In this document: in pieces, positions 1 through 64,000 of the stretch | How the letters are laid out: every line of letters begins with the position of its first letter | Position numbering within the stretch: the stretch's first letter is position 1 | NCBI GenBank assembly: GCA_904063045.1 | Contig: CAJFCJ010000019.1 | Span: 1,230,570 to 1,294,569 of the forward strand | Length of the DNA: 64,000 bases | From: Dimorphilus gyrociliatus | Lineage: Eukaryota > Animalia > Annelida | Direction of reading: 5' to 3' | The notes under the pieces: generated by a model | What the model was told of the DNA's origin: nothing | Databases searched by the model: none | The model's input: the letters and a program-made list of their open reading frames with translations, nothing else | Position numbers and translations under genes: made by a program

Positions 1-2722
1 GAGATCTTATATTACTAGCTTGTAATTCCTTATATTGATACTGTAATTATAGTAATTAGATAAAAGTACTTAAAAAGCTTACAAGTTCTCTTTTGTTGTT
101 ACCTCAAGTCTTTCAAATTGCAGTGATAGCGAGTTTTTTTCAGTACTCAATGCCTCAACCATTGTTTGTTTATGAATTAGACTTTCGGTCAATGCGTGAA
201 GTCTGTTCTCCAATTCAGCCTCATTTGAATTTGGGGCTGGCCTAGATAAAAGCTGAAAATTGGAAGGAATAGTAATTTTCCATTGGCACAGGAAAGATGT
301 AAAGAGACCCCTTAATTACCTGCGATCGTAGTTTTTCTACCTCATTCTCTTTTTCTTTTAGTTTTGTTTGTAAAGAAGCTTTCTGCTTTATTAACTCCTC
401 ACCGGCTAAATCAAGTTGCTGTTTTTGTCGAGAACTCTCATGCTCCAATTCACGGCATTTGCGCTTTTCGCTCTCTAATTCCTCTCGGCAGTGGCTAAGA
501 TTTTCGTTTACATCTTCAATGTCTGTTGCAAATTGAACTTCAGTATCCTGGAGTTCGGTTCGAAGGGTTTCGATTGTAGCTCTTGTATGTTGTAATTCCT
601 CTCTTAAGAACTCCTTCTCTTCTGTTAATTCACGGATCTCGCTGGCGGCAATATCCGACTCACCACCATCACCAGATTTTAAACTCTCAATCAATCTCTC
701 TTTGGATTGTAAAATCCGAGTAGCTTTTTCCTTGTATTCTGTCAATTCTCTTTTTGCATTATCTAAAGAGACTTTAAAATTTTTCAATTGCGAGACGGCA
801 TCAGATTTTTGAGTTTGTTCTTCTGTAAGGCGCCTTTGAGCAGTGGCTAAAGCTCCCGAGATACTCTGATGTTGATCCTCTAGCTTAGCAATTAAATCAG
901 TATACTCTCTCTCTTTTTTCTGAAATTCATTCTTTTCACGGTCGGTTGTCCTTTGCACCTCTTCTAAACGATCTTTCACGCTTTCTAAAGCTTGAGATTG
1001 AACACCTGATACGGACGTATGGTCTTGTAAAATTCTGGAGAGCAAAGAGAAGAGTATTTTATAATCAACAAAAAAAAAACAATACTATGAAAAGCTTTTA
1101 TTGTGTCCCTGAGGACGAATTTCTAATGTCCTAAAAACCTTCATTTGACCCTATTGTCTATAGCAAATGTTTTGGCCAAAGCACGTGATCGACACATCTA
1201 CGTGTAAAAGTTAGAATCGAGTCTTAGGAGAAACCATGAAGAGCAAAATTTTGATGGCCACCGAAATTTACAAGCATATCGTAAACAAGCCCTTTTTTGC
1301 AAGGCACGTCGGTTCGTTTACTCACGAAGATTACGGAAATGAACGTCGCCTTATTCAAGTACAAGATGTCAAAATGGAAGTTTTACTCTCAAAAACTGAT
1401 AACCTATTAAAGGAGCATGACTTACATCTGAAAACTGGTTTTCATAAACAGCATAATGATTATATAATCTATCCTCCTCTAAATGAGGAATTTATCAAAG
1501 TTGAGAATTTAATTCTCAACAAAACGTATCAATTTGTCATTACTGGTGTAACATTCATTAAGCACCTTGATACTGACTTCGCTGTAAATATTCACGTTCA
1601 AGCGATAGAAGATACTGAATAGACAACAAGTTTGTTAATTGTGTCAACATATCTTAATACTTGTATGTCTAAATAAAAACGTATTTAAAATAAAAACTAT
1701 TTCTTTAGCGCATCTGTAATATTTTCTTTTTTTGTACAAACCTTGACTTTTCGCCTTGCAGTTCTTCGATTATTTCTTTTTTAGACATTAATGCTTTATC
1801 GTTTTCTTCGAGCCTTACTCTCAGAACAGCTAATTGTGAGTCTTTAGCGTTTAATGCTTCGTTAAAGTCGGTCTCTTTAGATCTTAAATCTCGAAGTGCT
1901 TGGTCGATTTTAGATATTTCGTAATTTTTTTGGTTTATCTGGGATTGCAGTTTTTTTGATTCTAATTGGAAAACATAGAAAAAAATCTTAATTTTGTTCA
2001 ATAAAAGTTAATTTAACCTTTCAACCTTCTTCTGCAGTTTTAACTCGTTTTACTAGCGAATTCATTTCATTGTTTAATGAGGAAATTTCGTTCTTCAGTA
2101 ATTTGTTTTCTAATTCAAATTGATGTGTTTGCTGGTCAGCCTTTTCCTCTCCAGTTACAATAGGGATCACTTCTTCGCCTGAAAAGAGCAATTTATAAAA
2201 TAATTTACTCGAAATGAATTCCAAATAAAAGCCTATACTTGATTTTATTGGTGTTTCGCTGCATGGAGCTTCATTAGTTGTTGTATTGGTTCGACTTGAC
2301 TTACTAGATAAAGCGCTAGTTGTCGATGAACAGCTAGATTGCCTCGAATGTTTTGTTTTTTTATCATCGCCAGAATTGAGAAATTCGAATAGCTCCTCAT
2401 CTTTATCTTTTCTTTTGGATGATCCATTACTTTGAGATGATGCGTATGACGATCTGCTCATTTGGTTTAAGTATGGGGAAGAGCTTCTACCATTCATTTT
2501 ATTCATATTAGCAGGAACACTAACTGAAGTTGGCATTGGTGCCGATCTCTCTTGGATAATATTTGAAGAAACTGTAGTCGATTCATGGAATGATTGATTA
2601 GTATTTTCCTCCCCAACTTGTTGAGTTGGTGATCCCGTTGTTGTTATCATTTGCCCTGCTGCCTGATCAAGATTATTTAATAGATGTTCTGTTTTGGCTG
2701 CGAACTCCTTAAGCCACGACAT
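1..2722 (-). CDS. GOLGA5: Golgin-84 (golgin subfamily A member 5), multi-exon, 3' end runs off the window
   Basis: N-terminus MSWLKEFAAKTEHLLNNLDQAAG (ATG at 2722) matches the golgin-84 start, followed by long coiled coils. The exon at 103-252 reads ELENRLHALTESLIHKQTMVEALSTEKNSL. GT-AG introns read at 2179-2238, 1035-1741, 253-319 and 41-102. Confidence 0.9.
1236..1622 (+). CDS. Uncharacterised intronless 128-aa ORF nested antisense in GOLGA5 intron 1035-1741
   Basis: ATG-to-stop ORF of 387 nt in AT-rich DNA with globular amino-acid composition. AATAAA at 1672-1677. The host intron (707 nt) is about 10x the local norm. No family recognised. Confidence 0.55.
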   Translation: MKSKILMATEIYKHIVNKPFFARHVGSFTHEDYGNERRLIQVQDVKMEVLLSKTDNLLKEHDLHLKTGFHKQHNDYIIYPPLNEEFIKVENLILNKTYQFVITGVTFIKHLDTDFAVNIHVQAIEDTE

Positions 2723-3059
2723 TTCGTATAGTTCTATTTTTCGTTTGTCAACAATGTTATTTAGCAAATGTTTCACCTTATAATAGCAAATTTAATGAAG
2801 AAATTTTCTTTTGCTTAAATATAAATTGATTGAACACTGAGAAATAATATGTTGTTAAATATTAGGGCTGAGAGAGACAGGAAAAATAAATCTACGTGTT
2901 TCCTTTCAACAAAACATTCATGCATACAGGAAGTTCCGGTTATCATTTACCAGTTTCCATATGTTGTATGGCACTTTCAGCAAGTTGTTAGTGAATTTTT
3001 CGACTAGAAAAAGCTTTGTTTTTCCATTAAGTTTCATAAAAAGATACCAATCAAATAAT
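2723..3059. promoter_or_regulatory. Bidirectional promoter GOLGA5/DPH6 with ETS-like CAGGAAGT/TTCCGG at 2927-2939
   Basis: Divergent ATGs 337 bp apart with overlapping GGAA-core motifs between them. Confidence 0.5.
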
Positions 3060-6000
3060 ATGAGAGTTGTTGCTCTAATAAGGTAAATTTTGAAATAAAC
3101 TGTAGTCTGGGGACATTGATAGTTGATACATTGCTACTATGGTATTGTAGAGTAATCAATACCAAGTCTAAAGTTTAAATGTTTTTTTTTCTTGGATAAT
3201 AAATTATATTTATATAAATTCTTGCAGTGGCGGCAAAGATAGCTGCTATAATATGATGCAATGTATGGCCGATCATCATGAAATTGTTGCTTTGGCAAAT
3301 TTAAAACCAAAAGATCAAGGTTGAAAAATCTTTCCAAAGTTTCTTTTTACTATATATAATAGTCTTCGATATTTGATAAGTTCATTTCATAACGCAGATG
3401 AATTAGATAGTTATATGTATCAAACTGTTGGACACCATGCCATTGATCTTTATGCGGAAGCTATGGATTTACCTTTGTTTAGAAGAACAATCGAAGGTTC
3501 ATCTAAATTAACGGTCAATAGCTACTTGCCAACAGAAGGGGATGAAGTAGAAGATCTATACGAATTATTGAAAGAGATAAAAGAAAAGGTTAAGGTAGAC
3601 GCCGTCTCCTGTGGAGCTATACTGTCTAATTATCAACGCTTGCGTGTTGAGAATGTGTTAGTATTTCACTTGATTTTAGGTGTACTTTGTATCATTTACA
3701 TCTTTCAAATTGTAGTTGCTCAAGATTGGGATTGACTTCTTTAGCTTATCTTTGGCAACGTGATCAGAGTGAATTACTACAGGAAATGCTATCAGCTTCC
3801 TTGGAAGCTATTATAATTAAAACAGCATGCCTAGGTAAAGTACATTAAATAGAAATATGGTTATTCAGGCGCGTACACCCTTTCAGTAAGAGAAAGATGA
3901 TAAGGTTCTTTGTCGAAGAGCTTTAGAAAATTATCTCTTGGCATCAAATTACATATTATTTCACATTTTATATCCTTTAGAGGGCGTCCCATAATCCTTT
4001 CTACGTAAGCTTTACACAATTAACTTTATTTAATTTATGTTTGTAAATTATTCATGTTTAAGCTCGTTTACGATCTAATTGAGTCGTAACTAAAATCACT
4101 CTGTTTATCTATAAATATACATTAATACCCTTTGTGTAGTATTTATAGAGATGATAGTCGCAAACTTTTTTTTGGTATATTTGTATCCTTCAAATTGTAT
4201 TTAAAGAATAGAAAAGTCATCATTAATTAAAAATCAAAAGAAAGAAATACTAATAGAAGAGAGGATTGTGCAAAGATAAAATTTAAATAATTACATTTAT
4301 GATATCGTGTGTATTAAAATATATTGTAGTTAGAGAAAGCATAGAAAGGAGGAGTATATTTGATGCTACAGTGATTCCAATAGAAGACTCGTCCTTTTCA
4401 GTAGTGCTCTTTGGATCCAGACTACAACTGGTGCAGCCAAATTTGCATATATCTATGGAATTGCAGGCGCATTGTTCTCGAATAAGTTTATTGCCTTCGC
4501 TTATTAAAATGTTTCCAGGATTTGCGGAACAAGTTGAAAATTTATTTTTGAATAATTGACAGTAAGACAGAATTTTTTCAGTTGAGCAATTCATAGCTTT
4601 TCCGGGGCATTCTAGTTCAAAATATGCCTTTGTAGCATGTTCTGTGCAGCAGACTTCTACACAATTTGTGCTGATGTTTCGTATTTGTAAAAAAAATAGG
4701 GCGATTACCTTTAAGAGAGCTAAGGCAGTCATTTTTAAAATTCTATTTTGTAAAAGATATATTTTCTTGGAGAGTAGCCATGCAAACTAAATATTGCCCT
4801 CTAACAGCAGAACAGTAGACAGTGCTACAGAGCGTTAAAGAATTAGTATTGAACGATTTTTTTTTTAATGCTTCATTTAGTCCTATGTAATATTTGTTAG
4901 TTTTGCTGTGTTGTTTAGGTGGGAAAAAAATCTATAACAAGGGAATTCTCGTGCTTTCATTAGTGTTAAAACAATTCAAGCAAGACAGTTAATATGTCTA
5001 TATATAAAAATTTCTATATTACCCCCCATGTAGAATCTATTTCTATAAATTTATTATGAAAACCATCTGCATCGGTTATACGTGTTATAAGAACTATATA
5101 TATATAAATATATCATTATTTATACTAACTCTAGTTGCATAGTGATTTTCTTATAAAACTTATAAGCTCTTATTCGCAAATATTGACTATTAATATTCTC
5201 TTTAATTGATGTAGCATAAATTACAGTTATATTATGAATATTTCTCACAATCTAGATAATGTGAACACATTTGTTAACCGCAAAAACAAACATTACTTTC
5301 CCATAGGTCTGGATCCGAAAGAACATTTGGGCAGGTCGCTGAAAGATATACAGCCGCATCTTCTAGACATGGTATATCATTTGTAACCTACTTATATTAT
5401 CGACCTGACTAAGAGGCGTCTATATTTCCATTTCATTCTGTGTATTTTTAGAACAAAAAGTACGGCTTGAACGTTTGCGGTGAAGGAGGGGAATACGAGA
5501 CATTCGTTATCGATTGTCCTATATTTAAGAAACGTCTATTAATAGATGAAGGATCAGTTGAGAAAGTAATTTCACAAAACGATTCCATGGTTGGTTATCT
5601 GAATTTAAAGAAAGTTAGCCTGCAATCTAAAAGTAGTCAAGTAACTGACAATTCAGTTAGCTTGGTGTATGATTCGAAGAGAACAATAGAAGAAATCGAC
5701 GCACTAAGTAGAGAGGCGAATATTTCTATTGATGATGTTGTAAAGGAAGTCGATAAAGAGGCGATGAAGAACAAACAAGAGAATCTAATAGGTAAATATT
5801 CTGAAGTGTAAAATAAAAAGGGAAGTCTGTCAAGAAAAAAACTCGTTTAATAGGATTTAGCGGTGATAAAGTTCTGTTTAGTGAAAGACCCGAAATCGGT
5901 ATGGCTTTTATTAGCAGCGTGATTGCCTTTCATCATGAAGATGTCACTTTAGTGCAGTCCTCAAAGAAGGCGATGAATAATCTTCAAGGTTAATTTATAA

Positions 6001-7785
6001 AAAAATATCTAGCAATCAAATATTGCACTGTTAGGTTGCCTTTAATTTTTGATTTATTTCTTTAGAATGCGTCAAAGAGAAAGGTTATAAATTAGAGGAC
6101 GTTGTTAGTGTTAATTTATGGGTAAATAATATGTCAGTATTCGCAGAAGTTAACAACGTTTATAAAACATATTTTGCCCATAAACCTCCAATAAGAGCAT
6201 GCGTTCAGGCACCATTACCCAAGAACGTACATTGGCAGCTAGATTGTATCCTAACCAAAGAAAATCCCAATAACAGGACAAATTTACATGTTCAGGGTAT
6301 TAGTCATTGGGCACCGGCAAATATTGGTCCATATAGTCAAGCTAACACAACTAACGGTTACGATTTCTACGCCGGGCAAATTGCTATGGTCCCGGGAACT
6401 TTAGATATTATTCCTGGAGGAATAACAAACCAATGCCATTTAGCAGCAAGAAACGCTTTTCGTGCTATTCGAGTGCATTCCAAGAATAAGCCAAACTTAG
6501 TAATTATCTACGTTAGTATTTTAATCATCTAAAATCATTTCTCTTATTCTTTTCTGTCTTATATAAAAAAAATTTCATTTTTTTGTATATTTTTTATTAC
6601 CAAATTTTACAGTTAATTCCTCTCTTTAAACGTTATTATTTATTTATTTATTTATTTAAAATAAAACAGGTGACCGCGTTGGAAAATGTTGTATTGGCCG
6701 AAAACGTGTGGCGTTATCATTTCGACCGAACTTACAGCGCACCAGGCATACAGGTTTTTATTTTTTTATTGCTGCAGTCTCAATGAATAGAAAGCTAATT
6801 TTTTTATTTTAAATAGAATAAAAAACAAAAAAAAAAGCCATAATGTTAGGTTTATTCGACTATAGAAAGAAAATGAGATATTAATGTATATATTGTCAAA
6901 AAACTGTCTGTAATATTTTGCTTTTTTTTTCTATCTCATTCCCAATAGACTAAAGAATCGGTCGACGATTGTCATATGATATCTTGCGTTTTGCCTGTTC
7001 TACCGAAAAACGCTTTGATAGAATATCAGGCGATCAGAATCGACGGGGGAGAAGAAAGTCTGTCTTTAAAGGCGGATTTTAAAAGAAATGAGCTGTATAA
7101 ACTAGATTATGAAACGAGGGAATTGTGCAGAAAAGATGAATCTATACCTTTCTACGAAGTATTCGTTTCGTGTATGTTAAGATCGTATTATATCCCTAAG
7201 GTTATCCAATAATATTTCTATAACACCGATTAGGCGAGCACCCTTTGTCTTTGGTTGGTAAGGAGAGTGAATTGGTCAAAGATGTTATCAATTTCCCAAA
7301 TCTATCAAGAATCTTATACGAAAGACCCTTGAAGATCTTCTTTAATCAGAGCCTCTTTCAATACGATAGAATTTCATCGGGTAAGTTAATAAAAAGAGAG
7401 AAAAAAACTAATATTAATGATAATATTTGAGTAAGAGAGGAAAAAAAAAAAATAGTAGGCGGAATAAATTTTTCCTTCATCCGTAAAAAAATAATATATA
7501 TATATAAAAAGGCAGCCCTTTAGTTTCAAAAAGAAAAGACCTCTTACACAGTTTGTCGATAAGCAGACGATTGTATAGTTTTTGAAATATTTATCGCTCA
7601 TTGTCAAGTTCATATCCGTTTTCTCTGTGGTGTTAGTCCTCAATACGAAAGAATCATTTATAGGTTGCATGTAAATAATTAAATTAGGTCGGAAGAATCT
7701 GTAAAAAATTTGGTAGTATATTTATTACTTTTATCGATCTACTACTACGATGGTTAACGTTTGACCGAGTTACAGTTACTTGTAG

Positions 7786-7817
<32 letters not shown>

Positions 7818-8412
7818 TATTTAGTTTGATATATTCGGTCTACAAGGAGACCAATCTCCATCCAACTTCTAGTTTACATTCTTTCTATTGTTAGTTCCTC
7901 TTCTCTCATTCTTTTTTAATTATTATTCCATTTGCCAGCTAAAATAAAGCAGCAACAATGGCAGAAACGACAGTAAATTACAAAAACAATAGATATAAAA
8001 CTACGGTAGAAGAGAGTAGAAAATCGATGGCTACTTCTATCCCGAAATTATACTAGGGAAAATGCTTATTCCGCTGGGAATCTATACGATCGAATTTTTA
8101 ATATCTTTGGATCAATTTTATGATGGTTTTGTCAGCGAATAATATCAATATAGCATTAAGATTTTAAAACTAGATTAACGAAGAAGCAGAGAGAAAGAGA
8201 GAGAGAGAGTGAGAGAGTTTATCTATGTTGATTACATTTTAGTAGGAATTATTAAAGTATAGGAAAGATAGGAAGACTAGCTTAAGCAAGTGTTTTAATT
8301 TATCGTTCTCTTTTCAGCGTTGGAGTCGAATGGTTTCACTGGAGCCATCAGCCTCATTCCAGTAAATTACGTGAAAAAAGAAAATGGCTTATTTAACTTG
8401 TTCGTCTTATAA
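3060..8412 (+). CDS. DPH6: Diphthine--ammonia ligase, long form with C-terminal RidA/YjgF-like domains
   Basis: Spliced MRVVALI|SGGKDSCYNMMQC, then ELDSYMYQTVGH, LGLDPKEHLG and LNVCGEGGEYETFVIDCPIFKKR. RidA-like segments PPIRACV and HVQGISHWAPANIGPYSQA follow. Probable last exon 8318-8412 (GAISLIPV), in matching phase 1 with the donor at 7380/7381. Confidence 0.88.
4283..4732 (-). CDS. Small Cys-rich protein with signal peptide and hydrophobic C-terminus (GPI/TM-anchored candidate), nested antisense in DPH6 intron 3835-5306
   Basis: 149-aa ORF with an N-terminal hydrophobic stretch, 12 Cys in residues 24-103, an S/T-rich linker and a C-terminal hydrophobic tail. Confidence 0.7.
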   Translation of the reverse strand: MTALALLKVIALFFLQIRNISTNCVEVCCTEHATKAYFELECPGKAMNCSTEKILSYCQLFKNKFSTCSANPGNILISEGNKLIREQCACNSIDICKFGCTSCSLDPKSTTEKDESSIGITVASNILLLSMLSLTTIYFNTHDIINVII

Positions 8413-10209
8413 ATAATATATTTGAAGTAGGTAAACGATCTAGAAATAATAAAGGTGGCTGACATGTTAAAGTGACTATTACAAGATTATCTGGTAATAC
8501 TAAGAGATGTTTCCTTCAAATTCGTTAGATATATTGTTAAGATAAGGTTACGCGTGAGCCAAAACTAGCAACAGATGGCGGCGTTTCCACAAAAAGGTCA
8601 TCTTTTCTAAGTTGTGTATTCTCCTCCAAGACTAGTCTAGTCCATATTATATTAGCTGTTAGACTGTAACAAATTGCCTCGGGCTTCGTATGTCAGCTGT
8701 GAACTAACCAGTTATTTTAAGACCTAATGGAAAATATGAAGAAACGCCTGATATATCAAAAAGAGGGAAAGTTTATGGGCGGTCTCGTGCCCTATTGTAT
8801 TTTTTATTTAGTACTGGGCGTTGTTTTTTGGTCGAGATCGATGACAGACGGTAAATGATTAAGACTAATGGAGGTTTTTTTTCTATATTTCAATGGGCGT
8901 TCCACTGTTGTTATGAAAAGAGAAGTTTTGTAATGAGCGATGGTATTCGCACACAGAAATTGTATGACAACAAGCGTAGGTTTATTAATAGAAATCGACA
9001 AAAGATTCATTGCAGGATAAAGAGGCTAATGCACGTTTTATAATATATCTACATTCCGTTTTCAAACAGGCTTTTTCATCACGTTTTACTATTTACTGTA
9101 CAAAATGCGTAAAGCTGAAAACAAAAAAGAAAGAAAAAAGAAAGAGAATATATAATATTTTTTAATTTAATGGGTAAGGGTGCGGTTTTTATAAATGTTA
9201 AAATAGGTACATTTTCTTAAACTTTTGTTTTTAAGGCCTGCAGTATGTAAAACTGCGTATACAATATTAAAGACAATATACTCTTACATATATATATATA
9301 TACACACATATATGGATAGAAATTCCTTTCCTTTCGTTCTTTAGCTTTCCCGGTTCATTCATTCATTATTTTTTTTTTGCAACATGTGTATATATGTATA
9401 TTTGCAGTATAGACAATAAATATGTATATGTATGTATAACATTAGCGAATGGCATCCGGAAGACGGACGTTTAAGATTTAGATGCATGAAGGAATAAGAC
9501 AGAATAGTCAAAGGTAACAGACAGCGCTATGTAAATAATACATAAATAACTTTATAGAGAAAGATTGTTAGATATGCGTATATATATATATATATATATA
9601 TATATGCATATTCATACAAATCGCTCAGGGTAATAACTTTCAACAACTTGACGTTTCGACGCGTATTATAAAACAGATACAAGAAACGAGATAATATAAT
9701 TGTAGCTCCTTGACCGTTGTATCTTTTTCAATACACAAAAAAAAAGAAAAAGAGAAGAAAAAAAAAAAGTACGAAATCTTTCCTGCATTTTAGAGTTATA
9801 GATTATATAGTTTATGTAAAATAATATGAATATTCATTAAAGTAACTAGCACAAGGTTGTTTTTTTTTTCTTTCTTTTTTTTTTAATATCTTTTAATTCA
9901 TTAATAATCGGTTTCGTTTTTTCTTTAAAAAAAAAAGGAAAAAACATTGAGATCCTCACGGAAAAAAACGTTTTTTTTTCTTCCATAATTTTTAATAACG
10001 AACGAGTAAAACGCTACAACTTTTCTAACGATGCATAGATTTCCGTTTTTTTTTTTGTTTCACTTTATATGGGTGTAAGAATTTGTTTAAAATTTTTAAC
10101 ATAAAAGTTTCTCAGTCCGCTCTAGCATAATAACATATTGTTAATATTTCAAAAGGTAATTAGACTAACAGTCGATCGGTGGCGGCTGATGAAGGTGAAG
10201 GCCACTTTT

Positions 10210-12274
10210 TCAAAAACCTTTAATGTGGCAATAACTTTCTAGCGACGAAAGGATGACGTATACAACCCATAGTCCTATGAAGAAAGCGGTTGTACATATT
10301 TTAAAGTTCCTGTTTTTGCCTCCTAATTCGCCTCCGATACTTGGACGGCGTCGAATAATTAGTATAGCCATAGCTGCTAAGGCGAAACAACAGAATACGG
10401 TAACGCTGAACGCCAAAGAACCAGGATCGACTTTAAAAGGTTTGCCTTCAATGGCGTGCTTTACAGAAGCTATCGTCCAGGCAATTCCAATGCCCAGGAA
10501 GACGTTGACGGCGTTACTTCCCGTTACGTTGCCAATAGAGGAGTCAGCGTAGGCGTCGTTGATAGCTGCCACTTTGGAGGCGAACGTATCTGGCGGGCAG
10601 ATGAAAAATGAGCGATACTGCCTTAACAAGAAACGGCACTTAAGACTGGAATATAGATTAGACGAAAACATGCGCCTTGTTTTACTTGCACTAGCCGGCT
10701 CCCCGGGAAAGACTAGTGCCCATAGCTACGAAAGATATTTCAGCTACAAAGTCCTCAATTTCCATCGTATAACCAATTGACTCTTTAGCACTGTTGATAA
10801 TTACTGGCGAATAAGGCGTCAATAATAGATGAGGGTCCTCTCCTAGAGATGATCAACCTAAAAACGTGTGTTAGAAACAAAACGGAAAGTACACACGCAT
10901 ACATACACACACACACACACACATACACACGAAAAAAGCTCAATATAACAAAAAGAAGCTGGTTCTAATTTTAGAAAAATGTGTAGAGGAGGAGGAGTAA
11001 AAAAAAAAAAGATGAAGATAAATGAAAAAAGAACTCTGTGAAAGTTCAAAAAAAAAAAAAACAAAAATGTGAGTTTGGTTGGATTTAGGAAACATCGGGT
11101 ACAAACAAAAACAATAACAACAACAATAAACAAATCGGATTATATCACGTTGTTTTTCGGTTTATTTTCTACCTGGCAGACTTGTGCCTAGGGCGACGAA
11201 AGAGATAGCAGTAACTGAATCTTTCAATCCAATTGTACAACCGAACGATGAAGCCAGATCATTTATGAGAGCCGTCAAAATACCTATCATTATGATCGAA
11301 AACGTGAAGCACAACCAACCACCCCAATAATCTAAATATCAAATTTGAGAGAGAAAAAACAATAAAAAGAAAAATTAAGAGAGGAAGAGAATGGCTGAGA
11401 ATAATAAAACTAAGAAAATCGTTAAATCCCGCATGCGTATAATCGAAGAGAGTTCTCGAAAGTAATTAATCAGATTGCGACAGTTGTAAAATTAAACGTA
11501 TCGTGACTAAATGATAAGGCCTTCACCAAAAATTGTTTATTCCAATTGTTTTCTTTAAGATATACCTGGTAAACTTGTTCCTAGAGCTACAAAAGTAACT
11601 GCAGTAACTGAATCTTTTAGGCCTATTGTGCAGCCGAATGCCGCCGCAATGTCACCGATTAAGGCAGTTATTACGCCTATCATACATATCGATACGGAAA
11701 ACGCTAGCCAGCCTCCGGCCAAATCTGGAAAGCGTGTTTATCATCAAAGAGATTTCTTAATTATATACCTTATCCCACAAATACGTGTTCGTGCACTTAT
11801 AAGCTTAAATTTACTGATGTAAATAGCCCTTTAAATTATATTAATATATACAGTTTGGGCTTCAACTTGGATTATTATTAATTTAATATAAATATATATA
11901 TACTAATATATATATATATAGATTAATCAAAATTGTCACTTACCTGTCGGTGGGACGAAAGCAAACGTTACTTTCCAGAATATTGTCAAAAAGTGCATTA
12001 CATAATCCATGCAACTAGGTAATTTCTCTTCATCTTCTTCATCTTCTCCATTCTCGTCGTCTCCTGTGAATTTGATACAAAATTGAGATGATAGTTATTC
12101 TCCATTGATATAATTCAATTAAATAGAAAAATTACTAATAGAAACCTCATTTGCACGATTCAGAAATAAAAGCAGATCAAATTTTTGTGTATGTGTGTGT
12201 AGGTGTGTATATACAGTAGATAATCTTTCTCGTACACGAAATAATTGAACTGTATACATACGTTTATATATATT

Positions 12275-12334
<60 letters not shown>

Positions 12335-15300
12335 ATATATATATATACACACACACACAGATACATATATATGTATATATATATATATATCATCTACCTA
12401 TCTATATATATATATATATATATATATATAGATATATATGGTATTTTATGGTAAAATAATAATAAATAATAAAAGTATAGTTCTCTTATCCAATTAAGGC
12501 TTTTGACTGGGGATGTAAAAATTTGTTTTTCCTTTCTCATATACATACATATATATATATATATAAAGTATGTATTTCTCTATTTTTTTTGGTCTTGTGA
12601 AGTTTTTACTAATGCTATTGTGACGACAGAATGTTTTTTGGCGTCTAAAAGCAACTATAATAATAATAATCATAATGGAAATAAAAATACTCTGCTTTAA
12701 CGTTCGTGAACATAAATAAATGCACATTGCATCACATACCTCCTTTTTTGCCTTCTAAACAAGTAAAAAAAAAAAAGATATACAAAAAAATAAAAATAAA
12801 AGAAGAAAATAAAATTTTCACTTTTTTTTTTCTTCTAATTTTTTTTTAAATATAATAAAAGAAATTCAGTTTTTTTTCTACTTTTTATTTTATGTTTCTT
12901 TTTGTTTTTTTTAAAAAAAAGTGAGAAATAAAATTTATTTTTATTTATATTTTTTTTTATCAAAGTTTATATGAATATTGTAGTTGTTTTTTTTTTTTTA
13001 TAGAAGGAAGATATTATTTATAGGGGAAATGAAAAAAATATAGAGAAAACTGGAGGAGGACGGGCAGTGTGAGGGGAGAGAGAGAAAGGATAGGAGGAAT
13101 GGAGATTTTATAGATAGATAGAGAAGGAGAAAATGAAGACAATTAGATAGATATATAGGTAGATAGATTCTTAGAGGTAGAGAGGGTAAAAGAGATAGAA
13201 AGAGGAGAGAGAGAGAGACAGGTAGATTGAAATTATGTTTGTTAATTAGGTTATTTACCTGAGCTGACGGTTATAGCTTCGATAAACTGTTCTCTCCAGC
13301 TAGACGTTCCAACAACCAGGGCGACATTTGTTTTTTTCAGTAATTTATCAACGGTTGACTTGAATTCTATACTTTCTCTTATTTGTACTTCGATTTTTCC
13401 AGCTTCACCCAATCTCGGTTTTCCTAATTCTACAATCTTATCGTCAAAGACAGGTTCCAACGCAACATCGGTTATTGAATTCCTATTTTCTGTTTTTAGT
13501 AGGGAAAAGAATATTGTAGGAAAGAGTTATTTATAAATCAACATGTAATATAGAAGTATAAAATAGGGAGATTGAAAACGAGTGCAAACTAAATAGAAAA
13601 AATAGGCCGAAAGTGCATCTATGAAAATATAAAGAAAGAAAAACATAAGAATTCTCTTTCTATTATTCTTTTTTTTATTATAATATTATATTCTTATTCA
13701 TTCATTCCAAGAAAAAAAGTGCCGAAGCTTGTTGAACTATTTTGAGCTTAAGTATTACTGCAATACCTTTGCCGGCGAATAGTCGTCGCATATCAAAGGC
13801 TAGAGGGCGAAAATAATCAATATAGGTAGGCATGTAAGTAATTATGCATATGTTACAAAGAAAGATTTGAAAGAATGTAAACGAAAGAGGTTCATATCTA
13901 TAATTTTCAGCTAGTGGTTATTATCTTCAAACCAATCTAATAATTTTGCGTGTTAACAAAAGCTAAAACTATAATGCCAAATGGGTAGTTATAAGTGAAG
14001 GAGGGATGTATTTATGTGTTATTTTATACAATATATCACATACATTTCGCATAAAAAAGAGACTATATATATTCTTATATATAGATTATATAATTGTATA
14101 TATATATACTGTATATAAATTATATAAGTTGGATAAAAGGTAATAAACAAAAGAAGAGTCTTACCGCTTCCCTTTCGTACAAGTTCAGGTTCGCTAAGTT
14201 CAACAAAGAACGATTCAGTTTTTTCGTATTCTTCATCATCAACGATCCGAACCCGGATTATTTGTCTAAAAAACCATCAAACTTGATAAAATGCACTTAC
14301 AAACTTAATTATTTAATAAAAGAATTAATTAAGTCTAAACGCCTAATTCGTTAAAGGTTTACGGGGTAATTTATCGTAATACAAAATCTCCAGGTAATTC
14401 ATGTATAATATATGTGATTAAACCAAATACATAATACCTATAGATATGTGCAGAGTATATATTGTACATAAATATAATATATATATATATATATTATATG
14501 CAGTATATACTGGATATATATCTCTACGTTTTCGAAGGCAACATTTGGTGCATGCAACACCTGTGGCACCTGGCATTTCGGCTTTTTAACGTTAGTTAAG
14601 AGTTGAAAATGTTTTTTTTCCTTTACTCAAATTTTTTTCTCTTTAACTTTTTCATTTACATCTTTTTGCCTAATCTATTTAGCTAAACTTGTTAGAATAA
14701 GAAAGAAAGTCTGCACACGAATACAGCAAAATACAACTGCAAAATGTTTTAAATCAAAGACATAAAAAATAGAAAACTATACGTTTCTCTTGGTTCACCT
14801 CTCCCCAAAGTTTTTTTCCTTCACACTCTATTTTTACTGATGTACTATTTCACCTAATCGATTATGGACTGAGTTTCGATCAGTCTATGTAAATCGATTA
14901 TTGTTGAAGGAAGTACAGAGAGAGAGCGACAGAAAGAGAGAGGAGCTTGAGGCACGTGGAGTGTAAGTACCGGAGGTTGGTCGCAAGGAGGAAGGAAAGA
15001 TTGCAATCGCATCAAGATATGGTCGGGTTATAAGACTAATATCACATAATCTATAAAACTTTTCCAATTAAGCAACTCTTTTTTTTTTATTAAAAACGTG
15101 TTTTGCAAACCAAAAAATCTTTTGATGGACGTCGGCAGAAAAACGTCAAAATTGCGCTTATAAACAGGTGAACGGAATTCTTCACGCGCAATTACAGCCC
15201 TATATAGACGCCACGCCCTACATTAAAACCTGGCGGCGTCTCTTCGAGCAACCAAACAATCATTCATATAAACGATGTTTTGTCCGAAGTCTAACGTTTC

Positions 15301-15402
15301 TATAGAAACCATCCCATTCTCTCTTATCTAGTTTTCCTTTCTCTGTTTATATGTTCTATTTCTAAAAATTGCTTAGAATTGATCGATAGCTAACTCTAAA
15401 TG

Positions 15403-15444
<42 letters not shown>

Positions 15445-18400
15445 TCTTGCTATATTAATCGTACATGCATATAACAAGTATATAAATATTTCTAGTTTAT
15501 GTATCGCTGCACCCATGACACTTAAAGATAGATGTAAGAAGATTAATAAAACTGGAATAACATCCTATTGTAAGCGCGAAATACATATGACGTAGGGTCT
15601 ATGTACTTGTAATAAAAAAAATTAGTGTTTCTGAAACATTCTAGAAGCATATGAATATTTTAGTGGAGTATGCATCTATATAATAGTTGAAGTAGATCTA
15701 TTGAATAGCATGATTCATAATCCTATATGTTTAATAGTAAGTTAGTATATAAGAAATATATATAGATATATACATGTACACTATATAGGTGATATAAATA
15801 GATAGGTACCATTTATATTTATACATACATACATACATACATATATACTGTATATATATATATATATATATATTTGATTGAGTATACGTATTTATGTAAA
15901 TATATTGCATATATATATACATATTGTATGTAAAGTATTTAAATACTATTTCTATAGACATTTATACATTGATGTTTTGTTTGAATATTGAATAGTATTA
16001 AGATATTTATACATTCATTTTTCATATATAAATACATACATACTATAAATATAGATCAGGCACCTACAAAAGAATAAATTGTACATAAGCCTATGAAACA
16101 GTTATATATATATATATACTAGAGAGTGTGTGAAACACGTTTTATTATATTTAGGATATGAACGAAAGTATCTGGAACGGGGCAATCGATTTGTGTCATA
16201 TGTTATTATATGGAATCTCTCGAGTTAGCTCAGGCTGAAAGAGGCGTAATTTAATATTAAAAAATCAAGTGGCTGTTGAGTCTGAACATCCGGGTCTGTA
16301 GCAGCTATAGCTGTTCGGTTCGAATTACAACTGCAGTTGCAAGAAATAGCCTATAGAAATATATAGCAAGCGCTATATTTCTAACCATCTTGTAGGCGCC
16401 GCGTTCCTATAGTAACCCTAACAGTGGACAAACTATAGGCCGCTTACGTGATTGATAGCCTTTGGAGTGGAGAGGACGAAGGAGGGAGAAGAGTGGGACG
16501 TAAACCCACATGAATAAAACATACAATAAACGCATACATAACGTATTACTTACTCAGTCTGGTCGTTTTCGAATACCAACTGGCCCGAAGCATCGAAGAA
16601 ATCTCTGCCGTTACCCTTGGCCGTGCCTTCTATAGTTGTATAGGGTACAATAACCTTTCCACGTGCTCCCGATGAACGGCAAACCTTTATTTCCGCTTCT
16701 CCTACCGATTCGGATACAGACATTGTCGAACCTTCAAAATGAAAGATGCCTGCATGATCGTCGTCCAAAATCATAACAGTTGCCATTGATGGCATGACCA
16801 ATTGAGCTACGCTATTTTGATCTCCGCCATAACCTGGAACGCGTAGATTGTGCAATTTAACGTAAAAGTGCTCATCCTCTTCGAATATATCATCATCAAT
16901 AATGGTAACAGAGAATTGACAGTGCATCTGACCCGGTTGAAATTCCAAAGTTCCGCTGGCAAATTCGTAATCCGTTCCGGCGTTAGCTGTTCCATCTTCT
17001 GTCACGTAATCGACTTGTATAACTCGGTTTGTGTCTCCCCCGTGTCTGGAGACTGTCAATTGAAAAGTGCCAACATTCTCCATAACTGTATAATGACCAG
17101 GCTCAAAGAAGATTCGGGTGACGTTATCATCATGATCCAGATCAAGTTTGACATCCTCCAAAGACGAACGACGTTCGACTTTACTCTTTTTTATGACATT
17201 TCCGCCACCAGTCAACTTTCTTGTCGCCTGTATCCGGTAGAAAGCACGCGACTTCGGACCTCTATTCATAGCTTCCATTTCTGCCATTTCTTCCAATGAT
17301 TTCATATCCAAATTAGGATGCTTTTTACGAAGTTCGCGTAGAATATCGATAAAATCCTTACGGTGCTTCTCGAACTCTCGAATTTCCGTATCGTCACTGT
17401 CTAATCCTTTAAACGTGATTGCATCTTCAGAAGCCGAACCAACGTGATTTCTCTCCGCTAATTCCAAATCTCCGTCGACCTGTATTGATTTCCTTCCATG
17501 GCGGCTTGCATGGTACTTCTTATTCATAAACTTCATAAAGAAGATTTTCCTATCGGCTATATATGCTGTTAAAACGGTTGCGGGGAAGAAGAGAAATGTG
17601 AGAACAGCTTCCCAAACTTCTACTTCACCCTTGGAGAAACCGGCGATAATGATATATAGCCACAGATAGGCGAATATACTCCATGTTGCGGTTATAAAGA
17701 AAACCCGTAAATGTTTAATTCGTCGGCAATCCCCGTCAGGTATAACGTATATGCATAAACCAATGATTATGAACAGGTTAAAAGCTGCTGAACCAACTAT
17801 CGTACTAGGCCCTAATTGTCCAGCTTTAAAGTCATTACCAACGATTTCGATAATCGATAATAAAATCTCGGGAGCCGATGAACCTAACGCCATAAGTGTC
17901 AAATTCGATACTGTCTCATTCCAAACTCGGACATTTACGACCGTTGTTTCACCGCTTGGCAGTTTAATAGTGATTTCGCGTTCTTTCGACGTAATCACTT
18001 CAATAGCGGCCATGAATCGATCGGCTATTATCGACACACCGAGAAACATGAAAATCATCGCCGCCATATAAACTGTGGCCCTAGCCGCCTTGTCTCCAGC
18101 AGAAAGATTTTTTTGCGGTTCCCACAGAGGCAAAATGACCTAAAAATCAATATTTCGTTTACGTATATTGCTTACACACATATATAAAATATATATGTAT
18201 ATACATATTTACATGCATACTGTTCGCCCAAGTTTATGTACGTTATTTATACAATATGTATCATATGTTTTCTCAATACCTTGTATATGGATAACATGTT
18301 TTTAAGCTCTCCCTATTAGACTACCATTATAGTTCTATCGACATAAAGACATCGTCTAGTGGCCTAATGTTATAGTGACAAGATGGATAAAAGTTTGATT

Positions 18401-18562
18401 AAAAGTTATATTTACCCCTTTTTTGCAGGCACTAGCTTGAGAACAACTTTTAACCGCTGGGGTAGAGTTTGTCCATCGGGCCGTCGAGACCTCTTCGGTA
18501 TCCGACTCTGCCGTCACAGAGAGGGCGAGGAAGGAGAAGAGTAAGCTTATCCTTAATAACAT
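10210..18562 (-). CDS. SLC8A: Na+/Ca2+ exchanger (NCX, SLC8 family)
   Basis: Signal-peptide exon 18416-18562. Large exon 16554-18139 carries alpha-1 ([10 protein letters not shown]), the XIP region and Calx-beta domains. Further exons at 14165-14265, 13259-13489, 11944-12063, a 159-nt alpha-2 exon (two copies), and 10210-10589 (DTFASKVAA...[12 protein letters not shown]). Confidence 0.97.
11173..11331 (-). other. NCX duplicated exon X2 (159 nt, phase 1-1), TM6 plus alpha-2 start
   Basis: atttag|ATTATTGG...CTGCCAG|gtagaa; encodes [53 protein letters not shown]. Confidence 0.9.
11566..11724 (-). other. NCX duplicated exon X1 (159 nt, phase 1-1), TM6 plus alpha-2 start
   Basis: tttccag|ATTTGGCC...TTACCAG|gtatat; encodes [53 protein letters not shown]. 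Confidence 0.9.
12278..12437. repeat. (AT)n-dominated microsatellite tract in an NCX intron
   Basis: About 50 bp of pure TA repeat followed by interrupted TA/CA repeats. Confidence 0.95.
13767..13799 (-). other. NCX 33-nt mini-exon in the CBD2 variable region ([11 protein letters not shown])
   Basis: ttttcgccctctag|CCTTTGATATGCGACGACTATTCGCCGGCAAAG|gtattg; frame-preserving, phase 1-1, at the position of the short NCX cassette exons. Confidence 0.65.
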
Positions 18563-19281
18563 TTTCGATTCTTCTTTTTCTCTTTCTTAATCAAATATGT
18601 AGAACTAAAATTCAAATGGAAGAAGATTTTGAGAAGAAACTGTACGTTCTAGGTAGACCGATGAATTATTGCTGTCATGTGTATAAAGGCGTTCGGGCAA
18701 ACTGCCGGTCGGGTAAATCTGGGTTGAGTTGCAGTGTTGGTGCGCTCTACAGAAGAGAATCTACTCGCAACTGCAACTCTAGTCCATCGGCGCGTGTCGT
18801 ATAGCTAGAACTGCAACGGCTATGGCTGTACAGCTGCCGCGCTCAGGCTTTATGGGATTGCAGTTCGTCGACACGCCTGGCGCCATTGTGCAGCAGTTTT
18901 GCAGCCAAGTACTTCTAACTTATCTACTTTTATCTTACCCTCTGTTCTTTATCAGTTCTCTAATATTATTCGTTTCTTTTAAAATTAGAATAGAGAGCCT
19001 AACAAGTGCAATTATAATTCAATTTATAGTTTATTTAAATTACTTTGAAATAGGTCAAGCATTCGCTGAGTTGGCAGTTGCTGTCCGATTTTATTCTACA
19101 TCTATACACCTAAAAATTTGTCAGTCAATAATTTATATTTAGCTAGAACAACTGCTAGCGCCACTTGTTTCAAAACGATGCCATGCATGAATATCTCCTC
19201 TCTGTGCTCTCTGACATCCAATTTCTCTCTCTCGCATATGCATAAATATATATATATATATATATAAATGTTCTCTGTCTA

Positions 19282-19294
<13 letters not shown>

Positions 19295-19324
<30 letters not shown>
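19295..19324. repeat. (CT)n microsatellite between NCX and the ZDHHC-like gene
   Basis: Direct reading of the CT dinucleotide run. Confidence 0.9.
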
Positions 19325-19329
<5 letters not shown>

Positions 19330-19658
19330 CCCTCTTAACACTTTCTCGGCTCACTCGGTCTTTAGATCCCATATTTCGTTAGGCCTATTTACAAATATTT
19401 CGTATGCTTTCCTTCTTTAGTAAATTAAAGGGCTTAAAATAGTAATTAGAACTTAAAGTACTATTCTATATCCACGTAGTATAAATACTTAGCATACGGA
19501 TAGCAAATACGTTAAACATGTAAATTTAATTAGAGTATAGCTATACGAAATAGAAATAGGCTGATTGTCCCGCCCTCTACACTGCCGTTGCGAAGGGGAA
19601 TTCAAGGGAAATCGATCGGTAAACATAAGAAAAAAAAAGAGGGACATAAACTAAAATC

Positions 19659-20513
19659 ATGGAAAGCCAAGGGGAATATCGAACGTTAAAAGATAAGTTT
19701 AGGGATGAATGGCACAGAAAAGATCGAAAAGTGACAGATGACAGTTTGGGAAAGTTTGGTGTTCTTTTCTTCTGGATTCAAACTATCTCCTTGACAATCA
19801 CAACTATTTTATGGACATCGCCATCGTCATTATACACTCTTTTAAGCACTTACCTGCTCATTCAGGTATCTGTTAATTGGTATCTTTGTTTTAATGAAAG
19901 AAATAAGGTTGTCAGGGGTATTGTACAGCCTGATAACGCTGAATTGATAGGATGGACCATGTGTGTTAAATGCCAAATGATGCGACCACCCCGGTCACAC
20001 CACTGCTCATACTGTAAAGTTTGCGTTCTCAAAAAGGAGCTTCATTGTTTTTTACTAAATAATTGTGTGGGAGTCTTCACGCAACGTCGATTTATTATAC
20101 TCTGTTTTTATACAAGTATCTCATCGTTGATTGGATCCGTTTTCAATTTATTATACGTCTTCCCACGTTTAGAATTTGCTGATTATCTTCCGTTTTTTGG
20201 TGTCCTTCGATATTATCTCTATGGGAAAATTAATTTGGGAGATATAATACTGGTAATGCAAGCCTATGTTACTATCATTACCTTAGTCGCTTCATTGCAC
20301 TTTCTCTTCTGGCAAGTGTTAATAGTCTATCGAGGTCAAACATCTTATGAAGCCTTCAGGAACATCAACCGTTATCGGCTAGATAGCCCACTAATTCACA
20401 TTAGGCAAGTGTTTGGGCAATTTTGGTTTCTTCATTTCTTCATCCCACTGCCATTGCCAATCGATGCCGACGGTGTTTCATGGGAAAGACACAAGTTCGA
20501 AAAAGGATCTTAG
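19659..20513 (+). CDS. Intronless DHHC-family palmitoyltransferase-like protein (ZDHHC22/24-like) with ELHC in place of DHHC
   Basis: CVKCQMMRPPRSHHCSYCKVCVLKKELHCFLLNNCVG cysteine-rich domain, four hydrophobic helices and a TTxE-like QTSYE motif. Confidence 0.85.
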   Translation: MESQGEYRTLKDKFRDEWHRKDRKVTDDSLGKFGVLFFWIQTISLTITTILWTSPSSLYTLLSTYLLIQVSVNWYLCFNERNKVVRGIVQPDNAELIGWTMCVKCQMMRPPRSHHCSYCKVCVLKKELHCFLLNNCVGVFTQRRFIILCFYTSISSLIGSVFNLLYVFPRLEFADYLPFFGVLRYYLYGKINLGDIILVMQAYVTIITLVASLHFLFWQVLIVYRGQTSYEAFRNINRYRLDSPLIHIRQVFGQFWFLHFFIPLPLPIDADGVSWERHKFEKGS

Positions 20514-21032
20514 TTTATCATTTATATGTAGCTTTATTTACAAGAATGTTTCCTTTCTTTTAATAAATTGCCATTGAAAACAAAAAAGAAATCGATATTA
20601 TTGCTGCTTTATTGGGTTGAAACTTTTAAGTCAATACAACAAAGCCAACATAACATGACCCGGACTGCATATACTTTTCTTGAGATAGCAAAGTTTGTCT
20701 CATAGCAAGTGTAAATTGATATTTTAAAAGAAAACGATTATTTACAATTCGGAAACAGTTACGAGGCGAGAAATTAATGAGACAACACAAATGTCGTATA
20801 AAACAAAAAAAAAAAGGAATGTTAAATTCTCGTTAACACAAATAGAATGCATATATATCAACATCATCCTCATGAAAGAAAAATAAACGAAACAATCATC
20901 TAGTTCGCAACTAGATCAGATAATTTAGAAAAAATGAGCCAATGTTATTCTTTTCTTATTATTCATACTAAGAAGTGTCTTTGTTTAAGTATTTGTTATT
21001 TTTTAACTCTTTCCTATCCTCAACTGGATTTT

Positions 21033-24000
21033 CTACAATTTTACTTCGAAAGTTTTCTGAGCATTGCCCATTTCAACAGCGAATGGATTAGTGGGGGCTA
21101 CTGGTGCTTGAGGAGGCCCCCTAGGTTTTGCCCCTACCCAGGCGGCGTCAAAAGGGTCGAAACCCGATTTATTGGGGACGGTTGGTTGATGGCCAAATAC
21201 AGACGTTCCTGCTGTATCGACCGATTGGCTGCGATTATGCTGATTTGCAACGTAAGAAGTTTTAAACGGGTTCGTTGATACTGTTTGCAGCCAAGTTTCT
21301 CCATCTGGCCGTCGTTCCTCTTTTTGCCAAGGATTAGGGTGTCGAATCGGTTCGGGTAATTGCACTGATTTGGAATTACTTTCTTGTTGGTAAACTAAAA
21401 AAAAAGTTCAATTATAATTTTAATACTCTTGGTTATTGATCGTTTACTTACTGGTCGCTTTGGTAGTTACGTGATTGACAGTATTTGGATTAGTTTTCAG
21501 AGGTAAACTTGCCAAATACGGATCATCCTCGTTCACATTCAACCCACTCGAAATCTGCTTACAAATATCAGAGATTGATGCTTCTGCTTCTTCTTTTGAT
21601 GGAGAAGCTTCAGGAATAGTATGCACACTGAAGCCATTCGGGTAATTGGTGTCCCCGCCTTGCCTTTCTAAAGTTGATGGAAGGTCTTCCAACCGAAGTG
21701 AGTGTTGGCGTTTAAAAGGAGAGGATTTTTGACTGAGTTTTTGAAATCCCTTAAAGGATCCCTAAACGCAAGAAGGAGAAAAAAAACATTTGATTAGTAA
21801 AACTCAAGACAATAAAAAGCGAACATTGTTTTAATTTAACACCAAGCAAAACTTTTCACACATACACACAATTTTCAGGCTTTAATGGAAAGGTGATCAA
21901 GGAGTTTTGTAAAGTGACTACATACAGCTAATATATATATATATATAAATCTATAGAGGGAGGGTTAAAAAATAATCTCTTACCAAGTGCTGAATAGGCG
22001 AAGAGCGCGAAGAAAGGGAAAAAAGATATTTTTTATAAGAGAAGCCTTAATATATTTATAAATTTGATATTATAGTATATGATACTATAACTAAACTTAC
22101 CTGTCTGATTAGCATATCCTGGGAAGCATGGGGTCTTTGTACAGCGTGTGGGTTTTGTATATTTTTTTCAGGCACAGGATCGGCAATAAGCGCTGCCTGA
22201 GGATCTTCAAGACGTTCAGTTAAAGTTGTTTGTTTAAAAGATCCGGTTCTCGTAAAACTAGTTCCTTTTTCGTTATATGTTACTTGAACATTCGAAGCAT
22301 CTTTATCCCTTTTTTGCTTCTTTTCTAAACATAGTCCAAACGCACATCCTACAGCATGAGATAATCTCTCACCAGATTCTTTAAGAGCCAAAAATCCGTG
22401 GCACATCCATCTGCGAGATGTTCCATCTCTACAGATATATGCAAATCCCTTTTCATGTGCTCTATCCGGAGCGCAAAATGAAACTTTCTCTATAGTTTGA
22501 TCAACGATTAATCCTTTACTTATTTCGTCAACTACTCTTAAAGCATCACCGCTAACGTATAAAATAGCTCTTTGGTATTTTCCCTTGCACTGCTGAAATA
22601 ATGAAAAAACTTAATTAAAGAATTAGCTCAATAATCCTCTATATATAACAATTAGATTAGTAGTTCTTTTTCTGTTGGAAAAAGGGAAATAGTTTGTTAT
22701 AAATTAAAGGAAGCAAGCTCCACTAAAAAATCATAAAAATAAACATAAATTCTAAAAAAGCAGACGCTTGATGGTTAGATCAGTTTTTTATTAGCTGTTT
22801 TTTTTCGCCCCCTTTTGCTCTTACCGGCGTATTTACACGATCGTCTTTTCTTTTTCGTCGGGAACTCATTCGAAAGGACATTCTTTGCCAAACAGAGCGA
22901 GATTTTTTCTGTAACACAACACCTTCACTAACTTGAAAAGGCATGCAATGGACAATGTAAAAAAAAAATTGTTTCTTGTTTTTTTTTTGCTCAGTTTTGT
23001 TAGTTAAGTTTGTCTTCTTTTGCAAAGGGTAGTTTAGAAGGTTATGACAAACTGGTTAAAAGAGAATTAACAACAAAGAAACAATATTAAATAACAAAAT
23101 AACTGTTGGGAGAAGGGGAAAAAAATATGACAAGTACAATATAAATAAAAAGAATAGAGAATTTTTACAGCTGATGTAATAGTAGAACAGTTAAAAAATT
23201 ATCTCTTATCGTTTTCGATAAGCTTGTTTAGATAGGTAAAGATAAGCGGACAAAGCACTGATATTAATTTACAGAACGGAAGCATGAATATGGAAAATGG
23301 TTATATGGAAAATAGTCTTAAACGTTAAATACACAGTAAATAGATATGATAAAACATTGAAAAATGATCTGAAATATGAATAATATCAAGAAACTATTAG
23401 TAATATATAAAATAAACAATTATGAGTTTTCAAACTGAATAATAAATACAGATATCAAAATATATGTATTAATATAGTTATGTAGATGTATCGTTGCAGA
23501 TAGTTATTTGTATGCTATCTATTAATAATTTAAATATAGTAAAGGTGAGTTTATATCCTTTTTTTATAGTTAAGAAAATATGCAATGATACGTTAGTCTC
23601 ATTAGAAAAATGATCAAGAATGGTTTAGTATTACACAATACAATGTGATAAGAGTCGGAATATGCTATATAGAGATTTGATAGAAAACTAACCGCTTTTA
23701 GGGCTTTCACTGCTTCTTCGCAGACCTGCATACCTCTCGATTCGAATACTTCCACGCACCCTAGATACTGTTTAGATAAACGTTAAATGGATTAAGGAAA
23801 ATTTAATTCAGATTAAGAGTTATCTCCTAGGACAAAAATGAACTAAAATTAGATCAAATTCCGATATAAAGATTGACCAATATCAAAGTTCAATGATAGT
23901 TTATTACAACTAGCTTATTTTATGCTTACCCGAACTTGAAACGAGCAAGAGCCTTCTCTGACTTTCTTTTCATCTTCCTGCCATTGATGAGGTTTGGATG

Positions 24001-24055
24001 ACTCTGGTATATGATTTCTTTTCTTTCGGAAACTAAATTTTCTTAATTTATCCAT
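21033..24055 (-). CDS. NUMB: Numb (PTB-domain endocytic adaptor)
   Basis: [29 protein letters not shown], then [23 protein letters not shown], the PTB core and RQ|GSFKGF...KRQHSLR. DPF and NPF motifs present; C-terminus KTFEVKL. Confidence 0.97.
21984..21989 (-). other. Candidate 6-nt Numb microexon (His-Leu)
   Basis: Pyrimidine-rich ttcgcctattcag|CACTTG|gtaaga inside intron 21762-22100, phase 0-0. Confidence 0.7.
22825..22908 (-). other. Candidate 84-nt Numb PTB-insert cassette exon ([28 protein letters not shown])
   Basis: gtgttacag|AAAAAATCT...ACGCCG|gtaaga; phase 0-0, between the KALKA and QCKGKYQRA exons. Confidence 0.7.
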
Positions 24056-24402
24056 TGTCTGATGAAAAATAGTAGAATTAATCCAAAATTAACAACTACA
24101 TACAACGATTTGCTAAATAATGTAAACAAATGACACAACAGGATCGGGATTTTACCCGAGTTTTACAGGTACAACAATGATCGGCGATTGGAGGACGCAC
24201 ACCTTTTTTTTGGCCAAGAAGTTTTTATTAAACAACAACTGTAGATCATTACCTCTTGTTCAAATTTGTCTTCAGTGGAGTTAAAGGAGCTATACTATCT
24301 TGTAACCAAATCAATATAAAGTGATGAAAACATGCCTTCTCGATGAATAATCCTCGAAAACGATTAGTAAAAAATTCTCATACGATACGCCATAATTTCT
24401 AA

Positions 24403-24434
24403 CGCATGCGCAGTGATTCCCTATAGGTGGCGCT
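24403..24434. promoter_or_regulatory. NRF1-like (CGCATGCGCA) and CTCF-like (TAGGTGGCGC) motifs in the NUMB/IAP divergent intergenic region
   Basis: Motif matches by eye. A second NRF1-like TGCGCATGCG lies at 52155-52164 in the SRSF/GRAMD1 intergenic region. Confidence 0.45.
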
Positions 24435-25126
24435 GTAAAAAATACGAATGGGCTAATATTGTTGTCCAACTTTTGTCGACTGATTTTTTCAATTGTTATT
24501 AAGTGTTTGGTTCAATGTACTATTGATATTATCTGCAAATTGCGCAGAAACACTTAACACAATACTCAGACCGCATATATTTTAATATAAACAAAGCGAG
24601 AAAGTATCACAGACGTACACTTTGTCTCAAAATAATCAACGGAATACAATAATATAAATTTATATTTAATTATGTGTCTACAGATGAAATTATTAAAAAA
24701 ATTTGATTAATAAATTCCTTAGTCATTATTTATCCAATAAAAATAGTATTTAAAATAAATATATATATAAATTTCAAATTATCAACTTGGTTTTCGTAAA
24801 ATAACCTTGACCTCTCGCTAGAAAGTAAATTCGTTTAAAACACAGGACATAGTTTCTTTGGGGGCAAATAGTTATGTGTCATTATCATTACTAACAGTTT
24901 ATTTTATTATTCATATTGTGTTGCTTAGTGAAATTAACCTATTATAGTAATAGAACACTATTTTCTTATTTCTCTGTCTTAGCTGTATTAGCTATAATTT
25001 CCAGCTGTTTCCAGCTTGTATTAAAAAATTCTTTTTTGTATTATGGTTGAAATATAGACCAGTTTTTTTTAATAATTAATTTTCTATTTCATTTACTTAG
25101 AACTTCAGGAAACTCATCTCTCTATA

Positions 25127-27580
25127 ATGACTAAATACAAGCTGGACTGTGAAGGAATTATGAGCTTCGTGAACTGGCCAAGGGAAAGTCAGGCTAAGCC
25201 CATAGAATTATGGTCTGCTGGATTAGAATATACTGGTAACAATAGAATTTTTTACTAACTTCGTGTTTAAACTGAAGCATTATTTTTATATTTGTTTGAT
25301 AGGTCAATATGATATTGTAACTTGTAAAACTTGTGGAATAGTTTTGGGTCAATGGATTAAAATACATGATCCTAAGGAAAGACATGCAAGAAAGTCGTCC
25401 AATTGCTCCTTCATTCAGCAACATTGCGAAAGTTTTCGAGCAAATCGGAAAAAACCTACCTTAGGATTTGTGCTTGAGAACACAGAAGACGTCTATAACA
25501 ATCCATCTGATTCTGAAAGTGTTAAATCTGACCACAAGGGTGCTGATTACTCACAAAATGATGAAGATGAATTTGATGGATTTGACTATGGTAGATTTTG
25601 TGAAAACACTTCAATAAATCCTCATTCCAATGATGATTCCAATGATCTTACCTCAAAGACTGAACTTGAAAATATGGGATTTTCCTACTTAGGAGAAGAA
25701 AATCATGTCCAATGCAATACTTGTTTAGGAGTCTTAACAGATTGGAAAAACGACGATGATCTTAAGATGATCCATCATAAGACCTTTCCACGCTGCCCAA
25801 AATCTTTAGAGTTTACTCAGGTAATGTTTTAAATAAAGATAAAGGATCACTGACTTGGAAAATTTATTGCCAGTTGATTCTTTTAAAAATTAACCTTAAA
25901 GGAAGACGAATTAATGGTTTAGAAAATTGTTTTCGAAGTCTATAATTGAATAATTTATAACCTTTTAGAAAATGGCACACATCTCAACACCAAATGAACC
26001 AAATAGTACCTACGGTAACTACGTAGATAGAAACCAGCGAATGAGGACTTTTTCACTTTGGCCTAAATCAGGAATACCCGCCTACAAATTAGCTGAAGCT
26101 GGATTTTATCTCTACAGTAATAAGCTTTTATTTATTAGAATGTTTAATAGTCTAATTATTAGCCAATATATTCTATTTATTATGTAATATCCATTTGACA
26201 ATCTATAATGCAATTGCAAAATTTGATTATAAACAAAATAGAATTGTTAAACTACAAAAAAAAGGGTTTTACGACCCATTTATCAAACAAAATCGTTCAT
26301 TATCTTTAAAATATGTATAAACGTAATCAAATAATTGCTTTGTAGATTTTTTTCTCATTATTTATCATTAAATGAACTTTATCAAGTCAAAAACTTTAAA
26401 AAAAACCTTAAGGTTTATAGCTATATATTATATATATAGAGATATTTTGTTTGTTTTATTTATATAGAACATCCAACCGGAGTGAAATGTTTCTCTTGTG
26501 GTGGAACATTTGATAATTTATCAAAATATGATGATCCCTGGATCTTACATGCTCAGAAATATGGTAAAATATGTAAGTACGTCCTAGAGGAGAAAGGGGA
26601 GCAGTTTATAAATAATAATCAATTGAATGATGATCGAAATAGCATTGATGAGTTCGATAGCGTAGATGGTGCTAGAGGGCTTAATAATAATGAAAATAAT
26701 GTAATTGAAAAAGATGGAAATAACGGAAGCATAAATAATTTAGCTAATTTGGAAAATGAGCAGACTGATAAAACAGTACGTGATTGGAATATGATAATAG
26801 AGGAATACATGCAAAGTGAAGTTGTGAAGGATGTTGAAAAATTAGATATTTCAAAGAATCGTATAAGAGATTTTTTACTTCAAACAGGTAAGAAATACAC
26901 TTGGAAGGAATTTTGTTTTCTTTTTAAATAAATAAACATACTCTTTACCTATTTTTACAGGCGAATTATATTCGGAAGCTAATGCTTTAGCAAATGCAAT
27001 GATAAATTCTGAATTAAATAAGAATACAGATTTGACGACTGGTGAAATGCATTTACCTAACCAACCTAGGAATTACAAGAATCCGCAACATTTATCAGAT
27101 AATCTTAGAGAAAATGTTACAGATACAATTGGAAAAGTTAAGAAAAAAAAAAGAAAAAAGAAAAAGAAAAAACAAGAAAAGGATGTAATTGATGAAATTT
27201 CAAAAGATCAATTAGTATTGGAAACTGATAACAAGCGGGAAGATCGTAAGCCTAGTAAGTTATATTTAGACATTATTTTCCCTAGCCATGTTTAATAAGT
27301 TTACATCTTTTTCTTCTTCCTCACTCAAGCTCAAATTGACGCTAAGTCAAAATCTCAGAATAAATCAAATATAGAATTAAAACGGTACAAAAAATTAAAG
27401 GCAAGAGCAGAGAAACTAGAGGAGGAGAGTATGTGTACTAAATGTAAGAATGAGCAGAGGAATAGTATTTTTTTTCCTTGTAAACATTTTATTTACTGTT
27501 GGAATTGTGCTAAAGAGGAGAAATTTTGCCCCATTTGCAAGGCAAAGATTACTGCTCAGAATCGCGTTTTCATGCCTTAG
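25127..27580 (+). CDS. Inhibitor of apoptosis protein, 3 BIR domains plus C-terminal C3HC4 RING
   Basis: Three Cx2Cx16Hx6-7C BIR cores (CKTC..H..C, CNTC..H..C, CFSC..H..C). RING CTKC...PCKHFIYCWNC...CPIC ends at TAG 27578-27580. The start ATG at 25127 is provisional. Confidence 0.88.
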
Positions 27581-28384
27581 TACAAAATAGCTTACGCTAA
27601 TGCATTCGAGTAGAATTGTCATTCACCTTAGCCTACAAAATACTCTTTATATGTATAGTACACTGTATCCTTACATATATATATCAACAAAAGTACTTTC
27701 ACGCCAAACGTGTAGACGCATCTGGTTGAAAGAAAGAATTGCTATTCATTTACCACTGCCTCTTATCATCATATTCTTCATAGTTGTCATCATCCTATCC
27801 TCCATCGTCATGGCCACCATCAACTACTTACAGTTTCAGTTATTTATATATCCTACATTATGTAAATCCTTTCATGCCTTTTTTTTTGTTTAGACCACAC
27901 GTTCTTGATATAAATGTCTTAAGTAAATTAATTAACTAATTAATTATGATATCGATTTTTTTCCTATTATGTTAAAAATAAAGCGACCTTTTTTTCTCAA
28001 ATTATTCTTTGAAGTGTTTACGTACGCCTCTATAGTTTTTTTATGCTAGTACTACTATATTTAACATTTTATAGAATGTACTTATAACTACTAAAGTCTG
28101 AAACGGCTTCCATCGTTGTACTAATTACGATAAACTTGATTATGACTCAAGTCTATTATTGATAAATATTTAATATATTTTAGACAAATTAAAATATTAT
28201 TGTTCAAAAGGCAAAACATTCTCAATACATTGTCAGCGTTGTTCTTATCATTGCAGAAAAAACAGAAGAGTATAAATTTCATTACTATCTAGACGGAAAA
28301 CAAGCCTATTTTTTGCTATGCATCGTGAGAATAGATGGCAGCACGATCGGTAGAGAGTGATAAACAGTCGCTATTGCAAAAAAT

Positions 28385-29623
28385 ATGAAATACATATTCG
28401 TTATTTGCTTATTATGCTTTCTGAAAATTAAGTTTGTATTATAACATATGAATGATTATTAATATAGCTAACTAAACATGTAAAAATAGGGCAGAAACTC
28501 AATTTGATTATTTTACATTTTCACAAGACTGGCCAACATCTTTTTGTACAATTGAAAAGGTATTACATAACAATTTGTTTGGTTTTTTTTATCTTTTACA
28601 AAAATCATATGGTATCTATAAATAGAATCATTATTTTTATATATTCTTATTGTTTTTTTTTATGTTTTCTAATGATTTATCTTTTCTATGTAAAGGCTCG
28701 TAAAAAACAATGTGAAGTTGCCAAAAATGTCACAACATGGACAATACACGGCCTATGGTAAATGAAACTTAATAAATACTGCTCCTTTCAATAAGATTAA
28801 ATAAAAATAAATACTGTATAATCAATTAAATCAATTTCTCAGGCCTAGTACGAAATATAAGTCACCAGATCCATCGTTTTGTAATAAAACAGCCAAATTT
28901 GATGATAAGGCAATAATAAAATTGAAACCCAAATTGCAAACATATTGGCCAAATATGTTCCCCGATACGGACCCTAATCAATTATGGTAATCAATTGTTT
29001 CTAATAAGAACTTATTTGGAATATTTAATCATTCATTAAAATAAGGAAACACGAATATGAGAAGCATGGTACTTGCGCTATATCAGTGTCTAAAGTGAAC
29101 ACGGAATATAACTATTTCAATTATACATTGGCTCTTCGCAAGTGGTTGAATATTGATGAAAAGTTGGCAAAATACGGAATAAGACCAAGAGCAAAACCTT
29201 ACAAGGTTTTTTTTTCGCTTACTCTATATAAATATATTATTATATTATTTATGTTTGGTAGCTAAAAGATATAACCTCTGCCTTGGACAAGGCTTTTAAC
29301 GGGTTTAATGTTGATATACAATGCTCATCGGTGCGTCAATATTACAATTCTATATAATATATTTATTCATTATATGTATTTCCCTTCTCCAGGTCCATGG
29401 AAAACATTATTTACAAGAAATTCACGTCTGTCTAACAAAGGAATTTAAACAAATGGACTGTAAAGTAACGTCCCTTTTATATCGTTCACTTTCATCAACA
29501 ACTTCCTGTTCGAAAAAGAACATTTATTACCCTAAAAAAAATAGTCAGCCGGAAGTAATTAAATCTAAACAGATGAAGTTTGAAAATATTGATAACGTTC
29601 CGGAAATTAAGAATCATTTATAA
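28385..29623 (+). CDS. RNASET2: Ribonuclease T2
   Basis: Signal exon MKYIFVICLLCFLKI, then FDYFTFSQDWP. CAS-I WTIHGLW and CAS-II WKHEYEKHGTCA are intact across short introns. Confidence 0.93.
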
Positions 29624-30281
29624 ATTTATATTCCTATTTATATATATTTTCGTATTCTTAATGCTATCTGGGCTTTACCTAATTAACTATTGTATTTATG
29701 CAAATTAACTATAAGTTATATTACTGGTAAATTGTTGATAATAAATATATAATATCTTCTTCATTAGACAATTTCTTAATTTAATTACTTCTAAACGTAC
29801 AATTCATTGTCAACTTTAAGCGATAAAGGCTTTTATTTCAATGAATGTTTTCTTCTTTCAAAAAAATCATCCAATAGCCAATCTCTTAAAACATTCAACA
29901 TTCCCTATTCTATTTAATCATATAAACAATGAATATATTGTTTGGATCAATGAGTTTAAGTCAATCGCTATCATTCCTAATATTTATTCCATAAAAGGAT
30001 CAATAAAAAACAAAAGATGCTGCCAGAAGTCATGCTGCTGACAGCTAACATTCTTCAGAAAAGACGTAATTCTCCTATTTCTTATTCTTATTCTATTTTG
30101 GAATATAGCATGGAACAATGTTATAAAGTGAAAATCGAAAAGAACAAATAGCAACTTAAAAATAAAGATATGATATCGAGGCACTAGAAGTAACTAATTG
30201 TATAGTTATTAATATAATTTTGTTAGAAATCTGGCTTTGGATATCAAACAAACTGGCCTTAGTTATTGCAGAAGAGGGTTC

Positions 30282-31965
30282 GTCTGCTTTTTTTCGGAAC
30301 GGAAAATAGAGCACTTTTAGGTTAGTCTGTCCAAAATTTTCATATAGGGGTCTCTGAGTGAAGTCATATGACCAATTAGTTTATTTATCATCGTGTTTCG
30401 AGTATTGTAATAAGTGGAAAACAATCAACATGCCCTCCCAATCAAATTGGACAATGTATCGTATCTTCTTAGCATTCTTGATGCTTGTTGCAGGATCGAT
30501 AAATACTTTATCGGCCAAGTATGTTACATTTTGAATAGGTTCTTTACTTTCGTCTTTGTTTATATGCTAAAAATTTTCTATTTATTAAAAAAGATGGGCA
30601 GATCGTTCAGAAGCAAAAGGTGTTTATCCAAATTTACCTCCAAGAAAGTTCGATCATCCTTTCCTTCAGGTTAAACTTTTTCTCTTTTTCTTTAAGCATA
30701 CAAACTCGTGGTAGGCGGAATGATTAATAATCTTGTGTCAGTTGTCGACAACTGAACAATACAAAATATGAAATGACAAACTGCTTAAAATTCCCTTTGC
30801 CTTTTCCCAATGCAAACGAAAAAAACGCAGGCAGTCGGAATGTTTATTGGAGAATTTTCTTGTCTCATTGCCTTTGGATTATTGTTTTGTTATCGGTCTC
30901 GAAAGGGGAATCCCATTCAAGTGTCGAGGTTCAATCCGTTCATATTCTACCCTCCAGCACTATGTGACATGTGTGCAACTTCCATTATGTACGTTGGTTT
31001 GAATTTAACATTTGCATCCAGTTTTCAAATGCTTCGAGGTTCAGTGATGATATTTACTGCACTCTTATCAGTCGCATTTTTGGGTAGAAAAATCAGATCG
31101 TTCATGTGGTTTGGTATGGTTGTTGTTCTCGTTGGTTTGGTTCTCGTTGGTTTGTCAGATGTTGTATTTAGGAAAAGTTCCTCGGAAAGAAGTTCCGACG
31201 TTAATGGTATAATATCGGGTGATTTGCTTATATGTGCCGCCCAGATTGTCACAGCATCTCAAATGGTGTACGAAGAAAAGTTTGTCATGAAATATAACGT
31301 TCCAGCTTTACTTGCAGTTGGCTTCGAAGGTTGAATGAATTTTCAATGATCTGCTCAGCATCATTTCATACCAATGTTGTTTTACAGGTCTTTTTGGACT
31401 TCTTACTCTCGGCCTTCTGCTCATTCCCTTCTATTATATCAAAATTACTAATCCAAATAACCCGCTAACGACTGATCCACACGGACGAGTGGAGAACTCA
31501 CTTGATGCTTTTGCAATGATGGGTCAGAATTCGGCCATCCTCGTAGGTACTCTTGGTAACATGGTCAGTATAGCCGTATTTAATTTCGCTGGTATCAGCG
31601 TGACTAAAGAGCTCAGCGCAACAACAAGAATGGTACTTGATTCAATGAGAACACTTGTAATTTGGATATTTTCCCTATCAGTTAAATGGAGACCTTTCGA
31701 CGTGAAAGAGTTCTTCATGCAATTGGCGGGATTCGCCTTTTTGATTATGGGTATGATTGTTTATAACAATCTACTGTTTATGCCATGGCTAAGGAGAAAA
31801 GTTGGCTGTAGAGTAGATGATGAAAATCATTTACAGTCACCTTTCCAAAATGAAGCAGATGAATCTGAAAGAATATTGCAAGACGAAAATTTAACCCAAT
31901 ATGGCAGTAACAATACTTCAACTGATCCTGTATACTCATAGACAATATTTACTGATTTTAAAAGA
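30282..31965 (+). repeat. Left arm of a ~1.7-kb inverted segmental duplication (partner 41510-43196)
   Basis: Reverse-complement match from gtctgcttt... upstream of the ATG to just past the stop codon, including introns. Confidence 0.95.
30430..31941 (+). CDS. SLC35F6: Solute carrier 35F6, copy A
   Basis: MPSQSNWTMYRIFLAFLMLVAGSINTLSAK, then PALCDMCATSIMYVGLNLTFASSFQMLRGS and FNFAGISVTKELSATTRMVLDS. Confidence 0.95.
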
Positions 31966-32642
31966 ATAAATGATCTGACGAGGGGTATTCTCCGTTTATA
32001 CCTTATTGAGATTTGTTGTCATCTTGAATAAAGAGATAACAGTTTTTAAAAATCTAGTCTTAATTGTAGAGTGTTTTTTTACTTGAATAATATTTCTTTT
32101 TTTAATACATTTTTTTATCTATAGATTGTTATTTTTGCTAAATTCTATATTGCGGTAGTAGAAGTCTTGGACAAATGTGGAACATGTGTTAATCATTTTA
32201 ACTTCAAGACTAATATGTTCTTTATTAAAAAGAACTTTTAAATAAGGCGATAAAGTATTATGACGTAATTTATCTATATTTATGTTGAATTTTTCTATAA
32301 AGCTTCTATTAATAGTACTTAACGATTAATTAAACAATTTTCTTATGTCTATAGAAAATGGAACTGATCCGATATTTAAACTCTGCGGTAATGTAATGTG
32401 TATAGTGTGATATAATACTATATGGATTATTGTTGATAACATTAATTAGATGGCAGTGTTCCTAATGATGTTTGATCACTATAGTTAAAAGATAAGAAAT
32501 TCATTACTTGATTGAAAGATATTCCAAACGCTTAATTTATATAATCAACCATTTATTGGGAATAGTGCAAGCATTAAATTAGAGCAACAAATACAGAGAT
32601 ACACATATGACGAAGAAAAGTCATGGTGTTATCATTTATATC

Positions 32643-34484
32643 TTATTCATCGGAGATATCTTTAATTACTTCGAGAAACAACTCATTACCAATCTTTTTA
32701 AGGCATTTTTGCGAAAATGTAGCGAACATAAACTTCACAATTCTTTTTCCCAAACCAGTTTTTGCTATTATAAACCTGAACTTTTCAATACTACAAATTA
32801 AGCTTAGTCTAATTAATATAAGTGCAAGGTCAATATGATCGTACCAATCATTAACGTGTCTATTCATTACTGCAATTAAAAGATTAGTAATAATTAAATG
32901 AACAAAGATTATTCCAACTATAAAGATGATAATAGAAGCTGTGGATGATTGAGAGCTTGTAAAGAAAATATCATCGGGAGTTGTTATTTTCATTGTATAT
33001 AACAAAGTATAATACAATGATATAGCATAATTAGGAACATCTGATTGGTTTGACATCGTTTGATTGTTTAGTTTGCAATCAGTGTGAGTCACACTGAAGC
33101 CTAAAGCAAAAATCGAAATACAAATGAAACAGAGTACCAAATAGACGAAAATGTTACCTGTAACTCTTTCAACGATAAGTAAAACATGGGCAAAGTCACC
33201 AAGCAATTGGGTAAATATTAATACAGATAAGACGACACAACTTAAAGCTGCTACATGAATAATGTAAAAAATATTTCGATATTTGCACAAATCCACTTGA
33301 AATAGTCGAAGAATAGAGAGAATTATAACAAGAAGTGATAATAGTATTATAACTACCCGTAGGGTTATAGCATCAGCTAAAGCATGGTTATTATTCTTAT
33401 GTTTCTTTTTTCTCTCTTTATAATTAGAAAATCTTATTGCTAAGAGTAAAAAATCACTACTTATAAGATGTGAAGTTACAACTACAGTTATAATATCTAA
33501 TGCAATTGGTGTAATATTCACATTTCCAGATGTTAAGAAAAATATACATTTAAGTAATTGAATAATAATTACTATTAACGATTCACAGCCCCAAAGTATT
33601 AATGGATATTTGTAAAAATGAAACTTTTTTTCAATATAGGTCTTAATTGGTTCTTTTTCGAATATGTTACCATATTTGAAATATCTTGTTGCATCGGAAA
33701 AGGTTGTTCTGGATAACCAATAGAGTAATGAATCGAATGTGATATAGTTACTATTATCTTTTTCGTATCTTGTTACATTATAATAGATAATTGATCTTAG
33801 ACCATTTTGACTAATTACTCGTCGATTAAGAGGAGAAGTATTAAAAATTGAGTTAAAAATTGTGGGATGACCCATTCTAACCGCAATATCTAAAGGAGTT
33901 CTCAGCTCTTCATCTTCGATTTCCAATAATAACCTTTGACTTTCCATTACACATAAACTGTTCTCTTCTACATAATTCATAATAATATCGTATTGTTTAA
34001 TTGTTGTATGCGGTAATAATCCGGACATATGGGCCAGACAATGAATAATATTTCTACCATGCTTATCTTTAGCAAATATGTCGCAATATTTCAAAACTAT
34101 CTTGGTACAATTATCATCACCAGACCAACAGGCGTAAGCCAAAGCGTGTTCGTATTCCAATTTTCCAGTATTAAACTTTGGTCCATATTCAATATCTTTC
34201 ATCCAATGAACAACAACTTCAACGTCCTTTAGATTTATTAAGTTTTCAGAATTTTCTAGAATGTCTAGATCATTAGGATTTAACAGATAATTCCTTTGGG
34301 ATACACTTAATTTAGATAAAAAGAATTCGAGATCCGATGGCAAGAGACAATTTTTTGCCAAGCACGTAAAAAAAGCCCGTGTTCCGAATGAGAATTCATT
34401 CGAATATTTCTTAGGATTGTCCAATATGGTGGAAAACCAGGTAACAGCCTGTCTGATTGGCGTTTCTGTCATAATTGAAACCAT
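32643..34484 (-). CDS. Intronless TRPV-like ankyrin-repeat 6TM channel, paralogue 1 (613 aa)
   Basis: TRPV-type ankyrin repeats (EHALAYACWSG, DKHGRNIIH, TPLDIAVRMGH), pre-S1 PIKTYIEKKF, six hydrophobic helices with a pore loop, and S6 TNLLIAVM. Confidence 0.8.
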   Translation of the reverse strand: MVSIMTETPIRQAVTWFSTILDNPKKYSNEFSFGTRAFFTCLAKNCLLPSDLEFFLSKLSVSQRNYLLNPNDLDILENSENLINLKDVEVVVHWMKDIEYGPKFNTGKLEYEHALAYACWSGDDNCTKIVLKYCDIFAKDKHGRNIIHCLAHMSGLLPHTTIKQYDIIMNYVEENSLCVMESQRLLLEIEDEELRTPLDIAVRMGHPTIFNSIFNTSPLNRRVISQNGLRSIIYYNVTRYEKDNSNYITFDSLLYWLSRTTFSDATRYFKYGNIFEKEPIKTYIEKKFHFYKYPLILWGCESLIVIIIQLLKCIFFLTSGNVNITPIALDIITVVVTSHLISSDFLLLAIRFSNYKERKKKHKNNNHALADAITLRVVIILLSLLVIILSILRLFQVDLCKYRNIFYIIHVAALSCVVLSVLIFTQLLGDFAHVLLIVERVTGNIFVYLVLCFICISIFALGFSVTHTDCKLNNQTMSNQSDVPNYAISLYYTLLYTMKITTPDDIFFTSSQSSTASIIIFIVGIIFVHLIITNLLIAVMNRHVNDWYDHIDLALILIRLSLICSIEKFRFIIAKTGLGKRIVKFMFATFSQKCLKKIGNELFLEVIKDISDE

Positions 34485-34579
34485 TAGTGCTTACCGGTGG
34501 AGACGTATTTATTTATGATCATAATAAATCCACCACTTACGCCTGGTATCTATCCTTTGGTGTAGTAGAAAACTGACAT

Positions 34580-36457
34580 ATGGAGCAAGTGGATAAGAGT
34601 GCTCACCATTGCTCAACTCTATATCATAAGTCTATTCAGAAATTTTGGACAGATTGCGTATTGCCATTCAGAACGGCTTTGGCAAAGGGCACCTTATCAT
34701 CTTATGAATTAAATCACTTCCTTCATAAACTGCCAATAAATTGTGTAACAACCTTAATAAACGGTACAAAAAAACCAAGTCAAGATCTTTTCACAGTTAC
34801 TGGAGAAGATGACGGCATCAATAGATCTAATTTTATGGAATGGTTACGCTTGTCTAATTTTGGATATTCGGCTAAAGAAAGCTTCCCATTCAATCATACA
34901 GTTACTTACGCTTGCTGGTACGGTGACGAAAATATTCTTGATGCTCTAATAACGAATGGAAATTTAAATCCTTTCGTACCTGACAAATCAGGTAACAATG
35001 TAATTCACGATCTTGTTAGAATCTCAAAATTTAAATCGGAGAATGCTATCAAATATTACAAGATAATTATTAAGAGTTTAATAAAAAACGTAGAGAAACA
35101 AGAAGATGGGATAGATATTGTTAGAAGTATATTAGAATGTAAAAATTATGATAATATTACACCTATTCAACTAGCTATAAATGAATTTGAACCTTGCATT
35201 TTGCTTGAAATATTAAATACTGAACCATATCCCAAGAAAACTGTTCAAGAGCTTGGTTTATATCGCGTTGTTTGGTATGATATGACATCGGTTGAGGAGC
35301 ACGAAACTTGTGATGATAATTTATCCTTGATACTTACGATATCTTTATCGACAGTGGAGGATGCTAAAGCTTTATTAGAAACTGAGTTTTTGGATAAGGA
35401 ACCTCTAAGGAGCTATTCCAACTTAAAATGGAAAACTTACTATTGGCGAATACTAATTTGGAGTTTTGAATTTCTGACAACTGGTTTCCTCCATCTAATT
35501 CATATTATTCTCTTTATAACAATCGGAGTACATAGGATTCCATCCATTTTTCTAATTTTCTTACTATTGGCAAATATGTTTGTTATTTTTGCAGAAATTA
35601 TATCGATAGGGATAACTGTGAAAGTCGTTAAACCAATAATAATAAGAAATAAGGCTAGAGGACTCACAATGGCTAGCAGTAATGGTTACTCTCATTTACC
35701 AACTATTGCGTCTATTATGAGTAGTGTTGGCTCTTTAATTGTTCTCTTTAATCGTGACTTCTGTTATAAATCATCGCTTAAAGATTCTTATTACGTCCTA
35801 CACATTAGCATCATGGCTCTTTTGGTTCTTAATATTCTATATATATCTCAGATTAGTCCTTTTGGCCATTTACTTATAACTATAATGCACATGATGAAAG
35901 CAACTGCAAGCTACTTTGCTCTAATGCTCGGAGTAATTATGGCTTTCGGAGCAGGTCTTGCTATAATGTATAAAAAACCAAATTGCCCTGGAGTTGTTTC
36001 TCATAATGCAACAATCGCTTTTCCAGAATCACTATATTACGCATTTCTCTTATCAACAACTGCATTAGTTCCCAAAGATAAATTCTTCAGTAACAGCTAT
36101 TCACCGATATTCACAGTTTTTCTCTATGTATCAAGCGTCATAGTGGTATATCTTACGTTGGCTAATCTATTAATTGCAGTAATGTCGAGAAGAGTGAACA
36201 AACTATTTGATAAGATAATGTTTATAAAAGCCATTGCAAGATATAATATTATATCCTTGTTCGACGAAACAACTAAAATATACTACAAATCCCTCTGTTA
36301 CAAACAGTGGGGCAAAGAAGATGCAAGATTAAGTGATATCTATAAATACTTTAAACTTTCAGAGGACAGACGACACTATTATATAGAAGCCATAGAAACA
36401 GTAAAAACAGACCAACAAATAGATGACCACAGTGAACTTGGTTTGGGTGAATTATGA
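34580..36457 (+). CDS. Intronless TRPV-like ankyrin-repeat 6TM channel, paralogue 2 (625 aa)
   Basis: NHTVTYACWYG, DKSGNNVIH, TPIQLAINE, pre-S1 PLRSYSNLKWKTY, six TMs and S6 ANLLIAVMS. Confidence 0.8.
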   Translation: MEQVDKSAHHCSTLYHKSIQKFWTDCVLPFRTALAKGTLSSYELNHFLHKLPINCVTTLINGTKKPSQDLFTVTGEDDGINRSNFMEWLRLSNFGYSAKESFPFNHTVTYACWYGDENILDALITNGNLNPFVPDKSGNNVIHDLVRISKFKSENAIKYYKIIIKSLIKNVEKQEDGIDIVRSILECKNYDNITPIQLAINEFEPCILLEILNTEPYPKKTVQELGLYRVVWYDMTSVEEHETCDDNLSLILTISLSTVEDAKALLETEFLDKEPLRSYSNLKWKTYYWRILIWSFEFLTTGFLHLIHIILFITIGVHRIPSIFLIFLLLANMFVIFAEIISIGITVKVVKPIIIRNKARGLTMASSNGYSHLPTIASIMSSVGSLIVLFNRDFCYKSSLKDSYYVLHISIMALLVLNILYISQISPFGHLLITIMHMMKATASYFALMLGVIMAFGAGLAIMYKKPNCPGVVSHNATIAFPESLYYAFLLSTTALVPKDKFFSNSYSPIFTVFLYVSSVIVVYLTLANLLIAVMSRRVNKLFDKIMFIKAIARYNIISLFDETTKIYYKSLCYKQWGKEDARLSDIYKYFKLSEDRRHYYIEAIETVKTDQQIDDHSELGLGEL

Positions 36458-36654
36458 AAAAGTTACATTTTATATTTGTAGGTCTTAAATTTAAGTGACA
36501 AAACTTTTATTAATAATTGATTAGTAGACGAAATGTTTAAAAAAAGAAAGAAATACAAGTTCAGAATATAAAAAAAAAGAAAAAAAACAATCTAAAAACA
36601 CTTTGCTCTCATTAAAAATTTACTTAGATATTATGGGAAGATATCTTTGAATTA

Positions 36655-37375
36655 TTAATAATAGCAATCTCTGCATAATACGTTTTCTGTATCCCTGGTG
36701 ACTCTTTCAAACGGCCTGGTTTGGTGTACAAATTTACAGTTAATTTTTCAAAAAGCGAATTAATTAAGTAATTAATGATGAAATAAACTAACCAATCAGA
36801 GACGCATTTCTCACAGTATCCATTGGTGCATTTTCCACAAACAAATAGACAATTTGAACACAGTATTTTTAGGCATGATAAACATCTTTCAGTTTTCATC
36901 TTTGTCAAACATCCGCAACGATAGGCATTTAACGCTATACATATATGACATGTATACTGTACATAAATTTAATTACGTATTTGCTCTTTACTTACTGTAA
37001 CTCCTATCAGCTTTTTGCTCTACCTCATTTGTCAGTTTTATCATCCCCCCAGAAGATTGAATGAAACGTTGACCGACTAATAGGGAATTCGATAAGGCGG
37101 ATGGAACTTCTCTTGGAGGTGTCGTTGGCAGATCAATGCAAGGCGGTTGATTTATCTTTGAGCCTTCGTAGAGAAGGTTTCTTGTACGTTCTAGACAAAG
37201 TTTTTATAAGTAGAGAGTTCAGTCAACTTTCATAATATGGACACAACGCTTACTAACCATAAACTTTACGCATATTCTGCAAGTTTGCAACTCCTTTGTC
37301 AACTTTTTTGTCTGTAATATGCCATTTTTCTTGAGTTTCAAATGTAGTTGAAAACGGATACTCTCTCTTTGTCAT
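36655..37375 (-). CDS. SIVA1: Apoptosis regulatory protein Siva (4 exons; only partly captured by the ORF track)
   Basis: Spliced product MTKREYPFSTTFETQEKWHI...KVYERTRNLLYEG...CLSCLKILCSNCLFVCGKCTNGYCEKC...VLCRDCYY. This matches the Siva N-terminus and C-terminal Zn-finger pattern. Exons approximately 37258-37375, 36996-37190, 36793-36934 and 36655-36715. Confidence 0.85.
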
Positions 37376-37482
37376 ATCTAAGTTAAAATAATGTTTAACT
37401 TAAAAATTTAGGGCAAACTTAAAATGTCAACTGGTATATATTAGCAAAAGATTAAACCGGAAATGAAATAGCAGATAAAAAA
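37376..37482. promoter_or_regulatory. 107-bp bidirectional promoter SIVA1/GRIPAP1 with ETS-like CCGGAAAT at 37457-37464
   Basis: Divergent start codons with a central GGAA motif. Confidence 0.55.
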
Positions 37483-40400
37483 ATGGCGTCTGCATCGTCA
37501 ATATCCGAAGAAGAATTTCTGTTTTTACAGGCACTACATTTTTATTTTTTATTCTATGCCATTTTAAATGGTCCGGAATATTATGAAAATTTTATTCGTT
37601 TTTTCTGACATAAATCTGAAGTTTCAACAAATCATCATTTAACTAGATGTCACAAATTTATCAAATCAGTTGTTCACTTAATTATCATTTCTTGAACTAA
37701 TTCGAATGCTGTAGCTTCACAATCTCCATATATTTTGAATAAACTTAATATGCTTATTTTTATCTATTAGAAAAATTATTTACAAATTTAGATGAGACTG
37801 CCTAAAAATTAATTTTAATTTTTCCATTAGAATCAAATATTGGAACTGAAGACAAACAATTACCAGCTGGAAGAAAACTGCAGTAAACAGGAAAAAGGTT
37901 TACTATCAAATATAAATATATATATATGTGGAATACATTTATAAATTATTGATTATTTCATATAGAATTGAAAGCTATTAAAGAGATATTAGATGTAAAA
38001 GAAAGAGATTTGGATAAAGCTAACAAGGTAGTTAATTTTGGAACATTTCCAAATTCGCAATAAATTAGATACTAATTTATGTACAAATTTGTCAAAATCG
38101 AATTCAGATTATATCAAAGAGTAAAAAGTCAAAGGAAGTTGAATTGTTGATTCAGGAGAATAATATTTTACAAAAAAAGCTTGGATCTCAAGAAGATGAC
38201 TTTCGTTTACAGAACGAAACTATTATGAAAGAGTTAAACTATTATATAACACAACATGAGGAATTAGAGCAGTCAATGAATAGGTTTAAATTTCTCTCTC
38301 TCTTTCTCTCTCTTCCTTTCTGTTCTACTATTTATTTAATTAAAACAGATTAAAGACTGACGATAATACAGTATCAACTACTAAAATCACTGAGAATGGA
38401 TCAAAGGAGTTGGAGCAGGAGGTTCTACGATTAAATGCTGAAAAGACTGCCTTACAAAAGAATCTAGATAATATTGAATCGGAACACGACGATGAAGTAC
38501 GCCAATTAAAAAGTAATATTATTGAGTTGGAAGCCGAATGTATTAAATTATCCGGTAAAAGAGCAAGACCTATTGGGGGCGTTGACGGGTATATAAATTC
38601 AATTCAATTTACTTTCTGACACCCCCATTCTTAATGTTTATTCTTTTAATTTCCAGTGAAAGGTCGATTGATGGTGATTCCGATAAGGAAACAACTGACG
38701 AAGCCGATTCATCAATTCTTAATCAGAGTAGTTTAATGGCTGACAATTCCACCTATTTAAAGCAAATAAAAAGTATCCATTTAAAAAATAACAATAAATA
38801 CAATCTTATCGAAGATAATTAATTTATTTTCTCTCTTGATAGGTCTTAATCTCAGTTTAGATACTGAGAAAGAAGAAAAGCGTCTTCTTGCCAATCAATT
38901 ATCTGAATTAGAAAAGAAATATAACGAGGAAACGGAAAAGCTGCAAAATGAAAAGGAATCACTTCGAGAAAAATTACGAAAGAAACAAGAAAGTTTAGCT
39001 CAAATTGGAGAGGAAAAGGAGAAAATCTATTCTGAGTTAACGTAAGTATTAAATGAAAGTTTTGTTTATTGTGAAAAGAAATAAATTAAATGGATATTAT
39101 ATTAAAAAATAGGACTAGAGTTGAAGAATTAAATAAAAAACTCCTAAATAATCACGAAGAAATTCAAGCTGAACGCGAGAAATGGAAAACTACGGATAGC
39201 GAAATTATTGAGTTAAGGATAAATGCTGATAATTATTTGGCAAAAAATAAAAGTTTACAAGCAGAAAATGATACTTTACACGAAAAATTAAAAGAACTTT
39301 TGATAAAGGTTGAAGAGGAAGAAAAACAGGCATTAGAATTTAAAAAGTTAGCTGAAAAGAGGAAATCTCTACTAGAGGAGGTTGTACAAAAACAACAAAC
39401 GGAAGCTGATTCCCATAGAAATACTTTAAAGGAAATGAACGAATCTCAAGCGAAATTAGAAGAAGAATATAAATTAAAAATTGACGAATTGAAAATTTCC
39501 CTATCAGATGTTCAAAAAGTCGCAAAAAACTGTTCAAAATTCGAAAATCTAGTACGATAATCTTTAGATTTATATATTAGACAAAAATTCTTAAACTTTT
39601 TTTTTTTAGGTGTCTTCTTTAGAGGAAGCTAAAGGTTGGCTAGAGAGGAGATTAGAGGATACCGAAAAGGAATTTAATCAATTTAAAGAAACTACCGAAA
39701 AATCTTTTCAGGAATTAGAAGAAAAACATTCCAAAGAGTTGAAAGACATGAAGGATGAACACACGGAAGAGTTTGAACAATCAATGGAATTAGTAGAGTT
39801 ACATAAAGCAAAAAACAATGAATTTGAAGAGAAAATTCAGCAACTGCAACAAGTAAATTGAAAATAATTAATGTTATTTTATTCTATTTCTTTACTTTAT
39901 GTTATTTATTTTATCGTATAGAATATCAGCGATAGCATTGATGAAAGGCGATTGCACGAAAAGAAAGGGATGACAGTTGTTAAAGATTTAAAAAGACAAT
40001 TACAAAGTGAAAAAAAACGTACGGAGAAATTACAAGAAAGACTTCAAGAAGTTCTTAGTAAATACGACGTTCCTGTAGATTTAACTACTGAACGTGATAG
40101 AGAAGGTTCCGTATGTTCAGCTTCAATATCACAAATGTCACAAATTTCACCTGATAATTACGAAGAAGAGAATACTGAATTAATGAAACGTTTAGCTAAG
40201 TCAATGGAAGAAAAGGACACTTTATTAGAGAGAGTACAATATTTAGAATCAAATAATTCAGCAATGGCCGAAGATTTACTCAGGAAACAATCGTTAATCG
40301 ATCATTTCAATATGCATAAACAATTTGGTAAGTGCAATAAAAGTATTTTAAGGACAAATAAAAAATGACTGCGAAACATTAGAAATACTTGAAAAAACTT

Positions 40401-40792
40401 TTAAAAATCCAAATAAATCAATAACTTCCTTTCTCTTTTATTTTTAAATTATCGTTTGTTTTTGTTCCAACTTGAAAATTTCAATATTTCAACAGGGCAA
40501 CAACAATCTCAAAATGAAGCGTCTAGTCTCCTCCGCAAAGTCGTTGATCTTGTTAAAGACGAAGGTTCTGGCTCTCGAGAAATAAATAAAAAATTACAAT
40601 TGATGCTAGAGGAAACACTAATGAAAAATGTTCATCTACAAGAGGTTTTTATTCATCCTTTTTTAATTAAATTTTTATAATATCATAAATAATATAATAT
40701 TTCTTTTTCTTATATTTTCTCAACAGAACTTAGAGACACTATCCCGCGAAGTTGTCAGGCTGAGTAAGCCAATAGAAGAAATTCAGAATTAA
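37483..40792 (+). CDS. GRIPAP1: GRIP1-associated protein 1 (GRASP-1)
   Basis: MASASSISEEEFLFLQ|NQILELKTNNYQL, then SQEDDFRLQNETIM, KGWLERRL and LEETLMKNVHLQE|NLETLSREVVRLSK, with long coiled coils. Confidence 0.9.
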
Positions 40793-41509
40793 TGACAAAA
40801 AAAAAAACAATTAAAAATACTAATCATTCCTGAACTAATTTTCGATTAATCTACTAAGAAACTTTAACTACAAATCGGAAAAGAAATAATATAAATTAAT
40901 TATTAGTTAAACAATCATGAAAAAATATGATTTCCTTTATGCTCTTCGTCCTCTTCAGGTGCTTTTTTAATAAGTCTCCTAGAAAGAAGGTTGCTTGTTA
41001 CACTAATATATATATATATACATAAAGAAAATAATCTATGGGATTTGTACCTTTTGCTTGATCCTTGTTTAATTTTCTTTCGGCATATGATTGCAGTTTT
41101 TTTAAGTTATTTTTGTTATTGTTTCTTTTAAGGGAAAAAAGGTTTTCCATGAAAACAATCTAGATTATAAAAAGATACTTTTGGTTCAATTTTTTAAAAT
41201 TTTAAATACAAAACAATTTAAAATATAACATAATTTAATTGCTACTTTAACAGATTCGGAAAACTGATTTTATGCAAACAGAAAACTAAGTTTATGCTGA
41301 AAAAAAGGCGGCATTTACACTAGCTTACTAAACCTCTACTCCTTTTGTATAAATATATGATGGAATCCATACTTTATTAAATGTAAAAGCATTGAGAACA
41401 TATTAAATACTAAAAATATATTAAACATATCTTGTATGCATGTATGTATATACATTTAGTAAATAATTAAAACCAACAAGTCGAAGATTTCTCTTTCAAG
41501 CTCAAATCT

Positions 41510-43196
41510 TTTTTTAAAACCAGTAAATATTGTCTATGAGTATACAGGATCAGTTGAAGTATTGTTACTGCCATATTGGATTTCATCTTCATCTTGTAAT
41601 AGTCTTTCAGATTCGTCTGCTTCATTTTGGAAAGGTGACTGTAAATGATTTTCATCATCTACTCTACAGCCAACTTTTCTCCTTAGCCATGGCATAAACA
41701 GTAGATTGTTATAAACAATCATACCCATAATCAAAAAGGCGAATCCCGCCAATTGCATGAAGAACTCTTTCACGTCGAAAGGTCTCCATTTAACTGATAG
41801 GGAAAATATCCAAATTACAAGTGTTCTCATTGAATCAAGTACCATTCTTGTTGTTGCGCTGAGCTCTTTAGTCACGCTGATACCAGCGAAATTAAATACG
41901 GCTATACTGACCATGTTACCAAGAGTACCTACGAGGATGGCCGAATTCTGACCCATCATTGCAAAAGCATCAAGTGAGTTCTCCACTCGTCCGTGTGGAT
42001 CAGTCGTTAGCGGGTTATTTGGATTAGTAATTTTGATATAATAGAAGGGAATGAGTAGAAGGCCGAGAGTAAGAAGTCCAAAAAGACCTGTAAAACAACA
42101 TTGGTATGAAATGATGCTGAGCAGATCATTGAAAATTCATTCAACCTTCGAAGCCAACTGCAAGTAAAGCTGGAACGTTATATTTCATGACAAACTTTTC
42201 TTCGTACACCATTTGAGATGCTGTGACAATCTGGGCGGCACATATAAGCAAATCACCCGATATTATACCATTAACGTCGGAACTTCTTTCCGAGGAACTT
42301 TTCCTAAATACAACATCTGACAAACCAACGAGAACCAAACCAACGAGAACAACAACCATACCAAACCACATGAACGATCTGATTTTTCTACCCAAAAATG
42401 CGACTGATAAGAGTGCAGTAAATATCATCACTGAACCTCGAAGCATTTGAAAACTGGATGCAAATGTTAAATTCAAACCAACGTACATAATGGAAGTTGC
42501 ACACATGTCACATAGTGCTGGAGGGTAGAATATGAACGGATTGAACCTCGACACTTGAATGGGATTCCCCTTTCGAGACCGATAACAAAACAATAATCCA
42601 AAGGCAATGAGACAAGAAAATTCTCCAATAAACATTCCGACTGCCTGCGTTTTTTTCGTTTGCATTGGGAAAAGGCAAAGGGAATTTTAAGCAGTTTGTC
42701 ATTTCATATTTGTATTGTTCAGTTGTCGACAACTGACACAAGATTATTAATCATTCCGCCTACCACGAGTTTGTATGCTTAAAGAAAAAGAGAAAAAGTT
42801 TAACCTGAAGGAAAGGATGATCGAACTTTCTTGGAGGTAAATTTGGATAAACACCTTTTGCTTCTGAACGATCTGCCCATCTTTTTTAATAAATAGAATA
42901 TTTTTAGCATATAAACAAAGACGAAAGTAAAGAACCTATTCAAAATGTAACATACTTGGCCGATAAAGTATTTATCGATCCTGCAACAAGCATCAAGAAT
43001 GCTAAGAAGATACGATACATTGTCCAATTTGATTGGGAGGGCATGTTGATTGTTTTCCACTTATTACAATACTCGAAACACGATGATAAACAAATAAACT
43101 AATCGGTCATATGACTTCACACAGAGACCTCTATTTGAAAATTTTAGATAGATCGACATAAAAGTGCTCTATTTTCCGTTCCGAAGAAAAGCAGAC
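41510..43196 (-). repeat. Right arm of the inverted segmental duplication (partner 30282-31965)
   Basis: Direct reverse-complement comparison. Confidence 0.95.
41534..43044 (-). CDS. SLC35F6: Solute carrier 35F6, copy B (inverted duplicate of copy A)
   Basis: Same exon structure and sequence as 30430-31941 except for a few substitutions. Confidence 0.95.
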
Positions 43197-43882
43197 AAAA
43201 TCTTTTCGATAGAAATGTTAGATGATAAATCACAAAAGCCTATTTTTTTTTTAAATTATTGGATAGATTACTTAGTTAGACATCCGAATTAAATCTAATT
43301 TCAAATTACAGCATCTCAATTATGCAACAAAACCTCTTTACGCTTTATCATCAACTTCAATTAATCAGATAAGAACAAGATTAACCCCTTAGATCTCTTA
43401 AAAATCACATCCAGACTTATCTTTAGTAGAGAAAATTTCGGAAAATCTACTTAAATCTTTTAAAATCGAACAGGCATCAACTGGAAAATATGATAATTTG
43501 TAGTGGGTTTTTAGAAGACATAATTGGTGAAGAAAAGTACTATGCTGATCTTGAAAATCACTGTTTTACACCCTTTTTTCTTTATCTAGGCCTATGTTCA
43601 TTACTAATTCTGAGAAAGATCTTAAAACAAACCTATTTTTAAGTTATCCAAACTTAAGATGAGAATCTTAGGAATTTTTATGCTAAATGACTTACTAATG
43701 TTCTTTTTTAAACTTCCTTTACCCTATTTTCGTTAAGGTCTAATTTAGAAAATAGGAAATATAATGTTTATTTAGTTGCTGATTAAAGAAATATTGTATA
43801 TCAAGATAATGAGAGGATTATTTATTATTTATTTATTGAATTATTGAATTTTTGCTGTTGAAATCAGAACGATATGTTATTA

Positions 43883-43918
<36 letters not shown>

Positions 43919-45970
43919 TTATATACTAATATATGTAACCCTATATACCAGTTTAGCTCTGTTTAATATATGTCAAAAAGAACATTTATGTTCTCTTCTT
44001 TAATTAAGTTTTTTTATTATAACATATAAAATTATAAAATTACACTTTTTTTTATGCAATTATCTCGTTAAAAGCTAGATAAGATAATATATTTAAAATC
44101 TTATTTCTTAAGCCTAACCTAATTTAATGAATAATAGTATTATCACTATTAAAAGATGAATAATATTATAAAAGATAGAATTTTATATTCAGTATTACAT
44201 TAAATAGTAATAAAATGAATAACTTAAAGATAAAAAATGATTTATTACTCTGTAAAAAATATTAATAAATATGTACTTCATAAAACATTTATTGTAATGG
44301 AAATAATATCATAAAGGGGAATATTTAACTTGGAATTTTTCCTACTCCTCGCTTTTACTTCCGGTGTTGTATTTTTTTTTAGTCTTATACGTGTACAAGT
44401 TATATTTGGGGGGAAAGTAGGCCTAATATCGCAAAGTATGCTTGTACGATAAGAGTTACACTTTCAGTAATAAAAGTGCAAAAAAATAATAGAAAGAGAC
44501 TGAGTGGATCTTTTTTAATAGTAAAGATAGATATATAGATAGACAGATAGATAGATAGATAGATTACAACCAAAAAAGAAAAGAGAGCGAGAGAGAGATA
44601 ATAATATATGATCATAGCACTAAACACTCAATAGGGTTATAATTTATTTTTAATCGAATTTTTTGTTTTTACAATAAGTACTTAAATAGAAATTTTCAAA
44701 AAAAGACAAAAGAATATAAACAAGAAAATAAAAGAGAGAAAAGTTAGATAGAGATTGAGAGATAGATAGATAGAGAAAGAGAGATCAATGTTTAAATAAT
44801 AGGCTTAATTTTTTTCCCTTTTCTACTTTTTTATTTTACATTGTTTTCATATCCTGTGTTTATATGTATATATATATAAATACACTTATACATATATACA
44901 TATATAAATATACATATATTTATATATACATGTATATATAATTACTATAGATAGTACAAAGTTTTTTTTTGTTCCCTTCTATTTTGTTTCTTTGTTGTTA
45001 TTGTTCTTGTTTTGGTTTCTATCAAAATAAGAATAGTTTTTCTCTTTAATTAAGGATTTGATAAGTAAAAGAAAATGTTAAAAGATATATAAATACTGTT
45101 TATATTCAATCAATAGGCAGCTTTCTTTCTCGATAGTATATTATTGTTTTAAATGTTAATCGAAAACGAATGAATAAGTTAAATCCTTAAGTTTCATTAT
45201 AAAAACTATAACCTATAAACTCTATATGCACAGTACATAGAGTATAAATTTTTTAACTATGTTATTTACTTAAAATAGGACGGATTATTGAATAAAAGAA
45301 ATACATATATATATATATATATATACAGCTATAGAAAGAGTAAGAAAATTAGTCATCGTACAAAATATAGCCTATGTAAGAAGAAAAGTAAAAATAAAAA
45401 GTTTCAAAGTTACTAAGATGTGAATAATCATTAAAAATATCCCTATCACGAAAAGGTGTATTAGTTGTATTAGTTCTAACTAACGGATTTACTTTATTAG
45501 ACCTATAATAAAAAAAAACATCCCTATGGGCGTTATCTTTTTCAATTGGGCTATTAACAAATAGAGTATAAAATTAAGCTTCCTTTGTTATTTTTACTTT
45601 CTTGTTAACAAATTGTATATTTAGAAAAATATATTATATGTTTCTTTCAATATCTTTCAAATGAAGAAAAAAAAATTTGCGGTATTTTTTTTTTTGCAGT
45701 CTTTTCAGAATTCTGCTTGAATTAATTAATTAGTATAAATACGATAATATATAAACAATACTATACATATTTATAAATATATATATAGTATGATAATAGG
45801 AAAAACAAATTAAAAAAAAAGGTTACAGTTCGGATAAACTTGATTAAATGTTCCTGCAGATAAGTTAAGACGAGAAATTTAGGCGGAATAGGCTATATTT
45901 TTGCGTTGTCTGCTTTCATTTTATTTCTAATATTAGTTGATTTGCTACTAAACTCTTCAATTTTTAATAA

Positions 45971-48900
45971 TTATAAATAAGTATTCTCTATCTGTGTACT
46001 TGCCTCCTTTGGTGAATCAGATATTTCGAAAACATCGGAATTTACTGGAGCTGTGTTATCTTCGCTAAGTGGTTTATCGGGTGTTAGTGGTCTCGGGTTT
46101 TGTTCCAGAATTTCAGTACTTTCTATTGAAGATACGTCCAATGTTATTTCCTTTTCCATTGAGTGATTATTAGGGTTTTTTGTACTTGTACTTTCTGAGC
46201 TACTACTATTCGTGGGAGATAAAGACAGTTTCTTTTTCTGATCGGGAGGGAGAGGAGCTGTTTGCTTTTTCCTGACTACATTTAAATCCGAAGAATCTGT
46301 CAATGATGATGAAAAACTTAGTGATGAGTGATTACTTGTTGCTATTCTCGTTTGTCTGTCCAAACATCCGTGGGCTTCTTTATGAAATGAGGTTGGGTCA
46401 GCCCCTAAAGAAATAAGACAGGATGACGTTGAATAAATGTCATTATAACTATCCCTAAGTGAAGGTGTCGAAGAATGGATATCTATTGAAAAAAAACAAA
46501 CGAAAAACGAAAAAAAGTGGTGCGCCATTAAAATCAAACCTATTTATATACACATGTATATACTTACTATCTATCGACCTTGTTAACCTAGGTGGTGGAA
46601 CAATAGCTGATAAAAAGAATAAAGCATTTTTTTAGTGAGTCGTTTAAAAAATCACGTATTAATTTTAAAATATTAACTTACCAGACGTAGGCTTGAATGA
46701 TTCTTGTACAATTTTAGTATTGAAGAAATAATCGTAATTGGTCAACAAAAATTCAGTAACTGTTGAACCTAGTTGAGTACTGATAAATCTTTCCTTCTCA
46801 TCCGTTCCATATGCCATTAGATTAGGTCCAATGACTATTGCTAAATTTCTTGCAGTCATCTTATTTACCCCTTGATTTATTTCTACGTCCTTTAAAAATT
46901 GGAAGAGAAATTGAATGTTTTTTCTATTGCTTTCCGGTAGATTATTGATAATCTTTCTAAAAGATGCTTTACGCTTTTCAATATCGGATTCTGAGTTGGC
47001 TATAGTCCAATCTTCGTAGTTTCCCGATAAAAGAAGAGGTTCAGGAAGTTCCCTTAAGTAATGTTTTAAAGCAGCAGCTGCCGTGTGAACATCAAAATTA
47101 CTTTTATCAAAATTGTCGGCATTCACGTCCAAAGCAGCCTTGAATCTCTTGAGACGAGAAGTACTTGCAGGCACTCTTAGTAAACCCTCTTCAGTCAGAC
47201 CGCCATTATTTCTAATAAGATCACAACACTTTTGTATAACGAATGCAATTTTAGTTTCTTTATCACAATGATCTTTTAATCTTCTACCAAATGATGGCTC
47301 TTCTTTTGCCTCCTCGTTGTTTTTTTTAATTATCTCTAAATTCTCTTTGATAATCTTTAAACAATCATTATGGTATGTTTCTTGCAGGTGAACTAATTTC
47401 GTAAACAATTCACAATGTGAAGATTCCTTTGCAGTAAATTCATATAATTCAGTACCTAAATCATTTCTTAACTGTTCCATTGAATTTAAGGCATCGTTCC
47501 TCTCTTTCTCTAAAGTAGCTATTTTTTCGCTATTCTGAGATTGAGCATTCGTTTGCCTAGAGGCCGATGTCAGTTTATTTTCGGCCATTTCATATTCTTG
47601 CTGGGCCTTTTTCAATTGGGACCGCGATTTGTGTATTTGGGGCTGACTCTTAAGAATATTTCCAATATCTTTTACAACAGCTTCGTGAATTTGTTTTTCG
47701 AAAAGGAATTTTTTATTCGCTAAATTTGCTTCTAAGCCAGCCATTTGTGATACTACTTGAACTAAAGGACTATTAATATTTTGATCAATGGAAGCGTTGC
47801 TCAAAGTATGGGCCGTCTCGTGGAATGCTAAAGATAGTCTATGCTCGGCATATTTCTTTTGTTTTTCCGTTGTCAAGTTGGGACCTTCGTATAACTTTGT
47901 TAGCGCTTTATTAATTACACTCATCGAGCTGAATACAGCGTCTACTCTTTCATTATATTTCTTTAGCTCCTCTGGTATAGCATCCTTCTTTTCATTTCTT
48001 TAAAAAGGAATAATAAACTTGTCATCAATCTAGGGGAGGAACCAGCACAAAAAGGCCTACGAAAATTAAGACTACACCTGACATATGATCAAACTATGTC
48101 AGTGTTAAAGCCATATAAGCCTATTAAGTCTAAAGTTAATCGTTTTCTACTATTAATGATAGTTAATAAGCGACTCAATGCAATAGCATATTCGTTTTTA
48201 ACACGACTTTAAATAAATATACAAAAACAGTAAATGCAATTATATGTATACAGTATATATATATGTTTTTTTCTCTTATCGATTTATGAATCTTTAAAGC
48301 AAATTCTCTACAAGAACAGGCTCAACTGTAAGATAATAGCTTAACACAAAAACGACTATTTTAAATCTATAATAAATACTTGATCCGACGGCTGGAAAAG
48401 ACTCGAAATCTATCCATAACATACGCCTTCTCCCACAATCATCGAAAATATGCACCATTCAATCTAAATTACACTTATCTATTATCAGTTGTAATATAAG
48501 AGCCGAGCTACTGTTAAAATTTTATGGGGATAAATTCATTTGACAGTCGACTTCTATTGAAAAGGTAAGGTTGTAAGTTACGTAGAACGTTCTATTATGA
48601 TGACGAATTGATTGTTAAAATCTTGCGTTATTTCAATGGCGTTCAATTATTATTCTTTTCGGAATTTATGACTAGGACTGATCCCCATTATTAAGATCGC
48701 TCTTTTTTTTATAGATAACAACGGGCCTTACCGAAGAGGAGTAATTTCTAGCTTCGATCTGGCCAAAAACGAACGAACTCGTACTCTCGGCATGTTTTCA
48801 CCTTCTCTTCCTCAGAAACGAATCAATACGGTTGTATAGATATAAAAAGTTTAGGCCGACCAGAAATATTTACCAAGGGTGATAGTCAACAGATGGCGTT

Positions 48901-49300
48901 GTGAATTCAGAATAATTATATATTTTTCTATGAAAAAGTTGATTTTATATTAAATTAAAGCTAGAATTTCCTTCCTCGAACGTTAGTCAAAACTGTCAAC
49001 ACTTTTTTGTATCAACTTTTCAACATTCTCCTTTCTGAAAGAGACTATAACGTATTTTTTGGGAATAAACGACTATAAAACTTATGAATAGCGTACATAT
49101 TCCATATCTTGGACTATTTCCTTAAACAAAGCAGTCTTGTATTTATTTCCTATTGTTATATACTTCATTAATATTCATGTATAGACTACTACTTTTAATT
49201 ATTATATTTTAGCATCCCAACTATAACAAGTGATATCTTACCTCACAAGATTGTTCTTCAAACGATTTACATTTTTTTTCACTTCTAATCCTTTAAACAT
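45971..49300 (-). CDS. BAR-RhoGAP of the RICH/nadrin family (ARHGAP17/ARHGAP44-like)
   Basis: BAR helices, then FGRRLKDH and EEGLLRVPASTSRLKR with the arginine finger intact, and NKMTARNLAIVIGPNL. C-terminal class I PDZ-type ending ENTYL. Candidate first coding exon 49242-49300; mini-exon 46568-46606. Confidence 0.88.
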
Positions 49301-49932
49301 TGTTTTCTTCTATGTGATTTTATTAACAGTAATCGTGTGAGTTATGTGAATCGAGAAAAACTGCATCCCCAAGTCTCGCACTGCGCCAAAGCCTAATTCA
49401 GTAGGCCAAATTAGTATGACTTAGAGAACTAACAAATGGATTCTACAAAAAAAATTGTCTTCAATTAATCTATTACTTTTTTTAATACTTGACTCTTCTA
49501 GCTAAGCTAAAAGCCATAAAACTGAATGACAACTCAGTCAAAACTCTTTTTTAAAAAATTCTATGCGGAACTTGTATTTCCGGTGAAAAAAAACGTGATG
49601 ATTGTCGTTTGTCGTAGCAGTTGTATTGCTCAGAATAATTTTTTAAATGCAAATGTTCACACAGTGACATAAAATACAGTATATACAAAATATAAAATTA
49701 AACTCTTTAACGAATGTGATAAGTGAATAAAAAGTTACTTCTACAAATGTTTTTACAAGTGTTGAATCAAAATAAATATGTGAGCTCAAAATGACATACT
49801 TTATTAATAACACAACACGTAAAAACCATTAAAAGAATAATGCTTAGTTGTTATAAATACAAATAAATTTTAAACAATGCTTTTTTTTAAGTATACGACA
49901 AACATCAAAACAGCAAATATTGGTGAAACACT

Positions 49933-51930
49933 CTAACGACTGCTACTTCTCTCCTGTTCTGGATCTTCATTATTTCTTACGGGTGATACATCTTTTTCCA
50001 CTGAAGCTGCTGGACTGGGTGATCGGTCCTTGCTAGCACTCTTTTTGCTCCTAGAACGAGATCTCGAACGCGATTGTTTTCCTTCGCTCATGGGGCTTTT
50101 CGAACGTGAACGAGAAGGTGATCTCGAGCGCGATCGAGAGTGATCCCTGCTGCCATTTCTTCGATTTTTACTGTGGCTCCTACTGTAAAAGCATAAATTT
50201 ACGCATTAGTTAATTTATTCAATATTACAAAAAGTATAAATTACTAACCTTCTTGATCTTGATTTACTCCTTGGACTTCTGCTCCTACTTCTACTTCTAC
50301 TTCTAGTGCTTCTACTCCTACGACTTCTGCTCCTACTTCTACTTCTACTTCTTGTGCTCCTGCTTCTACGACTCCGACTTCTGGTGCTTCTGCTTCTACG
50401 ACTTCTGCTTCTTCTACTTCTTGAGCTTCTGCTTCTGCTTCTACTTCTGAAACGACTAACTTATTAACTCTATAATAGTTTTTCAATTTAATTTTACCTT
50501 CTTCTTGAACGAGATCTGCTGCGAGATCTCGAATAACTTCTTCTGTCTCTGTATCTTCCCCTATCTTCAATCAGACGAATACGTCGCCCATTGACTTCGG
50601 TACCATCAAGCTTTTCAATGGCTGTTTTTAGGTCTCTGTAGCTTGCGAATTCAACGACTCTGTAATGTCAACAATAGTTAGGTTAAATGAAATTTTTTAG
50701 ATTATTTATAAAGGTTACCCTTCATTTCTACGTGTCTTATGGGCATCGGCATATGTTATTTCCCCGGCTTGTCTCATGTAGTCTTTCAAGTCCTGATTGG
50801 ATTACGAAAAGTAATTTTAAAAATATTCACAAAAGAATATTTTGCTTAGTTAAAAAAAGTAGGTATTTGGATGTAAACTAAGCAATAAAATAAATAAGTA
50901 TATAGGTTGTCAAGATATGCATCTCTCAAACTTAAAAAATTCATTATAATTAGCAGTCTTGGTAAAATATCCCCATATCATACGGCTGGACGATTCGTGA
51001 AGGCGATGGACCACGGATACGCCAAAACCACCAAGAAACTTCATAAGCCATTATGCTCGTCCACCACCATGTACGCACACGTTTGTCATTATTATTATTT
51101 AGGATTACATAGAATGCACACATGCACAGTTTTGTGTCTTTTGACAATCAGTTAATTTACCTGTGTGACTTTGTCACGTGACGTATCGCGCGGCAGGGAT
51201 ATTGTAAGAGGAACACAAGACGCATCGGACGAGACAACGTTTGGCTGGCTGTGGTCTACGCAGCGGCCTCTTTCTATAATACGCTCGCCCCGTCAACACA
51301 CACAACGTATTTGCGCCTCCTGTTCTAAATCAATTTTAAAAAATATAATTTTTTTCTTTCGAAAATGTGTTTTCAGAGTCTTGAAGCGCCCGTCGTTTCT
51401 CGATCGTATCGTCCGCTTCGCTTGATTCTACTTGCCATATGCTTGCACGTACCTGCCAGCTGCATCTAGACGACAGATTTTCCACTATCAGACGATACTC
51501 TGTTCGGGTAGGTGGACCATAACGGTCTCTTGACGATGGCGGGGGTCTTCTTGGTGGTGGACGGTAGCGTTCATCTCTCCAGTCAGGAGGCCCACGTGGT
51601 GATCTTCTAGCAAACTCTACTACAATTCTGAAAAAATAACGTTTTGATATCGTTTCAAAATATTCCTAATCAAATTATCAAACCTTTCTCCAAGTAATTC
51701 TTTTCCATTAAGTTCGTAAACAGCATCATCTGCATCTCGATGATCTTCAAATTCCTGAAATCATTGACGTTCCATAAAAGTATAATGGTTGTAATTTTAA
51801 AACTCACCACAAAGCCGAAATCGCTTTTGAGTAAAACTTCTCGAAGTTTGCCGTAACCTTTAAAGAATTTTTCGACATCCCTTTCGCGTACGCCATAAGG
51901 CAGTCTCCCAATATAAACCCTGGTAGCCAT
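49933..51930 (-). CDS. Serine/arginine-rich splicing factor of the SRSF4/5/6 (B52/SRp55) family
   Basis: RRM1 [27 protein letters not shown]; RRM2 [14 protein letters not shown]|[11 protein letters not shown]; RS domain ending at TAG 49933. Confidence 0.95.
51161..51324 (-). other. Candidate poison (PTC) cassette exon in the SRSF SWQ|DLKD intron
   Basis: gatttag|AACAGGAGG...CACACAG|gtaaat within the 660-nt intron 50793-51452; an in-frame TAG follows 16 codons. Confidence 0.65.
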
Positions 51931-53388
51931 GCGGCTGAAACAGAAGTAGGTCAATGAAACTAACAATGACGCATCGCCGTTATACCTGAGAGACGGCGAG
52001 AAATACAATAATACTTACATCGCTTTTATTCAGCAATTCGATACTTTAACTGATCTATCAAATTGCTCCAAAAAGAACGTTTTATTAGCACAACTTAGCT
52101 TATATGACGAACGAAACAATCACGCTCCAAACGGAACGCCGAAAGTGCTTAAAATGCGCATGCGTGAAGAACATGGCCGAGTATACGAAAAAAATTATTC
52201 TGAACGATTTAACTAATTTAAATTACTACTAATTACTAAATATAAATAATAAAATTTATTTATTTATTTGATATCGAATTGTCGATTTCGATATTTTAAT
52301 GCTTATCTAATAATATTTAGAATTGAACCTTAACCGCGGTTTTGAACTCGCCTCCGCCACAAAATTCCTCACGCTATCTAGACGTTCCTAATTCTAGTTA
52401 AAAAAAGCTGAATATCTGTCGATTGGTGTGAGTCATGATAGATCGGCAAACTTTTTAAAAGAAATAAGTAATTGTCGATTTAATAACTCTGGCTGAACAC
52501 CGAGTTGTCGAAATCAATTATTTGTAAGTGAATAGCTTTATATTTTACTTAAGTTATATTAGGGAACCAAATCCTTATTAATCTGTATTACATGAAAATG
52601 AATAAACTTAATTAGGAGTATTAATACTCCCCATCTATCTCAGCAGTTGAGCAAGACTTTCCCTATTTGTATACAGATTGAAAAAAACTATATTGAAACT
52701 TAAGGCCTCATAGTATAATATATGTTATACTAAAACCTGAAGTCGTAAAAGTACCTTAACTCCAATCTCATTTTCTCATACTCACTCCCTATCTCTATAC
52801 GAACTTCAAACGACAAATGCGTGTACTTGAACATACAAATAAATGCTGTGTATATACGTGAGCTACAAATGTATCAATGCAGTAGATGTGTATATACAAT
52901 ACGAGGATTTAACACTTATAGAATCTTTAATTAAGGCAATCGGCTTAAACATCTCTCTCAGCAGTGAAACTTCACTGTAAGTTTATTAATTAAACAGGCC
53001 TAATAAGTAATCATTCACATTTCTCTTTATATTCTATAATTAATTGCAGCTATTTTGTGACATGTATTGGTGAAAGAAAGACTAATAAGTACTATTCAGA
53101 GGTTCAGTAAACTATTAGAATGAATACAGTTATAACAAAATTGACACCTCGTTTGAGGAGGAAAAAGACATCGGCTGCAAGTAATATGGATACGGTCTGT
53201 AGTAGAATAATAGTATTTTGTTGTATATATCCTTAATTGTGAAGTATATGTTTTGATATATTTTGCTTAAAGATATCTAATAAAAATCAATAATTCATAT
53301 AAATCTTATCAGGAAGTCGACCAACTGTATATATACTTATATATTTATACAAATTTATAGTATTTAAAGGGAAAAATATATAACACAC

Positions 53389-53392
<4 letters not shown>

Positions 53393-53441
<49 letters not shown>
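53393..53441. repeat. (TA)n microsatellite
   Basis: Direct reading. Confidence 0.95.
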
Positions 53442-53444
<3 letters not shown>

Positions 53445-53941
53445 TATATGTTAGTATTTACGTTAATATTCAGAATTTATTTTATTTGGTTAAATTAAAA
53501 TACTCCTTTGTTCAGCAACCTACTAGCTTAGGCTGCTTTACCTTTCTATATTATCAATATTATTTTATGTTATAGAAAATTTGAGATATACGTTGATAGC
53601 AGACAGTATAATAATTTGATTTTGATTGTGGTTCGTTGATATATATATATATTTACGTAAATTGATATTGAAATGGGACATAGGTCACTCTAGGTTATGA
53701 TATTATATTAAAAGGTTACTATATAATTACATACTCAACATTAGATTAATTACTGCATAAAAAACGTTTGTATTTGAGAATACTTTTTACATGTTATATT
53801 TTCTCTATATTTGTATATATATGTATATATATGGCTTCGTTGCTGATTGTTAAAATATAACAAATACACATTCAATGATTACTTTATGATTTGTTCATGA
53901 ATCGATAAAAAAAAATTAAATAATTCTAATTGTTTCTACAG

Positions 53942-55769
53942 GACAAGAGCGATATTGATGACAATTTCGTTTATCCATTGGAAGAAAATCGTAACAACGT
54001 TCTACAGATTCCGACTTCGAACAGTGGAAACTCCTTATCAGCAGCTGAACAAAGTGAATCTATGATGATACCTACAAACGATAATTCAGCTATTCAAGTG
54101 GTACCCTCGTCCTCTCCCATACCCCCTGCCCCAGCTGTAAGAAAATCAGATTCTGATGATGTCTTTGTTGGTGAAAATGTTTGCGAAAGTCATGAGCATG
54201 GGGGGAAAATGGCATTAAACGATGTGTTTGGTCTTGACGTTGATTACATGTTTGAGCTACTTTTTACAGATTCACAGTTTTATAGAGATTTTTTAGCGTC
54301 TAGAAAGACAACTGAACTTATACAGACGCCCTGGCCGGTGGAATTTGACGAGGATGGTTCTAAATCAAGATTAATTACATATACACTATCTCTCAATTAC
54401 AAGATTGGACCTAAATCTACAAAGACAACTGAAAAGCAAACGATCCTTCCGGAATCGAAGCCGGGTTCGCATTATATTGTCGATGCAGAAGTTCATAATT
54501 TGGAGGTTCCATACGCTGACACTTTCTATACGATTACTAGATTTTGCTTGCTCAAAGAATCAAATAACAAGACAAGACTAAAGGTGCATTGTGAAGTAAA
54601 GTACAGAAAACAAGCATGGGGACCAATTAAGGGTTTGTGTCACTCAAAAAGCATTCTTTCTCTTCTTTTTTCTTATCTAAAGTTTTCAAACATGTTACAA
54701 TATGATAAAATATAAAATATATTGTAAATATTGTTTTTAGTGGTTGTGGGTAAATGTGCCCAACAGGGTTTGCCCGAAAATTTTAATCTTTTAGGTATGT
54801 ATCGAACGTTTTGTTCTGACAGGCTTGATTGAAAAAACTTCTTCTTCTGGGTTATCCGAGAATTTTAACTTGCTTGGTGAGACTAACTATTGCTAACTTT
54901 CCACTTTTTACTTTCTTTTATCGCTTTTATAAACATAATATATATTAAAGAAACTATTTTCTTGGTTTTCTTAATATATACATAAACATATTATAATTAA
55001 TATTAATTAATAATCCTATTAATTAATTTCTTTTTGTTTTTCTTATAATATTAATGATATTATCTTTAATTGGTTTTTGTTTCTACCCCCCCTCCCACAG
55101 ATATGTTATTTTTCATAATTAAAATGTTTGTTTTAAGCCGTACATTTAAGAAGAGAAGCTGATAGGAATCATGGATCGACGACGTCTAATAATAATAATA
55201 GCATGAACAATAGCACAAAGAAAAAATTGAGAAAACGCCATAAACAACAAAGCCAATCAATTGCTTCTAGCTTCGAACGACCTGCTCATATGGATGCGTC
55301 AAGATATTCGAGTCAGCCTTTGGCATTTTCTCTTAGTGCTAATACTTTGGCTCTCTTCCTTTGCTTCATGTTAGTACATGCACAAAAAATAAGAAACCTT
55401 TTAAATAAGCATATACAAACAATGACATTTTCAAACAGAATCATCCTTCTGATTTTCCTGAATGTATTCCTTTTCCTAAAGATTAGTCAATTGGAAAGTC
55501 AAACTTTACTTTTCTACAGGAATAGCGAACCTAGTATTAAGTAGGTTTATTTCCCTTATGTACGAATATGTTTTAAATTAAATTTTATGATTATTTCTTC
55601 TTTATATTCATTTTATAGAACTGACTGGCGCCAATTGATTGATGATGAAGAGAATATTTATAAAACTCAATCGGCAAAATGGAAGAAAGTTTTGTCGTCA
55701 TCACTTTTAATTTTAGATCAAATCAAAACGACTATGCAAACTTTGTATAAGCGTGTCGAAGAGATTTGA
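53942..55769 (+). CDS. GRAMD1: GRAMD1/Aster-like protein: VASt (StART-like) domain, TM helix and C-terminal coiled coil; 5' end uncertain (candidate first exon 53120-53194)
   Basis: LDVDYMFELLFTDSQF, VPYADTFYTITRFCL and VKYRKQAWGPIKG; TM LFLCF|IILLIFLNVFLFLKISQLE; tail KWKKVLSSSLLILDQIK. Confidence 0.85.
54741..54794 (+). other. GRAMD1 duplicated exon M1 (54 nt, phase 1-1): VVVGKCAQQGLPENFNLL
   Basis: ttgtttttag|TGGTTGTG...CTTTTAG|gtatgt. Confidence 0.8.
54823..54876 (+). other. GRAMD1 duplicated exon M2 (54 nt, phase 1-1): GLIEKTSSSGLSENFNLL
   Basis: ttctgacag|GCTTGATT...TTGCTTG|gtgaga; the closer match to the canonical Aster helix. Confidence 0.85.
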
Positions 55770-56056
55770 AATACAGTTTTAATTCAGACACCTAGCGGAT
55801 TCTATTTTTGAATTGTTTTTTTGCGCGTACACCCCCTGCCGTTTATAGACGGTGTATATAAACTCTACGACCATCTTCTTCCGCTGTATTCGAAAGAGAG
55901 CAAGAGAGTTAGAACGAGGGGTTGGGAGAAAGATAGAGATAGATTAATATAGAGAAAGAAAGAGAGACAGAGAAACAGAAAGAAAGAGAAAAGTATAGAT
56001 AGATTGTGAGAAAGTTAAAAAGTTTTCCGCGGCGCGCACTTCTTTTCCAACTCACC

Positions 56057-59000
56057 ATGAAATTACTCGTCATTATACTCATCTTGGGCCTTTTAGAAAG
56101 GATTGCAAGCTATCCAGCATCTTCGGAAAGAGGGGAAATGGTTTCATTAGCTATTGTTTTTGATACAACCGGTTCCATGTACGATGATTTAACGCAGTTA
56201 ATAAAGGCAGCGGCGAAAATTTTAAATGAGATCGAATCGAAGAGGAAGAGGCTCATTTACAATTATATTCTCGTGCCTATAAGGGATCCAGGTAAGGAGA
56301 AAAAAAAGATTTCTGTATATTGTTTATAATTGGATGCTTCTGATGCACTTAGTAGTTACCTAATCTTTGCCGCATCTGCTTTTTATGTTCTATCTCTTCT
56401 TTTTGCCATTTGCGTAGATGACCTAGCGTTGACTTGTTAACCGTGCTAAAGCGCGTTTTATGATCGCCATTAAAAGTCCCGTCTGTATGTATTTATTTAT
56501 AAAACTAAGCAGGCTTTGGGGCACGTTCAATCACGCCAATGTTTCAGAAATTGGTCCAGTTCGAATAACCCGAAATGCGGATCGCTTTCAAGACTTTCTT
56601 CGCAACTTGACGGTATCGGGGGGAGGAGATTGTCCGGAAAAATCTATATCGGCTATTCGGCTAGCACTTGAGTCTTCTCTTCCTAATTCACTCATCTATG
56701 TTTTCACTGATGCGCGATCAAAAGACTACGAACAAACCGAACAAGTTCTCTCACTTATTCAACAAAAACAAAGTCAAGTGGTATTCGTCTTAACTGGTGA
56801 TTGTGGCAACACATCTCACCCAGGATACTATGCTTTTCAAAGAATAGCTCAGACAAGCAGCGGCCAGGTGTTCCTTACTAAGAAGAATCAAGTAAATCGG
56901 GTTCGCAAACATCACACAATTTCAAATATATCTTGTTCCCGCGAGTTTCGCTCATTGGCTGCGTTTAATGTTTCCAACAGGTTCTCAAGATCGTCAGGCA
57001 GGCTGTTCGGTCTCGTAAAGTTCATGTTTTGACGGTGAATCAACGCCAAAGAGCAGTTTCAGACGTTTATTTACTACCAATTGACTCGAGAATTCAGCGT
57101 TTTACCGTAACTGTAAGTGGCTCCGATCCCAAAATACGTTTATTCGATCCAGATGGGGAAAAGTTTGATAAAAAGCGGGGCTTAATTTCAACGCTAAAGT
57201 TGGCTAATGGTATTGTCGTGACAGTAAGAAAGCCTAAGTTTGGTTCATGGCGTTTACAAATATCCAGCTCATCTGCCCATCAGGTCAGAGTAAACGCTTT
57301 AAGCGATTTGGATTTTACACATGGGTATTCTTTAAAACCGACCTTCTCCATGAACAAGACCTTCTTCAGACCAATAACATCAGCCCAAAACTATATGCTC
57401 GTTAATTTAACAACTAATGATTCCAAGACAAAGTTAGAGAGCGTTAAATTAACAGATTTACAAGGTAATGAAATCGCTGTACACTCTCTTTTGGATGATT
57501 TACGAGAAGGGGGCCAACTACCATATGTTTATTCCTTTCCATTTTTACCGCCTACAACAGAATTTTATTATGTAATGATTAATGGTACTGACCATAGGGG
57601 TCTACCTTTCCAACGGTTTTCTCAAACAGCTATACAGGCAAGCGTTCCTCAGCCACCTATTGTACATTCTCCATCGCCACTATTAAAAGTTCCGTCAGGG
57701 GAGAGCATAAAATTGAGTTGCTTCGTTAAGAGTATTGTCCCATATAAGGTTAAATGGTTTAAAGGGAAGAACCATATAGGACCAGACCTATTCTTTTCTC
57801 AGCCGGACAATGCAACACTGGAGATAACGAGAGCAAGACTAATCGACGAAGGCAATTATATGTGCAACGTATCAAATAGAGCTGGTTATAGGATAGCCCA
57901 AATTACTTTAGACGTTCTTGATTCAAAACCTGTTATAAAGGTCGATAGAAAATCAGTTGAGGTTGTGGAAGGTGATCAGCTTGTCCTATATTGTAGAGTC
58001 TTCTCTAAAACTGACTTTAACATTACTTGGTCCCGCACTTATTACTCTAAAAAGTCAGTTGAACTAGAACCTCATAGAACATCATTGTTTAACAATGGAA
58101 CACTTATTCTTCATGATATACGTAGAACGGATGTTGGAATATATACTTGTGAAGCGCGAAATGAAGGAGGTTCTTCAAAATCATCAATAAACGTAACTTT
58201 GCAAGGTTTCCCGAAAATTACAATAACGCCTCGCCAATTCAAATATCGAACGGGAGATTCAATCAATTTTACATGTTCATCAAATTCAAAAGTTCAAGGG
58301 GGTTTCATGTTCAAAAAGGAAGGATCGAATTTAGAGTACTCGAGTCGTATTTGGTTTGATAGGACAAGGGGAAGCTTGATGATAAACAATTTAAGAATTG
58401 AAGACGCCGGAAAGTACGAATGCGAAGGGAAGAACTCGGCGGGAAGTGCGTCTGCATTCTCTCATTTAATTTACATAGGTATGTATATTATAAACAAAAA
58501 ATACGCGTACCGTTTCCATATGTTAGCCATGGACAGATGTAAATGTTTACAGTTTAAGCACCAAGTTTCGGCTTACTTTTCTTTCATTTCCATAACAACA
58601 AGGAACTATAAAAAAGCCCCTTTTCTTTCTTCTTTGTTTAGAAAAACCGACAATCACAGTAACAAGGAACAGAGTGCTAATAAATCAGCTGGATACTGTG
58701 AGGTTGAAATGCGAAGCCCGAGGTCAACCTACGCCAGTTGTTGATTGGTTCTTTAAGAATCAACTAATAAAGGATGGAAGTTTATTCAAATTACATGATA
58801 AGGGTCAACAATTGGAAATAAAAGAAGTACGCGATGATAACGAAGGAACTTATGATTGTGTTGCTAAAAATGAAGGGGGTAAAGATTCAGGAAGAGTTAA
58901 TTTGTTTGTTGGTTCAATCCCAAGCTTTACGGAGAAGCCAAGTTCAACTAGAGTTAGGATTTTATCAAATATTACATTGGCTTGTGCTGGTATAGGGTCT

Positions 59001-62000
59001 CCAAAACCTATTGTAAAATGGTCTATTGATAATAAAGAAACCAAAAGAATTACACAATCTAAAGATGGTTACCTTAATATAATCGGAGTTAAGAAAGAAG
59101 ATGAAGGTTCTTACACTTGTATTTTAGAGAATAAGTTTGGTTCGATAAATACTACAGCTGTAATATCTGTCGATGGAATAGTTGCTCCAAGAATAGAATA
59201 CTCAAATCCAACCGAATACGTATTATTAGGAAGAGAAACTAGTTTATCATGCCGAATATACGGAGGTTTTCCTCCTCCAATAGTCGAATGGATGAAAGAC
59301 GGGAATAAACTCACTTCTGGTGGACGAATTTCCATTGGCCGTCACAATAATATAGTTATTTCGCAAACTAAAGTTAGTGTAGACACCTTTTGTAGGTTTA
59401 TTATACAATTATAGAGTATTTATTGCTTATTTAAAGGCTGAAGATGAAGGCGATTACGCGTGTGTGGCATCAAATGTGGGTGGTCAGCAGAAATTCGTTA
59501 CTACGTTGAAAGTACAAGAGGCGCCTAAAATACATGCAAACGATTCTAAAGGGTCACTTCAAGTAATGAAGGGATCTATGATTTCCCTAGGCTGTAGGGC
59601 AACTGGAAAACCTGAGCCATTGGTTTCATGGTTGAAGAATGGGAGAAGAGTAGAAGAAGAGCAAGATCAATCGAGATTTTATATTGATAGATCGGGAAGT
59701 ATACGTATATTTGATGCTAGATTAACAGACTCGGGTCGTTATACTTGCTCAGCTATTAATGATATTGGAATGGACTTTAAAAGTATGAGCTTGTTAGTTT
59801 TAAATCCTCCACAAATTATTCGCTCTGCAAGACGACACTACAGAGCGATTCTGGGAAATTCCTTAGCAATACTATGCGAAGCTGATGGTACTCCGGAACC
59901 AAATATTATTTGGAGAAGACTAGGTAAAAAATCACCGTCGTATGGCGCGTCAATAAGATTTGACAGAGTAGTAGAAAGTGATGAAGGGGAATATGAATGT
60001 GAAGCATCTAACTCAGCTGGAAAAGATACAAGAATTTTTACTTTAACTGTTCTCGTGCCTCCAAGCTTTAATGGTACAGCCCAAGGCCACCTAAGGGCTG
60101 TTGTAAATCAGCAAGTAACTTTAAATTGCCCTGTGTTTGGTAAACCTAAACCAGTAATAGGTTGGAAAAAAGATATGAAAGTTAGTTTATGTCCTTTGAA
60201 GTTTATTTTTCTTGTAGAAGGAATACATTATAATGACTAATCACTTCCTTTTTAGATTCTACAAGTTAGACATCGTCTAGAAGAAAATTCATTGATAATT
60301 GATAAAGTTCAACCAAAACACGTTGGTTTATATGAATGCATTGCAGAAAACGAGGCCGGTATAGCTACTCGTCAGTTTTCATTGACCGTCGATGGTAAGA
60401 AATTAGTTTATAAGCATAGGCTATCCCTATATAAATCAATGCTTCCTCTTTTAGAACAACCAAAGATAATCTTCAATGAGCCTACGCAAAAGACTGTTGC
60501 TATAAAGGACTCGTTGACTCTTGAGTGTCCAGCATATGCCTCGCCAGAGCCAGTAGTAAGATGGTTCAAAGATGGAATACCATTTAATAAAATGAGATTG
60601 GAAATGGACTATTCCATTTATATAAGAAAAGTTAACCAACACGATGCTGGTATTTATAAATGTTTAGCGACGAATAGAGCGGGAAATGCATCTTTAAATA
60701 TGAATGTAACAGTTCTTGGTAATTATTTAACATAAAATTTTAACTGATATATAATCATTAGTTAATTAATAACTTTTTAACAAACTTTAAAGTACCGCCA
60801 AGATTCTTGAAAGAACAAGAAGTTGATTTTGCTGAGAATGTACATATTCAAAATTCAACAATTATACTTGATTGCTCTGTGGACGGTTTACCTCTCCCAA
60901 CCGTATCATGGTATAAAAACGATATTTTACTTGATAATTTACCCGAGAAACGAATTAGTTTGGAAAAGAACAATCAAATACTGAAATTAGTTAGTAGCCG
61001 GAAGTCGGATAAAGGCCTATATTATTGCCGTGTAGAGAATTCTGTTGGTTATGATGAGAGAAGATTTGACATTGAGATTATAGCTCCGCCAGTTTTCGAT
61101 CAGTTTTCAGCTTCTAACATGACAGCTGTTCTTCATCAATCTATTCGCTTTCTTTGTTCTGTTAATACAGATCCTACAGTAGAAGTTAAGTGGTATCATA
61201 ATGGTAGAAAGATAAGGGAAGGTATAAAATTCGATTCTACAATCTATGAAATTGATTATGTGCAAGCCAATAATTCTGGTCATTACGAATGTGAAGCATC
61301 CAACGTTGCAGGATCAGTTTCTAAGGTGTTTGACCTTGTCGTATTAATACCACCAAAATTCGCTAGCGTCGAAAACGGGAGGCAGGAAGTAAGAATGAAC
61401 TCAACTGTCCACTTAGATTGTCGAGTAGAAGGCTATCCTACACCAAGTATTTTATGGTATTATAATGGTCGTTTATTGGCAAAAGCGAATGGTTCAGAGG
61501 TTCTTAAAATAAGAAAGGTTTCAATTACAAACTCTGGTTTATACGAATGTGTTGCAACCAACGAAGCTGGACAGAGTGAAAAACATTTCAATGTAAATTT
61601 CCATCAACCTGCTTATTTTATATCACCTGAACCAGGTCATAAAGTAACAAAATTAACATTAAACCGAAGCCTAGTATTATCTTGCCGAGTTGGAGGATAC
61701 CCAACACCAAATATAATTTGGGAGAAAGACTCTAGAAGATTAAATTGGAGAAAGGAAAATTTGAGGATAGGATCGGCAACTTTGGCTGATGCTGGTCTTT
61801 ATCGATGCATAGCATCAAATGTTGTTAGTCGTATTTCAAGAGAGTTCGACGTCCAAGTAGTGGGTAATTATTAATGTTTTACTATAGTAATTAATAAATA
61901 CTTTTATATTATAACTTGTTCAATATTATCCAGAACCACCAAGAATTGACAAGACCGGATTTAACTCAAATCCTGCTGTTATAGTTAACCAAAGTCATCA

Positions 62001-64000
62001 ATTTAATTGCAAAGTTGACGCAATTCCAGAGGCGGAAGTTACCTGGTTTAAAGACGGAAGATTACTAGATAATAATTTTAGAATACATACTTTATCTAAA
62101 GATGAAATTTTAGAGATAAGAAAAGCCGAGACATCCGATTCTGGTGTTTATACTTGTACAGCAAGAAATGAAATTGGAAAAGATTCATTATCATTTAATT
62201 TCAAAGTTTACGGTATGTAAATAATAGAAATTTCAATGGAATTAACAAAATATAAATAATTGTTTCTTATCCTAATTTGCATATTAAGAACCTCCAACCT
62301 TTGTTGATGAAGAAAGTTCAAAATTTCAAATACATGTTACGCTTGGTAATTCACTAGTAATTAACTGCTTCACTAGAGGAATACCAGAACCAAAAATCTC
62401 TTGGTTTAAGAATGGTAAAATGCTGGATTTTTCAGAAAGGCATCATGAAATAAGTAATAACGGAAAATTATTACGTATTGATCATGTTAATGATTTTGAC
62501 TCGGGAAGATATGCATGTTCTGCTTGGAACGAAGCTGGTAGTGCCTATAAAGATTTTATAGTATCCGTTTTTGGTTTGTATTTTATATTATCTATATTGT
62601 TTATAAAAAATATAACGCTTTTCACAGTTAAACCTTACATTGAAATCGAAGGTATCAACTTTTATCCAACAACTGTAAAAGGTAAACATGTAATCTTCAA
62701 TTGTCAACCACGAGGGCTACCTTTCCCAAATGTATCATGGTTAAAAAATGGAAAACCTTTCATTGGTGGAGAAAGGACAAGGCTTTTATCTGGAAGTAGG
62801 CAATTGGAAATTCAACGGGCAATAGAGAATGATTCGGCTAATTATACGTGCATTGCGACGAATAGAGCTGGTTCCGCAAATATTTCATACCATCTAAAAG
62901 TCATTGTTCCCCCAATAATTGATGATTCAAACTTAGTTGGCAAACCAATTGTGCTATTAAATTCAAAAGTCTATCTTGAATGTCCCTCTACCGGTTCTCC
63001 CCCTCCCAATATTACCTGGTACAAGAATAATGAAAAAATAGATTCAACAACAAAAAATGGTATTGAAATTAGAGGTCATCGATTAGGCATCTTAAGGGCA
63101 AGTTTAGAGGACAGTGGAAGATACGTTTGCGTTGTTACTAATGTTGCTGGCTCAACGAGACAAGTGTTTGATTTGGATGTATATTTTGAGCCAAAAGTTG
63201 ATAATATTGCAGAAAATTTGACAGTATTGGAGAACGAAACGGTGTCTATGCATTGCCCGATCACCGGTTATCCAATTCCAGTTGTTAATTGGTTCTTTAA
63301 AGGAAGTCAAATTCCAAGTAACTCTAGGAGGATAGTTACCTTTCTTGATGGACAAGAACTACGAATAACTAATGTAAGGAGAAAAGAAGCAGGCGATTAC
63401 GCTTGTGTTGCACAGAATTCAGTTGGAGAGGTTAAGAAACGTTTTCATTTGCAAGTTAAAGTCCCTCCAGTCATTAGAGGTAGGAATAAAGTGTTTATTA
63501 TCAACGTGCGTAAAGGTAACGAAATTCGTCTCGACTGTGTTGTCGAAGGCCAACCAAAACCAGTAATTATTTGGCTTAAAGATGGATCTCTCATTCCTCC
63601 TAATGATGTAAGAATAAGAGAAGCAGAAGATAGTCTTTTAATTTTTCCAGCTAAGACAGAAGATACAGGATTGTTTACATGTCTAGCCGAAAATGAGGCT
63701 GGACGCTCCGAAAAAAAATTCTCTATTCATGTTCAATTCCCACCTACATTTTTTGAAAATTCAACCGAAATTCTCAATTTAATTAGTGGCCAATCAGTTA
63801 TATTAAATTGCGATGTTATTGGGAAACCAACACCTACAATACAGTGGAAAAAAGACGGCCGAAAACTATTTATACATCTTTTAAACAAGATGCGTCTTTT
63901 GAGGGGAGGCTATCTTCTAGAGGTAAATGATCTACAAATTGATGATGGAGGCTATTACGAATGCGAAGCGTGGAATTCTGTAGGAGAAGGGAGAAAACGC
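56057..64000 (+). CDS. HMCN1: Hemicentin, 5' part (signal peptide, vWA domain, tandem I-set Ig domains); runs off the window
   Basis: [11 protein letters not shown] signal peptide; v[13 protein letters not shown] and [13 protein letters not shown]...[10 protein letters not shown]; many Ig repeats with W and DxGxYxC motifs, split by short introns. Confidence 0.93.

What the first reader, a model, noticed from the sequence alone, without database searches (positions are those of the whole stretch)
11173..11724. NCX carries two tandem 159-nt paralogous exons for TM6 and the alpha-2 ion-transport repeat (probable mutually exclusive splicing in the membrane domain)
Seen: two same-length, same-phase exons (11566-11724 and 11173-11331), both with intact AG/GT sites and open frames, 234 nt apart. 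Synonymous sites have diverged while [21 protein letters not shown] is retained. They differ in TM6 ([22 protein letters not shown] vs [22 protein letters not shown]), including G>N at the normally conserved IGD. Established: known NCX isoform diversity (vertebrate exons A/B and C-F, Drosophila CALX1.1/1.2) lies in cytosolic CBD2, and in the 10-TM model TM6 is part of the gating bundle and TM7 carries the alpha-2 ion site. Inference: one gene makes two exchangers with different transport machinery. I know of no described case in the SLC8 membrane domain, though I cannot search. Because 159 is divisible by 3, frameshift does not enforce exclusivity.
Basis: partly seen in the sequence, partly recalled or inferred. 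Interest (0 to 1): 0.85.

Follow-up and report, generated by a model that had tools for sequence, protein, structure and literature searches.

The report
Swappable membrane helix in worm NCX
A worm's sodium/calcium exchanger gene holds two intact neighbouring copies of the exon for its sliding membrane helix TM6; relatives keep the same pair, so the gene very likely makes two exchangers by using one copy or the other, which has not been described for this transporter family.

Summary
On the minus strand, exons 11566-11724 (A) and 11173-11331 (B) are both 159 nt and phase 1, with AG/GT sites and open frames. They are 234 nt apart, 64% identical in DNA and 39/53 in protein.

The pair is not a local accident. 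Capitella teleta and four unnamed, probably annelid, assemblies carry the same intact pair. In each, the upstream copy is the divergent one and the downstream copy the canonical one. Lottia and Tubulanus have one copy. Synonymous sites are saturated (dN 0.23). Independent duplication in each species is rejected (AU p 0.014). Intron-free transcripts of relatives carry exactly one copy, of either type.

I obtained no RNA evidence for this species.

The ion-binding GTSLPD motif and the TM6-TM7 loop are identical in A and B. Twelve of the 14 differences lie in TM6, mostly on one helical face.

Reviews place NCX splicing only in CBD2, and I found no paper describing this pair. It is a new member of a known kind, tandem-duplicated mutually exclusive exons. 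Interest is moderate to high. The scan has not noted this pair before, on this or other DNA.

The parts
16541..18139 (-). Large NCX exon: TM1-5 with alpha-1, the XIP/Na_Ca_ex_C region, CBD1 and part of CBD2
   Evidence: ORF 16550-18133. Pfam Na_Ca_ex, Na_Ca_ex_C and two Calx-beta stretches. 68-70% identical to full-length NCX of relatives.
14160..14258 (-). CBD2 exon, single copy in this window
   Evidence: tblastn of P0050, P0039 and P0033.
13257..13445 (-). Exon for the end of CBD2 and the cytosolic loop
   Evidence: tblastn, 67-79% identity; ORF 13251-13460.
11944..12063 (-). Upstream constitutive exon (acidic stretch, then [27 protein letters not shown]). It aligns with the membrane-embedded helices just before TM6 and ends in phase 1.
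   Evidence: Sequence and GT donor. 93-96% identical in relatives. TMH1/TMH2 assignment from PMC10550945.
11566..11724 (-). Exon A: the upstream, divergent copy of the TM6 + TM7a (alpha-2 start) exon. 159 nt, phase 1, weak polypyrimidine tract, GTATAT donor.
   Evidence: Groups with the upstream copies of L006, L013, Capitella and P0248.
11332..11565 (-). 234-nt intron between the two alternative exons
   Evidence: No significant docking/selector pairing found.
11173..11331 (-). Exon B: the downstream, canonical copy. 159 nt, phase 1, long polypyrimidine tract, GTAGAA donor.
   Evidence: 66-89% identical to the single exon of all 36 full-length homologues, and closer to it than exon A in 35 of them.
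10705..10842 (-). Relic third copy (pseudo-exon). The AG acceptor is kept in phase, the donor is GG instead of GT, it is 7 codons shorter, the TM6 half is no longer hydrophobic, and a stop codon follows.
   Evidence: tblastn E 5.6e-6 to exon B over 31 aa; sequence read.
10210..10589 (-). Last exon: the Asp of GTSLPD, the rest of alpha-2, TM8-10 and the stop codon
   Evidence: ORF. Pfam Na_Ca_ex positions 53-149. 65-75% identical to homologues.

Best explanation
The window holds an intact SLC8-type Na+/Ca2+ exchanger gene on the minus strand, about 18562 to 10210. Its exon for the sliding helix TM6 and the first half of TM7 was duplicated in tandem long ago.

Each mature mRNA most likely takes exactly one of the two copies, giving two exchangers. 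They share all ion-coordinating residues and the whole regulatory loop, and differ on one face of TM6. TM6 is the peripheral helix that, together with TM1, slides to switch between inward- and outward-facing states.

Exon B is the ancestral-type default, with the stronger splice sites. Exon A is a faster-evolving regulated alternative. The isoforms therefore probably differ in turnover, in regulation of alternating access, or in contacts with lipid or a partner. They probably do not differ in ion selectivity.

Shown: the anatomy, deep conservation of both copies, purifying selection on both, and single-copy transcripts of either type in relatives. Inferred: exclusive use in this species, and any functional difference between the isoforms.
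For: - Anatomy and splice sites.
- Either exon supplies Pfam Na_Ca_ex positions 2-50, and the last exon supplies 53-149, so one copy is needed and two would be redundant.
- The same pair lies between the same flanking exons in L006, L010, L013, Capitella (L009) and P0248, all with AG/GT sites and open frames.
- Lottia and Tubulanus have one copy.
- dN is 0.23 with dS saturated between A and B. Upstream copies are 63% identical across species and downstream copies 81%, whereas the window's third copy has decayed.
- The AU test rejects species-by-species duplication (p 0.014) and does not reject one clade of upstream copies (p 0.149).
- Intron-free full-length proteins P0030 and P0032 carry only an upstream-type exon, grouping with the Capitella upstream copy at 95% support. 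Many others carry only the downstream type.
- P0030 and P0027 are 96% identical in the flanks but 74% in this exon (Fisher p 3e-5).
- In all four genomes the upstream copy has the weaker polypyrimidine tract and the weaker donor.
- A/B differences fall on one helical face (moment 0.46, P about 0.009).
- The exon aligns to human NCX1 chain residues 761-812 (8jp0) or 772-823 (8sgi). The sliding role of TM1 and TM6 is from PMC10550945.
Against: - I have no junction reads or transcripts from this species.
- No mechanism that enforces exclusivity was found. The intron is too long for steric exclusion, 159 nt keeps the frame so NMD cannot police double inclusion, and no significant intronic pairing was seen.
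- No pair of A and B transcripts from a single species was found in the protein collection.
- The 53-residue tree is weakly resolved, and the L010 upstream copy groups with its own downstream copy.
- Only Capitella among the genomes with the pair is a named annelid. The others are unnamed ENA or Logan assemblies.
Confidence: 0.8

Rival explanations
1. Exon A is an unused duplicate (pseudo-exon). Only exon B is spliced into mRNA, and the open frame of A is left over from a recent duplication.
For: Every homologue's exon except P0030's resembles B more than A. Capitella's annotated protein uses only the downstream copy. A has the weaker splice signals. There is no RNA evidence here.
Against: Synonymous sites between A and B are saturated, so the duplication is old. 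Even so, A keeps its frame, its length and its AG/GT sites in six genomes. The real relic copy shows what disuse looks like. Transcript-derived P0030 and P0032 carry an upstream-type exon.
Confidence: 0.08
2. Both exons are used, but not strictly exclusively. Transcripts with both or with neither are common, and the pair acts mainly to tune the level of functional protein.
For: 159 nt keeps the frame, so nothing at the RNA level obviously forbids double inclusion or double skipping. No selector or docking structure was found. A paper on Drosophila Calx reports mutually exclusive exons that also behave as cassette exons (PMC10484994).
Against: All 36 full-length homologue proteins examined have exactly one copy. 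The only proteins with two copies are genomic read-throughs that include translated intron. A second TM6-TM7a would break the topology and duplicate Pfam positions 2-50.
Confidence: 0.1
3. The pair is an assembly artefact, either collapsed or expanded haplotypes or a misjoined paralogue.
For: None specific.
Against: The copies are only 64% identical in DNA and sit in correct order between single-copy flanking exons. The same arrangement occurs in independent assemblies of other species. A run labelled organism C holds 98% of the sampled words of 11173-11724, though it may be the source sample.
Confidence: 0.02

Closest known systems
Vertebrate NCX1/NCX3 exons A and B (SLC8A1, SLC8A3)
   Same: Same gene family. 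Tandem homologous exons, with one of the two present in every transcript, giving tissue-specific exchangers (PMC9820601).
   Different: Those exons encode part of the cytosolic Ca2+ sensor CBD2 and set the number of regulatory Ca2+ sites. Here the pair encodes TM6 and TM7a of the transport domain, and the CBD2 exon in this gene (14160-14258) is single copy.
Drosophila CALX1.1/1.2
   Same: An invertebrate NCX with alternative exons. Mutually exclusive exons are reported in Calx (PMC10484994).
   Different: From my own knowledge, the CALX1.1/1.2 difference is five residues in CBD2, not in the membrane domain. I did not examine the fly locus.
Tandem-duplicated mutually exclusive exons that swap transmembrane segments in ion channels (for example voltage-gated Ca2+ and Na+ channels)
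   Same: A homologous membrane segment is swapped by tandem exon duplication. This class is enriched in ion-transport proteins and arose repeatedly in different phyla (PMC9741552). Here too the same exon is duplicated in a crab and a bug.
   Different: Those are channels. This is a secondary-active exchanger, and the swapped part is the moving helix of an alternating-access mechanism.
Other exon pairs noted in this genome by the scan (beta-arrestin pair, four TRPV pore exons)
   Same: Same genome and the same kind of event, according to notes s1-080466 and s1-080181.
   Different: Different genes. I did not check those notes.

Membership tests
SLC8 / NCX Na+/Ca2+ exchanger (CaCA superfamily) | Two Na_Ca_ex membrane domains carrying the alpha-1 and alpha-2 repeats | tested here: met
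   Pfam PF01699 in the large exon (residues 23-190), and again in exon A or B (profile 2-50) plus the last exon (profile 53-149). The alpha-2 motif GTSLPD is present.
SLC8 / NCX Na+/Ca2+ exchanger (CaCA superfamily) | Large cytosolic loop with two Calx-beta domains and the Na_Ca_ex_C/XIP region | tested here: met
   PF03160, two stretches, E 1.4e-51; PF16494, E 8e-32.
SLC8 / NCX Na+/Ca2+ exchanger (CaCA superfamily) | Electrogenic 3Na+:1Ca2+ exchange | not testable with these tools
   Needs expression and current recording.
Mutually exclusive exons from tandem exon duplication | Adjacent homologous exons of the same length and phase, each with working splice sites and an open frame | tested here: met
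Mutually exclusive exons from tandem exon duplication | Both copies kept by selection in other species | tested here: met
   Six genomes carry the intact pair. dS is saturated with dN 0.23. AU test.
Mutually exclusive exons from tandem exon duplication | Mature transcripts contain exactly one of the copies, and each copy is used | tested here: inconclusive
In relatives, intron-free full-length proteins have one copy, of either type.
Mutually exclusive exons from tandem exon duplication | A known means of exclusivity: a too-short intron, a frame shift with NMD, or competing RNA pairing | tested here: not met
   The intron is 234 nt (99 nt in Capitella) and 159 nt keeps the frame. Inverted-repeat and duplex searches did not exceed shuffles (z -1.1 to +1.1).
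Vertebrate-type NCX A/B splicing | The alternative exons lie in CBD2 | tested here: not met
   The pair aligns to human NCX1 chain residues 761-812 of 8jp0 (TM6-TM7a). The CBD2 exon here is single copy.

The most novel reading that the evidence does not exclude
The exon for the sliding helix TM6 of NCX is an old, selected switch. It would be shared by annelids as far apart as this animal and Capitella, and would have arisen again in arthropods. The two versions would set different alternating-access kinetics or different lipid or partner regulation in different cell types. In at least one relative (L013) it would combine with a duplicated last exon, giving up to four membrane domains from one gene.
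Probability: 0.45. Interest if true: 0.7.

Novelty: new member of a known kind. Interest (0 to 1): 0.58.

Why it matters
All described NCX isoform diversity lies in the cytosolic Ca2+ sensor. Here evolution has kept two versions of the moving helix of the transport domain while holding the ion sites fixed.

That amounts to a natural helix-swap experiment on the sliding-door mechanism proposed from the NCX_Mj and human NCX1 structures. Expressing the two isoforms, or grafting the differing face onto NCX1, could show which TM6 residues set turnover rate, inactivation or lipid sensitivity.

There is also a practical point for annotation. Gene models in Capitella miss the upstream copy, and models in a crab and a bug read through both copies.

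Tried and rejected
- Spliced-junction patterns for either isoform were absent from JGI metagenome contigs.
- Contigs of the closest relative (94% identical, L001 and L002) end before the exon pair. A small-ORF search found no near-identical exon A.
- L003-L005 have no downstream exons within 10 kb.
- Cluster members of annelid-like transcripts are different species, not isoform pairs.
- RefSeq isoforms of six mollusc and brachiopod genera never differ in this exon.
- dN/dS could not be given as a ratio because dS is saturated.
- No residue column separates all upstream copies from all downstream copies.
- Searches for docking/selector RNA pairing gave only AT-rich matches and duplex energies within the range of shuffles.

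Full report
**The thing itself.** The minus strand of the window carries an intact NCX (SLC8-type) gene.
- The large exon, 18139-16541, has Pfam Na_Ca_ex, Na_Ca_ex_C and two Calx-beta stretches.
- Smaller exons lie at 14258-14160, 13445-13257 and 12063-11944.
- Then come the two exons in question, and the last exon at 10589-10210.

The exon ending at 11944 leaves one base (G). Exon A (11724-11566) and exon B (11331-11173) are each 159 nt. Both start after AG, end before GT, and read open in the frame set by that G. Both end with one base that joins AT of the last exon to give the Asp of GTSLPD.

The two are 102/159 identical in DNA and 39/53 in protein. Of 54 codons, 23 differ only synonymously and 14 change the residue. 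Each exon finds the other at E 1e-22. Each alone matches Pfam Na_Ca_ex positions 2-50 above the gathering score, and the last exon continues at 53-149. The protein therefore needs one copy, and two would be redundant.

**A third copy.** It keeps an in-phase AG, but it has GG where the donor GT should be. It is seven codons shorter, has lost the hydrophobic TM6 half, and runs into a stop codon. It is closer to B (E 5.6e-6). It shows what an unused copy looks like in this genome.

**Which copy is the ancestral type.** In 35 of the 36 full-length homologues, the exon at this position is closer to B (66-89% identical) than to A (61-78%); the exception is P0030, at 69% to each. B is therefore the canonical form and A the derived one. 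It lies in B, and that position is Gln in oysters and Thr in Lingula.

**Relatives.** The best named matches of the large exon are annelids: Paralvinella, Ridgeia and Capitella at 70-71%. A nemertean is at 67% and molluscs at 64-68%. Another agent's note names the genome Dimorphilus gyrociliatus. I did not test that.

I fetched DNA around homologues and searched it with the exon peptides. An intact pair lies between the same flanking exons in each of these:

| Source | Upstream copy | Downstream copy |
|---|---|---|
| L006 | 6954-7112 | 7903-8061 |
| L010 | 7656-7814 | 8477-8635 |
| L013 | 2496-2654 | 3990-4148 |
| Capitella teleta, L009 | 21108-21266 | 21366-21524 |

In Capitella the two copies are only 99 nt apart, and the annotated protein uses the downstream one. 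The genomic read-through P0248 also holds both copies. The four pairs with DNA in hand are 159 nt with AG and GT, and L013's two copies are also 159 nt with open frames.

Lottia gigantea and Tubulanus polymorphus have a single copy between the same flanking exons. RefSeq isoforms of Mya, Lingula, Saccostrea, Dreissena, Ostrea and Crassostrea never differ in this exon.

An exhaustive search with exon A also turned up GenBank models of a crab (Portunus, MPC16585.1) and a bug (Nesidiocoris, CAB0012747.1). Both read through two copies with translated intron between them. The same exon has therefore been duplicated in arthropods too.

**Age and selection.**
- Between A and B, dN is 0.23 and dS is beyond saturation. 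The same holds for most cross-species comparisons.
- Upstream copies average 63% identity across the six genomes, and downstream copies 81%.
- In a 53-residue tree, the upstream copies of the window, L006, L013, Capitella and P0248 group together (70% support). L010's upstream copy groups with its own partner.
- An AU test does not reject a single clade of all upstream copies (p 0.149). It does reject separate duplication in each species (p 0.014).

The pair therefore predates the split between this animal and Capitella, and both copies have been kept since.

**Use in transcripts.** I have no reads for this species.
- Junction patterns that would match either isoform were absent from JGI contigs.

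In relatives the evidence is indirect but consistent. Full-length proteins called as single ORFs on contigs of 3-7 kb must come from spliced mRNA, and each has exactly one copy. P0030 and P0032 carry an upstream-type exon, grouping with the Capitella upstream copy at 95% support. P0021, P0039, P0050 and others carry the downstream type. P0030 and P0027 come from close relatives. They are 96% identical in the flanking exons but only 74% in this exon (Fisher p 3e-5), as expected if they used different copies.

**Splice signals.** In all four genomes with DNA in hand, the upstream copy has the poorer polypyrimidine tract and an off-consensus donor (GTATAT, GTTTGT, GTTTGT, GTACCA). The downstream copies have GTAGAA, GTAGGC, GTAAGT and GTGAGC. 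This fits a default exon B and a regulated exon A.

I found no mechanism for exclusivity. The intron is 234 nt, 159 nt keeps the frame, and neither inverted repeats nor duplex energies stand out from shuffles.

**What differs.** The exon aligns to human NCX1 chain residues 761-812 (8jp0) or 772-823 (8sgi). That is TM6, the short loop and TM7a up to the alpha-2 ion-site residues.

Of the 14 differences between A and B, 12 lie at exon positions 2-29 (TM6), none in FGCTIGLKD, two in TM7a (V/I and T/S), and none in GTSLP(D). Over five pairs, the differences fall on one helical face (positions 7, 10, 11, 14, 18, 26, 28 and 29; moment 0.46, P about 0.009).

In the human structure, TM1 and TM6 are long peripheral helices. 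Their sliding switches access to the ion sites, and the inactivation assembly locks them in place (PMC10550945). The likely consequence is a change in kinetics, regulation or lipid contact, not in ion selectivity. This step is inference.

**Comparison with what is known.** Known NCX splicing lies in CBD2. [quoted passage not shown] The 2008 gene-structure study and the nematode study mention no duplicated membrane exon. Further searches found nothing.

Tandem-duplicated mutually exclusive exons are a known class. They are enriched in ion-transport proteins and prone to arise repeatedly (PMC9741552). This is a new member of that class, at a site that is new for the NCX family.

Noticed in passing
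window 10705-10842 (-): A decayed third copy of the TM6/alpha-2 exon. The acceptor is kept in phase, the donor is GG, it is 7 codons shorter, and a stop follows. If spliced in through a downstream GT, it would act as a poison exon.
   Followed up: partly
L013 10019-10390 and 18533-18904 (also L007, L008): A related assembly (ENA ERZ25069859) has the TM6 exon pair and also two intact tandem copies of the last exon (TM7b-TM10), 8 kb apart. With both pairs, the gene could make four membrane-domain variants.
   Followed up: partly
L009 21108-21266 (Capitella teleta KB302576.1): An unannotated upstream copy of the exon lies 99 nt before the annotated one. The deposited protein ELU04186.1 shows only the downstream form.
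   Followed up: yes
P0249 (Portunus trituberculatus MPC16585.1), P0250 (Nesidiocoris tenuis CAB0012747.1): The deposited arthropod gene models read through two copies of this exon with translated intron between them. These are probably mis-annotated alternative exon pairs.
   Followed up: partly
P0450 (JGI contig, 84 aa): One exon copy is followed by two degenerate partial repeats of its 3' part, similar to the window's relic copy.
   Followed up: no
I worked beside it and sent none of it to search tools afterwards.
   Followed up: no
same genome, another piece (note s1-084227): Another note reports three microexons in 'the NCX regulatory loop' on a different piece, so the genome may hold a second NCX gene. 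I did not examine it.
   Followed up: no

Follow-up and report, generated by a model that had tools for sequence, protein, structure and literature searches.

Numb carries two phospho-acceptor serines, in RQGS and KRQxS contexts, that together make up a well-conserved element in the regulation of asymmetric cell division and cargo-selective endocytosis. The arrangement L(-5)-x-R(-3)-x-x-S-F(+1)...F(+4) is a classical CaMKI motif with a basophilic, PKC-like character; CaMKI needs a basic residue at -3 and PKC prefers one. Both Numb serines are phosphorylated by CaM kinase, and phosphorylation of the pair recruits 14-3-3, frees Numb of alpha-adaptin and shifts it away from the cortex into the cytosol (PMC9856935). 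Ser7, Ser276 and Ser295 are conserved PKC sites that control Numb partitioning (PMC9545709). In vertebrate and fly Numb this switch is operated by kinases alone, whereas at the locus described here, from the annelid Dimorphilus gyrociliatus, the spacing by which kinases recognise the first site is also altered by splicing.

The alternative exons of vertebrate NUMB comprise a 33-nt PTB insert and a ~145-nt insert in the proline-rich region (p65, p66, p71 and p72). To our knowledge, none of the known Numb isoforms alters the RQGS site. The worm gene is likewise diversified by alternative splicing, having an 84-nt basic cassette in its PTB region, and it also contains a microexon of 6 nt at the first phosphosite. 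Irimia and colleagues reportedly described in 2014 a microexon of the same length in the PTB domain of APBB1. The worm exon resembles the frame-preserving microexons of vertebrates and insects (3–27 nt) in being a tiny cassette with a length that is a multiple of 3, strong splice sites and a long pyrimidine tract, in adding one or two residues at an interaction or regulatory surface, and in being conserved together with its flanks. Unlike them, it has no UGC enhancer, represents the major form in whole-animal RNA and sits in what is probably a lineage-specific intron, so far seen only in dinophilid-type worms. A literature search combining Dimorphilus gyrociliatus with microexon gave no match, and three papers that mention Numb, microexons and aPKC together deal, to judge from their titles, with different subjects. 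Our explanation as a whole, which we consider slightly more likely than not, is that a genuine cassette microexon generates two Numb forms that would differ in the phospho-control of the first site.

All positions refer to the window, the whole stretch of 64,000 nt of contig CAJFCJ010000019.1 that was analysed. RNA from four of the five runs identified was mapped to window 20500-24600 as assembled contigs. Run X1 is a coral metatranscriptome, X3 represents organism A, which is 90–95% alike and belongs to another lineage, and X5 represents organism B, which is 100% alike and whose contigs are identified as RNA because they are spliced at every intron. The exon model (Table 1) was built from the joints in the RNA contigs and translated exon by exon. 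Exon E5 is delimited by joints at 22592 and 22101 and is covered by contigs 22101-22593 in X3 and X5, and exon E7 is delimited by joints at 21761/21762 and 21452. With both alternative exons included, the protein comes to ~484 residues.

On the combined weight of its domains, motifs and matches the gene is Numb. Exon E7 matches Pfam NumbF (PF06311) over profile positions 18-94 (E 2.7e-20; 73 bits vs a cut-off of 27). A search with the ORF of exon E5 returned fragments of exon size only, among them a 155-aa ORF (P0001) in the genomic DNA of a relative (contigs L001-L003). This ORF is 99% identical over exon E5 and contains a PTB/PID domain (PF00640), which exon E5 by itself does not bring to the Pfam threshold. 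The best full-length matches, from molluscs, annelids, brachiopods and arthropods, are named numb or numb-like. An N-terminal basic MxKLRxxSFRKK and C-terminal DPF and NPF motifs can be read in the exon translations, the latter two being the motifs through which alpha-adaptin and EH-domain partners are bound.

Exon E4 is spliced alternatively in X2 and X5, where both the included form (joints 22592->22825 and 22908->23693) and the skipped form (22592->23693) are found. X5 also contains a minor form, 22880-23368, in which E4 is extended into the intron as far as an alternative acceptor at 23368 (joint 23368->23693). Its depth is ~57 vs ~500, and it may represent an unproductive transcript or intron retention.

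Table 1. Exons of the worm Numb gene and elements of the intron that hosts the microexon (window positions).
Feature	Position	Strand	Remarks
5' UTR exon	from 24253 upward	-	at least 348 nt
E2	23930-24058	-	129 nt; ATG at 24055
E3	23693-23767	-	75 nt
E4	22825-22908	-	84 nt; alternative cassette, very basic, PTB region
E5	22101-22592	-	492 nt, 164 codons; C-terminal part of PTB and start of NumbF region
Upstream half-intron	21990..22100	-	111 nt; donor gtaagt at 22100; removal shown by RNA contigs joining 22101 to the microexon
Pyrimidine tract of upstream half-intron	22031-21992	-	80% C/T; then acceptor ttcag, 21994-21990
E6, microexon CACTTG	21984..21989	-	6 nt, His-Leu, phase 0; RNA contigs and relative's DNA
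Microexon donor gtaagaga	21976..21983	-	within a 16-nt block (21991..21976) identical between window and L001
Downstream half-intron	21762..21983	-	222 nt; acceptor gtttag at 21767-21762
UG-rich intron block TTGTGTGTATGTGTGAAAA	21853..21871	-	112 nt downstream of the microexon donor; identical in L001
E7	21452-21761	-	310 nt; both phospho-acceptor serines and the rest of NumbF
E8	from 21394 to stop 21035-21033	-	359 nt coding; ...DPF...NPF...TFEVKL

Exon E7 aligns to the Numb phosphopeptide that was crystallised with 14-3-3 (PDB 5YQG chain E, E 2e-5). By this alignment the first serine of the exon is the homologue of vertebrate Ser276 (Ser265 in mouse, Ser264 in rat), and the second, which lies 19 residues on in a KRQHS context that fits SPFKRQxSLR, is the homologue of Ser295 (284/283). 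The worm protein thereby shares with the vertebrate aPKC/CaMKI-14-3-3 switch the same serines, the same flanks (LxRQGSF[RK]GF...SPFKRQxSLR) and the same spacing. That RQGS and RQHS form a pair of kinase/14-3-3 sites had been given as established in the initial annotation, and the site homology agrees with the published roles of these residues (PMC9856935, PMC9545709).

On the minus strand, the upstream Numb exon (...DMLIRQ; ATG CTA ATC AGA CAG) stops at 22101 and is followed by a 339-nt intron (22100..21762; gtaagt...gtttag), after which the next exon opens at 21761 with GGA TCC TTT AAG GGA TTT (GSFKGF). The hexamer CACTTG lies inside this intron at 21989..21984 in the context ttcag-CACTTG-gtaaga. 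It is directly preceded by AG at 21991-21990 and a pyrimidine-rich 40-mer and directly followed by GTAAGAGA at 21983-21976. The position of the intron between LIRQ and GSFKGF and of the hexamer within it had been reported correctly in every coordinate and letter, and translation confirms that inclusion gives RQ-HL-GS in frame (QDMLIRQ-HL-GSFKGF), the microexon adding His-Leu in phase 0. A length of 6 nt (within the 27-nt limit), a preserved reading frame and canonical AG and GT are the features of a cassette microexon. Such a configuration is rare in this DNA. A strict filter (AG, at least 14 pyrimidines in 20, 3–30 nt in frame, no stop, GTRAG) returned five sites in 128 kb (both strands of the window), or ~0.013 expected per 339 nt, and CACTTG is the sole candidate within the intron.

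The consequence for the first phosphosite follows from the two translations. In the skipped form, LIRQGSFKGF, the acceptor serine has Leu at -5, Arg at -3, Phe at +1 and Phe at +4. In the included form, LIRQHLGSFKGF, the Arg stands at -5, as had been anticipated for a two-residue insert, and a His at -3.

The RNA contigs show that the hexamer is spliced. In X1, X3 and X5, which come from three studies, AAGTG (plus strand) stands between the two sides of the joint 21762->22101. The plus-strand C at 21762 together with AAGTG gives CAAGTG, the reverse complement of CACTTG, and the contigs therefore read E7, microexon and E5 exactly. The junction AGACAG-CACTTG-GGATCC, which had been singled out as the one to look for, is thus present in assembled contigs of all three runs. 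The most extensive is the 595-nt contig from X1, which reaches 108 nt to one side and 482 nt to the other and contains one mismatch. In X2 no contig spans the microexon junction.

The six letters could in principle reflect a paralogue, misassembly or a processed copy rather than splicing at this locus, given that the data are assembled contigs rather than raw reads and that the shorter side of the junction measures only 30 letters in two of the three microexon contigs. Such an artefact is highly improbable. The X1 contig spans the junction broadly, contigs from X5 match the window at 100% identity, what is inserted corresponds letter by letter to the intronic hexamer between AG and GT, three independent studies agree, and the hexamer and its splice sites are kept in the genomic DNA of a relative. 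On these grounds the artefact or paralogue origin was rejected. It is almost certain that the microexon is real and is spliced into mRNA.

The microexon is also, in all likelihood, alternative rather than constitutive, as judged from one run. In X5 a single contig, with 27 letters on its shorter side, joins 21760 to 22100, skipping 339 nt and lacking the microexon, and this joint is found in X5 only. In X1 and X3 the form with His-Leu (+HL) is the sole form found. The depths of the two X5 junctions, 532.9 for inclusion and 176.1 for skipping, add up to approximately that of the upstream exon contig (704.9), which suggests inclusion in about three quarters of transcripts (~3:1), contig depth being a poor guide to isoform proportions. 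X5 also yields an unspliced contig, covering 21734-22129, at ~1/10 of exon depth. By this rough contig depth, +HL is the major form in whole-sample RNA and the canonical RQGS form is the minor one. The initial annotation had implied the opposite, with RQGS as the default and the microexon creating a special 'off' isoform. This relationship is reversed, since +HL dominates (~533 vs 176 in X5).

Dominant inclusion bears on two other readings of the exon. One is a neural microexon of the bilaterian neuronal programme, dependent on eMIC/SRRM and included in neurons only. The size of the exon and the preservation of frame fit such a programme. However, no UGC occurs within 70 nt upstream of the acceptor, none is seen in the aligned L001 stretch, and majority inclusion in whole-sample RNA is unlike a neuron-only exon of a broadly expressed gene. 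We consider eMIC dependence improbable and, with UGC absent and inclusion the majority form, dropped it as the lead.

The other reading accepts the microexon as real and regards it as neutral or near-constitutive. Here an exonisation within a lineage-specific intron would have added two tolerated residues to a disordered linker, skipping would be splicing noise, and the phosphosite would be either unimportant in the worm or still used. The dominance of inclusion in X1, X3 and X5 and the detection of skipping in one run only are in keeping with this. The skipped junction nevertheless accounts for about a quarter of the depth in X5, which is more than a trace.

Exon E5 was searched against 1.84 billion cluster representatives, and a mollusc Numb against a 5.8-billion collection. 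Of the Numb proteins whose site could be identified, ranging from cnidarian-like sequences to vertebrates, 216 of 216 have [RK]Q followed directly by [G/A/S/T/N..]S. None of the 216 has an insert between [RK]Q and S, in a survey where clusters collapse isoforms and annotation often misses such exons. A protein search with exon E7 returned the ORF of the relative only and no fragment containing RQHLGS. Within this survey, the placement of a microexon between the residue that confers kinase specificity and the acceptor is unusual, and the invariance of the spacing makes a neutral insert at exactly this point unexpected.

The probable youth of the exon, on the other hand, favours neutrality. An intron between RQ and GS is absent from the Numb genes of Aplysia californica (L006), Capitella teleta (L008), Paralvinella palmiformis (L009) and Lingula anatina (L010), which read CAG-GG.. 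(or CAG-TT..) contiguously. The initial annotation had suggested a search of further annelid or mollusc Numb introns for the microexon. The three genomes checked from these groups, and the brachiopod Lingula besides, have no intron there in which it could lie. A marine animal from a TARA metagenome (L004), also recovered with exon E5, does have a 125-nt intron exactly there, between RQ and (A)S (L004:1363-1487), composed nearly throughout of GATGAT-type repeats and lacking a microexon. Because four lophotrochozoans are without the intron and that of L004 is without the microexon, the worm intron is probably a lineage-specific gain at a CAG-G site, or a rare retention, and the microexon probably a young exonisation inside it.

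The Paralvinella gene reads RQFSFRGF instead of RQGSFRGF (L009:28584-28631), contiguously, a rare replacement of the residue that precedes the conserved serine (-1). Such a departure from RQGS in another lineage is again in line with a neutral insert.

Conservation among close relatives weighs against it. Between the window and the relative's contigs the flanking exons are 86–87% identical in DNA, with third codon positions at 62–66%. The intron is 282 nt long in L001 vs 339 nt in the window and is 67% alike over the columns that align, a further 73 columns being gaps. The two introns share just two identical runs of at least 9 nt, AGCACTTGGTAAGAGA (21991..21976) and TTGTGTGTATGTGTGAAAA (21871..21853). 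The first, of 16 nt, consists of the acceptor AG, the microexon and the microexon donor, and the microexon with both splice sites is the same letter for letter in the genomic DNA of L001-L003. Identity of the exon and its splice sites against diverged synonymous sites is, in this comparison, a mark of selection, and its perfect preservation where synonymous sites are nearly saturated is difficult to reconcile with neutrality. The conservation spans close relatives only, the microexon being found in RNA of two lineages and DNA of a third. The second run is a UG-rich block, which is a candidate splicing-control element and a candidate site for a UG/GU-binding factor. Taking the evidence on both sides together, we regard a neutral or near-constitutive microexon as unlikely, if by no means negligible.

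Our preferred reading, of two forms that differ in phospho-control, gives the following model. The microexon is flanked by a strong acceptor (a long pyrimidine tract and cag) and a strong donor (G-GTAAGA), and the two half-introns are short enough that each is probably recognised across the intron, requiring no help from a 6-nt exon. Efficient inclusion of so small an exon would thereby be possible without a special factor. By rough contig depth, the microexon is included in most transcripts and skipped in a minority, giving LIRQ-HL-GSFKGF and LIRQ-GSFKGF, respectively. The +HL form would be a poor aPKC/CaMKI substrate at its first serine, leaving the second site, KRQHS, untouched. High-affinity binding of 14-3-3 draws on both phosphoserines. 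Bound to 14-3-3 through the second site only, the +HL form would be less readily released from alpha-adaptin/AP-2 and from the cortex. The isoform balance would in this way govern the extent to which polarity and Ca2+ kinases displace Numb.

That +HL weakens the phospho-switch is plausible, at or a little below an even prospect. Since +HL is the majority form, the worm seems to run mostly on the altered site, and this speaks against the mechanism, in that either the site may be mostly dispensable in the worm or its kinases may tolerate the insert. The broadest claim, that dinophilid worms evolved splicing-level control of the Numb polarity switch by means of a microexon in a newly gained intron, is tentative and on present evidence somewhat doubtful. 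If it were true, cells could choose between an RQGS Numb, open to stripping from AP-2 and the cortex by aPKC/CaMK and 14-3-3, and a resistant RQHLGS Numb, and the asymmetric segregation or endocytic activity of Numb could be made specific to a cell type or stage with the kinases unchanged.

The microexon is known from one small worm group and its effect is read from the protein sequence. The two natural isoforms nevertheless differ by two residues only, and the pair offers a test of the share of the first site in cortical release and 14-3-3 binding. The exon also illustrates that 6 nt can be included efficiently in a short-intron genome, that protein annotation may miss exons of this kind, and that a young intron is able to alter the wiring of a highly conserved motif.

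The median intron of the species is 66 bp, and its splicing is adapted to short introns (PMC7854359). The host intron of the microexon, at ~5x this median, has the greater length that is expected of an intron carrying functional elements. The last intron of the gene (21395-21451), with joints in X1, X3 and X5, measures 57 nt, a size typical for a genome with very short introns. The window has a low G+C content and compact gene spacing. These traits, and the presence of the sequence in marine and coral-tank metatranscriptomes, fit Dimorphilus gyrociliatus. The gene order NCX exchanger, DHHC palmitoyltransferase and Numb (the first two at window 16550-18133 and 19659-20513) is kept on the relative's contigs L001-L003.

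Follow-up and report, generated by a model that had tools for sequence, protein, structure and literature searches.

An expressed pair of mutually exclusive VASt helix exons separated by 28 nt in an Aster-like gene of Dimorphilus gyrociliatus

Aster/Lam proteins carry sterol between membranes. In this study, a 64-kb window of the genome of the annelid Dimorphilus gyrociliatus, by which the whole stretch of DNA analyzed is meant, was examined around a gene with a VASt domain. The gene corresponds to DgyrCDS11585, and the translation of its exon E2 is 100% identical to the deposited protein (P0001; 369 amino acids). E2 matched the Pfam family VASt/ASTER (PF16016) with an E value of 1.2e-34 over profile positions 2-142 of 152; because the match ends at position 142, the last profile positions fall in the two exons M1 and M2 with which this report is concerned. 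The closest solved structures were those of human and mouse Aster-C and Aster-A (6gn5, E value 8.9e-40), and the VASt protein is 39% identical to human Aster-C. The features of the locus are as follows.

53050-53194, forward strand: exon E1, with the start codon ATG at 53120 and 25 codons (RNA-contig joints 52976>53050 and 53194>53942; translation)
53479-53765, forward strand: alternative noncoding 5' exon joined to E2 (joint 53765>53942, depth 70; in-frame stops)
53942-54632, forward strand: exon E2, a low-complexity N-terminal part followed by the VASt/ASTER beta-sheet core, ending in ...KQAWGPIK in phase 1 (Pfam and 6gn5 matches)
54687-54740, forward strand: conserved 3' part of intron 2, before M1, approximately 87% identical to a diverged relative by alignment, compared with 60-65% for the other introns
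54741-54794, forward strand: exon M1, 54 nt, the putatively derived alternative helix exon, with AG before and GTATGT after; VVVGKCAQQGLPENFNLL with the carried G
54795-54822, forward strand: spacer, 28 nt, with consensus splice sites at its two ends (donor GTATGT, acceptor CAG)
54823-54876, forward strand: exon M2, 54 nt, the helix exon of apparently ancestral type, with AG before and GTGAGA after; GLIEKTSSSGLSENFNLL with the carried G
55138-55369, forward strand: exon E4, which completes the C-terminal helix and also encodes a basic linker and the first part of the membrane anchor (RNA joints; translation)
55439-55540, forward strand: exon E5, the remaining hydrophobic anchor (joint 55369>55439 in both RNA runs, X1 and X2; translation)
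55619-55769, forward strand: exon E6, the luminal tail and stop codon (joint 55540>55619; tblastn similarity to the C-termini of Tubulanus and Paralvinella)

At the C-terminus of the protein, approximately 21 hydrophobic residues, read by eye in P0001 across the E4/E5 junction, form a membrane anchor. At the N-terminus, an in-frame stop lies 5' of the ATG at 53120, so that a GRAM domain cannot be read in from further upstream. No GRAM domain was found in the transcript by Pfam, for which VASt was the sole match, and a tblastn search of the 64-kb window with full-length Lingula and Tubulanus Asters gave no GRAM similarity, the only matches being to the VASt domain and the C-terminal tail. The gene is an Aster-like protein gene encoding VASt plus anchor and not a complete GRAMD1; the Aster/GRAMD1 identity assigned in an earlier reading of the sequence alone (the sequence-only reading) is therefore borne out for the VASt domain and anchor but not for the full protein. 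An annotated Paralvinella homologue (P0091) likewise lacks GRAM. Transcripts from the alternative 5' exon would begin at an internal Met of the gene, where the deposited protein itself starts (MMIPTND). The public model DgyrCDS11585 begins at this internal Met, lacks the longer N-terminus from the ATG at 53120, and uses M1 without M2. Intron 1 contains a (TA)n microsatellite (53396-53442) at which the RNA contigs break. Upstream on the minus strand (49933-51950) lies a gene, transcribed in the opposite direction away from this one, that resembles an SR-type splicing factor, with an N-terminal RRM-like stretch and Arg/Ser-rich repeats, as read by eye from the list of open reading frames. The downstream neighbour, from 56006, is a hemicentin-like gene with VWA and many Ig domains, and the same order is found in the relative (contig L001, from 2900).

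E2 stops at 54632, in phase 1, carrying one base (G) over, and M1 and M2 are both phase 1 exons whose length is a multiple of three (54 = 3 x 18). The coordinates, the equal length, the shared phase and the 28-nt gap, all reported in the sequence-only reading, were exact on rechecking. M1 and M2 are identical at 9 of 18 amino acids and 27 of 54 nucleotides, with the likeness concentrated in the 3' half (19 of 28 nt by hand count) and the 5' half near random. Only 7 of 7250 pairs of stop-free 54-nt windows, set at the same 82-nt offset in the 64-kb window, reached an identity of 9/18. The introns seen to be spliced in this gene, taken from the RNA contigs, measure 69, 73, 78, 108, 176, 261 and 747 nt, and the spacer is thus less than half as long as the shortest of them (69 nt); the median intron of the D. 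gyrociliatus genome is 66 bp (PMC7854359). The earlier observation that the gap is well below the intron lengths nearby therefore holds against both measures. M1 also contains a stable internal hairpin (54747-54776; GGGUAAA...GCCC AACA GGGU UUGCCC) of approximately -13 kcal/mol, which is not significant against shuffled sequences; it is kept in the relative, in which a G-U pair is replaced by G-C.

Splicing was followed in one RNA run (X2) assembled into k = 31 contigs from the same organism, 12 of 13 contigs having at least 99% identity. Because the contigs are spliced, X2 is RNA; it may be the data behind the annotation of the gene. The junctions in these contigs are not phased on single molecules, rare variants are dropped and contig depths are poor measures of abundance, and it is in this sense that the following depths are to be read. 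The joint from E2 to M1 (54632>54741) had a depth of 513 and that from E2 to M2 (54632>54823) a depth of 667, while the joints to E4 had depths of 369 from M1 (54794>55138) and 959 from M2 (54876>55138). All four single-inclusion joints, which the sequence-only reading had proposed to count, are therefore present in X2, and all have GT..AG ends. The share of M1 in the junction depth lies between about a quarter and two fifths. Neither excision of the spacer (54794>54823) nor skipping of both exons (E2 to E4, 54632>55138) was found among the X2 contigs, in which rare forms can be missed. A marine metatranscriptome (X1; 95-99% identity), with coverage limited to E1-E2 and E4-E6, confirms the joints E1>E2, E4>E5 and E5>E6.

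A third transcript form, which the sequence-only reading did not predict, was also observed. A unitig at 54765-54851 (87 nt) retains the spacer at a depth of 496, comparable to that of the M1 form. It starts at the first k-mer that contains spacer base 1 and ends before the k-mers common to the E2-M2 junction, and it is therefore specific to contiguous M1-spacer-M2. Intron 3 had a depth of 140, no X2 contig was found for intron 2, and the mean of the bin 54612-54718 was fully accounted for by E2 and the two junction contigs. Since intron 2 has no contig and the bin mean is explained, most of the spacer-containing molecules must already be spliced on both sides and carry a 136-nt composite exon. 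In this form the frame is shifted and a stop is reached 12 codons after M1 (3 codons in the relative), so that no protein carries both helices. The depths balance at E4 (369 + 959 + 140 = 1468, against 1466) and at M2 (1163 in, 1099 out) but not at M1 (513 in, 865 out), because of which the retained form can be placed only roughly, at 10-35% of messages. The sequence-only reading had supposed that M1 would be spliced in and that the two exons would not appear together through retention or excision of the gap; M1 is spliced in and the spacer was never seen excised, but retention does occur, although out of frame. Taken together, the RNA evidence supports M1 and M2 as a real, expressed pair that is mutually exclusive at the protein level.

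The locus was compared with that of a diverged relative, represented by three genomic contigs (L001-L003) identical to one another. The relative has counterparts of both M1 (AVVGKCAQQGLPENFKLL) and M2 (GLIEKTSSSGLAENFNLL), between which the spacer again measures exactly 28 nt, and all splice sites are intact. The divergence between the two species is considerable, with synonymous sites of the gene saturated outside the exon pair: E2 shows 76% nucleotide identity with a pS of 0.66 and a dS of approximately 1.5, and E4 has a pS of 0.76. M1 stands out against these values as the segment with the highest conservation at the locus, with 92.6% nucleotide identity, a pS of 0.18, 17 of 18 amino acids identical (94%, including the split first codon) and a dN of 0.026. 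M2 shows 88.9% nucleotide identity and a pS of 0.34. Introns 3-5 are 60-65% identical, and at the intron rate the probability of four or fewer differences in 54 nt is approximately 2e-6. The spacer is 78.6% identical, and while its length is unchanged at 28 nt, every other intron has changed length. The tail that follows the frameshift of the retained form is not conserved. Low synonymous divergence in alternative exons is a pattern that points to embedded splicing signals, and the reduced pS of M1 and M2 suggests that these exons carry such signals. The conserved 3' part of intron 2 (54687-54740) is a candidate branch site or splicing-control element. The first approximately 24 nt of intron 3 (54877-54900), with two CTAAC motifs directly after the M2 donor, are also conserved in the relative.

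These observations are most readily accommodated by an old tandem duplication of the 54-nt helix exon of the VASt/ASTER domain, which very probably gave rise to a mutually exclusive pair in a GRAM-less, membrane-anchored Aster-like gene. In the mechanism envisaged, the 28-nt spacer would be too short for a spliceosome to assemble, with at most approximately 24 nt from the M1 donor to any internal branch point, and in-frame double inclusion would consequently be physically impossible. Both exons being multiples of three in length, double inclusion would otherwise escape nonsense-mediated decay. If the M1 acceptor and the M2 donor were both used, the spacer would stay in, and the frame would shift to the stop 12 codons on (3 in the relative). 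Steric enforcement by the short spacer, which the sequence-only reading also proposed, is a plausible reading by analogy with known clusters.

The spacer-retained form allows the same exons to be viewed in another way, namely as a dosage switch, in which joint use of the M1 acceptor and the M2 donor would yield the 136-nt composite exon with its premature stop, and M1 would chiefly be the entry to a product that is targeted for decay or truncated before the anchor. The depth of the retained-spacer unitig (54765-54851; 496) is of the same order as that of the M1>E4 joint (369), while intron 2 has no contig and intron 3 a depth of only 140, and the premature stop is found in both species, 12 codons after M1 here and 3 in the relative. 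However, M1 is an open frame with 94% amino-acid identity and a dN of 0.026 at a dS of approximately 1.5, which a poison-exon entry would not need; furthermore, the in-frame M1>E4 joint occurs at substantial depth, and conservation is lacking in the tail beyond the frameshift. This alternative is considered quite improbable. A broader proposal, which is also unlikely, is that the locus would act as a three-way switch, providing two anchored proteins with different pocket-gating helices and, through regulated spacer retention, an abundant third message that would either encode a soluble, anchor-less VASt protein ending just after the M1 helix or serve as a decay-coupled throttle.

It is also conceivable that exclusion is enforced by something other than the length of the spacer, either an RNA hairpin between the M1 donor and the M2 acceptor or plain competition between acceptors; the shortness of the spacer would then be incidental. 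In the RNAalifold prediction 54792-54800 is paired with 54819-54827, and the inner stem GAA/UUC is GAG/CUC in the relative, which amounts to one compensatory pair; the unusual conservation of the 3' part of intron 2 would likewise agree with another mode of enforcement. However, from the two sequences available the hairpin was no better than shuffled sequences (z = -1.67 here and -0.01 in the relative), and the length of the spacer is exactly kept while all other introns have changed, as expected if length matters or is constrained. Enforcement by other means is accordingly regarded as very improbable, and RNA structure was rejected as the enforcing mechanism because the hairpins were not better than shuffles.

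The duplicated exons correspond to a defined structural element. M1 and M2 align with SLIEKNSWSSLEDYFKQL of Aster-C in the 6gn5 alignment, and it is supported that they encode the 18 residues with which the long C-terminal helix of the VASt fold begins. For the canonical helix, the solved structures of Aster-C and Aster-A served as the reference. Modelled with AlphaFold (P0001 residues 40-235, from a 34-sequence alignment), the M1 form had a mean pLDDT of 91.8, a confidence that leans on an alignment of canonical sequences and therefore indicates compatibility rather than equivalence of the M1 helix. In this model, M1 occupies residues 152-169 of one continuous helix (model residues 148-185), and the model superposes on 6gn5 and 7azn with TM scores of 0.93-0.95 and rmsd values of 1.2-1.7 Å. 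Both the Aster-C alignment and the position of M1 inside one continuous helix agree with the sequence-only reading, which had placed the exons in the VASt C-terminal helix. In yeast Lam4, the pocket is closed off on the side facing the membrane by the C-terminal helix together with the Omega1 loop; both also bind the membrane, and lysines of this helix are required for transfer (PMC6940019). The basic residues around M1 and M2, the PIK before the exon and the K at position 5, are kept in both forms. M2 would provide the ancestral IEK-type helix and M1 a derived helix in the segment that, acting as in Lam4, would gate the pocket with the Omega1 loop and touch the membrane, and the M1 helix could plausibly alter sterol loading and unloading or ligand preference. 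A change of lipid specificity or sterol handling by M1 is a possibility drawn from this analogy.

The ancestry of the two forms was examined in homologues. An exhaustive search of 1.84 billion representatives, run without a profile, yielded 995 matches, and among the best 150 of these one (P0147) had no local match and an unreadable helix; besides this gene's own, no M1-like helix was found in the 149 readable helices, all of which were of the IEK type, like M2. Against a helix profile built from 62 distinct homologous helices, M2 scored +17.9 bits and M1 -9.6 bits. M1 loses an isoleucine that is 85% conserved (I3>V) and a glutamate that is 79% conserved (E4>G), keeps K5, G10, L11, F15 and L18, and carries AQQ in place of the SSS of M2, a stretch that is mostly x-W-S/A in the family. 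The sequence-only reading had stated that M1 introduces a proline and loses IEK; I3 and E4 are indeed lost, but K5 is kept, and because homologues mostly have E, D or Q at helix position 12, with neither the P of M1 nor the S of M2 among the 62 helices, the proline does not set M1 apart from M2. M2 is, judging from these comparisons, the ancestral form and M1 the derived one.

That M1 might be tolerated splicing noise from a decaying duplicate without a distinct function, which its profile score of -9.6 bits and the loss of the conserved I (85%) and E (79%) would allow, is barely credible, as M1 surpasses every other segment of the locus in conservation between the two species, synonymous sites included, its splice sites are intact in both, it makes up roughly a quarter to two fifths of the junction depth, and the deposited gene model uses it.

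The sampled relatives indicate when and where the pair of exons arose. One helix is common to all annotated RefSeq isoforms of Lingula (7), Ptychodera (16) and Crassostrea virginica (5). In genomic DNA, the annelid Paralvinella, the brachiopod Lingula and the nemertean Tubulanus each have a single 54-nt phase 1 exon at the same place, from which it follows that the exon is old. In an Aster-B-like gene of Crassostrea virginica (L008, 31065-31336), the helix acceptor is kept but the downstream intron has been lost, fusing the 54-nt exon to the next. No second copy of the helix exon was found in the flanking introns of Paralvinella, Lingula, Tubulanus or Crassostrea, the best non-self scores lying within background, and scans of metagenome contigs with exact and codon-degenerate patterns gave no match to the M1 core. 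The survey of orthologues for a duplicate exon, suggested beforehand, thus returned a single copy in each of these four animals, and within this sampling the duplication appears to be restricted to the Dimorphilus lineage. It is older than the split from the relative, since M1 and M2 share only 50% identity with each other but approximately 90% with their counterparts. A homologue with three tandem VASt domains was also noted (P0026; 683 amino acids), in which the helix segments are nearly identical.

The arrangement can be compared with several known systems. In Caenorhabditis elegans, five mutually exclusive clusters have spacers of less than 40 nt and exons that are all multiples of three: egl-15 5B/5A (14 nt), let-2 9/10 (30 nt), bet-2, gly-5 and gly-6 (PMC4165533). 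As in these clusters, M1 and M2 are homologous tandem exons with lengths that are multiples of three and a spacer apparently too short to excise, the excision of which was never observed; the genes and the phylum are different, however, and the abundant frameshifted transcript that retains the spacer here, seen in one run, is not highlighted there (PMC4165533). By this comparison, a too-short-intron mechanism at M1/M2 would fit the five nematode clusters. The known clash caused by a distant branch point is similar in that an upstream donor would sit too near the branch point that serves the downstream exon, but in that system a longer intron is involved, whereas the whole intron here is 28 nt. 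With vertebrate Aster-A/B/C (GRAMD1A/B/C) and yeast Lam/Ltc proteins the gene shares the StART-like VASt/ASTER fold and the C-terminal anchor, and M2 matches the IEK-type helix of the family; unlike them, it has no GRAM domain, and an alternative helix exon is neither known in them nor seen in the sampled homologues. Mutually exclusive exons are already known in other annelid genes, such as COQ-2 and myosin. The exons of COQ-2, found in helminths, annelids and molluscs, likewise swap homologous versions of part of a lipid-substrate site, but two specificities have been demonstrated there (PMC7434440), while for the Aster-like gene they are only inferred. A full-text literature search turned up no account of a VASt/Aster domain with alternative or mutually exclusive exons.

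M1 and M2 are a well-supported, expressed and conserved switch that would use a textbook mechanism and may have functional meaning. The public gene model is corrected, in that it contains only M1, apparently the derived exon, and omits M2, the likely ancestral one. The locus also provides a clean case, outside nematodes, of exclusion by a presumably unspliceable spacer, for which both the RNA and the exactly conserved spacer length speak. If the three-way switch were true, the worm would tune both sterol-transfer kinetics and membrane tethering from one gene that is already without a GRAM sensor. For the family as a whole, nature has here supplied two versions of this helix in a protein that is otherwise the same, a setting well suited to learning how the helix determines loading, release or ligand preference.
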